The translations under genes were made by a program, and so were the position numbers. Shown one piece after another: positions 1 through 59,570 of a stretch of 59,570 nucleotides of DNA. This DNA is from Podarcis melisellensis (lineage: Eukaryota). Where the stretch lies: NCBI GenBank assembly GCA_964234715.1, contig OZ174276.1; one strand, 5' to 3'. A model generated the notes under the pieces. It did no database searches. It had not been told where the DNA came from and worked only from the letters and a program-made list of their open reading frames with translations. Each line of letters opens with the position of its first letter. Position 1 is the first letter of the stretch.

Positions 1-2294
1 GCAGTATTTACTTTCCTAGTCTCATTACCATTTATTTTATTTTATTTTGCCCCCCCCCCACCGCCCTTCCTAATGTTTCCAATATTCAGTGTTTGCCTCT
101 TCAGTCTGTAAATCTCTCGTTAAAGCCAGCCTTTTCTACCTGGGTTCCTTTCCTCTACTGCAAATATCATGTGCGTCAGAACTCCTTTGGCTCAGAAATT
201 TCAACAAGCACTAATAAATCTGTAATATGGTCTTGTATAAATGAATATTAATATTGTCTACCAAGAGGATTTTTTTTAACCTTTTACAATGAAGCAAGGA
301 GGGGGAAGCAAGCTAGCGGCACAAACTAATTTAAAAATAAATAAAAAATGAGCATTTTTGAAATGACTGTTCCTGGCTACTGGAAAACAGGATTCTCTGT
401 TTTCCAATCCAGTTTTCCAGCCTTCACTCATTGGGATAATGAATCTACCACTTCACTTCCATCACCGGCTATCATTTGGAGTCTTAAGCTATTACCGCAC
501 TGCCAGTTATTTTTGGTGCTTTAAAATGTGCTTTAAAAAGCATTTATTCCCTTTCATGCCTTAATATTTTATTATTATTATATATTTATTTATACCCTGC
601 CTTTTCCCCTGATGAGGCAGCTTATGGGTAAGAATGATAATTACTTTAAACATGGGGTGGGAGTGGGAAATGATAATTAAAACAACAACAACTTTAACCA
701 GCACCACTTTGGGAATTATAACATGCAGCCCCCAACAGATATTACCTGAGCAGTCTAAAGGAAGAATGGTGGAGCAGTCAGCTTTCAGTGAAAATGATCA
801 AGAGTCATATTGACATAAAGTGGGAATAATGGAAATTTGATGGCACTAGACTGCAGGCCACTGGTCCTTTGGCAGGGCCAGGTATGGGGAGAGTTATTTG
901 GGCCAGACAATCCCCAAGGTTAATTTTACATGGCATCCTTCATAAAACCAAGGTAATTCTAATGACAAGGAGGATAATGCTACGTCAAATAGCTGACAGC
1001 AGAAATCAGGGAAATAATTCTTGTTAATGTGAATGTTGCCCTCCAAGCAATGCAAAGATCAGAGACTTGAGACAACGCAAAAGCAAGTGGCTTCATACAG
1101 AGCAGTGACAATTAAAGTATAAAGCCCTATTGCACACTGGCACCTATACACCTTGGAGCATGTTCTTAGGTTACTTTAGCAGTGTGACCCCTCCACGCTT
1201 CCCAATCAGTTATGGCCCTGGGTTGATGACTTATACCAGAAGTGAGGATCCTGTGGCCCTCATAACGTCACAAGATTTCAACTCCTACCATCCTGAATCC
1301 TGAATAACATTGACCGTACTGGCTGGATCTGATGAACGTTGAAGTCCAACCATTTCTGGAGGACTATGGGTCTACAACCCTGGCTTATCCCCTCCTGCTG
1401 CCTTGGGAACCTTTGACTTTCCCCTCGACTTTCCAAATTGTTTTAAAAAGTGCTATTCTAGACAGCCACCATCAGTTGCCTAATGGTAAGACCAGCTGCT
1501 GTTTTAGTCACCTGCTTATAGCAACAGACAGCATGGCTTGGATTTCCCTAAGTGTAACTATGATAAAAGTAATCCTTTTGTAATCTTGGAGCAATGAAGA
1601 ATAAATAACAGTGTTTTAAAAGACAAAATGCCTGAGTGAACACACAGCAAATCGTTTCACAAATGGCTTCGCATGGGATTTGATGGAACTGTAGGTTGGA
1701 ATCAATACACAGAACATTCTACTAACAATCTGAAGTGACATCCCAGTATCTTTAGAAATGCCATTTGCATTGTTCATTTTCAGTCTGCCCATCCCCAAGT
1801 TAGTCTGTTTTTTCTTATCCCTCCTTTTTTCTCCTCCCCCTTTTTCCTGTCTTTATTCTACCTCCTCTTCAGGCATTGCTTAAGAACTGCCCATAAAGAA
1901 GGTCGTTCTGGCCTTTACCTTTTTGTCTCTGTTGGACAAAAGCCAAATGTTATTGATCACATTTTCTAGGAAAAAGGCTAATAACTGCTACACCAGGGGG
2001 AGCAGCAGGCTAAAGTAATGATAGTGTGTGATCGCTGCGAGAAAGCTTCCAAAATATGGGATTAATTTGCTTGTTTGGATTGCAAATTATGACTAATTGT
2101 TCACCAATGAGCCAAGGCATGATGAATTTGCACAATATCTCAGACTCCTGGATACATTGCTTGACTAAATAACCGGCTGTTTTTCCTTTTGGCAGACCTG
2201 GGGTTATTCCTCGATAGGATCAGATCAGGAAAGGAAAGAATCAGTGAAAAGAAATTCAGGTTGGGAAGGGCAGACACACAAAAATGACACATGA

Positions 2295-2590
2295 TAATTA
2301 ATATTTTTATTATTTGTATCCTGCCCATCTCACTCTAGGTGGCTTCCAACAAATATAAAAAGATAATAAAACATTTAAAACTTCCCTATACAGAGCAGCC
2401 TTCAGATTTCTTCTAAAAGTTGTATAGTTATTTATCTCCTTGGCATCTGATGGGAGAGCATTCCATATGGTGGGTGCCACTACCAAGAAGGCCCTCTGCC
2501 TGCTTCCCTGTACCTTTACTTCTCACAGTGAGGGAACCACCAGAAGGCCTTCGGAGTTGGATCTCAGTGTCCAGGCTGGACACTCCATCT
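2295..2590 (-). mobile_element. Older L2 3' fragment
   Basis: Diverged copy of the 16651/53286 family. Shorter tail remnants also lie near 570, 13890, 18455 and 48545. Confidence 0.75.
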
Positions 2591-5500
2591 GAAGAGGAAG
2601 CAGAGAACATAATGCTGGAGGTTGCAAGAGCAATGGCATCTCTAGTTTGGGCTTGGGGCCTTCAGCTGCCAGTCATAGACAATGGAGAGTGGAATGTGAG
2701 GCTTTCAAAAACATCTCCCAAGTCTATTAAGCAATCACGTAAGACTCACACAGTATGCAGGCTCCAGCAGGACAAGTTTGAGCACAAGTGAGAGCCAAGA
2801 TTGTGGTGACAGCAATCCCTGGACACTGACAACTGTCCAATCCCACCCACTGCTGGCACAACCCTGAGACCATTTTCAAGTGGTCTTTCTTTCTGCATGA
2901 GAAAAGTACATAATTCTAGGCTAGCTCTGACCTTCTTGAGAAATGCCAGCCCATAGCCATGCAACCAACAGACTGATGTAATGAATGAAAGAGAGAGAAA
3001 ATGTTGAAATAGTGATATTGAATATTTATTTGACAGGCTATTAGGATTTCTAGAACTCATGTCTGGCATTTCCATTATAGAACTTTTGTTTAGAAAATAT
3101 CAGTCCTAGGCCACCTACAAAAATGAGATAAGGAAAGTATTTGTGAGTAGATTTTCATTTGTATGAGTAACTCCTAATTCCACACTTAGGCTTCCATGCT
3201 GAAAATGGTTATAAGGGAGTAAACCCCACTGAATGTGTTCGGATTTACTTCAGAGTAAAAACATACTGGATTGTGCTGTGAAGATCAATCATTCAATTTT
3301 AGTTGAATATAGAGATGCTCTAGAGTTCAATAAGAATTAGCTACTGACTTTTGCTGATGGCACATTTGTGGACAAATCAAATATCCCCATCCTCAAAATG
3401 AATTGTTCACACACACACACCCCATAAATCCATTAGTTTCTTTATAGAATTGCATTTGCAGTTGCGCATAGGAAGACAAATTGAGCATGCCAAGGCCTGC
3501 TTTCCCTCAAAACACAGGTTGTAGCTGCCAGCAAAAGAAGTTCAAAGCTCTGAGTGTCCTCTCTGGTAATGGACGTGAAATTTGTCTAGAAGGGAAAAAC
3601 TTGAGTAGATAAAAACAAGTTGCCAAGCGGCTCTCATAAAGACTCATTGACACTTGCCAAGTTGAAATAGAAAGACGCAAATACTGGGAGATACTGAGAA
3701 ATCGTGGGGAGGGATATCTGATAATCCTTTCTTCCTGACACAGTTAGTTCATGATGTATTGCCAGCACTTCAGTGCTGCTACTATTCTGAGACACAGAGT
3801 TCAAGTAGTTGGTGTTACCGTCTTATCCTTGTTGAAAGAGGCCATGATCTTGAAAAGGGCTTATCATATGCTGACAACACCAAACTGTAAATCTTCTAAA
3901 GGAGCTATGTCACACTAAAGTCATCCAAGGAAGGCTACCTAGTAGGACTGCCAACTTTTTCTCTCTCTCCTTGCAAGACTCGGGTGAATTTAACATTGGT
4001 ATGAAAAGCAGAATCTCCTCAGGCAAAACTTTCCTCAACTCCATGGCAAAGAAAAGTCCTGGTTTTCCACTTCATACACAGATCATTAAAACATAGGAGC
4101 CCTGCTTAAAGAAGGGCAGATTGCTGCCTTCTTCTCCAGTGCTTCCTGGTCTCCGTTATCTCAGTTTAGCATGTTGTCCACTGGTTTTACCACTATGACA
4201 TTGTCATTTCTCTATGTGAAGCTATCAGGTCAGGGCTGAGGAAGCTGTGGCCCTCCACATATTGTTGGAGTCCATCAAACAATATTGCCAGTGGCTGGGG
4301 GATGACAGGGGTTGTACTCCAACAACATCTGGAAGGTCATAGCTTTCCCATTCCAGTATTAGGTGAAGAAAGACCCTGGGGGATCAAGGGCCATGGAGGA
4401 CATGAAACAAAAGGAGCTGGAAATTTAAATGCACATAGCGCATGCCTATGTGTCTACCCTCCTCCCCATGTGATTAGAATTGCACGAAGAGCAGGAATGC
4501 ATTTGTTGGCCCCATTTTACTGTGGATTGGTTCCATTGCCCTCCACATTTTGAAGGGTTAATTTCTGTTCTACTTGTATAGGCTCCCTTTATTGATTTAG
4601 AACCCCAATGGCACATCTGGAGAAGGTTCCCCACTGCAGAAGCCACCCATCCAGTGTGTAGTAGGGGTGAAAGAGTCAAGCGACAGGAATTGGATGCAAG
4701 TGGTGTGGCCCCATTCCCCACTCACCCACTGAGCTTAGACTATGTGGGGGGGGGGTGTCCACTGAAGAAATGGAGACTTACTTCCCCAGAGATTTTATTT
4801 AATTGGGAATATAACCCGAACTTGCCTTGCATCTTAGGCAGCGGGCTATAACTCTCCCCCTTCTCCCCTTGTTAGAATTTCATTTGTCGGTTTGAGGTAA
4901 GATCTATACATCGATCAAGCAGTCCTTGCAAAGAGGCATGCACACACTCAACAACAAATAATAGATTATTGGAAGGGCAGCTGCATACACAGCTAGACAA
5001 CAAGTGGTAATTATTTTTATGATTCATTAAGGTTATCGACTGACGTAAAGAGGAGAATGGATGTGCTTGTTATACACTTATGAAGAAATTGGGTGTCAGT
5101 TTGATCTTTAGCAGCTGAGATTATCTTAGGCTCCTTAAGTAATTATGGAGCTGTGGTGATCATGGTGATTGTTTCTAATCACTGCATTCTCTACTCCCAT
5201 GGGAAGTTTAGTCACTGGTGCCTTTTTCTTGCTTTCCCTACTGCGTGTACAGCCTGCTGCTTTCTACACACACTTTTTGCTCTCCATCCAAACAAGCAAG
5301 AGGCAATATCAGAGTTCACAGAGTTCATAGTCAAGCCAGGCAAAAACACTTGGGGTGCAAAGCAAGGTCAGTGAGAGGCAGGGATGTAAGAAGGCAGCAA
5401 TTTCAATTCTGACTTGTGTTTGTCACAATCTGTGCTGTTTCTCTTCTGCTGCACTTCAGTTGTCACCAAATAATATGTTAGGTGATTTATGTAACTATTT

Positions 5501-6905
5501 ATATTACATTCATTTCAATGTCAAGAAAACGTTGCAAAAAAGTATCATTTGCAGACTTAGAACAACAAGAACAATAAGAACAAATGCCAATTGTATTCAC
5601 TTGACTCATTTTCTTTTGATGCACATGCAAACTGCAGGAATTTCCACTTCCTTCTCCATTTCCTCCAAAATTCCTAGTGAGAACTGTGGCATGATAGACA
5701 GACCTGGAGGGCTGCATTTAGTCTCTGGGCCTATTGTTCCCAACATTAGGTTGTTGAACTTTGCTTTGTACTCTTCAGTGGCCATCTGGCCACTTACATA
5801 TGTCTTTTAACATATATTATCCAAAGATTTATAAAAAGAGCTTCCTGCATTGCTGGTTGTTTTTTTTGTTTTGTTTTTTTTTGAAAACAAACAAAAGTTC
5901 CACTTTTTCTGCTGTGCTAAATTTGTTCCTGCCAAAATTGATATTTTATTTTGATTGAACCAGATTAAACTGAATATATAGCCCATGAAAGAAAAGTATC
6001 CTCATGATGGTGTTTGCTTTCATAACTTGTAGCCACCATTCGGTAATGCTGTTAGGGTGTCATAACACAAAAATAAATAAATATAAATCCATATAAAATT
6101 ACATATACAAAAAAAAGAACAAGAGCATAAACTCGGCAGAGTGGCTGAACCATCATTCACCAGTTAGGAGCACCAGGAACTGCCCCTATCCTGACTCAAA
6201 CCTTTGTTCCATCTAGCTCAATGTTTTCTTCACGGAGAGGAAGCCACTCTCCCTGGTTTCAGGCAGGAGTCTCTCCCAACTCTTCCTGGAGATACTGAGG
6301 GATTGAATCCAGGACTTTCTACATACACAAGAGGTGCTCTGTCACTGAGCTATGGTTCTTCCCACAAAGTGCTGGAATGTCTGGAAAAATGAAAATGCCT
6401 TTAAGTAGGCACTGGGATGATAGTTTTAGCACTAGGTAAGCTTCCCTGGAGATGATGTTCCATGTCCTCTGTCCAGTCACCATCACTCACCTAAGTACAG
6501 GTATGGAGGGGGGAATCTGGAGGAGACACTCAGATGGTGAGCATAAAGTACAGGTTGGTTCATATGGTGGAAGGCTTTATAGGTAAGCACCAGCACTTTG
6601 AATTGTCCCCAGAGCAGACCAGTAGCCGGTGTTGCTGTTTGTAATTGACCATTCTAATCGACTCTGACATTTATTGTACACCCACCAATCAATCACCTTT
6701 GGCTTGGAACACATAACTTGTGTCCAGGCTTTCTCTTCGGATGTAAAGGCTACCATGAAAAGAGATGCTTGTTAACTTGCCCTACTTATTCCTGAATTTG
6801 CTGCTTCTGCAAAGTAATAAAATATTTACACCACCCTCAGCGTGAAACTGTGTACCTATTAGTTCGGTCTTCACTGCTTATTAAATACCCAGTAGACATC
6901 AGTAA

Positions 6906-7263
6906 CGCGGGACGCGGGTGGCACTGTGGGTAAAAGCCTCAGCGCCTAGGACTTGCCGATCGAAAGGTCGGCGGTTCGAATCCCCGCGGCGGAGTGCGCT
7001 CCCATCGCTCGGTCCCAGCGCCTGCCAACCTAGCAGTTCGAAAGCACCCTCAGGTGCAAGTAGATAAATAGGGACCGCTTACTAGCGGGAAGGTAAACAG
7101 CGTTCCGTGTGCTGCGCTGGCTCACCAGATGCAGCTTGTCACGCTGGCCACGTGACCCGGAAGTGTCTGCGGACAGTGCTGGCTCCCGGCCTATAGAGTG
7201 AGATGAGCACACAACCCTAGAGTCTGGCAGACTGCCCCGTATGGGCAGGGGTACCTTTACCTT
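6906..7263 (+). mobile_element. Sauria SINE (Squam1/POM-like), full length
   Basis: tRNA-like head GGGACGCGGGTGGCACTGTGG..GGTTCGAATCC, (ACCTTT)n tail, and 13-bp TSD TAGACATCAGTAA (6893-6905 / 7264-7276). Confidence 0.92.
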
Positions 7264-8913
7264 TAGACATCAGTAAACAATGGGGATCAGTTACTGTCAC
7301 CATTAGCCTGCCTGAAATCATACACGTGCCACAAATTCTAGGCAATTCTAGGCAAAGACTGGTAATGTAGTCAGAGACTGTTTAAGCCATTCAGACTTAT
7401 TGTTGTTCCAGTTAAATGACTAAAGCTCAAAGGGCTGCTTTTCTCAATTTTGTGAATGTGGGAGTGGAAGCAGGTTTTGGATATGTGTGTAGATCGAAAT
7501 ATACTCTTGCCCCCCAAAAGGTGTGTGGTCTGTTTACATTATGAAATGCATGCGCCTTTAGATTTGAGCATTCCCAATGTTTGAAACTGAAATGTGATCA
7601 TTTGCCCCAAAAATTGTACATTTGCTGCATTTATGTTCTGCTGAAAGGGCTTGGGTTAAGGAATAATGGAAATTTCTTCTCTCTCCATGAGCAATAAAAG
7701 TCTTTGTGAGTTGCTGGTCCATGCCTCTTAAAACATTGAACTCTACTTTGTTTGCTCATTTAAATGTTCAGCCCACCCATCCTATGGCTCATTCTTGCTT
7801 GTTTGCTTTGCAAAAGAGGCTGGATTCTGCAAGTGGAATCTGTTGTTCCAAATATGAACATTATTCTGCCTGCATTATTCAACCTGGAATTAGTTTTCTT
7901 GATACATAATTTAATTACTACATATGCATTCCTGGTGGCAAAATAGTGCAGCTTATAAGAACCAATAAAATGCAAATGCAATATTATACTGTTAAATATA
8001 CAATTGTGATTTTTCATGTCTTTGCTGGCATATTTTTTGTGATCAGTAACTCTACTGAACTTGTACAGTGCCACATGGGCACCATTGAATGCTAGACTTG
8101 ACCCAGAGTCCTGTAAAAAGAACTGCAGAGAGAGGACATTGATGTATAGCATTGATTTCATCCACATTTTTTCAGCAATGGAGGTATTCCATTGCCTTGC
8201 TTTGATGCAATTTGTAAACACATTATTGAAGGTAACTAAGTGAGAAATGTGCTGCCATGGGCCTTTCAAAATCTGAGTTGAATATACTTTGCAGGAGTGA
8301 TGATCTCAGAGAACAAGTTTATGTATATACCCTCGCAGTCAGCTGTTGTGCAGCAACGTACACAGATGCAAATCGAATTGAAGCTTAGAGAAGATATTTA
8401 TAACCCTGGATCCTTAAATTTAGAGCATATGACTGTAACACAATCTCAGTTTGCTTTTATTGTGTGCACAGTCTGATTCCTTATAACTTTGGAAAGTGGG
8501 TGTATTTGAAGGTGCTAGATTCTGCCCTCAACAATTTTATCGCCAAATTCACTCTTGCTCTGTTCGTGGGCTTCCCTTTGACATCTGGTTGACCGCTGTG
8601 AGAACAGGTAGCTGGACTAGACGGGCCACTGGCTTGATACAGCACATTCTTCTTACGTTATTGTACAAGTTGATGTAAGGAGAGAGCTAATTCTATGGTT
8701 CTTTCCTACCTGATCACCAACTGACCAGGAGTAGCAACATGGGCAAGCGACTCCCACGTGGCTGGTTGTGTTTGTACTGGAGTGAGTTTCAAAAGGGTGC
8801 AGAAGGTGTAGTAACCTATGTGCCCTCTAGCTGTAGTAAAAAAATTGTTAGGCATGGCATAAAATCCATCAAGTGCATGTACTAGAAACAACCTTATTCT
8901 CTATATGTATGGT

Positions 8914-9164
8914 GCCAGTATGGTGTAGTGGTTAAGAGCGGTAGTCTTGTAATCTGGGGAACCGGGTTCAAGTCTCCGCTCCTCCACATGCAGCTGCTGG
9001 GTGACCTTGGGCCAGTCACACTTCTCTGAAGTCTCTCAGCCCCACTCACCTCACAGAGTGTTTGTTGTGGGGGAGGAAGGGAAAGGAGAATGTTAGCCGC
9101 TTTGAGACTCCTGAAGGGGAGTGAAAGGCGGGATATCAAATCCAAACTCTTCTTCTTCTTCTTC
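8914..9164 (+). mobile_element. Squam3-type tRNA-derived SINE
   Basis: A/B boxes TGGTGTAGTGG / GGTTCAAGTC, body GGGTGACCTTGGGCCAGTCAC, (CTT)n tail; three copies in the window. Confidence 0.88.
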
Positions 9165-10909
9165 TATATCCAGGTGGACCATAGTAAAAATGTAATATTT
9201 GTCCCATGAGCTGATCAACCACATGCCTGAACTTCAGAGCTGACCTGTTGGCTGTACTGCTCATCTAGGAATCTTTGGTCCCATTCACACATGCTTTTGG
9301 CGGCGGCGAAGCCACTTTTCCATGTTGCAATTCCAATGCAGTTATCTGGCAGGAAAGACCCATGCAAATGACTTCACCCATGCCAGGCATCTAGCTGTTT
9401 TAAGAATAGCAGGATTTGTGTGGCTGATGATGTGAACCCTGAAAGATTTGCCTTACGGGCCATCAGATGGGAGGTCAGAACCTGATCCCTGCCTAGTCAG
9501 AACCTGATCCATAGCGCAATGCTGGCAGGCTCACAGTATGGGTGGAATCTACACACATAATTTTTTTATTTAAAAAAATGCTGTGAAAATACTCTTTTAA
9601 AAACGTTTTGAAAAATGCTTTGAATTTTGCATAGCTCACTGTTGCCATCTAGTGTCACATTTGCACATTGCACTTCACAACACATTTAAAACGTTTTATT
9701 TGCAGCTGTACAGCTGAGTCGATGGTCAGAATAGTTATTTAGGCACAGCCAAGGGAATCCATCTGAGAATGGGAGCAGAAGAAAGGACCTCTTAACTGGC
9801 ACTAGGCTACAAAAAAGCAGAAACAGATAAAAGACATCTGCAGGGCTAAAGGAACACGTGAGTGCACAACTTTGGCAAAGGTGTAACCCTTGCCCAGAGT
9901 ATTTTTCTGTAGGCAGTAGGATCACAATTGCCCAATCAGAGGAGCTGCGATTGAAAGCATTCAAACATGGGCACACACATGGTAAAAATCACGAAATGTG
10001 TGTTTGATTTCCTTCTCTCTCTTTTTACCCATATGATTGAATGCAAATATATACCCTTGTTTATGTAGACGTGTAACAGACAGGGAGCTGTTGCCAGTCA
10101 GCTGTTACTGCGGCACTGCAAAAGCTAAATGGAATATTAAAGCAATTTAATTTCCTCCTAGGAATTGACTTCTGCTCTCAGCAGTCATGGTTGCTGTTGA
10201 AACAGGGGGTGGGGGAGATCAATAAGCACCTGCTGTTCTGCAATCTATAAAATAATCACATTAAGGTTTACTAGAGACACATACAGGATGCAAGGGTGCA
10301 TTGCTGACTTACTCCAGTACAGCTAAAATTGTATATTCGTTCAGTAAACAAACAATGCTACAGATTGTAAAATTCCAACCTTTGTTTCTCATAGTGAAGT
10401 ACTTAATGCATGAGCAAAAAGTCTCCAGAAATGTCAGCCAATATCATTCATTTTCAAAACAATTTAACCAAACTCCTATTAAAATGGAGCCACAAAGAAA
10501 AAAATTCTTTGTTGTCATTGGGAAATGTTGGGTCCCCCCCCCCAAAAAAATATGGTTGTTCTGGAACATAAAACTGCACAGGGATGTTTTAAATAAAATG
10601 ATACAAATTAAAATGTTGTTTGCATGCCAATTTATAACAAAGCACAGAGCATTTCCAGGCATAACAGCATATACATATTGCATTGTGTTTTGTAGTTTTA
10701 AATTTTTAAGCTCCGCCGTGGTTCCTGTACATTTCCTCACTCTCTGTCTCCCCACACAACACCTCCCTGTCATCTTGCCATCACCTTAAGACAAACATAA
10801 GGGCATAAATAGAGTCCTGTGGGATCAAGATAAGTGTGGATCAGGTGGCTTTGACTCAATCAACTTTCTTCCCCGTCCATATCCCTCTCTCATGATATTA
10901 GAATCCATT

Positions 10910-11120
10910 GCCATCCAATGAAGGGGAAGATGGAAAGATTCATATAAGAGAAAGTTCTTTTTCACACAGCTCATAGTTCAGCTGTATAATTCTTTCCCAC
11001 AATATGTAGCGATGGCCACCAACTTGGGTGGATTTAAAAGAAGGTTGGTCAACTTCATCAGATGATAAGACTATAAATGACTAGTCATCACAATGGCTAT
11101 GTTATTCCTCCATTGTTGGA
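10910..11120 (+). mobile_element. Old CR1 3' fragment
   Basis: Degenerate CR1 end (TTCACACAGC..GATGGCCACCAACTTGG..TTTAAAAG..TTGG.CAA.TTCAT). Confidence 0.6.
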
Positions 11121-11287
11121 GAAGGCTGAATTTCCCGTGTTCAGTGGGGTAGGACTTCACAGCCATTCATAGTCTCTTCATACTTTCCTAATGGTTAGGG
11201 GAAGCAGTACAAATTACACAGTACAATAGACACAAATGTGGTTTATTTGCATACTTTTCCATATAACAGAATTCAATTTGTCTCCTT

Positions 11288-11345
<58 letters not shown>
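11288..11345. repeat. (TAA)n microsatellite
   Basis: About 19 perfect units, about 90 nt upstream of the first CADPS exon. Confidence 0.95.
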
Positions 11346-11346
<1 letters not shown>

Positions 11347-11435
11347 TGATGATGTGTTTAAGCTCCTCTACCTCTTTGCTGATCTTAATGACATTTCTAT
11401 ATAAATAACATTTTGCATTTTAATTGGTTTTTCAG

Positions 11436-11549
11436 ATAAGTAAACAGCAGCTCCAAACCGTCAAGGATCGCTTCCAAGCCTTCCTCAATGGAGAAACTCA
11501 GATTGTAGCAGATGAAGCTTTCATGAATGCCGTCCAGAGCTATTATGAG
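11436..11549 (+). CDS. CADPS: CADPS (CAPS1) coding exon, equivalent to human exon 2
   Basis: Acceptor tttttcag|ATA and donor GAG|gtaag; 114 nt, phase 0/0. Encodes [38 protein letters not shown], recognised as vertebrate CAPS1 N-terminal sequence. Confidence 0.97.
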
Positions 11550-12765
11550 GTAAGAACACTAGAGTGGCAATTCCAGTTCTCAGGTTCTAAAGGGGCAGAA
11601 GCTGTCCCCATGTGCACAGAATGGACCAATCCAAGGCTGGGATGGTAGAATCTGTCCATTTCCATTTCATTCAGGTTTTTTCCATTTTTTCCAGTCCTAA
11701 ATTTAGGTTGCCATGCTTTCACATTGGTTTGCGTGTGGGTAGCCGCCTCCCCACTACGTCACCCTCCAACTCACAGAGTGCACTATTTCCACAATGCGAT
11801 TAACATTGTGAGAAGGGACAAACAACTCAATAGGGCTTCTCGCCATGTGACCTGCTCTCTCAGGAACTACAAGTCCCAGAGTTCTTTCTTAAAGCTTGTA
11901 TTTCTTTTGCACATGTGGGAAGAGCAGTTAGGGTGTGGCAGCAGGTGAGCAGCAGGACGAAGGAACAGGCACCATCATAATTGGTACACATACAGTATGT
12001 CCCAGAGACAGAAGGAGCCTGTGCTGCTGCCATGATATAGGCCCGGGGACACAGATGTGAAGATAGGTCTCTGGCCTCCAGAGTGCATAGAACAACTTAA
12101 TCTCCAGCAACAGGAATTATTCATAGTTGCACACAAGTAAAGAGACAGAATTTGTTGAAACGTTTTCCAATAAATGTTAATCCAATATTAAAACTAAAAC
12201 AACTTTGTGTTTTTAATCCCACTTTGAAGCAGACAGTTGATTCGTCCAACATTCCCAACCTGGTACCTACCAGATGTTTTGGAGTGGAGCCCCCATCACT
12301 CATTCTGGATGGGGCTGATGCAAGAAGTAGTCCAAAACCTCTTGTGGGCACTGGGTTGGAGACGGCAAGCTGTGGGTCCAAACATGTCCCTAAACTATAT
12401 ATTTCCACGAATTGTTTTCTGCAAGTACTAGGCAACTTTGTCCGGCTCTGTAAATGCCATCACCTTTCACCATGCTCAAAGCAGATTCCAGGCTTTATGC
12501 CTCGGTTTGTTAGTAAACTGTACCCTGTTCTTTTGTCATGTCACCCTGAGATCCCAAACCAAATCAGGGTTCGTTGTGACAGTGGGCCACCAGGAACCAA
12601 AGTGAGTCTCAACTAACAAGTACCATTACTTTCAATGGGAGTTTGTAGCAACTAATAGAAGGCGGATTGGGCCTCTTGTCTTCCATGAAACTATTGCAGT
12701 TTGTGTAAAAAGCACGATTACAATTTCTGCAGCTCAGGTAGCATAGATCATTACAGCATGGATGT

Positions 12766-13202
12766 GTTGTTGTTTAGTCGTTTAGTCATGTCCGACTCTT
12801 CGTGACCCCATGGACGAGAGCACGCCAGGCACTCCTGTCTTCCACTGCCTCCCACAGTTTGGTCAAACTCATGTTGGTAGCTTCGAGAACACTGTCCAAC
12901 CATCTCGTCCTCTGTCGTCCCCTTCTCCTTGTGCCCTCAATCTTTCCCAACATCAGGGTCTTTTCCAGGGAGTCTTCTCTTTTCATGAGGTAGCCAAAGT
13001 ATTGGAGCCTCAGCTTCAGGATCTGTCCTTCCAGTGAGCACTCAGATTTCCTTAAGGATGGATAGGTTTGATCTTATTGCAGTCCATGGGACTCTCAAGA
13101 GTCTCTTCCAGCACCATAATTCAAAAGCATAAATTCTTCGGCGATCAGCCTTCTTTATGGTCCAGCTCTCACTTCCATACATCACTACTGGGAAAACCAT
13201 GG
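12766..13202 (-). mobile_element. BovB (RTE) LINE 3' fragment
   Basis: Near-identical to the 29074 copy; 13-bp TSD ACAGCATGGATGT (12753-12765 / 13203-13215). Confidence 0.95.
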
Positions 13203-13453
13203 ACAGCATGGATGTAGGGAGCAGGTAACCAGGGATATGAGGCCTCTGCCTGAGATGCGGCTGCCAGTCAGATGGAGCAGGAGTCGAACCGGGTACAACC
13301 TGTTCCTAACAACTGCAGCTGTTCAGAGGTAGCCAAACTGCTGTCCATGAGTTCTATTGAGGTCAAATCCAGAAAAGGTCATGGAACCCATACTTGGCCC
13401 AGCACTGGGTTTATTTTTGTCTAACAGTGGAGACTCAAGCTGTTTTGGCCAGG

Positions 13454-14282
13454 GCTTTCAGTGGGCTGACCCAGAGAATGAATTTGGAGGATTGTGGCAT
13501 ATTATAGCGCACAGAAATATTAAGACCTGGCCTAGGGCCTGCGCTTTTCACAACATGGTGCTGAAGCGGTCTATTGATTTTTTCTATTATTAAAAAGGAG
13601 AAGCGCCAGTTAATTGGGTCCTTCTAAGAGGCCTAGCCTAAGGACACTGGTTTTGACAATTCTGGCATGGCAGGAAAGAGGTTTATTAAGTGGTCTGCTT
13701 CAAAACCAAGCAATTTTCAGATGGTCCATGAAAGAAAGAAAAACGTTTGAGAACCTCTGCAGTAGCATGTTTCTTTTTTCCTAACTTTGAGAAAGAAGAG
13801 TTTAGATGGCTTTAAAATGGGATTTGACAAACTCACATAGGATATGTTTTTAACAACTATTGTTGTTGTTGATGATGATGATGACGATAATTTATTACTT
13901 ATACCCCACCCATCTGACTGGGTTGCCTCAGCCACTCTGGACGGCTTCCAACAGAATATAAAAAAATAACAAAACATCGAAAACTTCCCAATACAACAAT
14001 GCCTATATGGAATCTTTTTGGTCAGAAGCAGTGTGTCTCTGTGTTCTGTTTCTACATTCCAAGGCAGTGTAGATCTATGTACTGTTTCTATGTTCAGAGG
14101 TAACGTAGCTCTGAAAATCAATTGCTGAGGGGCAACAGTTGGGAAGGGTTATTGCCTTTAGGCCATTCTTTTAAGCTTCCAAGAGGCATCTGATTAGCTC
14201 CTGTGGGAAACGAGATGTGGGACAAGGTGGGCCTTTGGTCTGATTCAGCAGAACACTTCTTACTCACCTAACTCTTTATGAC

Positions 14283-14335
<53 letters not shown>

Positions 14336-14441
14336 AAAGGCTCAAGTCATCACACCACTTATTTTGGAATAGCTTTCAGTGGGCTGACCCAGAGAATTAA
14401 TTTGGAGGATTGTGGCATATTATAGTGCACAGAAATATTAA
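13454..14441. repeat. 70-bp direct repeat pair (13454-13523 and 14372-14441)
   Basis: 68/70 identical, 918 bp apart. Confidence 0.9.
14289..14331. repeat. (TG)n(CG)n alternating purine-pyrimidine tract
   Basis: Directly visible. Confidence 0.95.
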
Positions 14442-16650
14442 CTAACAATTCATCTGAGTAAGTTTACATTGCCTCAGGGGCTTGGTTTTTTTTTGGGGGG
14501 GGGGGTGTTTTCTAAGCAACAAACAAGTGGGAAGGTTATAAAAAGACTAATGCAGAACTGAGGGAGTACTTATCCTACAGTATTCAGTCATTAGATTATT
14601 TTGTGTCATTTTTCTCATTCCAGAGGTCATAAATTTCAATTAGGGAGTGCTATTTTCCAATTATATAATATCTTTGTTAAAAGAATCAATATTTTGGCAG
14701 TTAATTAGGTTTTTTAGAAATAAGTCTTCTGCGTACTAATTAATCTCTGCGACCGATCATCACGGCATCTATAACTGTTTACAAGTTGTCAGATAGCTCA
14801 CTTGACATCTCTATATACTTGTTGAGTTCAGTTCGCATGAATGAATAATAATCAGGGAAGGAAAACACCATATTTTGGGTATACAACATCCATATGCATT
14901 AACATTTGCTTTCATATTTTACATGCAAGCTTCCTTTACGTGTCAGGGGGCCAACTTTGCAGATTCATGTTTTCCTAACTAGAATTTCTACATACACAGC
15001 AAACCAAATGCTAGAATTAGTGAGTATCTGCTGCTGTAAAACCACTTAGGAACATAGGAAGTTGGACCATTCTGGAATTGGACCATTGAACCATCTGGAC
15101 CAGTATTTGTTTATTTAGAAAAGATATAGACTGCTAGCAATAAAAGGAAGGTGCATTAAATGGAGTCATATCGCTGGTCCATCTAACTCTGTCTTATCTG
15201 CACTGACTGGCAGTAGCTCTCCAGGACATCACCTCCATTGCATACTAAAGGCATCTGGTCCTTCCTGCATGTGGTGATGGTTGTTTTCTTCAAGCAGTAA
15301 CCAACCAACTGGTACCCTTAACATGATTTGATTCTTGCACATTCCTGCTGCTGGTGGTGATGGGTTTGGTTTTTTTGCACGTGTGCCTCCTTGCTCATGA
15401 AGAGCAGGCTGTATCAAGATGCTCCTTCAAATCAGAAGTGCCTGATAGCAAAGTCACTCCCAACCCACTTCCATCTCCTTCTCCAGGAAATATGAAGGAT
15501 GCCATCTTGCTCAGAGTGTCAGGAGGGGACTTGAAACATTCTTCTGCTTCAAGTTTGCAAGGCTAGAGTGAGAATCCTCACGCTTCCTTTCTTCCTTTAG
15601 TACTCATGCAGTCTGTTATCCTTTTTTATGGAAGTGTCTCTTCCTCCAAGGCATGTGGAGAGCATTATAAGCTTTTAGTGCTTTTCCAAGCTCGAGATAC
15701 TCAATGCAGAAAACTGCTGTGTCCTCGGGTCATCCTTCAGTCCCTTAATTGTTGAACATTTGCAGATACACCCCTCTGCCGGCCTAGCTTCTTCACAGTG
15801 TACTGCATTCATTCCATCCTTGGCGCCATTAAGAAAGCAATGCTTTACGCCTTCCAGGCAGCCGGCAGCCCTCCCTGTTCTGTCAAATTGAGAGAAATGC
15901 CTTCTTGTTTCTGATGGGGCGCCATTACCTCCTTGACCCATTTTCCCTTTTCTTTCTTTTAGTCGAAATAAGATCATCTCACAGGCACCCTGCTTTGCCT
16001 CTCTTCTTCTCCTATGCATCTGCTTTGTTTTAGATTCGCTGATCTAAATGGAAGGGCATCTCAGTTGCAAAAAGCTCTGAAAACTGAGTAAACTGTGAGG
16101 CAGAGCAGAATTGGGCCATTATGGCTGTGTCCTGCCTCTCCTATGCTTTTGAATGCTGAGAATCACAAGTGGGGAGAACACTGTTGCCCATAGGTCCTAC
16201 TTGTGGGTTTTCCATGGACATCTGGTTTGCCATTGTGAGAACAGGATGTTCTTATGTTTTTGTCCATGCTTGTCCTGGAAGCACAAGTTATCTTCAATAC
16301 TTTTTGAGAGTCCCCCCACTGCTGCAAGTGGCTAGAAGCTCCAGAATTAGCTCTGGCTCCCTTTGCAGGAGAGAGCACTGGAGACGTTTGCTTTCGTTTC
16401 AAGAGTCTCAGCAGAGCAAGCAGGGAATGCTTCAGGCTTGTGAGGGACACCAGGCAGAGCCAGGAACAAAATGGTAGCTTTGGGGGAGAGCCCAATGCAA
16501 AATGGTGACTCAAAGGGGTGGATGCAAGCATACTGAAATGAGCTGCATATCCAATTACAAGCGCATCTGAGTTACTACGGATCCTGGATTCTTTCACCAA
16601 ATTCTAAAACTGGCCCTTGGAGCTGCTGAAGTGGGCCACTGGAGCTGTGC

Positions 16651-16901
16651 AATAATAATATATAATAATAATTTATTATTTATACCCTGCCCATCTGGCT
16701 GGGTTTCCCCAGCCACTCTGGGCGGCTTCCAACAGAATATTAAAATACAATAGTCTATCAAACAATAAAAGCTTCCCTAAACAGGGCTGCCTTCAGATGT
16801 CTTCTAAAAGTCTGGTAGTTGTTCTTCTCTTTGACATCTGGTGGGAGGGCGTTCCACAGGGCAGGGGCCACTACCAAGAAGGCCCTCTGCCTGGTTCCCT
16901 G
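16651..16901 (-). mobile_element. L2-clade LINE 3' end
   Basis: RAFLVVAPALWNALP..FRRHLKAALFREAF C-terminus; (TTA)n tail. Confidence 0.85.
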
Positions 16902-19021
16902 CAAGGCAGCCAAATGATGCTCATGTTTCACAAGTGAACACATATGCTAATAGAAAAACCAACAGTCTAACCTTGCATTTAACAAGTCATCTGCTGGTAA
17001 CCATAGGATTCCAGGCCGGTGAATGAGGAGGCTGGCTGAGGAGGGACGGATCTCTCCATTCCTCCTTTGCCCATTGGCTTGGTTCCCGTTCCTCATCATT
17101 CTGTTTGATAAGAGGGTTTTTATTCCTATATTGTAACTAGCCTGCTAAGAGGCTAGTATCCTGAATAACAGAGGGATTCCTCTCTATTAGCCTCTTAGCG
17201 GGCTAGTAAAACAAAAACAACGCCCTTCAGACTACTAATCCTTTTGGACTTTTTTGAAGACTGGCTGGTGGTCCATGGTGAGCTTTCAGGAGTTCCAGCC
17301 CTTCCACTTCATCTCCACCCCCCTGGGGTGTCCTGCCTTCAGAGAAAGGATATGTGTCATGTTTTATTCCCTGTGTGGACGATTCTATCTTCGAGGTGGA
17401 CATTTCTCTTTCATCTTTTCATCTTTTTTTTCTACCTTTGCCAGAAAGAGGTCACTGTTGACAGGTGGCTCCTAGGGAAAGAAAAAATGTCATCTTTCCC
17501 TGTTCTTCCCCAGAGCGGCTGTCACAGTGTCAAATGGCTTTCATCCCCTGCGTCTGACCTCTGCTTTGTACTCCATCTGTCTGCATAGAGTGATGAAAAG
17601 AGACCCTCAGAATAGCGTGAGGCACAGATTGCTTTTCTTACACTCGACTCTACATAGCAACAAGGTTTGATCTGCGGCCGGTTCTCAAATAGCATCCTGT
17701 CACTCACTGGCATCTCCTTCTCCTTTAATTAAAGTGTGGCCACAATGCTCCTAGCAGGCCACAATGTATTGGAAAGTTGTTATGTGAGAAGGTGAGAGGT
17801 GGATTTTCTCATCCCGGTTTGTCTGATAATGGCGTTAGGTCAATTGCTTAGGTAATATGTTCTCCTTACAAGACATTCTGTTGTTTCTGTCAAGCTACAA
17901 GGCATGAGGACACAGAATAATTTCGTTTATTGAAATGGCCTAGTTCTTGAAACTGTTTGGGTAAACAGAAGTTCAGAAAAACAGGACCCCAGAAAGGAAA
18001 AAAATAGATATTAAGGAGTGGGGGTCATGTTCTAGAATGATAGAATTGTATAGTGGGAAGGGATCCCAAGAACTATCTAGTCCAACCTCCTACAATACAG
18101 GAATCACAACTAATAAAGGAATCCCAGCCTCTGGCCACCTGTCAGGGATTCTTTAGTTGTGATTCCTTCATTGCAGGAACTAAGCAGGTGGCATATTATT
18201 AAACCACTGTGGTATGATAGCCAATTCACTTTCATGCCTTGCAGACTATTGGCAAGGGAGGCAAAAAAGGCAAACTGAAAAAGTCCCATAAAAATGAACA
18301 GAAATGTAGCATTAATGTTGGTGGGTTGCATCATAATGCTTTCTAAAAGGTGAAAGAAAATTGCAGTAGAAGAATAAAGAATTGATCCCAAGCACCTAAC
18401 CAGAGCAGTCAAACCTGGAGATGATAATGACGATGAAGAAGATAATAGTAATAATAATAATAATATTTATACCCCAGCCACTCTGTGTGGCTCCCAACAG
18501 AGTACATATTTGGTACCTAATCACAGAACCCAAGAGCTATGACATTCTGAATATTATGCAGTAGTTTAAGACCCGAAATAAGAAAGAACGTGTTTACTTT
18601 GAGCTGAAACATGAATTCCAAAAGAAACTACATTGATATAAAACCAGAAGTGGTTTTCTGGGTGGGCAGAACCACTACCCTAGCATGTGAGTTGCCATGG
18701 TTTCCTGGGAGGGGAAGGGACATGGCAGCAGGGAGTCTGGTGTGGTGGAAACACATCATCGGAGCCAAACTGTCACTTCTGCCAGAGCATTTGCACCATG
18801 ATTTCCTCCCAAGCACCTTGCCCCTGCCCCACTCCCTCCTGGTAAGGGAAATCAACCCACCTGCCAGGAAGCAGCATAGTGACTCGGGAGCCATTTCCAT
18901 ATAAAACTAGTTTATGTTTTGAGCAGAAACGACTTGTTGGCATGTTTGTTGTCCGGTGTAAGACCTTTCGATTCCCTGTATAAGAAATGTGAAGTAAAAA
19001 TAATCTGAAATTAAATGAATA

Positions 19022-19267
19022 AAGAAGAGGAGTTTGGATTTGATATCCCACTTTATCACTACCCTAGGGAGTCTCAAAGCGGCCAACAATCTCCTGTCCT
19101 TTCCTCCCCCACAACACACTCTGTGAGGTGAGTGCGGCTGAGAGACTTCAGAGAAGGGTGACTAGCCCAAGGTCACCCAGCAGCTGCATGTGGAAGAGCG
19201 GGGAAGCGAACCCGGTTCACCAGATTACGAGTCCACTGCTCTTAACCACTACACCACACTGCCTCTC
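19022..19267 (-). mobile_element. Squam3-type SINE
   Basis: Reverse complement of the 8914 element over its full length. Confidence 0.88.
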
Positions 19268-20371
19268 TGAAAAAGCTCCTGAAGGTTCAGGTTTTCCATA
19301 ATGTATCCACATTCTAGTGCCCTGTCCTTCCTGTCCAATTTTGGTGGCAGATGTCAACACAGGATAAATTAAGTCAAAGGCACACAAAGCATGCACTTTT
19401 CCAGTGAGGACACTGAGGGAGGGACAAAGGCTCAATATGATGGTCAGCATCACCTGCTTTGCAGGTTTAAGGTCCCAGGTTCAATCCCTGGCATCTCCAG
19501 TTAAAAGAGTTCAGGTAGCAGGTGATGATAAGATTCCTTCCCGAGACCCAGAAGAGTTGCTTCACAGTCCTAAAAATGTCTACTCAGAAGAAAGTCCTAC
19601 TGCACTTTACTTCCAGATAAGTGTGGTTTAGATTGCTGCCTGACAATATTGGGTCATTCAATGGTCTGACTTCTTTGCTGAATGAACATGGGTACATGGG
19701 CCAGTCTCCCAGTACAGGCACATACAGCAAAATGAATGGATGGATGGATGTGCTGTTTATAAGTGACAAGATATGTGATTTACACACTTTCCCCTACACT
19801 GAAAGACTTTCGTTGTCAGGCATTTGTCATGTTTGAATTGCCCCTGAGAGAGAAAGAGAATAGCAGAGCCTGAATCTGATTATGTAGTGACTTTTATCAA
19901 AATCTGTGTTCAGCTTAAAATGTCATTCCATTTCCTGATGGTTGCTTACATGGCTGCCAAAGTTCTCGTTGGGAAGAAAAATATGTCCTTTTTTCTTGTT
20001 TTGTTTTTTTAAAAAAAGAAAAGGTTTGCAAAGTATAGATGCTGTGTACTCAAGTGCTATTTTTCTAGGGAAAAGAGGTGCCGGAACTCACAGTGAACAC
20101 CTCCCTTGTTCTCCCTTGTTCTTTCATAATGGCAATGGTGCCCACCTGAAAAAAAGTCATGGCTTACTATTCCAGTTCATTGGGTCTAGCTTTAAACACA
20201 GGGTGGAATGCTATATTCCTTGACTACTGTCTAGTGTGTACTGTCCAGTGCATAAGCCACTAGACAGTATTTCCTAATGTGATTTGCTTCCAGTCATTTC
20301 ACAGCCAGCATGCTCTGAAACAGCCAGGAGGGGAATCGAGATTTCATTTTATTCTATTGTTTTACTTGCAG

Positions 20372-20704
20372 GTGTTTCTGAAAAGTGACCGTGTTGCCAG
20401 AATGGTTCAGAGTGGTGGTTTCTCGGCCAACGACTCTCGGGAAGTCTTCAAGAAACATATTGAAAAGAGGGTCCGAAGTCTCCCCGAGATCGATGGCCTT
20501 AGCAAGGAGACTGTTCTGAGTTCCTGGATGGCAAAATTTGATGCGATCTATCGCGGTGAAGAGGATCCTCGCAAAGCACAAGCCAGGATGACTGCGAGTG
20601 CTGCTTCGGAGCTGATTCTCAGCAAGGAACAACTGTATGAGATGTTCCAGAACATCTTGGGTATCAAGAAATTTGAACACCAGCTTCTGTACAATGCGTG
20701 CCAG
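20372..20704 (+). CDS. CADPS: CADPS (CAPS1) coding exon, equivalent to human exon 3
   Basis: Acceptor ttttacttgcag|GTG and donor CAG|gtaaga; 333 nt, phase 0/0. Encodes [111 protein letters not shown] and joins in frame to the previous exon. [14 protein letters not shown] and EDPRK fit CADPS rather than CADPS2. Confidence 0.97.
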
Positions 20705-21929
20705 GTAAGACGCCCTGTTTTCCAGGAGAATACCAGCTGTTTGTATATGAGTGTACCCATGTGGATTTCTACTCTTACTATGGCATTGGCCTGTACATTG
20801 GTTTAATTTTCAGGAGAATAACAAGGAAGCCTTTCAACGGTGATGATTCATGGGTGCTTCCCACAGGCTTTATTTTGCATGTACTCTTGTGGGAGGATAT
20901 TGAGTGTGACAACTTACATGCCGTCTCATCAGCATTGCTACTAAACTCTGACTCCGCAACTGGCTTGTACGCTATCTGTTCACTCTTGTCTAGCTGCCTA
21001 AGAGATGGGATGTGCTCCGCCGTGCTGTACATCAAGAGGATGGTGCTGTTAGAGGAAGGGCTTTCAGGAATAGCTGTTTGCAGAACTAATTTTGTATAAC
21101 ATCAGCAGTGCGTACAGAGGTGACAGCCTCTGGCCAGAGGGCTTTGACAGCCTCTGTTGCGCAGCAAGCCAGGCACAGGGCCAGGCACCAGGGTCTGACA
21201 ATGAGTAGTGGTGATCAGGCAGAGGACAGTCAGATGGGAAAGGAGGAGCCGGGGAGGTGAAGCTGGGGTGGAATTTGATCATCAGTCACCCAGCATGCAG
21301 CTCTTCATGGCGGACTTAGAAAAGGAGAGTGAAGCAGCTTTGTGATGAACCAAGAGGAGCTTGCCATGGGGAGCCTACGTTGCAAAGAACACAGAAATGT
21401 CAATATAAGAAGGAAGCAAAAGGACGACTGATCTTCCTCCTACCTCCCTGCATGTTGACAGTTTTGTTGAAAATGAATTGTGGCATTGAGAGTCTCTTCC
21501 TGTGCCCCTGCCCCTATTTCAGTGAAATTTGCATTAAGCCTTTTTATTAGTATCCCTTCTTGTTGGAATCTCTTGTTCTGCAAATCCCCACTTTCCGGCT
21601 GATCTCTACGGGTGTGTTTTTGTGGTAGCATTTTTCCAGTGGGCTGTTGATGGAGCTATTGCGGTGGGTGCAGGCATCTCCCACTGGCATTTGGTGCCAA
21701 AACTCAACTGTGAATATTCCAGGACTAAATGGTGATGGAAGGGGCAGTGTGTGGGCAAATATTATCTTTTTTTAGTGATGTGCAGAACCCTTCATCCGCC
21801 CTTCTTCTCTATAGTCTCTTAATCTCTGGAAGGGAGTAGCCACAGTATTTTTCCACATGGAAAGTATTTAAATTAAAATAGAACTGAGGAGGCTTGCATA
21901 AGTGAAAGAATTAGATGAGAGCCGGCATG

Positions 21930-22080
21930 ATGTGGGTAGTTAGAGCATTGGACCAGGACCTGGGTTCAAATCTCCCTTCAGCTATGAAGCTCACTGGGCC
22001 AGTCGCTATCTCTAAGCCCAACTTGCCTCCCAGGTTGTTGTGAAAATAAAACGGGGAGCAGCCATCTTGAGCTTGGAGAA
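21930..22080 (+). mobile_element. Old tRNA-derived SINE (Squam3A/MIR-like)
   Basis: A/B boxes (GTAGTTAGAGC / GGTTCAAATC) and core AGGTTGTTGTGAAAATAAAA. A reverse, diverged copy lies near 51655-51830. Confidence 0.55.
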
Positions 22081-22218
22081 TGTAACAAAATAAATAAAGC
22101 TGAAGCGACCATGAGAGTTGAGGCAAGTGTAAAAGGTATATGTGAGCAAAATTTGTGCCACATAGACTAGGAGTCCCCAAGTTGCAGGCTGTCAGCTTGC
22201 AGTGGTCTGCAGTGTGTT

Positions 22219-22219
22219 T

Positions 22220-22255
<36 letters not shown>

Positions 22256-22256
22256 A
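22219..22256. repeat. (GTA)n microsatellite
   Basis: Directly visible. Confidence 0.95.
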
Positions 22257-24217
22257 TAGGTTTAGAAATCATATAGCATCTAACACGGTGCATTAAAATT
22301 GCTGCAACAGGTGGAAAAACATTAAGTGATTTGGCAAGATCTTCAGCAGTTTTCAAGTGGACAAAATAAGTTTGGGAACCACTGACAGGCCACATTTTCA
22401 ATAGCAACCTTCCCCAACCTAGTGCCTTTCAAAAATTATTGGACTGCAATTCCTACCACCCTTTGAATATTGACCATGTTGGCTAGGGATGATAGAAGTT
22501 GGTCTAAAACATATGGAGGGCACCAGATTGAGAATGGCTATTTTATGGATTTTTTCGGGGAGGAGGGCAGGAAGAGTGAAGAGAACCTGATAGGTTAGCC
22601 ATTGAACCTCCTTGTTCCCTTCCATCAAGTTCATGCAATGTCATGATTTATATACTAAGGCATTTACTCTTCAGCCTCTGTCCCCAGATGTTGTTGAACT
22701 ACGGCTCCATCATCCCTGACCATTGGCTAAGCTGTCTGGGGATGATGGGTTTTGTAGTCCCACAGCACCTCAGGAGACAAGGCTGAAGAACTAAAGGAGA
22801 ATGATATGATTCTGATATATCACTTTTTAGCCTAATATTCACTGACTGTTCCTTTTTATATGAGCATGCTTACAGATTTCCCTTCTTCTTCTTTTTGTCC
22901 TCCAAATGCACAGCAGTGCATCTCTTTTTTTAGAGCAAATTCAGTCATTTGGTACTTTCCTTTTCAGATTTACATATTCATTCCCAGGAGACGAGGATTA
23001 TATTTGTTTCATGAATAGATTAATTTCCTCGCTTTTTTTCATCCCTCTCCTCCTCAAAGTCAAAAAAGAGAGAAATATTCCACAGTTCAAAAGAACACAG
23101 TGGGCATTGCTGTTCTGATTAATAACCCTGCTGCCCAGCCAAGGAGAGAATAAAGGAGAGAATTAGGGAAATGAAGAGGCAGAAGGATAACTTCAAAGGG
23201 ATTGCTAATTCTGGGTTTACTCCATCACAGCTGCAGTCTCCTGCCTGAGAGCTGGGCTTGCACACCATTCTGTCTCCTGCCCTACATCTTTTTAAAAAAA
23301 AAAAATCGCCCACACCTCAGGCTGTGCTGGCTGCTTGCATTATCATGTGACAACTGGAGACAGATCACATAGTCAGAGCAAAACTGTGAAATATTAGCGC
23401 CGGGAGCAAAAGGATCCCGAGTCTCTGTGGATAAGGATAGAGGAGCAATGTGATAACTAGGTTACAGCAGCATGGGGAGGTCTACATGTCCTTGAAGATC
23501 TCATTAATACTAGCCACCATAGTCCCTCTCCTGCTCAGTGCCAGTTTGTCACAATTACTGTATCGCTTCCAGATGGGCATACCATTTAAGAATCATGGAA
23601 CTGTAGAAGGGGAGGGGGCCGAGAGTCATCTAGTCCCATCCTTCAATGTAAGAATCTCAGCTAAAGCATCCATGACAGATGGCCATCCACCCTCTATCAG
23701 GAGTTCAGCCTACACTGGAATAGGGCCCTGGCAGAGACACATGACTGACAGGCATGTTCCCTCCCTCCTGGTTGATCGTTCGGGAGCTTCATAAGCTTTC
23801 TTCAGGCCAAACATCACAGCGACCGATGCCAACCGGCACACTTAGGGATCCGCAGAGTTTGCGCACCTTGCGTGACAGACCTCAGCAACTCAGCATTTTT
23901 CTAATCTACTTTATTTACATATAAACACACAGGGAGCACTCCAACATGGCTCCCTCTCTCTATAGCATCAGACAGCAAAGAGAAAAAGAACAAAGGACAA
24001 TAGTCCCACTCCAGCTCAGTGATACAGTTCAGTGGTACAGGATATGCCTACATTCATGCATGCAGAAAGCGTCAGATCCAACCCTTGGCATATCCAGTTA
24101 GTAGGTGATGTAAAAGACCTACCTGAGACTGTATGGTAAGCCACTGCTGGACGTATGAGACAATCCAGGAATAGATGCTTAATATCAGACAGCTTTTGAA
24201 GGACCACTATGTTAAGG

Positions 24218-24218
<1 letters not shown>

Positions 24219-24252
<34 letters not shown>
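24219..24252. repeat. (TG)n microsatellite
   Basis: Directly visible. Confidence 0.95.
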
Positions 24253-24254
<2 letters not shown>

Positions 24255-24800
24255 GTAAAAAATATATATAGTTTTTCGGGTTTTAGAAATTTACAGTCAA
24301 TTATCCAACAACCAACATAAAAAGAGAATTCCAAAGAATCTCCTGGACTTCCCTCCTCCCCTTTGGGGGTCCTTATATTAAGCTTTTCCTCCTGCATCTT
24401 TTCTATTAACCCAAATCTTTTAAATCTCCATTATACCCAAAAATTCAACATTGAACTACAAGTGTTATTCCAATCCTACTAATGATTTTAATTGTTTACA
24501 ATGGTTTTTAAGGTAAATTGTGTATTTTCCCCATTCCTTATAAAAATTTTGATCTTCCTGGTTCCTGATTCTTCCGGTCATTTATGCCAGTTCGGCATAG
24601 TCCATCAACTTAATCTGCCATTCTTCTCTGGTAGGGACTCTGTGTTCTTTCCATTTCTGGGCCATTAACATCCAAGCAGCAGTGGTTGCATACATAAATA
24701 GTCTTTTCTGATCCATTGGAATTTCAGCACCTAGAATCCCTAAAAGAAAAGCTGGGGGGGGGTTAAGAAAAGGTTATTCAGTTCATTTATATCATTTCCA
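24255..24800 (-). mobile_element. L1-clade LINE 3' fragment
   Basis: Minus strand reads LFMYATTAAWMLMAQKWKEHRVPTREEWQIKLMDYAELA*MTGRIRNQEDQNFYKEWGKY, which resembles a squamate L1 ORF2 C-terminus, followed by 3'UTR. Confidence 0.75.
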
Positions 24801-26914
24801 AAAAAACTGGACCTCTGACATTTGTTGACAGAAAACAAACTATAGTGAGTCTGCTGGGCTAGGTTCACACATTCAAACAAACTATAGTTAGGCTAGGCAA
24901 ACTATGATTTAGCATTATGTGTGAAACACTGAAAGCAGCCAGGTCTGCTTGGTGAACCACTGCTAGGAAGTATTCCAAGCAATCGTATTTGAAGCCAGCA
25001 ACAGCCTCCAGTGGGAATGCACGCAACTTGAATTAACTATTGTGGGAAATCTTGGCTGAGCTAAAGGGGCTGGAGAGGAGCAAAACAGCTATGATCTCCT
25101 TCCCATGAGCCACATGTTTGCTCTAAGACATTGTTTGGCTTAGCATGACATGCAAACATGGACATTATCAAGTTGATATGTATGCAGAAGTACAATTCCA
25201 AAAAGATGGAGAGGAAACCCCAGATTGGGGGTAGGTGGGGGTAGAGATTACATCAAAAACTGTATGACAATTGGTCTCTAAGATGGAGTCTTATCATTAT
25301 ACCAGCAGAAAACACTGCTCCATTGATGCCATTCCTCTGTTCAGCTCTCTTTCAAATCTTTGCTTCCTGCCTTCTGTAAAGGCCACACTTTAAAATCCCT
25401 TTTATGAAACAACATTTGCTCCGTGGGTCTCTTATTGTCAGAAAGGACTGGGGGAAGCTCATTAGGTAACCTGCCTGGCAAGACTCTCCCTGTGGGCTGA
25501 GTTCACCCATGCGCCGAGTGTAAAATCTCCACAGCTGGTTTTAATGCTTGGGTGATGCAGTGCCTGGCTTTATTTATGTTCTTTTATTGCTCATTAAACC
25601 AGCAAACCTACAATTAATTAGGGATTTGTTAGAAGTACGTATTTCAGTGAGAACGCAAACACTTAACACAAGGATTACTTTGCTATTTTTAATATGTGTA
25701 TGATAAGGATGATAATTAACAGAGATTCTCTAGGGGGGAGAGCATCTTATATAAGCCATCTCTTTGGAAGAAAATAAAACAGAGCTCCAAGCTTTAGCCT
25801 TATCGGGAAGGGTTTAGCTATTTCGTGAGGGTTTTTGTGTTTGTGAATCGGTATATGTGGAGATTAAAATGATAATACCCAAGAAAAGCTGGACACTGTG
25901 ATTACAATTTGCCGTGACCAATGCTTGGCCTAGACCTTTCCCTCCCCTCACCCCCACCCCTCATTAGATCTCTCAGTAGGTTTATTTTCATCTCCTTCAG
26001 TTCATTTCCTGCACTGCTTCCTGATGAAAATATTTTTTAAAAAGGAAAAAAAAGAAAGAACCTAAGGACCCAGAGGTAGAGTTCAGAGCTGTTTTCCAGC
26101 CAGGCTCTGGGTATGATTTATATGTGATAAGTGCAGAGTCATGAAATAGCTAAGGAACTGAACAGAAATAATAATAGTAACAGTAATGCTACTATTACTA
26201 CTACTACTACTCCTGCTGCTGCTACTAACAATAATAATATTAATAATATGTTGCACAGAATGATTAGATAAGAGCCTCCTAAATATCAATATAAACTGAA
26301 ACTACCAGCAGATCAAAATGCAGTAATACAGCAGAGACAACCAAAAACCACCAACCAGATATGCAAGTGTGTATTTATAAATTGCAATTATTATTACTAC
26401 TACTACTACTACTCCTACTACTACTCCTCTCACATCTGCTGCTATCTCCCCAAATTAAGTTCACACTGAAAGCATGGGGGTTCACACACTCCACCCCTCA
26501 CCAGGGAGCAACCACAATCAGTTCTCCCCACACCTCAGCCCAAGAATACCCATAAAAGCAATGTGCACTATTTAATAAGTAAAGAAATGCATGCAGCTAC
26601 CACCCTGAAATGTACAAAGATTCCTTGTGAGAACCTGGTTGGTTAAGGAAGGATCAGTAAGGTGTTGGTTAGCTAGTAGTAGCAAGTGATGTAAGGACAG
26701 CACTTTGGTCGCTCAGGAGATGATTTGCGGAAGGTGGACTTGTGGGGGGGGGGGTGAGGATGACCAAGGAACCTTGATTAGCTAGAAAAGAGAAACAGTA
26801 CAATCAGAACCAAAGGTGTCAATACAGAAGTGCAATGTGGGGAGAAATGTATTCTGAGTCGCTTTGAAACCAGCCACAGGCACTTGGTAAAATTTCTATT
26901 AGGAGACCCCCAAT

Positions 26915-27079
26915 CATCGCTGTCAACTTTCAGATTTGAAAATAACGGATCAGCAGCCTCACCTGTCCCGGGGACAATCTACGGGATATCTAACAATCTG
27001 GGATAGCAGCAGGAAGCAGCGGGAAACAGCGCTGGAATAAGGGAATTTCCTTCAAAAAAGGGGAAGGTTGAGAGCTATG
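26915..27079. mobile_element. hAT MITE
   Basis: CATCGCTGTCAAC..GTTGAGAGCTATG termini; perfect 8-bp TSD CCCCCAAT. Confidence 0.8.
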
Positions 27080-28868
27080 CCCCCAATGCGTGCTGAGACA
27101 ATGTATTGGCACTAAGAGGCTGCTGGCTTCCATACCAGGGGTTAAAATGAAAAGCAGACCAGTGGCATATGCTCTTAAATTTGCAACACCAACCAACAAC
27201 AACAAAAAGCTGCTTAATATAATCAGCATAAAGATTATGTGATGAAGTTACCTTACTCTCAAAAAATAGAGGAAACAGTGAAGCCTTTTACTAGCTGGTT
27301 TGATGCAATACATAATATGCTTTCTGGAAGAACGCTCGTCTTATTTTGACTTTCACTTGCACAATTTCTCCACACTGGTGTTAGAAAGCCATATACTTTT
27401 CTTTGTTGGAATGCCATAATTTTCTACCCAACTCCTGGTATAATGCTGTGATTGCAACTAATCAGTCAATCACTCATGCTTAGATAAGCATACTTTGGGT
27501 TTTCATTTTCCTTCTTCAAAATGATTTTGCAGTTATATAAGCTTTGGAGTATGGCTGAGTGTGAGGTTTTGCACTAAGGTGATGAGCATGTCTTTCAGCA
27601 TCCATATTGACAAAAAGCTAGGTGAATTACAAAGTTCAGGCTCTGGGATTAGCAAACGAGCATTCACGGTGTTGTTGTTTCGATTGCTTCCCAAAGCATT
27701 TCAGCAAAGCCCTTGTGTGCATTTAGCATTAGCACATCCAGGACTTTGGTGCCAAGTGATTAATTACAAAAGCAGATCTTTCCTCAGATATATCTACAAG
27801 AGATTCAAGGAGACAGTTCCTCCCTTCTCCCACCTCTCATATTGCTTTTCTCCTGTGCCTTGTAGTGAAATGTTGCAGCATCATTATTTACATTAGCTTC
27901 CACTTAGCAAGTGCCTTTTATCTAGGCACTGTGCATTGCATTTACGGTTGAGGCAAAGTTTTGTTATGCTCAAAGCAAGGCATATTATGCAGCAGTGAAT
28001 TGAATCACCAGAGGTCACAGTTTGATGCAAGGTGAGAGCCAGAAATAGACTCTGGGCTTCTGGTCTCTTCTAATCCTATTCTCTCTTGCATTGCCACTCT
28101 CACAGTTTATTTCAGGTGAGCTTAAAAATTGTTGCAGGCTTTCCATGGCACCTGAATGATGTCAAAGCAGAAAGCATGGGCGCTCATTTATATCTGATTT
28201 TGGAGGTGCTCTGAGTCTGCCTAGGCAGGCAGCCAGAATTATGAATGGAAGCAGAGAATGTCATCTGTCAGATCGATATCCATGAGAACAGACACACGTT
28301 GCTGCATTCTTGCAATTCCAAGCTCACCTAGATGCTCATATTGACACGCATAAAATGGAAAAAGAAATTCGAATCCCAAGTATCTAATTATCTAATTCCA
28401 AGTATATAAGGTGAACCTTGCATGACTTTGTGGATGGAGGCTGTCAAAGTCTATCAAGGGGCTGTGCGTTTCCCGATGGTAGACGTGCGCATGCAAATTT
28501 GCAGTGTGACCAGAATTGAAAAGCAGTTAAAGAAGGATACTGTAGAGCTGGAAATGATCAGGTGGCTGGAGCAGCTGCCTATGAGGACAGGTTACAATGA
28601 CTGAGGCTTTTTAGCTTAGAAGAAAGATGAATAATGGGGGGAAATACGATAGAGCAGAGGTGCCTAGCCTGTGACCCTCCATATATGGCTAGTCGACCAT
28701 CCATGTGAACGAAGTGTATAGAATTATGCATGATGCAAAGAAAGTGGCTAGTCAGAACTAGGAAATCTTTAGCAGTTCCTGAAAATCACGTCCTGTTTAC
28801 ATATTTCCCAAAGGGATCTTCTTGGCCACTGTGAGAATAGAATGCTGGACTGGATGGGACTTGGGGCT

Positions 28869-29643
28869 GAGAGCCAGTGTGGTGTAGAGGTTAAAGAGCG
28901 GTAGTCTTGTAATCTGGTGAACAGGGTTCGCGTCCCCGCTCCTCCACATGCTACTGCTGGGTGACCTTGGGCTAGTCACACTTCTCTGAAGTCTCTCAGC
29001 CTCACTCACCACACAGAGTATTTGTTGTGGGGGAGGAAGGGAAAGGAGAATGTTAGCCGCTTTGAGACTCCTTTGTTGTTGTTTAGTTGTTTAGTCGTGT
29101 CCGACTCTTCGTGACCCCATGGACCAGAGCATGCCATGCACTCCTGTCTTCCACTGCCTCCCGCAGTTTGGTCAAACTCATGCTGGTAGCTTCAAGAACA
29201 CTGTCCAACCATCTCGTCCTCTGTCGTCCCCTTCTCCTTGTGCCCTCAATCTTTCCCAACATCAGGGTCTTTTTCAGGGAGTCTTCTTTTCTCATGAGGC
29301 AGCCAAAGTATTGGAGCCTCAGCTTCAGGATCTGTCCTTCCAGTGAGCACTTAGGGCTGATGTCCTTAAGAATGAATAGGTTTGATCTTCTTGCAGTCCA
29401 TGGGACTCTCAAGAGTCTCCTCCAGCACCATAATTCAAAAGCATCAATTCTTCGGCAATCTGCCTTCTTTATGGTCCAGCTCTCACTTCCATACATCACT
29501 ACTGGGAGAACCATAGCTTTAACTATACAGACCTTTGTTGGGAAGGTGATGTCTCTACTTTTTAAGATGCTGTCTAGGTTTGTCATTGCTTTTCTCCCAA
29601 GATTGAGACTCCTTAGGGTAGTGATAAAGTGGGATATCAAATT
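28869..29643 (+). mobile_element. Squam3-type SINE split by a BovB insertion
   Basis: 5' part at 28869-29073; the 3' part resumes at 29603 after the duplicated TTGAGACTCCTT. Confidence 0.88.
29074..29602 (-). mobile_element. BovB (RTE) LINE 3' fragment
   Basis: Encodes the BovB C-terminus (RIDAFELWCWRRLLRVPWTARRSN...EDRSAWHALVHGVTKSRTRL); (CAA)n tail; 12-bp TSD TTGAGACTCCTT (29062-29073 / 29603-29614). Confidence 0.95.
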
Positions 29644-30169
29644 TCTCTCTCATAATACTGCAACCCAGTTTCATCTGATGATGCTGAATGTTGGGAGATT
29701 CGGGCCAGAAATATCGCATAGTTCAACTAGGGAATTTGGTCCCACAAGGGTTAGTGATGGATGCTTTCCAAGATGATTAGACAAATCCATACAGGATAGT
29801 GGCTATGTCCTACCTCCAGAGTTGGAGGCAGTATGTCTCTGAGTCCAAAAGTTCATCCGTACCCAGAGTTCTTTTGTCTATCCCTGGGTGATGTTCCTTG
29901 CTACATCATCTATTTTGAATTGATCTTTATTACGGCCATTGGCCCGTCACACAACAGTTTCCCATACCACCATAATGTACTTGAACCTCCAAATTTAAAA
30001 CCGCCAAAACTTACAAAAAAAAAAAAAACAGACAAGAACCAAGCAAAACAAAAACAAAAGACCAACATCATACATTACAACAAATTTGTAGCATAAACAT
30101 CGCCCTCTGCTCATAAATTGATAGAAGACATCAATGGTGATATCACCTAATTACATCCTAAAGCATAGA

Positions 30170-33100
30170 TCATGGTTTAAAGGGATTATCCGAGCCACAC
30201 AGGAGTCCGTTTCTCTTCTTTAGGGATAGGACGCTGATCAAGAATCTGGCAACCATGAGTGATCTTAGGGGGTCATCATCATTTAATAGATATCTCAATT
30301 TGGCTTCAGTCGTATCATCGGCAATTCCCTTAAGATATTGAGCAAGAAACTTGCTCCTGGCCGATAAGTGAAAAGCACAATCAAGAATTATGTGATGCAA
30401 CGATTCTGGTGCCCCACAATTACAATCACATAAGAGCGATATCTGTCCATTGGAGAATCTATTTCTCAGCACGTTCGATGGGAAGGTGTTGAATCTTGCC
30501 TTTACAAAGGCATATCTATGAGCTGAGGAAGTTAAAGAATTCAAATAGTTTGGGAGCCTTAAGAGGGGTAATAAACCAAGATTTAGAGGTGAGCAGGTAC
30601 CATTGCCCAAGATCATTTTCTGCTGCAAGTCCATCTCCTCTAGCTTACAGGTTACTGTTCTTTTAGCTGGAACTATATCCTGCTCTAGTAATTTGGATGG
30701 GGAGATTCCCATTGCCATTATTTTCAGCTGTAATTTTTTTACCCATGGGCTCTGGAAATCATCTCTCCACATACATTGTATCAAGTACAAGTTTGGGAGA
30801 TTGTGCCATAGAGATAACCAGTGACAAAGTATGTGCTTCCACAGAGCATTTTCCAGGGATACAATATTAAGTTCCATGCGTAACGCTGTATTACTTACAC
30901 AGTTGGGCAGTTTCAATATCCCTCTTAAAAACTGATTTTGAATGACCTCCAGGTGAGATAGGTTGGCAAAAGTCCCCCAAATTGAGATGGCATAAGCAAT
31001 CGTCGGGATCACCTTGGCCTTGAAGACTTTCAACGCCGATGGGATATGAAGGGCCCCATCGGTGAAGAAGAATCGCAAGATCGCCAAGGAGATAGATTTG
31101 GCTCTATTTGTAACATAGGCTACATGGGCCTTCCATCTGAGGTTATGTTGTAACCAGACTCCCAAATATTGGAATCTATAGACTTGTTCGATGACTCTCC
31201 CATCAATTCTCCAATTATGGAGTTTCCGGCTCTTTGAGAAAATCAGGATCTTAGATTTTCCATAATTAATTGTAAGGGAATTTGCGTGACAGTATGATCC
31301 AAAAATTTTTAGGGCCCTCCTGAGACCTACTCTAGAAAAAGAAAGAATGACTGCGTCATCCGCATATAGTAACAAGGGGCAGCGATAAAGTGCTAGGCGG
31401 GGTGCATGAATCCTTTCTTGGGCCTCTATCAGGGGAGTCCTCATGTCACTTATGAACAAATTGAACAGGAGTGGAGCCAATATACAACCCTGTCGGACAC
31501 CTCTGTTAATGGGAATTGAATTCGTGAGATCACCCTCCGGGGTGAATCTCACTCTGGCCGCTGAGTTCTCATGGAGTTTGATTATTAGCCAGAGAAGCCT
31601 TCTGTCGATGCCCCAGCGGGTGAGTTTTTCCCAGAGGATGCTCCTGGGGATACTATCGAATGCTGCCTTCAGGTCAATGAATGCCACACAGAGTTGGCCA
31701 CCTTTTGGGGTGGAATATTTCCAGGCAAGATGCTGTAAAATTAGAATATGATTAATTGTTGACTGTTTTGGGCGGAATCCGGCTTGTTCGGGCCCAATTA
31801 ATTTTTTCTCTTCGGCCCATTGGATTAGTCTGTTCAACAGGGAGCGGGCATACAGTTTCCCCACTATTGAGAGCAGGCTGATGTTCCTGTAGTTCCCCGG
31901 GTCATCTGGTGAGCCCTTTTTGTGGATTGGAACGATAACAGCGTCCTTCCATACTTCCGGAATCATTCCAGAGTTGTTAACTGCATCGAAGATGTTCGCC
32001 AGGACCTTGGCCCACCAGTCTGCGTGGTATTTTATAGCTTCTGCTGGGATCAGGTCTGGCCCAGGCGCTTTCCCTGTTTTAAGGTTGACGATCAGGTCAT
32101 GGATGTCTTCCGGATCGGTAGGGGGCCAGAGGGGAAGCTGATCTTGAAATTCGTCTCTTGTGTTGACGATACAGTCAGTTGTGGCAAAGTAATTTTTTAA
32201 ATAAGATTCCCAAACTGGGGCGGGAATAATAGTTAAAGGGTATCTTTTAGTTCTTTTATTTACCAGGAGCCAAAATTGTCTGGTGTTCCGTGATGATGAG
32301 GCTTCTATAATTGCCCGCCATTGATTCGCTTGCCATTCCAGTCTGGCACCCTTTTGAATTTGCTTGTAGGCCGATTTTGCTTGGAAATATTCTTTTGGCA
32401 AGACCGTTGCCCCAGAGGCTTTATACTCTTTGTAGATGTTACCAAGAAGTTGTCTAGCCTGTTTACAAGCACTGTTGAACCACAATGCACCTGTCTTCCT
32501 TTGTGTTCGATTTATTATATGCATCGGGACAGAGAAAAAAGACGTTAGATCTTCCGACAGATTCGAGAATAGTCTTAGGGTTTGGTCGTAATCATGATAA
32601 TCCTCAATTAATCCTGAATATGCTTGTTTTAGTCCTTGTTGTAAATATGCTGAGAATTTTTGAGCATGAAGTTCGGACCATTTTACACTTTTGACTTGCA
32701 GTACTGGGTTCGTAACCAAATGTGTTGGATGTCTGTCTCCATCTGGGGTCCAGTCTATAGTCATTGTGGCGACCAACGGTAGGTGGTCGCTCAGTTGAAT
32801 ATTTTCAACTTTAAAATGGGAAAATTTGGGGAATATATCATGAGATACCAGCATATAATCCAGGACACTGTTTGCAGAGGGGCTTATGTATGTGAACTCA
32901 CCCGGTATGTCAGGTGGGCAGTTCCCGTTTAGAATCACTAAGTTTAGACGTAGTACCAATTGGTAAAGAAGGGTTCCTGCTTCATTTACCCTTCCGTCTT
33001 TGGAGAGTCTTTGATTGTGGAGGGAGAGGTCATTAATGAATTCAGGGGTTATCCACCATTTGGCTTTGGTTAAGGACTCCCAGTTTGTTGCAATGCGAGC

Positions 33101-33565
33101 ATTGAAATCCCCTGCTATAACATTGGGTATATTGGGGTGTTTGGAGTGACAAAGAATAAGATGTTCCTCCAGGATTCCCCATTTATTGTATAAGTCAGCA
33201 ATGTTGCCTCCAGGAGGAAGATAAACATTTGTTATAGCAAGTTCGAAGTTTTTCCCCGTAATCAGGGCTGTAATTGCAAGGGTGGAAGCATTTACAAGCG
33301 TGAGTTTTGCCCGTATTTTCAAGGAAATTGCTATGACTAATCCTCCACTAGGCCGGCCTCCTTTAGTGGACGGGCATGCTGGTAATGATATAGCATCAAA
33401 CCCATTAATATTTACTCTCCCCTCTTCCCATGTTTCCTGCAGGAGAATTACTTGGTGTGAGTTTATTAGTTTTACAAAGTCTGGGTCGAATTTTTTCCCC
33501 TTCCAACCTGCTATGTTCCAGCTTAAAAGGGAGAACGGGGGAGAGTTTGGCTGAGGTTTGGGTAG
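30170..33565 (-). CDS. LINE ORF2: APE endonuclease, reverse transcriptase and C-terminal CCHC motif (1131 codons stop-to-stop, no initiator AUG)
   Basis: The frame is open from the codon right after the ORF1 TGA (LPKPQPNSPPFSLLSWNIAGWKGKK...ILLQETW), 81 codons upstream of the TTG used by the ORF track. EN motifs: WNI, QETW, VYLPP, GDFNAR, LDY, SDHLP. RT motifs: KAPGPD, NYRNISLL, QAGFR, FIDLKAAFDS, GVRQGC, YADD, YLG. Confidence 0.95.
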   Translation of the reverse strand, partial: LPKPQPNSPPFSLLSWNIAGWKGKKFDPDFVKLINSHQVILLQETWEEGRVNINGFDAISLPACPSTKGGRPSGGLVIAISLKIRAKLTLVNASTLAITALITGKNFELAITNVYLPPGGNIADLYNKWGILEEHLILCHSKHPNIPNVIAGDFNARIATNWESLTKAKWWITPEFINDLSLHNQRLSKDGRVNEAGTLLYQLVLRLNLVILNGNCPPDIPGEFTYISPSANSVLDYMLVSHDIFPKFSHFKVENIQLSDHLPLVATMTIDWTPDGDRHPTHLVTNPVLQVKSVKWSELHAQKFSAYLQQGLKQAYSGLIEDYHDYDQTLRLFSNLSEDLTSFFSVPMHIINRTQRKTGALWFNSACKQARQLLGNIYKEYKASGATVLPKEYFQAKSAYKQIQKGARLEWQANQWRAIIEASSSRNTRQFWLLVNKRTKRYPLTIIPAPVWESYLKNYFATTDCIVNTRDEFQDQLPLWPPTDPEDIHDLIVNLKTGKAPGPDLIPAEAIKYHADWWAKVLANIFDAVNNSGMIPEVWKDAVIVPIHKKGSPDDPGNYRNISLLSIVGKLYARSLLNRLIQWAEEKKLIGPEQAGFRPKQSTINHILILQHLAWKYSTPKGGQLCVAFIDLKAAFDSIPRSILWEKLTRWGIDRRLLWLIIKLHENSAARVRFTPEGDLTNSIPINRGVRQGCILAPLLFNLFISDMRTPLIEAQERIHAPRLALYRCPLLLYADDAVILSFSRVGLRRALKIFGSYCHANSLTINYGKSKILIFSKSRKLHNWRIDGRVIEQVYRFQYLGVWLQHNLRWKAHVAYVTNRAKSISLAILRFFFTDGALHIPSALKVFKAKVIPTIAYAISIWGTFANLSHLEVIQNQFLRGILKLPNCVSNTALRMELNIVSLENALWKHILCHWLSLWHNLPNLYLIQCMWRDDFQSPWVKKLQLKIMAMGISPSKLLEQDIVPAKRTVTCKLEEMDLQQKMILGNGTCSPLNLGLLPLLRLPNYLNSLTSSAHRYAFVKARFNTFPSNVLRNRFSNGQISLLCDCNCGAPESLHHIILDCAFHLSARSKFLAQYLKGIADDTTEAKLRYLLNDDDPLRSLMVARFLISVLSLKKRNGLLCGSDNPFKP

Positions 33566-35311
33566 TCACAATGGAGAAGGGGGGAACGCTGATCTTGGTG
33601 GGTTGTCAAATTTAAAGAAGTCAGTAATTTTCCTTTGACTAATGGTAGATGACTTCTCTCCTTTTGGCGCAGGTGTGCCTCTTGAGCTATTGTGAATATA
33701 GATAATATTTGATGTTTTTAGCTGTCGGGCCCAACTAGGCCCTGAAGAGGCTCCTGCCAAGTCCGCTGGAGCTGTCCTCTTTGGGGATCTAACCGATCCA
33801 TTTGTGATCATTTGGTTTATATGTCCTGCTGGGTCTTCAGTCCACTCTGTGGTGACTCGCGGCACTGTGGTGTCTTCCTCACATGATTGTTGGATTTTTG
33901 GTGGAGAAGCCTTACTTGAGGTGGCCACTACCGTCTCAGGACGTGGATGGTCTTCGATGTATGTTGATTCCAAGTCCGGCATGGAGGGGTGAAGGGACAA
34001 CGATTTATCCAGGGGGGTGTTATCCTGAGTTCCATTCTTGGATCGGTTAATCACAGAGGGAACAGATAAGTCTATTAAAAGCAGGGATGAGTTACCAGCG
34101 TGAAGGGGAGGAGAAGAGTCTGCCTCCAGCAGTGGGACCTTCCCATCTACTGCAGAGGGCACCTTATATGCTGGGTATTGGGGAATTGTTGTTTCCATCT
34201 CCATGGGGCATGGCACCGCTAAATTAGAGTGGGTATCGTTCGTAGGAACTCCGTTGCAGGCGATCCTTAGGAGCTGAAGTTTAAGTAAATCCAGCCTATT
34301 TATAATATCTTGTTGTTCCATCGCTGGTAACTCTCCAAAGGAGGCGATGAGCTCTCTTTCCTCCTGGGGTGTCAAAGAGTTACTGGCACACTCGTAGTGT
34401 TTGGTTGTAGGAGTGGAGTTACTATGAGACTGGCCCAGACATGGAGTGTACAGCTCAGCCCTCTTTTGTGGTTCAGGGCGGGAGGGTTGTACCGTCTCCT
34501 TGGTTAATCCCTCTGATAGGAGGGGTCTAATTTTGGAATCCATGAAAACTCTCGTTGGAAAAATACCAAGATTATTCAAAAAAACTTTTTGCTTAATAAT
34601 AAGAGAGGGGATTTTTGCAGAGTAGAAAGCCAGCATCACTCTCTGATATCTGTTCTGGCTAACTAAGGGAAGCACAGCACAAAGATCTATTTGTGATGCC
34701 TCGAGTTTTAGAAGCCATCTGAGGTGCTCTTTAGTCCCATGTAGCGTTGTCCAACTTAGGTCCCTTCCCCGGAAGGTTAGGGAAATCTTCCTTGGATGTA
34801 GAATCAGGGATTGGCGATTCAGTGCGGGGTTGAGATTGTATTTGCAGTTCTTCATACAATCGGTGTTTGGTGGAGCTTTCTGCCGGCGCAATGGAACATC
34901 TACTGCCCCCTCTTGGGCTGTCTGTGCCGGCTGGTGATCCAGTTTTTGCTGAAGACTATGCAGCTGAGAGGATAGGCCATCAATTTTCTTAAATATACAG
35001 TTTAGAGTTCTAATTATTAGATGGAGTTGCTCGCATCCTGTGCAGTCCGATTCGGCTACCAATTCCTCCTTTGGATAGGGACCATCCCCATTTGTGTTAC
35101 CATTAGCGTTTCCAATTTGTAACGTCTCAGGGGCCTCATCTTCTGATGTTGTTTCAAGGGCAGTTAGAGGATCGAAACGTTTTTGAGTTGCTATTGAGTA
35201 GGTACATTCTTTGGGGCCTCTCCCTCCTTTAGGTGAACCCTTCCTTAATTGCTTAGGCCTTGGAGAGGATAATGCCTCGTCAGAGTCTCTTGGACGTTTT
35301 CCATGGCCCAT
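33566..35311 (-). CDS. LINE ORF1 protein (581 aa): basic N-terminus, coiled coil, central putative RRM-like domain, disordered tail with PIP box
   Basis: Uninterrupted ATG..TGA ORF upstream of the EN-RT. Contains a KRFDPL motif, a heptad-like stretch LHLIIRTLNCIFKKIDGLSSQLHSLQQKL, and C-terminal QRKITDFF. Domain calls are inference. Confidence 0.85.
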   Translation of the reverse strand: MGHGKRPRDSDEALSSPRPKQLRKGSPKGGRGPKECTYSIATQKRFDPLTALETTSEDEAPETLQIGNANGNTNGDGPYPKEELVAESDCTGCEQLHLIIRTLNCIFKKIDGLSSQLHSLQQKLDHQPAQTAQEGAVDVPLRRQKAPPNTDCMKNCKYNLNPALNRQSLILHPRKISLTFRGRDLSWTTLHGTKEHLRWLLKLEASQIDLCAVLPLVSQNRYQRVMLAFYSAKIPSLIIKQKVFLNNLGIFPTRVFMDSKIRPLLSEGLTKETVQPSRPEPQKRAELYTPCLGQSHSNSTPTTKHYECASNSLTPQEERELIASFGELPAMEQQDIINRLDLLKLQLLRIACNGVPTNDTHSNLAVPCPMEMETTIPQYPAYKVPSAVDGKVPLLEADSSPPLHAGNSSLLLIDLSVPSVINRSKNGTQDNTPLDKSLSLHPSMPDLESTYIEDHPRPETVVATSSKASPPKIQQSCEEDTTVPRVTTEWTEDPAGHINQMITNGSVRSPKRTAPADLAGASSGPSWARQLKTSNIIYIHNSSRGTPAPKGEKSSTISQRKITDFFKFDNPPRSAFPPSPL

Positions 35312-35825
35312 AAATCAATTTTGCAGGAGCTGGGGAGCTCCTTAAATCCTTTAGTCTTCCTCACAAGAATACTACCACTTCCAGGAGAGTGGTGCCATAA
35401 AATTACTCACAGTAAGGCAGTCAGTTCAAGCCTCTTCCTTCCCCTTTTCCTTGTTCCTAGGATTTTTGAGACAGCTCGGTTCCAGCAGTCGGGCAAAATT
35501 CACTTCGTAGTGTGCAATAAACTAAAAGCTAAAGGAAAGAGCTGGTCGACAGGGCAGAGGATTTATGCCCAGGAGAACCTTTCACTTATCTCTTCCAGTT
35601 AGGGAGGCGGCGGCAGCCGTGGCGGCAAGTCCGGGCGTCGGAGCCACCCAGATAAAAAGAAAACAAAGATAAAACAAGTAGCGGGATACTAAAAGATACT
35701 AAAAGACAGCCAGCACAGCCAGCAGATCATTAAAACTCACGGATAAAAACAAGGGAGGATAAAAACCGCATAAAACCACTTAAAACTTTGATAAGAGTAA
35801 GCGAAATTACTCGGAGACTACCTTC

Positions 35826-35838
35826 GCCGCCATGTTGG
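35826..35838 (-). promoter_or_regulatory. YY1-type motif (CCAACATGGCGGC) at +11..+23 of the LINE 5'UTR; probable internal Pol II promoter
   Basis: Matches the YY1 consensus CAANATGGCGGC. Position relative to the TSD-defined 5' end parallels the YY1 site of mammalian L1. A CpG-rich stretch lies at about 35600-35645. Confidence 0.6.
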
Positions 35839-36246
35839 ATCCTCCTTCCTACATCATCTATTTTTAAAAAATATGTGCTCAACAAGGATTGGAGCCAAGG
35901 AGGACATCCTCATTATCTGTGGTGGGGAAAGGAATTGCCTGTGACTAATATAATTCTTACAGATGGAGTTTCTGCATCAGCTCCACAATCTCCTAGTGAA
36001 CACTGAGGCATGGGCAGAAAATCAGATTAATTATAAGGAAATGAATGGGTGGAATTCACTTTTCCACGAAAGACAGAAGATAAACAGTTGGAAGAACAGG
36101 ATGTAGAGAGGAAAAGAACTGTGCTGTGACAGTGGAAAAGGCTGGTTCACTCTGTTGACAACAGGTGTCAACTGGGTCTCTTGTGGTGGTACTGATTGAT
36201 GCCTGCCGAGACTCTCTGGCAGCTGTGCCATGTCTCATTAGCTCTG

Positions 36247-36601
36247 CCCTGATTGTAAAGATGTAGGAGGATCTTATTGTTCTGTTCACTTCTTAGATTG
36301 AGAAGGCTGCGCAGGGAAGAACATTTCAGAGAGAAAGACCAAGAGAGATGTGGGCATTTGTTGTTCTCTGAGTCAACAACAAAACCAAGAACAGTTGTCC
36401 TAAGTATATGTACTAGGAAGTGGTGTTCCCTGGTTGTAAAGATGTAGGAAGGGCTTATTGTTCTGTTCACTTCTTGAACTGACAAGGTTGTACAGGGGGG
36501 AAATTTCAGAGAGAAAAAACAGGAGAGAGGTGGGCATTTGTTGCTTGCTGAGTCAATGGTGGTGAAACCAAAAGCTGTTATCTTATGCATATGTACTAGG
36601 A
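36247..36601. repeat. Diverged two-copy tandem duplication, period about 181 bp
   Basis: CCCTG.TTGTAAAGATGTAGGA..CTTATTGTTCTGTTCACTTCTT..TGGGCATTTGTTG..TATGTACTAGGA occurs at 36247 and 36428. Confidence 0.9.
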
Positions 36602-38515
36602 TGGGAGTCGTATTAAGCTTATTTGGGTTTACTTGCAGGAAGAAGCTGAAAATCCCTTTCAAGGGGTTAATTTTAGCTCAGGAACAATGCACATACGATA
36701 GGGATATTGGAGAATACCATCAGAAATGGAAATGGGAAACAAAATTGATGCAATTTAAAAGCTCATTGGGGGTCAGGAACTCAAATCTTGCAAGCAAATA
36801 CCAGTGGCACTCACCGCCATTTTGTTTGTGTTTAGCCCACAGACATTATGTAAAAAATTATATTATTTTTTGCATTGTTTTTAATGTTTCCCTTCCATTG
36901 CAATGCATTGAAATTAATTACATAATTAATTCTGTTGGTTCTGGCCATAGCAAATAGCCAGATGAACAACATAGGTTTTAGCAGAAGCTGAACTGCAGTG
37001 GAATGGAAAAGGCACTGGTGATAACCTACAAAGGATTAGACAAAAATTGCTGACTCCTTACATGTCTAGCTGCATCTAACTGCTGACCCTCCATGGTGGG
37101 AGATTCTTGGTCCAGCAGAGGCTTCCATCAACAAAACTGGGAGGCAGTTCTCCTCCTCTCGCAGTTCCTACCATGTCACCTCCCACATTGTTCCTTAGTG
37201 GTTGTTAGTGTAGGGAGCAGCAGGTGGTAAGGGAAATTAGCAAAAATTGCCTCCCTCCCAGTTATGTTGATCAATGCCTTCACTGTGTTAGTGGAGGGAT
37301 GCCAACTGTGTACAACCCACAGATCCTGCTTGCAAGAAGATTTTTACTCGGGTTGCTCTACCAATGAATAATTAAGTCACAGTTATCACAGTTTGTTCCA
37401 CTATATTCCTAGGGAGGGCTTTAGTGAATAGAGATGTGGAATCGTTTCCAAAAGGATTTTTAAAAACAGCCATGCCACCATAATGCCAATGCAGCATAAT
37501 ATGATTCCACATAATGTAACGGAAAATGATCCACTGTCTCTCTGAGATGATGCCAAGCTAAAGAAATTGGTGTGATCAAAAGGGGGTTTAAAAGAACGAA
37601 GGGTAAAAATGCAGAAATATCAGGCTTTCTATTGCCAAAAATACCCCCACAAAAACCAACAACCCAGAAACTTCCCAAACTCACAGAGTTTAATCAGTTT
37701 AAAACAGGGAAATAACTTTTGTGCAAAACGATTTTCAATCCATTCGTTGTCGGGCTGGAATCACTACCAATCAATGTGACTAAATAATGTCTCAATCACA
37801 GGTGGATAAAAAGAGGTAGACTTAATCAAAGCTCACAGCCCTGGCTGTATCACTTGCTGTACTTTCCCAGTCTCTTCCATTGGCATTTCTCCATAGGCAT
37901 AAATTATTTTATCCCCCAGTGGATGAAGGTATGTCTCTATTGGCACAAAAGTCTAGACTAAAGTCATATAAATTACTGTGGCTCAGAGGAACCTGCGGTA
38001 TAGAGCCATAGCATTGCATCTTATAATGTTGGAGCACTGAAGCATTCAGCTTGAAATACGGAACCAAGGAAAGCCATGCATTGCCTCACACCTAGAACTT
38101 TAAGAATAGGTGTCCCCAACCAAAACCAGCTACAGACAACATAATAAGGGAACAATTTTTTTAAAGGAGTCGGCAGGTTGATTCTTTTAGCTTCCTGGGT
38201 TGGGTACCTTCAGTACCAACATTCCTTCCTTTCAATGCCCAACTACTCTCAAGAATTTAAAAGCATGGGATCCCCAGCAGGGATTTGATGGGACTGTGAG
38301 AAATAAGATAGAGGGAGCAAAAACAGCCAGATGTATTTTACTGACAATTGTTAGACTTCCTATGGGTCTCCACATCTGTTGTGTCTTATCCCTGACATAG
38401 ATGCTGCTCAGACTCTGTGGTAGCTATAATCAATGTGCAGATTATATGGTTACGTTCCTGGAGTGAGGTAGTCAGAATTAGAATGTGAATCATTCATGAA
38501 TGAGGATTTCCAGTA

Positions 38516-38741
38516 CAGTGGTACCTCGGGTTACATATGCTTCAGGTTACACACTCCACTAACCCAGAAATAGTGCTTCAGGTTAAGAACTTTGCTTCAG
38601 GATAAGAACAGAAATCGTGCTCCAGTGGCACAGCGGCAGCAGGAGGCCCCATTAGCTAAAGTGGTGCTTCAGGTTAACAACAGTTTCAGGTTAAGAACAG
38701 ACCTCCAGAACGAATTAAGTACTTATCCCGAGGTACCACTG
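38516..38741. mobile_element. Tc1/mariner (Tigger/pogo-like) MITE, 226 bp
   Basis: TIRs CAGTGGTACCTCGGG..CCCGAGGTACCACTG with TA TSD on both sides. Confidence 0.9.
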
Positions 38742-39170
38742 TATTCACATTTTTAAAATATTGGAAAAGATGGTAACACAATCACACACACACCATGGAG
38801 GATTAATAGTTTGATTCTAGACTAGGCAGAGGGCAAATTTAATTATGAGCTTTTACCACAGAATCATTGAATGAATGACCTTGGGGAATGAGTTTGACTT
38901 TGGGTTTCAAACCATGATGTATCGGAGTATTCCTGCCTGCAAGAGCCTTCTGTTATGTCATTCACCTTGAATGCTCAGCTGTGTTGTGTAACATCTGGTC
39001 CTGCAGTCTCATTCTAAAAGACACAAAACTGTGCTCTTGGGGAGGAGGAGGAAGAACCCATGACTATAAGCACAAGCTACTTAATGTATCTTGACATTTC
39101 AGTGTAGAAAACAATATTAACATCTTATAGTAACATTGCTGGTGATCTGCAACTTTGGCATTCTCTAGTG

Positions 39171-39305
39171 CAGGGTTTCCCAACTTGGGTCTCCAGCTGT
39201 TTTTGGACTTCAACTCCCATCATCCCCAGCTAGCAGGACCAGTGGTTGGGGATGATGGGAATTGTAGTCCCAAAACAGCTGGAGACCCAAGTTTGGGAAA
39301 CCCTG
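39171..39305. mobile_element. Palindromic hAT-type MITE
   Basis: CAGGGTTTCCCAA..TTGGGAAACCCTG, almost fully self-complementary; imperfect 8-bp TSD CTCTAGTG/CTCCAGTA. Confidence 0.85.
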
Positions 39306-41969
39306 CTCCAGTAAGTTGAAGAATAAGCTTGGGAAACTGTAACATTCCTCAGCCCAGTAGAAAAGAGAAAGGGGAGGTCAGTTTGGACATTTGACAATGG
39401 CAGGGCTTGCCGATGTACGAGCAACATGCCTCTAATGCTGTATCTGACATAGACCCACAAACTCCAGACTAGCTCTTCTAGAGGAGGCTGGAGGGAACAA
39501 AGCACATGAATTACCCCATTGGGTCAGACCAGGGTCCATTCAGTCCAGCTCACAAACAAAGCATGAATGGCATAGTTGCTATTCCCAGCAGATTCACTCT
39601 CTGTTAAACTTGTCTGGAACTGCATATTACAATTACTGCAAGCAGCAGCCTTCCACCACCACCTCCTTCTCCTCTCTCTCCCTCTTACAATGTTTACTAT
39701 GGCAAAACACATGATATGACATTACTTTACTAAATGTAATGGGAGTGGGAGGATGAGAAGGCACAGAGCTGCCACACAGCCAATGTTGCATGTACTCGTG
39801 GCCTGAAAATGGAGTTTTATCATTCGTTATCATAGACCTGCAAGCTGTTTGATTAGGGGGGATCATTCCAGTTTATTGGCCACCCACCACCTCTTGTGGC
39901 AATTAATTGCATGTGGGGTTGGGGTCCCTGTCATCCATGAACAATTCCATCTCCCTTAATGGGAGATCTGCTCTGGAATTAGATGCAAGGACATGTTCAG
40001 TGTTGTTGGGTAAAGAGACACAAAACAGGGTTCTGTTGCTGTATTCCTCTGATCAGCTGTCCAAGCTAGAAGAGGTAGTCTCAGAGAATTCCCAGGCTGG
40101 GACAGGTTGGGGCATGCAAGGGTGCCTTGCATAGACCAAATCGTGACTTCATGGCCACCATGGAAACCACATGGCTGTCTCACTATATCTCTGGCCTGAA
40201 AAATGTGGCAGGAAATAGTTGTTGCTACAGAGCAGATGATGATGATGGTGGTGATGATGTTGAATCTGCTATTTGGGAGAAGGAGTGATTCGATCACCTC
40301 ATTGTCCTGGCACATCATGTTCAGGTGAGGTTTGGACTGCTGGTGGCTAGTCATCTCTGGAGGATGTTTTTTAGATAGCCTACCTCCACACTTATGGAAT
40401 CTCTGCGATTCCTCTGTGAGAGTTTCTGAGAATCGGTGGGCGTTGGGGTCTCAAATTTCAGCAGTGCCCTGTGCCTCCTGCCTCTCGCCTTCCAGTCTAC
40501 ATCATAGTTGTGGCGGCTCCAAGGCTCTGCACCCAGTGCAACAGAACCAGTCGTGCTCCCCTAAATCTGCCTCTGCGCTGAGCTGAAGCCAGATAACACC
40601 TATTGCTCCCAATATGGGAGTGTCCACTTGCTTTGTAAAAAAGCTGTATACACCAACTCTACTTCAGTCAAAGATTCAGCTTTTCCTAATGATCTAACAA
40701 GCCATGCTGCTGAATTACATTAGCAGATCTGAACTCTCTATCTTCTCTAAATATGTTTTCATCCCCTGGGTCAATACCCAAGGGTGCTGAGATGCCCAAA
40801 ATAGACTAACAGCTGCGGTGGGGGGGGGGCACTATGCTATTTCTAAGTACTTAGGCTTTATCATCGTTTCGTTATTGCAAAATTGGGGCCTGAGTTCTCA
40901 GCCTACTGCTGAGAAAGCAAGAGTTTAGCATGCTTGTTACCGTAGGTTACTGGCTGCTTGCTGAATTTGTTTTTCCTCTCCATTTATTTCCTGAAATGCT
41001 ACAAGGTTAAAAAGCTGCTAAAACATTTCCTTTAGAGGCCCCGTGTGTATCACAAACAGTAGCTAAGTGTTCAAATTACGTTCCTCTAATTTGCCAATGT
41101 TGACATCTCAGGAGATATTGAAGGGGAAAGCTGAGGGCCAGGGCTTACAGTAAACGGAAATGCACACAGATATTGTCTTATTAACTGTGGCATCCTTACA
41201 ATGTGTTGCTGGCAGATGAATAAGTAAGTAGAATACATGGGGTGTGTTCTGGGTGAGAGGATATGGTGAATTGTATCCATGAGTCCAAATTTATCTGCTA
41301 CATTTTGTTGCTTCTGCCTGCACATACACATGGATATAAGGGATGGACCTTCCTTCACTTATTTATTGACAGCTGCACCTGAAATCTGCCGTAATGCATG
41401 AATAATGTTTGCCCTGTTCCCCAGGTAGCAGACCCTACTGCCACTGTCAATCCACAGACACAGTCAGCCTTACAAGCAGCATATCCTTCCCCTCTACCAT
41501 CTATCCTGATTGCCCCTTAGAGATTTTTTAAAAAATATTAAGTGGTTTATAAATGCTTTTAAATAACTAAATAATAATAATAAAGCAAATCATGCAAGAA
41601 GTGCTGTCCTGTCCTCAGCTATCGGCTGTGTGACTCTGTTCAACAGAGCACAACAGTTCATCTGAGCCTGAATAGGTAATATTGACATACTGTTCCCCAT
41701 CAGAAATGTAATGATGAGAAGGGGAGAATAAGGATGGAAGTAACTGATCCCACACTCTGTAGCAAAGAACAGTGCATTCCAAGAGAACAGGACAGAGCCA
41801 GCCTGGGATCAGACTATTCTCAGAGCTGTCGCTGTTGGCTTCATCCAGTTGGCTACTCTTGATGAAACTGGATGCTGAAGTAGACAGGCCCTTGGTCTGA
41901 ACCAGAACGATTCTTCTTAAGTTCTTGTGCTCCTCAGACAAAATGAAGACCTCTGAAGTACCATGCAAG

Positions 41970-41971
<2 letters not shown>

Positions 41972-42017
<46 letters not shown>
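41972..42017. repeat. (TC)n microsatellite
   Basis: Directly visible. Confidence 0.95.
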
Positions 42018-42020
<3 letters not shown>

Positions 42021-42492
42021 CACATACACACAAACTGAAGTGCTTGTAGAATTACCATTGTTTCAAAGACCAGTGTAAAGCACCATAATCTATTTTGGGG
42101 ACAGCCAGCATTTATTGCCATAGAAACTGAAGTGGCAGCCTGGAACCCCTCTGTAAGGGTTGTAATTACTCTTTTAACTTTCAACAGGCTTCAGTGTAAG
42201 CATCACTGTCAACTCCAGAGTAGATGCTGGAGACTTCTGGGCTTTTCACTTTGAATGTTAAATAGATGTTAAAGAAAAATTGCCCTCTTGCGACTAGCCC
42301 TGGTTGTCGAATTAGGCAGTAAAAGCAGTGGAGTGTAATTCTTTACAGGCTAAGCAGGGTTGGTTTTTCATTTTTATTTTTTTAAAAAAGAGGAACCTAA
42401 ACTATATCTCCACCGTGACTGAAGGATGCAGGAAAAAATAAGTACTTTGTTCTTTTGTTCCTCTTCCTGCCTTGCAGGGGGTTGGACTAGAT

Positions 42493-42628
42493 CAGGCACC
42501 CCCAAACTCGGCCCTCCAGATGTTTTGGGACTACAACTCCCATCATCCCTAGCTAACAGGACCAGTGGTCAGGAATGATGGGAATTGTAGTCCCAAAACA
42601 TCTGGAGGGCCGAGTTTGGGGGTGCCTG
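42493..42628. mobile_element. Palindromic hAT-type MITE inserted in a CR1-like tail
   Basis: CAGGCACCCCCAAACTCGGCCCTCCAG..CTGGAGGGCCGAGTTTGGGGGTGCCTG; 8-bp TSD GACTAGAT/GACTAGAC. Confidence 0.9.
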
Positions 42629-43828
42629 GACTAGACGATCCCTTCCAGCTCTACAAGTCTATGATTCTAGGGCTAATATAACCATATCACTCCATTCCCC
42701 AGCTTTCAATGACTGTGTCACGGTCTGGTGAAAGAAAAAAGTACAGTAGAAACAAAAGGTGGATGAAAGAAGCAAAAAGTTTAAAGGAAAACCTGTGTTT
42801 CAGTGGCTGCTACTTGGAGGGTAGGTGGCGGCGGCGGCGACAGGGACCTCAGTTTTATCACCCCTTGGAAACATTGGGTTCCATCTTCCATCTAAGGTGC
42901 CCATTTGTCCTGCTTTACAGAGGACAGCCCTCTGTTTCATGGGCTACTCTCCATTTGAAGGAGTCCTCTATTTGAAGGGATGTCCCAGTCCAAGATAAAG
43001 AACCAAAAGAAAAGGGAGAGCACTTTCCCTAAAATGTTCTCTCGCTTTTTGCTACACTTTGGCCGGATTCCGTGAAGTGCAGGAACTGTGAAACAGATAG
43101 TTTCACATTGAGATGCAAACAATATTCCATTTCTCCCTTGCCCCTACGCTGGTATGGCAAGATGTGCTGTATATGCTTCTTCCACATGGCCTGCAGCTTT
43201 CGACATTAGCTTTGCAGAATGAAGAAGGAGCTGTGCAGAACATATGAGAAGCAGACTTGTAGTAGCTGCAGAGGAAATAGAATGCAATTTTGGATGTGAA
43301 ATTGAGAATGCGTTTCCCTGACTTCCAGAGTTGATCCTACCATCTCAGTAGGTTTCTTTAATCCTTTTTATACTCAGTTCTGCTGTTGGCCTTCTTTTTA
43401 TTTTTATTAAAACCAGCAGTTGCATACTCCTGCAATCATTTATCAGGAACCTAATCCCTAATCCTTATCACGTGTGCTTCGCATTCTCCCTCAACAACTA
43501 GCATTAAAAGAGGGAAAAACGTAGTCATGCGGCAAGACATTATTATGCAAAATCCCTTGATACCACTTGTCAATATATGCTCCTGGGGTCATTAAAAAAT
43601 TCTGTTACCTTGAATCCACAAGAGGAACTGAACAGTAAAAGGGGGGGGGACAGGTCTATGGTGGGGGTTTTTAGATCAATGCACTTGATATGGTCACCCT
43701 CTCAATCAATCAATCAACATTTCTTTATTGCACAGCATGAAAAATGCCTTACAACTAGTCAGAAATATTCAGAGAAATGCACAGTAATATGACCCATATT
43801 ATCAATATCAATAAAACCAGCTCACCCT

Positions 43829-43999
43829 CAGTGGCAGAGCTACAAGCTCCAGCAGGGGGGGGGAGCAGGTGGGGGCGTGGCTGGCGCATGTCCCAGGGGC
43901 GTGGTGCACCGCCCGCGGGGGCATGGTGTCCAGAGTGGGGGCAGCCACGATAGCACCCCACCAGGATCGTGCCCCTGCACCCCTGTTCCTCTGCCAGTG
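43829..43999. mobile_element. GC-rich hAT MITE
   Basis: CAGTGGCAGAG..CTCTGCCAGTG termini; perfect 8-bp TSD CTCACCCT. Confidence 0.88.
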
Positions 44000-44072
44000 C
44001 TCACCCTCTCAGTATTGATGACCCAAAAAAGGTGGCATTTAAGCATCTTTGACCAAATTTACTGCCTTGATT

Positions 44073-44804
44073 GCGGGTGGCGCTGTGGGTTAAACCACAG
44101 AGCCTAGGACTTGCCGAACAAAAGGCTGGCGGTTCGAATCCCCGCAACGGGGTGAGCTCCCGTTGCTCAGTCCCTGCTCCTGCCAACCTAGCAGTTTGAA
44201 AGCACGTCAAAGTGCAAGTAGATAAATGTTAGGATATTCCGTTCCACCTTAAAAAGGGGACAGGCTGTTGTGAGTCACAGTCTACGTATTTCCTGTTCAC
44301 AGGATGTTTCTGTTTTGTCTATAGCTGTTGTTGTCTCTCTCTGCGCCTGGACATCGAAGCAGGCAGTCATGTTGTTTTTCCCTTTGTTCTGACCAATGCT
44401 GAATAAAGTTGTAAATAATGCTCTCCTGAGTGCATCTTTCATTGTGCGAACTCTGCAAAGGGCGTGCACAAGCTCTGGAATGTGGAATGCTGTTTCTGAG
44501 GCTTGTGTCACTAATTGACTGATACTGTACCTACGGGAGACCGATGGATCGTCCGGAATCGACGTGGAGGCATGATGGCCTTTGTCTCCCTGGCAGTATC
44601 CCAACAATAAATAGGTACCACTCTCGAAGGAAGGTAAACGGCGTTTTCCGTGTGCTGCTCTGGTTCGCCAGAAGCGGCTTTGTCATGCTGGCCACATGAC
44701 CTGGAAGCTGTACGCCGGCTCCCTCGGCCAATAAAGCAAGATGAGCACTGCAACCCCAGAGTCAGCCACGACTGGACCTAATGGTCAGGGGTCCCTTTAC
44801 CTTA
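44073..44804 (+). mobile_element. Sauria SINE (second subfamily) interrupted by a solo LTR
   Basis: Head at 44073-44226 and body at 44607-44804 rejoin at the duplicated ATAAA; tail GGGGTCCCTTTACCTTA. Confidence 0.9.
44227..44606. mobile_element. Solo LTR (380 bp) inserted in a Sauria SINE
   Basis: Termini TGTTAGGATA...TATCCCAACA (9/10 inverted match), 5-bp TSD ATAAA, internal AATAAA at about 44402. Confidence 0.85.
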
Positions 44805-45401
44805 CTGAGAGGTTTAACAGATCCGTCTGCCGTAACTGAACTGGAAATACGATATGTCTTAAAGATAGAAGCTCTGCTTGCATGGACAGTGACATTCACC
44901 ACATATTGTGAGCAATGGTGCAATGCAGGTGGTACACAAGGGGACTTTTCTCATTAGCAATCATGCAATCTTCTGGGGCGCCAGTGTATTTGACAGACGT
45001 TCCAAGTTAATGAGCATTGCAAGTTCCGAGATGAGAGAGAGAGAAAATCAGAGAATGAGGAATAAATGAAGCAGAGGCTAAGCGCTGCTATCATTTTCTT
45101 GGACGAGGTTCCTACTTCATGCTAATGGTTTAATTAGTAACAGTTCCTCAAAGAATTGTTTGCATTTCTGATTAAAAGCTAATCTTCAGAAGCATAGGAG
45201 CCAACTCCTAGGGGTCGAGGGGCCTTCGCCCCCACCCCAATAAAATATTTGAGGGCACGTCCCTCCCCCAAATATTTGAGGGCACGTCCCTCCCCCAAAT
45301 TGATGGACATTCCCATTCAAATGCTGTGTGTGTGCTGTGTCATGTGATTGATTATGCGGGGTGGGATTTCCCTGCCACCCCTCCCCCAATATTTTATTCA
45401 A

Positions 45402-45667
45402 GAAACAGAATCAGAATAATCTTTATTTGCATCAGCCACTAGCCATAAAATAAAATAAAATGTACTGAAGATAGACATAAAATGTTAACTATACAAAATA
45501 CATTTTGGAGGTTTACGTCAATAATTAAATAATAGATCTTATTCTAATCGCCCCCACTAAAAACCTTGCCGTTTTTGCTGTCCCCTGATCATCTTGATCT
45601 GTTAAAAGATAGGAATCAGTAGCAATGGTTGAGTGACTTGGCATGGACAATAATAGAGAGGTAATAA
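45402..45667 (-). mobile_element. 5'-truncated RTE-X-like LINE 3' end (different family from the 29917 element)
   Basis: Minus strand encodes ..SYLLTDQDDQGTAKTARFLVGAIRIRSII*, similar to ORF2 C-terminus RYLLNDDDPLRSLMVARFLISVL. Ends TGGCTAGTGGCTGATGCAAATAAAG plus an (ATTCTG)n-like tail. Confidence 0.65.
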
Positions 45668-45972
45668 CTTGCCGATCAAAAGGTTGGCGGTTCAAATCCC
45701 TGCAACGGGGTGAGTTCCCATTGCTCGGTCCCTGCTCCTGCCAACCTAGCAGTTCGAGCACGTCAAAGTGCAAGTAGATAAATAGGTACCGCTCCGGCGG
45801 CAAGGTAAACGGTGTTTCTGTGCACTGCTCTGGTTCGCCAGAAGCGGCTTAGTCATGCTAGCTACATGACCCGGAAGCTGTATGCAGGCTCCCTCAGCCA
45901 ATAAAGCGAGATGAGCACCGCAACCCCCACGACTGGACCTAATGGTCAGGGGTCCCTTTACCTTTACCTTTA
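45668..45972 (+). mobile_element. Sauria SINE, 5'-truncated
   Basis: Starts at CTTGCCGATC; body matches the 44073 subfamily; (CCTTTA)n tail. Confidence 0.88.
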
Positions 45973-47539
45973 ACCTATCTCCTCAAATCTTTATAAAGTG
46001 TGCAAGCCAGAAGCACATGAGCCAGACTCAATATTTTATTCAAGTTGTCACCCCTGTTCAGAAGACTGCATTCCAGCCACACAAAAGTCAAAGGTTTCTT
46101 CATACAAAGACACACGCACACATCAGTATCACTGTTCATTGCTGAGGAGGTTGTGGATCAGGGTGGCTAAGGGCATGTTCAGGAGAGAGTAGGATGGACT
46201 GGGTAGAATCCCAAGGACCACCTAAAGGCCCAAAGAGTTACATTCAGCCCCTGTGCCTGAGATTAGGGAATTCTTGCTTAACAACAAGGATTGCAAACTG
46301 GATTCTTCATAGCACCCCGTGATCTCTAGAAACAGTTTTGTGGCATCTCATTTATTATGGCATAAATTGTAAGCAGGGAAGCCAGAGGTGGATGAAATGC
46401 AAACAGTGACGGACAGTGACGGTACCGTTTTGTGTTTTCATTTCCCTCTGACCTTGTTGCTCACAATTCCCTCCACCTCAACACCATGTGTGCTTAGAAA
46501 AAGAACTTCATGCATTTGATGAAGTGAATTGTTTCCCACAGAAACTTATGCCATAAGCGTGTTACCCTTAAATGTGTGCCAAAACTGTTCCTTTTGCTGC
46601 AACTCAGACTTGGCATGGCTGGCTACCTTTAAATTTCTAATGTCAGAAGAACGCATAAAATTCTGTTACTTGAGAGATCAAATCATCTTGCAGTTACTAA
46701 GAGGACAGGTTGTATGTAATAAATTTTTAAAATGTTTTAATCCATGTAACCTTTAGTATCTCATAAACAGCACAGATGTGGGCCAGAAAGGCTCAGTTTG
46801 AAGAACTTGGATATGTGAAATATATATGCATGAAGTCATAAATGTAATTATCAATATTTCATTATTACATGCTTGTGTATTTATTAATACACTAATACAC
46901 TTCTTTGGAGCACTATGCTCCAAGGAATTCCCTACGATAATATAAAATATAAAAAACAACAAACTAATTACAAAACCATCACATGGCAATAAAGAATTTT
47001 TAAAAGTCATAAATGTCATCAAATCAGCTGTAAGGAAAGAGCCTAAAACAATTCTGCAATATTTCAGAGTTTCAAAGGACTAATTTCTAGCTGCTGTAAT
47101 TAAATTTAAAGGAATTAGTTTTTCCATTAAACCAAATAAATCTAATGTAGCATAATGATGTCTTCTCCAGCAGCGGCTGATCAATAGTTCTCGTGAAGAG
47201 TAGCCAAACACTGCTGAACAGATGGTCATGGCTAAAGCATGGCCAATTAAACTCCTTAGGATGCTTTCACTTAATCAGAGGTTGGGTTTTTAACCCCTTG
47301 AGGTACCAGTTAGTGGCATGTTTGTGTTTATGTAAGTAGATTTCCCTGCAGCTGCTGCTGAGAATTCCATCACCACTACCCATTCCCAGTCCAAGCAAAG
47401 TGCCAAAGTGATGATAAATAGACTTTTAAGGATAACAGACATGGAAAATACAAATGTGTTTTGCGCAAATATAAAACTAACTATATAACCTTCTTAATAT
47501 CTTGATATTCCTGGGTGACGTTGATTTTCTTAATCTGTT

Positions 47540-47945
47540 GTGAGTGGCATCTGATAACACACAAGTCCGGTTAATTAAAAGGGGTTGGTTTATTGCCAAA
47601 CAATACACATCAGCTTGGAGCTCTCTCTCAGAGCAGTGTCCATCACAGTGATGATGACTCGGCTGAAATTTCACTTTCTTTCTTCTCCAGCAAAAATGGA
47701 AGTGTGTCCTTTTCTTATGATGCTGCTTTTCCCGCTCTCTTTCTTGAAGCCTTCCCCTCCTGCGGGTTCGGAAGCTCACAGGCTCCCCTCCTCCTTCTGA
47801 AAAGCTGTCACTTCCGGTCCATTCCCTCGCTCTCTCACATGAACTTTCACTCACTGGCTGCCTACTTGTTCCTCCAGGTTTTTGCATTCTATTGTCTCTC
47901 TCCCCTTTTTCATCCATCTCTGCTGGCATGTCTTCAACAGACAAC
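47540..47945 (-). mobile_element. Probable LTR-type repeat
   Basis: TG..CA-bounded block with purine-rich minus strand and AATAAA near its 3' end; TSD not resolved. Confidence 0.35.
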
Positions 47946-48111
47946 TGCCTATTCTGTGCTGGGGGTTCTTCTATTCCGACCTCTATTTGGTTGGGCTTTC
48001 CAGCTAATTTGGGGTTTGAGTGATGGATTGGCTCAGGCAAGGGAGTGGAATGTAACCTCACTAGTATTTCTAGACAGCTTAGTGGCTTTTGACACCATTG
48101 ACCATTAGATG

Positions 48112-48471
48112 TGGACGCAGGTGGCGCTGTGGGTTAAAGCCTCAGCGCCTAGGACTTGCCGATCGAAAGGTCGGTGGTTCGAATCCCTGCGGCGGGGTGC
48201 GCTCCCGCTGCTTGGTCCCAGCGCCTGCCAACCTAGCAGTTCAAAAGCACCTCCGGGTGCAAGTAGATAAATAGGGACCGCTTACCAGCGGGAAGGTAAA
48301 CGGCGTTTCCGTGTGCAGCTCTGGCTCGCCAGAGCAGCGATGTCACGCTGGCCACGTGACCCGGAAGTGTCTCCGGACAGCGCTGGCCCCTGGCCTCTTA
48401 AGTGAGATGGGCGCACAACCCCAGAGTCTGGCAAGACTGGCCCGTACGGGCAGGGGTACCTTTACCTTTAC
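48112..48471 (+). mobile_element. Sauria SINE, same subfamily as the 6906 copy
   Basis: Near-identical to the 6906-7263 copy (AAAGCCTCAGCGCCTAGG; GGGGTACCTTTACC tail). ATGTGGAC is repeated at both ends. Confidence 0.9.
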
Positions 48472-49083
48472 TTATGTGGACTATGTGGATTGGTAGGGCT
48501 CCACTCACAGCTAATTCTACTCCTTCGAATAATAATAATAAATAATAATGATTTATTATTTATACCCCGCCCATCTGGTTCCAACCTTTGGCAATTTTCT
48601 TAATTAGGGAAGCATCTGAATCCCAATTCCAGATTAGGAGCAGCCTCGACTCCATGACTGAGCATGGATTTGGAGTCAGGCATTCCTGGTGAAATCAGTA
48701 GGCATCCCTTGTTATATTTTACAGTTGCAAAGATAAATGAGTACTTTTTGATGTTGCGTTCTACGTAGGTGCTCTTCTGTCCAGGTTCTTTTTATGGAAA
48801 TGTAATGGGAGTACACCTGTGGTAGGCTTTGGTATCAGAATGGTAATAGTTCTTCAGTTCTTGGTGCTTTTAACACCGGGGAGAACCCTCCATGTATGAC
48901 ATTTGAGACTCTTCCCAGGGCACTCCCCATTCCCAGTCACATCCTCTTTCCTAGGCCACACTCCTCAACTGGCTTTGTTTGACATACCCTTTGAGTGTTT
49001 TTGCCTGGCTCAAATATATCATTGAACTCTGATAAATACCCCCCCCCACACACACACACTGTAGTGTAGTAAAACAGCCCCAC

Positions 49084-49425
49084 TAAAATATACTCGGAGT
49101 TGAGTGTTGATTCCGCGCTCTTTATTTCAGCTCATGGTAAACAGTGAGTGAGCTCACCTCTGGCTATATATACATTATTTACACAATGGGTCCCATGTGA
49201 TTGGCTGATTCAACTCCCCTCCTGGATTGGACTGTTCCTGCAGGCCAAAAAGGTTGCTGATTCACTTCCTCCTGGAGGCTGATTGGGCTGCTCCTGCAGG
49301 CCAATCAGGTTGCTGATTCACTTCCTCCTGGAGCTGGATTGGGCAGTTCCTACAGACCAATCAGGTTGCTGCCTTCTAGGATCCTACCTGCCTATTGTTC
49401 TAGGATCCAAGCTGAGTACATAACA
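49084..49425 (-). mobile_element. Solo LTR with triplicated CCAAT enhancer repeats
   Basis: Minus strand TGTTATGTACTC...GAGTATATTTTA; three approximately 57-bp repeats with CCAAT, then a TATA box and AATAAA; flanks CCCAC/TCCAC. Confidence 0.7.
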
Positions 49426-50109
49426 TCCACTAAAATGCATTTCAGTAGATTTTTTAAATTAAAAACTTAGCTCTATCTCTACTTCTCCCTACGTATTTAA
49501 GAATAAATGAGAGAATAATTACAGAGATTTCTCACCTTGTAAGAAATTGTCATGCGGATTCGCTCCCAGTGGCATCTTTTACTTGCTTGAGTATGCGCTT
49601 GGTTCTTTATAGAGTTTCATGCTGCTGCAACCTAAATCTGGGTTTTTTAGGCAGTAAGGACAACAAGAATCATATCAGGAATTTACTAGAGAGCAGCCAC
49701 TGCAGCCTATGTGCAAGAAGAAAAATAGTAGGAAATGTGCAAGAAATATGATATATATATATATATAGGGCAGCACATTCACAGCTGGTTGAAGTTATGG
49801 CTGATCAGCACTTGGGGGTTGGAAGCTGGCCAGGAACAGCAGTAGTCTTGGTGTATTTCAAGCATCACACTCCAAATTAATTAGAAAGTTATGCTTCATC
49901 TAGTTAGGTTGCATAGCGGAGCTCATCCATAAAAGGAGAGCTATTCCTGTTCCAACAGTCCTGATGCTGACTCATACTTTAGGAAGCATATTTTTGATTG
50001 TTTCTCATAATATCAGTTTGCATTTGATATTTCCTTAGATGGTGGATAGATAGATAGATAGATGATAGATATAATTTTAATTAATTTTTCTGTTATACAA
50101 TTTAAAATA

Positions 50110-50335
50110 CAGTGGTACCTCAGGTTACAGACGCTTCAGGTTACAGACTCCAGTAACCCAGAAATAGTATTTTGGGTTAAGAACTTTGCTTCGAAAGGAG
50201 AACAGAAATCGTGCAGCAGTGGTGTGGCTGCAGCAGGAGTCCCCATTACCTGAAGTGGTACCTCAGGTTAAGTACAGTTTCAGGTTAAGAACAGACCTCC
50301 AGAATGAATTAAGTTCTTAACCCGAGGTACCACTG
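50110..50335. mobile_element. Tc1/mariner MITE, second copy, 226 bp
   Basis: Same TIRs and TA TSD; sits inside an AT-rich LINE-3'UTR-like fragment (about 50070-50470). Confidence 0.9.
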
Positions 50336-50473
50336 TACTCATTTAAACATCCTTAAAATATCAATGACTTCCCTTCTTCTCTTTCCATGGTTCATTTTCC
50401 ATATCTTAAATCCCTGAATATTTTACATAAACTAAACCATGCAGTATTCTATTATTACATCCATCAAAACTTC

Positions 50474-50609
50474 CAGGCTTCCTCAACCTTGGCTCTCCAG
50501 ATGTTTTGAGACTACAGTTCCCATCATCCTTGACCACTGGTCCTGCTAGCTAGGGATGATGGGAGTTGTAGGCCAAAAATATCCGGAGGGCCGAGGTTGA
50601 GGAAGCCTG
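50474..50609. mobile_element. Palindromic hAT-type MITE
   Basis: CAGGCTTCCTCAACC..GGTTGAGGAAGCCTG with the same internal core. Older copies lie near 1235, 4231, 22405, 22670 and 55078. Confidence 0.85.
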
Positions 50610-51974
50610 TCCTTGACTATTCAGGGCTTTAAAGATCAAAGGCTTTGGCGACAAATGAAGATGACATATTACTGCAGCTTCATGAGCTGATCTGCAAACC
50701 TTTGCACCAAGTGAAGATTCCAAACAGTTTTCAATTTCCGTTTCTTAATTTCAGAGCTAGAGGCACCTTTGGGAAGGCAAGAGCCCAAAGGTGTGGCTGA
50801 GTGGGGGGCAGCCCTGATCATTCTCACACTGCCTGGCTTCTCCTCAGTTGCATACGGATTCCCTATTATATAAACTAGCAGTGCTTTAATCTGATCCAGA
50901 CTGCATCACACCCCTAAGTAACGCAAGTCATGAAAACTGTGCTTTAACCATAACATGGGTTTTATGGCTTGAGAGATTATTTTGACTTGACATTACAAGT
51001 GGCTGCCTAATAACTCCTGTCCAGAGACCATAAATTCCTAGTAAAACCTTGCTAATCATTAATAACGATCTGTGCCTGGTAAGAATAAATTCCGTGGAGA
51101 ACAAGGAAGAGGGTTCTAGGGAAGAATATCACCAAACCAGAACACTGGTCAGCCGCAAGAGAGAAAATCCAATCTGAGTCAAATAAAAGGTTCACCGCAT
51201 GTCCAATAAATCCTTTTCAATAACATTAAGACTTGTACAGTAGGCTATCAGCAGAGATAAATTCAGTTAGATATGAATAATAAGCCAGCAAGCATCTCTC
51301 TTGATATCACAAAAGGACAGGACAGTCGCTGGTCACATATTAAAGAGGGTGACTAAGAAAAACTGGTCCTATAAAAAGAGAGTTCAAAGTAAAAGCTGGT
51401 GGTTAACCTTCGAAATCAATTTTAGCAATTGTGTTCTCAGAATGGCTCCAGGCTGTGCCACTTCTAGGATTTCATTTTTTTATATACATCACTGAATTGA
51501 AACAAAAAAAGCAGCAATTCTCCCCCACCCCACCTCCGGATTCATTTGCAGCTCCCACTTAGTCTCCTAGCAATGCCAGACATTCAAAGGAGCACCCTGA
51601 GATGCTGTTCACATATAACCTGCTTTTCTTTTTCTTTTATCATCATAATCACCATCACTTACATCCCACCACTCTGCCAGGTTGCTCAGGGTGGCATGCA
51701 TGGCACCGTCTCCCATTTTAGAGTTAACTCTGTAAGGTGGGCTAAGCTGATCTTTAAGGTAGAGGGAGGTTTTAAAGGCAGGTCTCCCCAATCATAGTCT
51801 GGCAATCCAACCACTACATCTTGCTGGCTATTCTATGCCTGTATTGAAGAAAGAAGGGCTCTCGCTCCTTATATCAAAAGTGGCAACTGCTACTTGGCAA
51901 TGCTTCTTGTGATCTCATGCCTTCTTGTCATCCTCATAGATCCATCACTACTTATTTTATTTCTTTATTTTATT

Positions 51975-52415
51975 TCTTCTTCTTCTTTGGTGATCACTCG
52001 TAGCTGAGTAAGATTGTCTTCCATAAAAACTGTTCTCCAATTAGAGCATTCGCAGACCAGTGTTTCTCAACTGTCTTTGTTTCCCAATTGTCTGTATTTA
52101 TTTCAATTGTCTGTGTTTATACTACATTTTTTTAGATTTGCCTTGAGACAGTCTTTAAACCTCTTTTGTTGACCACCAGCATTACACTTTCCATTTTAAG
52201 TTCAGAATAGAGTAGTTGCTTTGGAAGATGATCATCAGGCATCTGCACAACATGACCAGTCCAACGAAGTTGATGTTGAAGAATCATTGCTTCAACACTG
52301 GTGGTCTTTGCTTCTTCCAGTACACTGGAATTAGTTCGCCTGTCTTCCCAAGTGATGTCTCCCAAAACGTTTTGGAGACACCGTTGATGGAATCTTTCGA
52401 GGATTCCATCACAAC
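51975..52415 (-). mobile_element. Degraded RTE-clade LINE 3' fragment (non-BovB)
   Basis: ITWEDRRTNSSVLEEA..QLRWTGHVVQMPDDHLPKQLLYSEL is a typical RTE C-terminal region; (GAA)n tail. Confidence 0.8.
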
Positions 52416-53285
52416 ATCTTCTTTAACTTCCCTGGAAACAAATCGGAATGAATGCTCAGAAAACAGTTTGTTTGGAAGTGCCCTTGGATCTAGGAGTTTT
52501 GCAGTAGTAGTAGTAGTAGTAGTATTTTTACTTTATTTTTTATGGGGGGGGGATACAAACTGAACATAAAACCCCTTTTCCCCAACACAAGGGCATAGTT
52601 CAGGTGTAAACATTAATAGTAAATGTCATACAAGCACTGAAGTGGAGAGAGATTGAAAGTATTAATTTTTTAGAAATGACTTAAGAAATTCATTCTGAAA
52701 GAGAAAATATGGGGTAAAAGGTTTCCCTCGTATGTGAGCAAGGGAATTCTCCTGTTCCGAGGCTGTTTTAAAATAATAATAACGGGTAAGGGCTTTTAAA
52801 CAATGAGCTATGCGAGATTTTAAAATGCTGTATGTTTCACTTTGCCCTCTCCTGCCATCAACGCTTTTGTGATCAAGGCACTGATATTAAGCAGAGACTT
52901 ATCTTTCTCTTTGCAGTGGTTCAGTGAATTGTCATTATGCTTAAGCATGATACAGGTTAGGACATTCAAAGATACCATCTGCAGTGATAATTATCAGGGC
53001 ACATCTTAACATGTGAATTTCTCTGCAGTGTCAAACCCAGGCTGAAAGCCAAACAATTTGCTTTCAGCTGCTTCATTTGAATTATCTGCTGTACTGAGGT
53101 TTTTTAACCCATTGTTAAAAACCTCAGTTAATACAGGTTAGATATGAAAATAAAGAGCCCATCCTATTTCCAATTCAAGCAATGCAGTTTAATAGTACAG
53201 AGGTTTAGTTCTGTTCTTCTTCTGGTTTGGGGATGATAGTTTATTAGATATTATAACTGATGGGAGATACTTTTCTATAGTATCT

Positions 53286-53603
53286 CCTGAAGGAGCGTCT
53301 CCACCCCATTGTTCTGCCTGGACACTGAAGTCCAGCGCTGAGGGCCTTCTGTCGGTTCCCTCACTGCGAGACGCCAAGTTACAGGGAACCAGGCAGAGGG
53401 CCTTCTCGGTAGTGGCACCTGCCCTGTGGAACGCCCTCCCACCAGATGTCAAAGAGAAGAACAACTACCAGACTTTTAGAAGACATCTGAAGGCAGCCCT
53501 GCTTAGGGAAGCTTTTAATGTTTAACAGGCCACTGTATTTTAATATTTTGTTGGAAGCCGCCCAGAGTGGCTGGGGAAACCCAGCCAGATGGGCGGGGTA
53601 TAA

Positions 53604-53649
<46 letters not shown>
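53286..53649 (+). mobile_element. L2-clade LINE 3' end with long (TTA)n tail
   Basis: Same family as the 16651 copy, opposite orientation. Confidence 0.85.
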
Positions 53650-53760
53650 GGATACTGTCCTGTAAGCACAGTTAGACAGATCCACACACACATTCATACA
53701 CAAATACCTTCTAAATGCCTGTGCTGTCTCAAGTCTTTGAGATACAGGAAGGTTACAAAT

Positions 53761-53790
53761 ATGAATGAATGAATGAATGAATGAATGAAT
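53761..53790. repeat. (ATGA)n microsatellite
   Basis: Directly visible. Confidence 0.9.
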
Positions 53791-54501
53791 ACATAGTTTT
53801 CCTACAGCAAATGAACAAAACACCCTCCAAGTAAACAGAGTTGCAAGTACTATTCAGAACTTGACACTTATTTGATTGCACAATGTCTAAAAAAAAATAT
53901 AGATTCCACAAGCAGAGCCAAATTTATTTATAGTAATAAAGCTGTTTTGCCCTTTGCTATTAGCATTCAGAAAAGGTGGACCAATTGCCTGAAGCTTTGG
54001 GAATATGTTTATTATAGTACACCCAGGCACAGGCCTGAAATCTCTGAACTGTGAAATAAGATTTCAGTAACGAAGGGAAGAAGCTCTGGCTCTTACCAAA
54101 TTGTCTCCTCTTTCTCATAGCTTTTGCTTATTTTTGTACTTCAGGCTTTGATCGTTAAATAGATGAAGAAGGAGGATGCTTGCTGGTATAATAAAGAAAA
54201 TTTAATAGTAACAGCAGGTTGCAGCCTCTTTGCCAGCACCAACAATGCACATCCATATGAGCCAATCACTTCATTTATTATAAATAGTCGGTCTCTGCAT
54301 AGCTCTGTGGAAAATTATCTCTGTCGTGGAAAGTTTTACCTGCTGATTTCTGCAGGTCAAGCTGTTGTTCAAGGCACAGGAAGAAGCCAGGCTGGGGTGG
54401 AGTAAGGTTTCTGGTCAGGTGACAATCCTAATGAAATCGGGTCTGGTGAATGATTTTTTGCATAGGAGTATTAATACTTACCATAGAGACCAAGTTCTCA
54501 A

Positions 54502-55070
54502 TGTCAGGGACTGGATGGACACAGAGGAGTGGTGGGAGGCACCAGCTGAGGAACCTCCAGGGGAACAAGGCTCAGAGCCAGGGGACTGGTGGTGGGACAA
54601 CAGTGAGTGGTCAGAGGGAGAAGATTGGGGAGGGAGGTGTTGGAAGCTGAAGATGCAACAGTGTTTAGTGACCATGAAGAAGGTGGGGTGGAGAACAGTC
54701 CAGAATCAGAGGCAGAAGTTGATTTAGGAGGGAGGCCAAGAGGCAGAGATGAGTCCATCTGGTGAAGAGGTTCATATATCTCCCTCTCCTGCTGCGACTA
54801 GCTCCCCTCCTCCCTGGTCTCCCAGAACCAGGAGAGGCATGAAAAGGACAGAGAAGTTAGCTTCACCCAGATGCAGTCTCAGATTGGTTGGGGGAAATCC
54901 TGGAGTGGAGGGGACTTAGGCAGCTGTACCTTCAGTCTCAGCAGCTGCTTCATGGGGGCAAGACCTACTGGGGGTTACTTGCTGTGCTCATAAGGCCTGA
55001 CACTTTCTGCTAATAAAGAGTTAACTCCAACATGCACAGTGTGATTTACTGCTGGTTCGCTCCTGTTGTC
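54502..55070 (+). mobile_element. Probable LTR-type repeat
   Basis: Starts TGTCAGGGACTGG, purine-rich body, AATAAA at about 55012; 3' terminus and TSD not resolved. Confidence 0.45.
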
Positions 55071-55222
55071 TATAAGGCAGGGATGGGGAACCAGTGGTCC
55101 TCCAGGTGTTCTTGGGCTCCAGCTATCATCAGGCCTAGCCAGCATGGCCAGTGGCCAAGGATGAAGAATGCAAGAGTTGATACAATTTGTTTTCCTATCC
55201 TTGCTACACTGTTGCATTGATT

Positions 55223-55370
55223 ATAGAATCACAGAACTGGAAGGGATCCTGGGGATCATCTAGTCCAACCCCCTGCAATGCAGGAATATGCAGCTGTCCT
55301 TTATGGAGATCAAGCTTGCAAACTTGGCATTATCATCACCAGGCTCTCACCAACTGAGCTATCCAGATGC
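55223..55370 (-). mobile_element. SINE with tRNA head and CR1-like tail (Squam2-like)
   Basis: TAGAATCACAGAACTGGAAGGG..TCTAGTCCAACCCCCTGCAATGCAGGAA followed by a reversed tRNA-like head (CCAACTGAGCTA). The same tail is seen near 18035, 23590 and 42470. Confidence 0.55.
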
Positions 55371-58300
55371 ATAGTACCTGGAGCGAGACAATTTGGCTCT
55401 TGAGGCAGAAAATCACACAAGCGCCCCTCTCTCCTTCCCTGACAGTCAATATTCAATAATAATAAATATAATAAATAATTTTCCACCCTTCCATGATACA
55501 CAAAATGGGCTGCCTGAGGTGGCTGCCTCACTCTGCCGAATGGTAAGATCGGCCCTGCCAACTGAGGTTAAAATAAGCCTTGCCAAATAAACACGTTCAT
55601 TGCTTGTTAATCAAGCTGGTAGCCATTAAAACCAATTAAAACTTGCATCCACACTGGATATGATAATATGTACAGTATAATATAATTGCCCATCCTCAAT
55701 ATGGCCATAATACCATAATTCCAAGATAAGAAATATGTTCAGTGTGTGCCTGCAAGATAGGGATCTATTTTCTTTTCTTTCTGACTCTAATGCTGTTATC
55801 TGCCTTAGGCTCTTAGACAGGGCAGGCTGCATATTCCTGCCATCAAATCTAGCCAAATATAGTGATGCAGCTGAAATTTGAGATTAGTTTGTAAGTCAAA
55901 TCTAATATGTCTGTAATTCTCATTGCATAAAGAGGCCTGACTTCAATCCAATAAACTTTAATATTTCCATAGCTAAAGCTCAGATGGATTGTAAGTTCAT
56001 TTATATGGTCTGGGCCTGTGTGGTCAGCATAATGGGGGCACAAACTGCAAAGGAGGGGACCCCTGGAAATTATGCAAAAAAGCATAAAGTATCAGAGGTA
56101 GCCAACGTAATCGATAGAAATAACAATATAAGACAACCTCTCAGGTGGGTACCATTGCTATTTTGGGGAGAACAAGGGAGGCATTCATGGTGAGTTCCAG
56201 CACCTCTTTTTCTGACTACAATGATTGTACATAAAAGCACAAATGAAATAGGCACATACTGTGACATATGTGAAATAGAGTCACACAGCAGCCAAAGATA
56301 AACTGAAGCTTCATCTAGGAAGAGTTGCTTCCCATAATTTGACAGTCCTGTGGCACTTAGTATTGACTTTATCCCATTGACCTTATCTGTGGTTTCTTTA
56401 TGATGTGCGGGCAGCCACCTTTTTTATGCACAGCTCCTGGAAACAACATTACGTGACCACAAAGCACCACTTCCAGTGACATTTCTGACCTGGTTTTGAA
56501 AGCTTTGCGGCAAGAGAAGCTTCTGTCTCAGAGAGGCTCTTACCTTTTGTTAAAAAAAGGAAAATATAGAAGAAAACGTTTTAGAGCTCTTTTACAGTAA
56601 ATTTAACTACAAACATACTTCAGAATCTCATAATAATGGAGAACTTTTGACCTCAGCAATTCTTAACATTAAATTTATAATTTGGACATAATTCGCATAG
56701 TTGTGAATTATGGTGGGATCAGTTCACCCACCAAATCTAGGCAAGTTTGCTGCAGATTTGGGGCAGGGGAGAGAGAGAGAGAGAGAGACTAACCTTGTTT
56801 TACTAAGCTTCATTTCCTTGACGTCTTTTCCTGAGTCATCTAGACTTAATGTGAGAACTGGATTGCCTGCTGAGGTTCTGAAAGCAGCTAGTGTCTGGGC
56901 TTTTTTCTGATAGAAAACAAATCTGGTGGGAACATGTGTCTCATAGGCCATGTATATGGATCTTAAATCAGAGGTGACACTATTCTGAAAAGTAGCCCTA
57001 ATGTTGTTTTGGAACGTGCTTCCAGGCCATTAGTTCAAGACACGGATGTAATCCTTGAGTTGCCATAAAAAGTGTGTCAGTGCCTGATGTCCTGCTTTCC
57101 TTCAGAAGCTGAAATGTCATTGCCAGCAACTGTAGAAGATGTCCTTGCAAACCTAAGAGCAGTGTCCCTGTGGTCCACTAAATCACGGAGGGCCAAGGTA
57201 TCTGTTGTCTGAGCACTGACCTGAGGATGCTACTTTGGAACTAACATCACCATAGAAAAGATTGGCCCTCGTTTTGTAGAGATTGTTCTTTGAAAATGCC
57301 TGCAAAATGAAAGGTGCTACGGTAGTAAGGAAAGCAAGAGGACATATTTCAAGCAAAACAGCGCCCTTCCCTTCCAAATATAGCCTGCAAGTTTATTTTG
57401 GGCAGTGCAGTTAACCTCAATTAAAAGAGCTCAGAATAACAAGCTTTTGAATTACCAAAGAAAGCACCATGACTGTAGGATTATCCTTCACTTAACTGAA
57501 ATACGGAGGCAGTAGACAGCAATATGTCTTTTCACTGGGGTAGATAGGAATGTCTATGTAGTGCATTCTTAACCAGGGGACAATACTGCAGTGACAGAGG
57601 GGGGTTGCTACTTCTGCTAAACAAGGACCTGATTGCAGCTCTCACTGAAAGCAGAATAGGCCCCTTCCACATTTCAACATCCTTAGCCTTGGAATGAGAC
57701 GTTTTCCAGGAGCAGCCAGGAACCCGCCCAGGCGTGCAGAAACGCGACCTGAGTTTACGAATACAGTTTACCGCACACCTGCCTGTGCGCTTGTGTAAAG
57801 AAGCAGCTGGTGCAGCTTGCAGGTTCAGCAATGCGATGATGGATAGATGGCACAGTCTAATACATTCAGGGAACTATAACCTAAGCGCTCATGTCTAGTC
57901 AGATTGGGAATTGAAACCGTAATGGTTCCTGCGGCTGTAACTTTCCAGACTGCACTGCACTGCACCAAGCAAGCAAGCGCTTGCTGTATGGAGCAATTTG
58001 TCTCCCGAGAAGGATAAAATATAGGGTGGTATTTACAGCAACCCCAAGTCGGCTTATAAAAGTGTTTTATGGAGACCTGTCACCAAAGATAGTGCTACTG
58101 TACACAAAGCGCTCCGGGAGATTTCTTTCTTTTTCCCCTCTCTCTCTCTCTTCCTCCCCCAGAGCTAGAAGGGATCGCTGAGAGCTTCGGCATTTGCAAA
58201 GTCTGAGGGGAGAGGAGGTGAACTGATCAATAATTAAGTTAAGGAAGGCTTCTGGCAATGATAGGCTGAGAATACTCTACTACGTTGTAAGCCCAATTGA

Positions 58301-58974
58301 ACTCAGTGGGACTTACTTCTGGGCAAGCATGTGTAGGACTAGGCTGAAAGTTACTTGGAAAAGTGGTGCATTCTCGCTGCAGTCAGTAGGTGATATAATA
58401 ATAAGAAGCTTGCACAGAGTGGAAAAGGAGGGGTCTCAAAAGGAACATCATGACTGAACTTTCAGAAAGTAGACATTATCAGCTTTCCGTGCCTTTAATA
58501 AAAATGTTTGTGGGGGTGTGCATTTAAGCAATGATGTCCTTTCAGCAGTCAAGCTTTCTTTCTCTATATAAAAGGCATAACTGGCATTTGATAGTGAAGA
58601 ATGGCAGCAGCTGTCTTGCAAAAGTAAAATAAGGCATCAGCTCTTCTCGCAGAAGCAAAAAACGATGTTAATGGTAATAATCTGTTGGGATGGTTAGCAC
58701 GCACACACACACACACACAAACATAACATGGTTATAATTTGGATATTTCTAGGCAAGGCACAGAGCAGTTCATGCAGTCAAAGGTGAAAAGCTGGGCATC
58801 CCTGTACCTAGTAAGCAAATGAGTTTGGAGCCTCACTTGAGAGTATTTTTAATTAAGGTTCCTCTTAGGAGCAGGACATAGAACAATCCCAGTAAAATAA
58901 ATGGAGGTGATATTGCGGGGCAGGTGGGGTGAAAAATGAGTGAAAAACGAAATAAAAAGTGGTTTTTAGTCAGT

Positions 58975-59265
58975 ATCTCTTTTTTATCATTAAAGTTTTC
59001 TTGGTTTACAAAGGTATGTGCAATGTCTCTTTTTTCAAGTTACATTTTCCATAGGTCAGTCTCATTTGTTGAGACATTAGGGTTGCCTTAGGAAGAAAAG
59101 GGGGGAAGAGGTGGAGGGGGCCGTGGTGGGTGGGGGTGGGGTGGGGTCGGGAGGCGATGTTTCTATTTTACTTAATGTACGTGTGGGGTTTTGTGTCAGC
59201 GTTACTTGTGCGGGTTCTCTTTGCTATTCACTTGTGTTCCTTTGGTGGTGAGAGAAGTTGAACAA
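58975..59265 (-). mobile_element. Probable LINE (L1/Tx1-like) 3'UTR fragment
   Basis: T-tract end followed by a G-rich tract on the + strand, typical of a reversed LINE 3'UTR. Confidence 0.4.
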
Positions 59266-59570
59266 AAAGAAGACGACGACAAAAACAACACATAATGGCA
59301 TTTATGAAGGAAGACATTTTGGGGAGATGGTACAACTCCTTGAAGTTTCTGACACTAGATGCCTTTCTCTTTACAGTTAAATATTGCAGGAAAGAGTAAA
59401 CGCAGCTATTTGTAAGACACAGAGGGATAAAGCTGTGTGTCTGATAGATTGTGCAACAGGCTGCAACAGGCTGCAAATGAGTACGCAGCATCAAAGTGCA
59501 GAAAACTTTGAAAAGTGCTATGTCTATATTTTATTTATGCTTGCTTCACATCTTCCTGGCATCTTACAAA

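Follow-up and report, generated by a model that had tools for sequence, protein, structure and literature searches.

How ORF2 is translated from the RNA of a bicistronic LINE is a long-open question, for which the characterised answers are reinitiation in SART1 and an ill-defined AUG-independent route in L1. The question is raised by a LINE copy on the minus strand of the stretch of DNA analysed here (the window, 59,570 nucleotides of Podarcis melisellensis contig OZ174276.1), in which ORF1 ends at a UGA and the same frame continues into an endonuclease (EN) and a reverse transcriptase (RT). An earlier note on this sequence had proposed that the UGA is a leaky stop giving an ORF1-EN-RT fusion. 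The clade to which the copy belongs offers a cleaner case than those above, with a single invariant UGA-C, an EN without a start codon, and a sister lineage carrying a slippery heptamer.

Anatomy of the element and of its ORF1/ORF2 junction

The window holds one copy of the LINE (29917..35848), whose ORF2 is 95% identical to that of P0001/L001; its features are collected in Table 1. The ATG of the YY1-like box (35833-35831) starts an 8-codon uORF, after which comes AAG/GTAGTC, and L010/L011 and L002 have kept the box at their 5' ends. One small hairpin aside, the short 3' UTRs vary from lineage to lineage. At their 3' ends the relatives carry this same hairpin and AATAAA, followed by microsatellite tails of 4-6-nt units, namely (CAATC)n, (TATC)n, (TTTGAA)n, (GATTT)n, (TTGA)n and (GTGAAA)n; the hairpin shows a compensatory change between relatives, from GGCC-AAU-GGCC to GGCU-UAU-AGCC.

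ORF1 gave no Pfam match and no PDB sequence match, and matches of its protein to RRM were weak. The AF2 model predicts with confidence a beta-alpha-beta-beta-alpha-beta fold for residues 167-260, along with helices at 316-353, and the ORF1 core is homologous in all three subclades. The PIP-box-like motif recurs as Q[RS]KITDFF at an equal distance from the stop, between variable flanks, in L001, L002, L010, L013 and P0121/123/124; L014 and L016 have it as QSKIT[SQ]YF at the ORF1 N-terminus instead. This conserved motif sits on ORF1p, not on ORF2p.

In ORF2, the match to Exo_endo_phos (PF03372) is full-length (profile 1-225 of 225), and the nearest solved relative of the RT is that of human L1 ORF2p (E = 3.7e-31). 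Alignment A3 shows no variation at C1046, C1048, H1058 and C1063, and no RNase H was found in the element with Pfam.

The earlier note had read the end of ORF1 as CCA TTG TGA running directly into CTA CCC AAA CCT, without spacer or frameshift. The sequence confirms this, with the TGA at 33568-33566 and the frame open for 1131 codons beyond it, to the TGA at 30172-30170; the length given for the fusion (581 + 1 + 1131 = 1713 residues) is also correct. The first in-frame AUG, re-read from the sequence, is codon 238 (32854-32852, VLDYM), and because it lies beyond SWNI, QETW, YLPP and GDFN, an AUG-started functional EN is impossible in the window's lineage. Post-stop codons 1-17 contain neither an AUG nor a one-base near-cognate; codon 17 is the catalytic Asn of SWNIAG, and the first near-cognate, AUA, is codon 18, beyond that residue. 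A possible 3' splice site, CAG, lies in the linker and ends at 33551.

Table 1. Features of the LINE copy in the window (OZ174276.1)
Feature	Position	Strand	Details and basis
Full-length LINE copy, both ORFs intact	29917..35848	-	5932 bp; TSD-bounded
5' target-site duplication (TSD), 16 bp	35849..35864	-	AAAATAGATGATGTAG on element strand; exact second copy 29901-29916
5' UTR	35312..35848	-	YY1-like box CCAACATGGCGGCG at 35838-35825
ORF1, 581 aa + TGA	33566..35311	-	ATG start; coiled coil, RRM-like domain, long disordered tail
Predicted coiled-coil helix of ORF1p, aa 92-125	34937..35038	-	AF2 model
RRM-like domain of ORF1p, aa 167-260	34532..34813	-	AF2 model, pLDDT about 90
PIP-box-like motif QRKITDFF	33614..33637	-	15 residues ahead of ORF1 stop
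ORF1 terminator UGA, proposed leaky stop	33566..33568	-	TGA in 8/8 in-frame lineages
CUA codon after stop	33563..33565	-	C at +4 (33565) clade-invariant
13-codon Pro/Ser-rich linker, stop to EN fold	33527..33565	-	LPKPQPNSPPFSL; without AUG or near-cognate codon
APE-type endonuclease, post-stop residues 14-261	32783..33526	-	PF03372, E = 3.4e-10; also PF14529
Reverse transcriptase, post-stop residues 547-804	31154..31927	-	PF00078 (RVT_1), E = 1.7e-35
C-terminal Cys/His motif	30377..30430	-	CDCNCGAPESLHHIILDC, fits CX3CX7HX4C; sequence
ORF2 terminator TGA-T	30170..30172	-	Sequence
3' UTR	29917..30169	-	Ends with hairpin GGGCCAATGGCC (29945-29934), AATAAA (29931-29926), GATCAATTC
3' target-site duplication	29901..29916	-	Exact second copy of 5' TSD, 35849-35864

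The in-frame stop across diverged lineages

A tree was built, and eight diverged lineages from three subclades were compared (window/L001, L002, L010, L013, L015, L016, L018 and L019), with ORF2 identity ranging from 95% to 34%. The arrangement of ORF1, TGA, C and in-frame ORF2 is present in 8/8, a recurrence beyond chance. Within 30 nt on either side of the stop, the TGA and the +4 C alone are invariant columns, while the flanks have an identity of 0.25-0.30, the random level; none of the relatives carries a sense codon in place of the stop. The ORF2 terminators of the same lineages, in contrast, are TAA in five, TGA in two and TAG in one, with C at +4 only once. Fisher tests of ORF1 against ORF2 stops gave p = 0.0035 for TGA, p = 0.0007 for the +4 C and p = 7.8e-5 for both jointly, values that are approximate in that lineages are taken as independent.

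The frame is conserved even where length is not. The W of SWNIAG stands at post-stop codon 16, 15, 19, 18 or 93 according to the lineage, the indels preserving the frame, and the 78-codon expansion of L015 is free of stops in frame, with 6 and 9 in the other two frames (probability of being open about 0.013). From the stop to the EN there is no AUG in the window, L001, L010, L013 and L019 (5/8 lineages). An AUG does precede the EN at +11 in L002, +5 in L016 and +11 in L018, and at several places in L015, always at non-homologous positions, so separate initiation of ORF2 is possible in those four. The earlier claim that no functional EN can arise from an AUG start therefore holds for the window's lineage but not for L002, L016, L018 and L015.

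The leaky context UGA-CUA that had been put forward fares similarly: the UGA and the +4 C are invariant, but CUA itself is found only in window/L001, L002 and L019 (3/8 deep lineages). L013 and L016 have UGA-CAR-YYA instead (CAG UCA and CAA CUA, respectively), and the codon after UGA is CUG, CAU and CGA in L010, L015 and L018. Both UGA-C/CUA, of the alphavirus and tobravirus type, and CARYYA, of the TMV type, are contexts that promote readthrough; CUG, CAU and CGA after UGA are not classical readthrough motifs.

Outside the clade, at about 25-27% identity, the junctions differ: ORF2 is AUG-started in L022, L028, L029 and L085, and its frame differs from that of ORF1 in L028, L029 and L021. The in-frame junction is thus a derived trait of the clade.

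One copy alone cannot separate a programmed stop from a nonsense mutation (for example, CGA or TGG to TGA) in what had been a single-ORF element, the case that the earlier note had itself named as refuting its proposal. We tried this explanation and rejected it as having next to no probability, given TGA at the homologous site in 8/8 lineages and in every copy read; in the window copy, moreover, both ORFs are intact and the two 16-bp TSDs match perfectly. Nor did two database searches return a fused protein: none was found among the 51 ORF1 homologues in 1.84 billion representative proteins, no ORF1 homologue in these 1.84e9 proteins exceeded 617 aa, and the protein database search gave no close ORF2 homologue of fusion length.

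Proposed readthrough and the mechanisms that compete with it

We favour programmed UGA readthrough producing a minor ORF1-EN-RT fusion, a reading that we judge to be evenly poised between right and wrong. Most ribosomes would stop at UGA-C and free ORF1p, a coiled-coil, RRM-like RNA-binding protein, whereas a small fraction would read the UGA by a near-cognate tRNA, stay in frame, and cross the Pro/Ser-rich linker into the EN, RT and CCHC domains. The resulting fusion of ~190 kDa would be the element's source of enzyme, in a ratio like that of Gag to Gag-Pol. The sequences show how the element is built, that the stop, its +4 base and the frame are conserved, and that the window's lineage has no start codon; the mechanism itself we infer from them, namely that readthrough would occur, with what efficiency, and that the fusion would be the active protein. 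The PIP-box motif would share a polypeptide with the RT only in such a fusion, which slightly supports readthrough.

A 3' stimulatory structure is required for readthrough of the MuLV type and is frequent, though not obligatory, for that of the UGA-C type. Across the eight lineages we found no conserved or unusually stable RNA structure 3' of the stop (z-scores -2.3 to +1.4, near 0 in 7/8), and the RNAalifold consensus after the stop reached -6.5 kcal/mol with no covariation (term +0.2). Any readthrough would depend solely on the sequence around the stop and would be low.

A different path to the same end may be taken by a lineage nested within the in-frame ones (L014, L023-27 and P0136-138, with Podarcis muralis members). 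There, ORF2 lies in the -1 frame and overlaps ORF1 by 49 nt; within the overlap, U_UUU_UUA reads in the zero frame of ORF1 (L014, 2242-2248). Six contigs, each from its own sample, share one and the same junction, which several cluster members also keep. As in -1 frameshifting of the HIV-1 type, an identical heptamer stands in the upstream zero frame and the polymerase downstream in the -1 frame. In -1 frameshifting the stimulators, a stem-loop or pseudoknot, lie 5-9 nt downstream of the heptamer; here, unlike the HIV-1 type, a weak 6-bp hairpin lies 14 nt downstream, with a GC hairpin in addition (z = -1.7), and the T7-AG could be a splice acceptor. At the level of sequence alone, U_UUU_UUA may serve -1 frameshifting, the other classical route to a fusion. 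With somewhat less than even confidence, we suggest that in this lacertid LINE clade EN and RT are made solely as a C-terminal extension of ORF1p reached by recoding, that the clade has switched between UGA-C readthrough (most lineages) and -1 frameshifting at U_UUU_UUA (one), and that the PIP box carried by ORF1p would act for the fusion where the element integrates. If true, this would mean that a non-LTR element has evolved the Gag/Gag-Pol logic, unlike L1 with its separate ORF2p.

Termination-reinitiation, or an L1-like AUG-independent initiation, would have ribosomes resume near the post-UGA codons and make a separate ORF2p of ~130 kDa with no fusion. We consider this rather unlikely, although it has precedent: the characterised LINE cases are SART1, at UAAUG, and L1, whose human ORF2 is translated without its AUG via unconventional termination-reinitiation (PMC5972666, PMC5009743). 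The AUG shortly ahead of the EN in four lineages suits it too, and a restart right after the stop would likewise maintain the spacer as in-frame coding sequence. Against it, no lineage has a stop-start overlap (UAAUG or AUGA), the 17 codons of the window lack both AUG and near-cognates, and it leaves unexplained why UGA with +4 C is constant when the ORF2 stops drift, why known readthrough hexamers recur, and why a single lineage should have gone over to a -1 overlap that holds a canonical slippery heptamer. A more improbable alternative is a spliced subgenomic ORF2 mRNA, in which a leader AUG exon (35833-35831) with donor AAG/GT at 35821 would be joined to the CAG whose last base is 33551, with the invariant UGAC as branch point and a product beginning MAAK-PNSPPFSLLSWNI. 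In the window, the leader AUG is indeed followed by AAG/GTAGTC, and the junction offers a tract rich in pyrimidines, then UGAC, then CAG, with donor and acceptor both in phase 0; in L010 a strong donor, GAG/GTAAGA, and the acceptor CATAG/A are both in phase 2, so that the phases co-vary in both testable lineages. The T7-AG of the -1 lineage would also be a good acceptor, and conservation of frame is expected if an exon begins directly after the stop. On the other hand, AG is a common dinucleotide and the phases would match by chance in 1/9 of cases, the window donor lacks the consensus +4 A and +5 G, and at the homologous position in L002 a GT donor is missing. The leader AUG is accounted for by the YY1 box. 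Furthermore, the vertebrate branch-point consensus, yUnAy, leaves the G free, and UAAC would be equally good as branch point and stop. No cluster member has the length of a spliced retrocopy, a comparison of low power, and through cis-preference such an mRNA would spread copies lacking ORF1. Finally, UGA is the selenocysteine codon and is here strictly conserved, but recoding through a SECIS in the 3' UTR deserves hardly any credence, because the residue would fall in a disordered linker, the 3' UTRs are short and lineage-variable apart from one small hairpin, and over 29800-36000 no SECIS or other Rfam family matched at E <= 1 with permissive filters.

Known relatives and significance

Readthrough has already been proposed for ciliate LINEs, and the lizard case is a variant of that: in Paramecium, readthrough was suggested for Group 3 non-LTR retrotransposons and frameshifting for sister groups (PMC5405496). 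That proposal, like ours, was drawn from sequence, and did not include an analysis of context or conservation (PMC5405496); it concerns a ciliate with a reassigned code, another LINE clade, and +1 rather than -1 as the alternative. With retroviral gag-pol readthrough of the MuLV type and alphavirus nsP3/nsP4 opal readthrough (UGA-C/CUA) the lizard clade shares an abundant upstream structural or RNA-binding protein, a single in-frame stop whose identity is conserved, a C after the UGA (in several lineages the whole of CUA) and a polymerase without its own start. It differs from them, as far as the sequence tells, in its non-LTR host, in having no protease to separate the fusion, and in that no extended stem-loop or pseudoknot was found after the stop. 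SART1 and L1 likewise have a bicistronic RNA on which ORF2 needs ribosomes that have translated ORF1, the ORF2 AUG of L1 being dispensable, whereas the lizard clade has no stop-start overlap and no spacer, but an in-frame UGA-C and a predicted fusion. Animal LINEs are known to use virus-like recoding in the form of 2A-like ribosome skipping in APE-type elements (PMC3708506); 2A separates the products of one ORF, whereas the lizard clade would join two.

If the fusion is real, ORF1p and ORF2p can work as one covalently joined molecule, a point of relevance to cis-preference and RNP stoichiometry, and termination efficiency would set the ratio of ORF1p to ORF2p. Compact reptile LINEs are being engineered as gene-writing tools (PMC13708176), for which this would amount to a built-in ratio control. 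For annotation, an in-frame stop in such elements is not the mark of a dead copy.

As to clade membership, the RTE-X label of the earlier note is unsupported: RTE/RTEX elements are compact and essentially single-ORF, and a 5.9-kb two-ORF element with a CCHC motif does not fit them. The element has two ORFs, a C-terminal CX3CX7HX4C, and a 3' hairpin with AAUAAA and a microsatellite tail. Vingi, a compact single-ORF APE LINE and sister to Ingi, likewise lacks RNase H; compared by their descriptions, however, Vingi-1_Acar has a single ORF and Vingi-2_Gav 3.1 kb, against two ORFs and 5.9 kb here. The L1 clade was considered and rejected, since only the RT region matches human ORF2p, ORF1 gave no Pfam match, Transposase_22 included, and the tails are microsatellites rather than poly(A). 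With stringent-type CR1/L2 elements (ZfL2-1/ZfL2-2, UnaL2; PMC4176376) the clade shares a short 3' hairpin and tandem repeats of 4-6 nt, a likeness of 3' end and descriptions rather than of RT phylogeny; unlike them, it has CX3CX7HX4C and AAUAAA. Lizard L2 is also reported to have two ORFs, with subgroups about 37% identical, like the spread of the clade (PMC7140322). For Anolis L2 a GC content of about 55% is reported, as against 37-45% in the ORF2 of the clade.

The element and its ORF1-ORF2 junction

The single copy of the LINE in the window is intact and flanked by perfect target-site duplications (TSDs), and its ORF1 and ORF2 share one frame, divided by a single UGA. The catalytic Asn of SWNIAG, the first motif of the APE endonuclease (EN), is codon 17 past that stop, and no AUG or near-cognate codon occurs among the first 17 post-stop codons; the earliest in-frame AUG is codon 238. 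The sequence check bore out what the earlier note had stated of the junction, the common frame, the 1131 codons and the first AUG.

Features of the LINE copy and its surroundings in the window
Feature	Position	Strand	Remark
Tandem units	36247-36556		two units of ~181 nt, just upstream of insertion site
TSDs, 16 bp	35849-35864 and 29901-29916		perfect copies
Intact LINE copy	29917-35848	minus	between the TSDs
YY1-like box	35838-35825	minus	10 nt from element 5' end
ORF1, 581 aa	35311-33566	minus	ATG start, last codons TTG TGA
PIP-box-like motif	33614-33637	minus	exactly 15 residues before ORF1 stop
ORF1 terminator TGA	33568-33566	minus	next codon CTA
ORF2 frame, 1131 codons	ends at TGA 30172-30170	minus	same frame as ORF1
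Exo_endo_phos	post-stop residues 14-261		Pfam, complete profile 1-225 of 225
First in-frame AUG	32854-32852	minus	codon 238 after the stop
RVT_1	post-stop residues 547-804		Pfam
CX3CX7HX4C-type motif	residues 1046-1063
T14 run	30015-30028	minus	3' UTR
3' end	29917-29945	minus	hairpin, AAUAAA, tandem repeat
185-codon ORF	~29075-29640	minus	adjoins 3' TSD

Conservation of the junction among relatives

Searches recovered homologues of ORF2 at 95, 67, 59, 56, 54 and 33-36% identity, and the DNA surrounding them was examined. Several of their protein clusters include Podarcis muralis or P. lilfordi sequences, which places the family in lacertid lizards, with several lineages in one genome. A quick maximum-likelihood tree (IQ-TREE) placed the sequences in a single, strongly supported clade that divides into three subclades, made up of the loci L019 and L018 (A), L014 and then L015 with L016 (B), and L013 with the homologue P0005, followed by L010, L002 and window/L001 (C). 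Eight lineages carry ORF1, TGA, C and ORF2, all in frame, and the possibility that the window's TGA is a copy-specific nonsense mutation is thereby excluded.

Codons at the ORF1 stop in the eight in-frame lineages
Lineage	Codons
window / L001	TTG TGA CTA
L002-9	ATC TGA CTA
L010/11	TTT TGA CTG
L013	AAA TGA CAG TCA
L015	AAT TGA CAT
L016/17	ATA TGA CAA CTA
L018	AGT TGA CGA
L019/20	GAG TGA CTA

With the eight sequences anchored at the stop, no column within 30 nt on either side is invariant except TGA and the +4 C, and pairwise identity of the flanks is 0.30 overall and 0.25, the random level, for the deep lineages. An ordinary ORF1 stop would be expected to drift like the ORF2 terminator of the same elements, and those terminators comprise two TGA, five TAA and one TAG, followed by T, T, A, T, G, T, A and C. 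Fisher tests of ORF1 against ORF2 stops gave p = 0.0035 for TGA, 0.0007 for the +4 C and 7.8e-5 for both, values that are approximate in taking the lineages as independent, but reasonable because the flanks are saturated. To our knowledge, no termination context in eukaryotes is leakier than UGA followed by C. Among the deep lineages, CUA follows UGA in three, as in the signal of alphavirus and tobravirus type, and CAR-YYA follows the stop in two, as in that of TMV type.

The frame has been kept as well, through a linker of changing length. Counted from the stop, the W of SWNIAG comes at codon 16 in subclade C and at codon 15 in L016, 19 in L018, 18 in L019 and 93 in L015, so that indels took place, always in threes. 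The extreme case, L015 (1429-1704), expanded by 78 codons, from about 15 to 92 between stop and EN, and its expansion holds no stop in the ORF1/ORF2 frame versus 6 and 9 in the two alternative frames (chance of staying open about 0.013). The linker shows too few differences for dN/dS, with 3 between the window and L001 and 1 between L019 and L020. An AUG lies between stop and EN in L002 (+11), L016 (+5), L018 (+11) and L015, at non-homologous positions; there is none in the window, L001, L010, L013 or L019.

Outside the clade the arrangement is of another kind. A metagenome scan for additional members returned outgroups only, at about 30% identity or less, four of which were compared at the junction, and the locus L090, from a contig titled human gut metagenome and possibly human LINE sequence, was left out of all comparisons and searches. 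The outgroups L022, L028, L029 and L085, at 25-27% identity, have an AUG-started ORF2, and ORF1 and ORF2 stand in different frames in L028, L029 and L021. Proteins with the stop replaced were sought with ORF1 and ORF2 as separate queries: an exhaustive search of 1.84 billion representative proteins returned no ORF1 homologue above 617 aa, and a word-indexed search, with lengths up to 1979 aa, returned no close ORF2 homologue of fusion length. Stop-free versions were thus not seen.

Routes to the ORF2 product

The earlier note had proposed that a few ribosomes read through UGA-CUA to make a minor ORF1-EN-RT fusion. That reading is partly supported: UGA-C and the frame are kept in all eight lineages. 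Against it, CUA varies between lineages, and no conserved stimulatory structure was found 3' of the stop in single folds of the eight or in a consensus fold of subclade C, nor any covariation in a local hairpin that spans the SWNIAGW codons. With no conserved or unusually stable post-stop structure, which counts against readthrough, its efficiency would depend on local context only. A further point against it is that AUG initiation is possible in some lineages. From these comparisons we put the chance that UGA-C readthrough makes an ORF1-ORF2 fusion at about even. Insertion of selenocysteine at the UGA is very unlikely, since neither SECIS nor any other Rfam family matched the element at E <= 1.

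Separate translation of ORF2 by reinitiation after ORF1 termination seems to us rather improbable, at perhaps one chance in four; it has a precedent in L1, where ORF2 translation after ORF1 termination can proceed with no AUG (PMC5972666, PMC5009743). A spliced ORF2 mRNA with a leader AUG of its own is less probable again, though conceivable from the agreement of donor, acceptor and phase. The box CCAACATGGCGGCG, which lies close to the element's 5' end and is kept in L010 (~60-85), L011 and L002 (~8-25), carries an ATG that opens a uORF of 4-19 codons, and in two of the three lineages a GT donor-like site comes after that ATG: AAG/GTAGTC in the window and a strong GAG/GTAAGA in L010. At the junction itself a pyrimidine tract precedes UGAC, and a CAG ending at 33551 comes after it; donor and acceptor phases agree in the window (0/0) and in L010 (2/2). 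Against splicing, however, the donor is absent in L002 and weak in the window, the phase agreement would arise by chance in one case of nine, and a branch point would leave the G of UGAC free to vary. The leader AUG is already accounted for by the box, which resembles the YY1 site that opens the human L1 5' UTR, and an ORF2-only mRNA would spread copies lacking ORF1; no spliced retrocopy was seen, as judged with low power from cluster-member lengths. The remaining probability falls to other or unknown mechanisms.

Bearing on the fusion itself is a lineage placed inside subclade B (L014, L023-L027, P0136-138 and Podarcis muralis members), in which ORF2 lies in the -1 frame and overlaps ORF1 by 49 nt. 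The overlap contains, in the ORF1 zero frame, T TTT TTA, the HIV-1 slippery heptamer, and the junction is identical across six contigs from six samples and retained in one more diverged cluster member. Downstream of the heptamer there is a modest structure (z = -1.7) made up of a 6-bp hairpin 14 nt off and a GC hairpin. Taken as a -1 frameshift site, this junction would yield an ORF1-ORF2 fusion of the same kind through the second classical mechanism, as would be expected were the fusion the functional product. The T7-AG of this lineage would also make a good acceptor, a point on the side of splicing. Its 5' UTR poly-T tract ranges from T11 to T28 between contigs (L014 ~1-30; L023 ~255-265).

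Suppression of an in-frame stop was reportedly proposed for plant LINEs by Noma in 2000, from the Arabidopsis LINE ATLN. No report of readthrough in a vertebrate LINE turned up in the literature searched; animal LINEs are known to use recoding of the 2A type (PMC3708506). The present junction offers a well-defined, strongly conserved and experimentally tractable vertebrate case, and the clade would appear to contain a switch between readthrough and -1 frameshifting.

ORF1p, clade placement and the ends of the element

No sequence relative of ORF1p was found in Pfam or PDB, and its core (aa ~168-340) is common to all three subclades. An AlphaFold model from 14 sequences (mean pLDDT 47, domain ~90) has a long helix at 92-125, a pair of helices at 316-353 and, at 167-260, a confident beta-alpha-beta-beta-alpha-beta domain weakly matching RRM; the remainder is predicted to be disordered, including a 230-residue tail up to the stop. 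This Pro/Ser-rich tail carries on past the stop into the linker. The modelled fold suggests a likeness to coiled-coil plus RRM ORF1 proteins. Human L1 has a PCNA-binding PIP box in ORF2p. Here, PIP-box-like motifs occur in ORF1, as Q[RS]KITDFF exactly 15 residues ahead of the stop in subclade C and as QSKIT[SQ]YF at the N-terminus in subclade B (aa 28-35 in L014 and L023, 20-27 in L016); none is conserved in ORF2 of any lineage, the sole pattern match being isolated, in L018.

The RTE-X label does not fit the element's anatomy, and Vingi, described as compact with a single ORF, is unlikely. L1 was rejected because ORF1 and tail are not L1-like; among solved structures the RT is nearest human L1 ORF2p (E = 3.7e-31, RT region only). 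Compared across L001, L010, L013, L014, L018 and L019, the 3' end consists of a short hairpin, AAUAAA and a 4-6-nt tandem repeat differing by lineage, an architecture shared with stringent-type LINEs of the CR1/L2 group (PMC4176376). L010 and L013 have GGCU-UAU-AGCC in place of the hairpin GGCC-AAU-GGCC, and the change is compensatory. For lizard L2, two ORFs are reported, as are subgroups sharing about 37% identity (PMC7140322). From its 3' end, then, the family is plausibly a member of L2, but the GC-rich ORF2 of Anolis L2 is unlike the 37-45% GC of the present elements.

The window copy has hardly one tail repeat unit, and its TSD begins AAAA. The T14 run in its 3' UTR is T6 in the 95%-identical L001, a length-variable homopolymer. 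The 185-codon ORF next to the 3' TSD has no Pfam match; the sequence downstream of it ends ...GAAGAGTCGGACACGACTAAACAAC..., which may be the BovB/RTE 3' region typical of squamates. At the other flank, the two tandem units are 83-87% identical.

Follow-up and report, generated by a model that had tools for sequence, protein, structure and literature searches.

The PIP boxes of known PCNA clients lie in disordered regions, and canonical examples include p21 QTSMTDFY and Cdt1 QRRVTDFF. In DNA ligase I and UNG2, the N-terminal PIP box adjoins a basic cluster or nuclear localization signal (NLS). For human L1, Mita and colleagues are said to have reported in 2018 a nuclear PCNA complex without ORF1p, and a link between ORF1p and PCNA is therefore without direct precedent. 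The PIP box described in L1 belongs to ORF2p, at residues 407–415 between the endonuclease (EN) and the reverse transcriptase (RT), and the use of PCNA has been proposed to occur during insertion (PMC5371812, PMC10830420). The L1 precedent is nonetheless weaker than the initial annotation of the present locus had claimed, since the PIP helix packs on the palm and fingers of ORF2p (PMC10830420) and PCNA has been assigned, in work from 2025, to another ORF2p site, a ‘PUB’ motif in the wrist (PMC7617806). Beyond LINEs, the pogo/Tigger transposase carries a canonical PIP box that is conserved among relatives, and pogo binds PCNA in two-hybrid assays, with functional relevance that is unclear (PMC5371812). 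Beta-clamp motifs are likewise found in bacterial transposases, including Tn7 TnsE and IS families, indicating that clamp docking has been acquired repeatedly (PMC5371812).

Here we describe a PIP box at the end of the first protein of a lizard LINE. The window, a 59,570-nucleotide stretch of Podarcis melisellensis contig OZ174276.1 (assembly GCA_964234715.1), holds the element on its minus strand, with the following layout:

29917..35848, minus strand: the whole LINE, 5932 bases, with no poly(A) tail
35849-35864 and 29901-29916: a perfect 16-base target-site duplication bordering the LINE
35311..33569, minus strand: ORF1, 581 aa, from the translation and the list of open reading frames
33568..33566, minus strand: a single in-frame TGA, followed by CTA, separating ORF1 from the endonuclease/RT frame
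30170..33565, minus strand: ORF2, the endonuclease/RT frame, which starts without an ATG of its own
33637..33614, minus strand: the C-terminal PIP box QRKITDFF, ORF1 residues 559–566, from the translation
33569..33613, minus strand: the 15-residue spacer KFDNPPRSAFPPSPL between PIP box and stop, constant in length and not conserved in sequence

The intact reading frames and the perfect 16-base duplication mark a recent insertion, and the copy bearing the PIP box is probably active. Past the TGA, the next 1131 codons contain no further stop; they span the endonuclease start and the RT and end at position 30170. Translation places the start of the AP-type endonuclease, SWNIAGW, at 33523, and the frame matches the Pfam families Exo_endo_phos_2 and RVT_1. 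The same single-TGA layout recurs in the related loci L001, L002, L003, L004 and L005/L006, and the distance from the TGA to [SC]WNIAGW is 14 residues in 4/4 loci read over the junction. Readthrough of this TGA, the ‘leaky’ stop of the initial annotation, would join ORF1 to the endonuclease and RT; for all searches, the two frames served as separate queries. When set against solved RTs, the window RT scores 3e-31 with L1 ORF2p and 1.5e-23 with R2, a non-discriminating comparison in which the two are about equally distant. No similarity was found between the element and an adjacent RTE/BovB-like fragment. A read search gave high summed depth on the DNA contigs of the best holder, indicating many copies of the family, and none of the best-supported DNA-read rows listed showed a variant within the motif. 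RNA raw reads, available from a related species only, amounted to 4–6 reads at 85–95% likeness, with almost zero coverage.

Translation of the minus strand confirmed QRKITDFF at the ORF1 C-terminus, 15 residues ahead of the stop, as the initial annotation had read it. The octapeptide satisfies the canonical PIP pattern, with Q1, an aliphatic I4 and an aromatic pair at positions 7–8, and it has all the sequence features of the high-affinity type to which it had been assigned. In a library study, nanomolar affinity for PCNA was associated with Q at position 1, with Ile at position 4, with a basic residue at position 3 together with an acidic residue at position 6, and with aromatics at positions 7–8 (PMC8191301). 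The tightest designed box, QTRITEYF, bound at 1.1 nM (PMC8191301). QRKITDFF shows these features as Q1, I4, F7F8, and K3 and D6 on either side of position 4. With cellular PCNA clients it shares the pattern Q-x-x-[ILM]-x-x-[FY]-[FY], TD at positions 5–6, the basic residue 3 with the acidic residue 6, and location in a disordered terminus. It departs from them in two ways: it belongs to a LINE's first protein and not to a factor of replication or repair, and it lacks the downstream basic residue of the degron type. We scored strict PIP boxes as Q-x-x-[ILMV]-x-x-[FY]-[FY] and used 100,000 shuffles of ORF1 as the null. A strict match arose in 0.94% of shuffles, and one with TD at positions 5–6 in 0.002% (2 in 100,000), which argues that QRKITDFF is not a chance match. 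A search of PDB chains with the 35-residue tail gave zero matches, a result that says little because the query is too short for phmmer.

To place the box within the protein, we use an AlphaFold2 model of ORF1p, run with a 102-sequence alignment. Two elements of the prediction stand out:

34937..35038, minus strand: a long helix, residues 92–125 (AlphaFold2), a candidate coiled coil or oligomerization helix
34532..34819, minus strand: an RRM-like alpha/beta domain, residues ~165–260 (AlphaFold2 and Foldseek), containing a buried QRVMLAFY

Residues 1–90, ahead of the helix, are predicted to be disordered. The domain at residues ~165–260 has the order beta-alpha-beta-beta-alpha-beta at pLDDT >90, and its top Foldseek matches are RRMs (RRM3 of Pes4 and Mip6, and PABPN1), weak matches at E 4e-4 and a TM of ~0.65 on the target. 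Two further helices cover residues 316–353. From 356 to 581 the model is disordered and devoid of secondary structure, with pLDDT <50 for nearly all residues. ‘Low-complexity tail’, the label given to this region in the initial annotation, is thus a fair one, and the PIP box sits within a tail that is predicted to be exposed. A Pfam scan of ORF1 at E up to 0.1 returned zero families, including the L1 ORF1 profile Transposase_22. The model may resemble the helix-plus-RRM type of LINE first protein, and the predicted long helix and RRM-like domain suggest that ORF1p is probably RNA-binding; the helix at 92–125 may serve oligomerization. The segment Q[KR]VMLAFY also gave 4 strict PIP matches among family members, which we regard as accidental because in the model it forms a buried strand of the folded domain.

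We next consider how far the C-terminal box is conserved. A word search returned seven ORF1 relatives, proteins of Podarcis muralis and P. lilfordi among them. All of those reaching the C-terminus carry Q-[RS]-K-I-T-D-F-F, at an identity to the window ORF1 of only 37–40%, and in two of them (P0001 and P0002) a 31-residue insertion immediately precedes the motif. The strict pattern is also present in P0001-4, P0006, P0009, P0013 and P0047, and P0008 has L at position 8. We divide this clade into five diverged lineages (window/P0001/P0002; P0003/4/6; P0008, from Zootoca; P0009/P0102; and P0013), across which overall ORF1 identity to the window is 31–40%. The motif is kept in these divergent ORF1 tails, where the initial annotation had suggested looking for it: in the alignment of the five lineages, Q-x-K-I-T-D-F-[F/L] is the sole invariant block of a 90–120-aa tail, whose flanks on either side of the motif have diverged beyond alignment and whose upstream length varies. 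A spacing of exactly 15 aa between motif and stop holds for the window, P0001/2, P0003/4/6, P0008, P0009/P0102, P0013 and P0047. At the DNA level, the spacer nucleotides are little conserved between the window and L001, L002 and L003. Within the motif, the same three loci show synonymous codon changes (ATT/ATA for Ile, ACT/ACG for Thr, TTC/TTT for Phe), and the sole replacement, AGG/AGT (Arg/Ser), falls at the free position 2. The synonymous changes therefore point to constraint on the protein.

Further afield, the box is found at the other end of ORF1p. A profile search identified 96 ORF1 relatives at E up to 0.001, a sample into which several fragments and gene-model chimeras are mixed; those named by source are all squamate (Zootoca, Podarcis, Gekko, Sphaerodactylus and Pogona). 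Most lack the C-terminal motif and instead have a PIP box near residue 20, just past a KRxR cluster, with the consensus K-Q-[STL]-K-[ILM]-x-D-[FY]-[F..]. Examples are QTKLDDFF, QSKIGDFF, QSKLEDFF, QRRIDNFF, QTKISEFF and QLRLDSFF. Across 27 aligned N-terminal modules, a count that includes 3 mis-registered rows, position 3 is K/R in 26/27, position 4 is I/L/M in 24/27, position 6 is D in 16/27 and position 7 is F/Y in 20/27. Position 8 is F/Y in 16/27 and L/V/I in 9/27, and the motifs with an aliphatic last residue, about a third, may bind weakly. Strict PIP matches number 31 in 102 family proteins against a shuffle expectation of 1.0; of these, 17 fall close to the N-terminus, where shuffles predict 0.13, and 9 close to the C-terminus, where they predict 0.07. 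These are counts over related proteins and not independent events. The N-terminal boxes share with those of DNA ligase I and UNG2 a basic cluster alongside, and the KRxR cluster may serve as an NLS for nuclear import.

Three features of the window ORF1 bear on the relation between the two ends:

35288..35299, minus strand: the NLS-like basic cluster KRPR, residues 5–8, in the columns M-G-x-x-K-R-x-R-D that are conserved across the ORF1 superfamily
35228..35251, minus strand: a decayed N-terminal PIP box, QLRKGSPK, residues 21–28, aligning with K-Q-x-K-[IL]-x-D-F-F of distant relatives
33809..33838, minus strand: the conserved block EDPAGHINQM, residues 492–501

The N-terminal module of the window's clade can be aligned with that of distant relatives (M-G-x-G-K-R-x-R-D ... 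P-x-x-K-Q ...), and at the N-terminal site the clade has lost the aromatic residues. The decay differs by sublineage, giving QLRKGSPK in the window, QPKTDPPV in P0003, QSKLESPS in P0009 and QPKIDSFS in P0012. In the 19 proteins whose two ends are both complete, the C-terminal motif alone occurs in 7 (the window, P0001, P0002, P0003, P0008, P0009 and P0102) and the N-terminal box alone in 12 (8 canonical and 4 relaxed); no protein has both boxes, and none lacks both. Locus L008 comes from a sublineage within the clade whose tail extends 30 residues past the EDPAGHINQ block and lacks the C-terminal box; it retains a near-canonical N-terminal QSKIDSFL. We treat L008 as a tentative case of the same either/or pattern, as it is a single copy decayed by frameshifts. 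Each of the complete proteins thus has exactly one box, at either end, which constitutes evolutionary evidence of selection on clamp docking in this lineage.

In a maximum-likelihood tree of the ORF1 core region (77 rows), the C-terminal-box clade comprises 13 rows and is well supported. It is nested within lineages that have the N-terminal box and that occur on either half of the tree, which makes the N-terminal position the older one unless the tree is rooted within the C-terminal-box clade. The block EDPAGHINQM appears to correspond to NGC[IV]xxDxxGxLxxI, with which ORF1 ends in N-terminal-box relatives; this correspondence was judged by eye on D-x-x-G-x-[IL]-[ND]-x-[IM]. In L005, for instance, a D-E-E-G-E-L-N-N-I stretch lies five residues ahead of the TGA. 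On this correspondence, residues 502–581 (80 residues) would be an extension specific to the clade, with the new box inside it. Two loci were set aside. L009, the source of P0012, is a spliced chimeric gene model over 14 kb in which neither an endonuclease start nor a C-terminal motif was found, and it was rejected as evidence on the tail. In L007 (P0104), the stop is TAA and ORF2 lies in the +2 frame; this locus was taken as a decayed copy and left out.

The initial annotation also held that the PCNA tether of this LINE is placed in ORF1, immediately N-terminal to the endonuclease in a readthrough fusion. The first part gains strength from the N-terminal boxes of distant relatives and from ORF2, in which even a relaxed pattern finds no PIP-like motif for the window, L002, L004 or L005. 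The second part does not hold as a conserved requirement, because most relatives share the single-TGA layout and yet have the motif >400 residues away, at the N-terminus. L005, with an N-terminal box and the same single TGA, is an example, so proximity between box and endonuclease is not a conserved trait. The ORF2 frames of L004 and L005 are colinear with that of the window over ~1100 residues, at 54% and 34% identity, which makes the three elements members of one lineage.

Taken together, we consider it likely that ORF1p docks on PCNA through this peptide, as would any readthrough fusion, and that the particle would thereby be brought to replication forks or repair patches. The motif would dock ORF1p, and any ORF1-EN-RT fusion arising from TGA readthrough, on DNA-loaded PCNA. 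ORF1p probably binds the element's RNA, and the docked ribonucleoprotein would thus reach such forks or patches, at which host factors could serve target-primed reverse transcription and its completion. The ancestral box would have been N-terminal, beside KRxR; a new copy would have arisen in the C-terminal extension, after which the N-terminal copy decayed. PCNA binding, nuclear import through the KRxR cluster, RNA binding, oligomerization and coupling to replication are the activities that we infer for ORF1p.

This arrangement has parallels in the systems described above. As in human L1, a non-LTR retrotransposon protein is proposed to use PCNA. The L1 motif, however, is in ORF2p, whereas here the candidate is a predicted exposed terminal peptide of ORF1p and ORF2 lacks the motif; readthrough of the TGA would nonetheless leave the box attached to the EN-RT polypeptide. 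The pogo/Tigger transposase is also a mobile-element protein with a canonical, conserved PIP box, but it is the enzyme of a DNA transposon, and the present bearer is a LINE protein of predicted RNA-binding type whose motif changed ends in evolution. Bacterial transposases likewise use peptides that dock on a sliding clamp, a sign that replication has been targeted convergently, and they differ in the clamp, which is bacterial, in the motif and in transposing as DNA.

The conservation of the motif and its either/or distribution between the two ends establish a functional motif and leave its partner unnamed. PIP-like motifs are known to overlap in partner specificity, and the peptide could be a conserved dock for a partner other than PCNA, either another protein that recognizes FF-type PIP-like motifs (the Rev1 C-terminal domain and MLH1 are examples) or some further host factor. 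We regard this as unlikely. The full Q-x-x-I-x-x-F-F is kept, including the Q, for which partners that read only FF have no need. Rev1-interacting peptides follow a rule of four non-proline residues after FF, and P0009 breaks it with prolines at +3 and +4. For MLH1, the motif core S-[RK]-[FY]-F is missing.

The box might alternatively act as a PIP degron, such that CRL4-Cdt2 would ubiquitinate PCNA-bound ORF1p and trigger its destruction during S phase or following damage, as host control or self-limitation. TD at positions 5–6, a hallmark common to Cdt1, p21 and Set8, is invariant in the C-terminal clade and would fit this reading. TD is missing from the N-terminal versions of the box, however, and a degron requires a basic residue four positions past the box (10.1101/468413). 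The residue at +4 is N in the window, from which the initial annotation had correctly noted the absence of a basic residue, and S, A, A, I, P and S in relatives. It is never basic in these seven sequences, and binding to PCNA without CRL4-Cdt2 targeting is therefore the better reading; the degron is very improbable.

There is scarcely more than a trace of probability in the view that QRKITDFF is a functionless chance match retained through shared ancestry. Low-complexity tails do yield short motifs easily, and the relatives do share ancestry. Yet 7/8 motif positions are invariant between flanks that cannot be aligned and vary in length, the codon changes in the motif are synonymous, and distant relatives carry a second, independently placed PIP box at the opposite end. 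The shuffle expectation, 0.9% or 2e-5 with TD, also stands against it. Finally, an RNA-level signal for TGA readthrough, 45 nucleotides upstream of the stop, would accord with the 15-codon distance to the stop that is constant in all members, but we rejected this reading as having almost no likelihood, because third codon positions vary inside the motif and L005 shares the TGA layout without a motif at that place, and known readthrough stimulators, moreover, sit downstream of the stop.

With PCNA as the preferred partner, a broader and more tentative claim can be framed. It is possible, though we would stop short of calling it likely, that throughout a squamate LINE superfamily each ORF1p relies on a single exposed PIP box of high affinity, which would clamp the ORF1p-coated RNA particle, and any readthrough fusion, directly on PCNA irrespective of the position of the box in the protein. 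The box would have moved from the N- to the C-terminus, with the old copy decaying independently from one sublineage to the next. Should ORF1p form trimers, as L1 ORF1p does, there would be one PIP box for each of the three pockets in the PCNA ring.

A literature search found no description of a PIP box in a LINE ORF1p, a result that is suggestive only, as most subscription journals lay outside its scope. Human L1 requires PCNA from its host, and the site and manner of PCNA binding are disputed (PMC10830420, PMC7617806). In the present LINE family, simple peptides and FF>AA mutants would permit a direct test. The comparison with other mobile elements suggests that LINEs, DNA transposons and bacterial insertion sequences each gained clamp docking on their own. 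If the broader claim on the superfamily holds, these squamate elements would offer a cleaner genetic system than human L1 in which to ask whether LINE insertion and replication forks are physically coupled.

The PIP box of ORF1, the predicted PCNA-docking peptide QRKITDFF, stands at a fixed distance from the stop codon. In all members of the clade, the ORF1 lineages with a C-terminal PIP box, the spacer between box and stop is exactly 15 residues, and 14 residues separate the stop from the endonuclease start, [SC]WNIAGW, in the window and in the relatives' loci L001, L002 and L004. Sequence is unconserved in both stretches. The features considered in the window are as follows.

35165-35185 (approximate), minus strand: KRFDPL, the window's version of N-R-F-x-P-L
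34600-34625 (approximate), minus strand: QRVMLAFY, ORF1 residues about 224-231
33809-33838: EDPAGHINQM
33569-33613, minus strand: spacer from PIP box to stop
33524-33565, minus strand: stretch from stop to endonuclease
30170-30330, minus strand: cysteine/histidine pattern at the ORF2 C-terminus
29083-29640, minus strand: 185-aa open frame

QRVMLAFY also fits the PIP pattern, and we rejected it as a PIP box, as it is predicted to form a buried strand of the RRM-like domain; PIP-pattern matches within folded domains are false positives.

Two further short motifs are conserved in the ORF1 family. N-G-[CS]-[IV]-x-x-D-x-x-G-x-L-x-x-I lies at the ORF1 end of N-terminal-PIP relatives, about five residues ahead of the TGA (relative locus L005:1800-1898; tails of proteins P0015, P0022-P0025, P0033, P0036, P0041, P0064, P0069, P0085 and others). 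Judged by eye, EDPAGHINQM seems to be its counterpart in the window. The other, N-R-F-x-P-L, lies 15-25 residues beyond the N-terminal PIP site in almost every member of the family, the window included.

At L008:5974-7760 (GCA_947686815.1), beside a Cluap1 gene, is a decayed copy belonging to a sister sublineage. This copy retains the N-terminal QSKIDSFL, its tail is short and lacks the C-terminal box, and an in-frame stop lies ahead of SWNVAGW.

Directly beside the 3' end of the element, the 185-aa frame resembles, by its RRGRQRTRW signature, the C-terminal portion of a LINE of the RTE/BovB type; comparison of this frame with the element's ORF2 found no similarity. The ORF2 C-terminus itself carries a C-x3-C-x7-H-x4-C pattern, spaced as has been described in mammalian L1 ORF2 (PMC5381506), although the window's RT is not especially near L1.

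Immediately upstream of the PIP box, indels are common in the clade, whereas length downstream is constant. Several read contigs of the best DNA holder end precisely at the upstream edge of the box (33638, 33640), and a single contig of the same holder omits 33455-33614, an omission that reaches the last base of the box. These breaks are compatible with subfamilies that vary by indels at the borders of the PIP box and retain the box itself, and such border indels resemble the 31-residue insertion of the ORF1 relatives P0001 and P0002. The constant spacer length could reflect linker geometry in a fusion protein, contact between the flank and PCNA, or some constraint on the region surrounding the stop.
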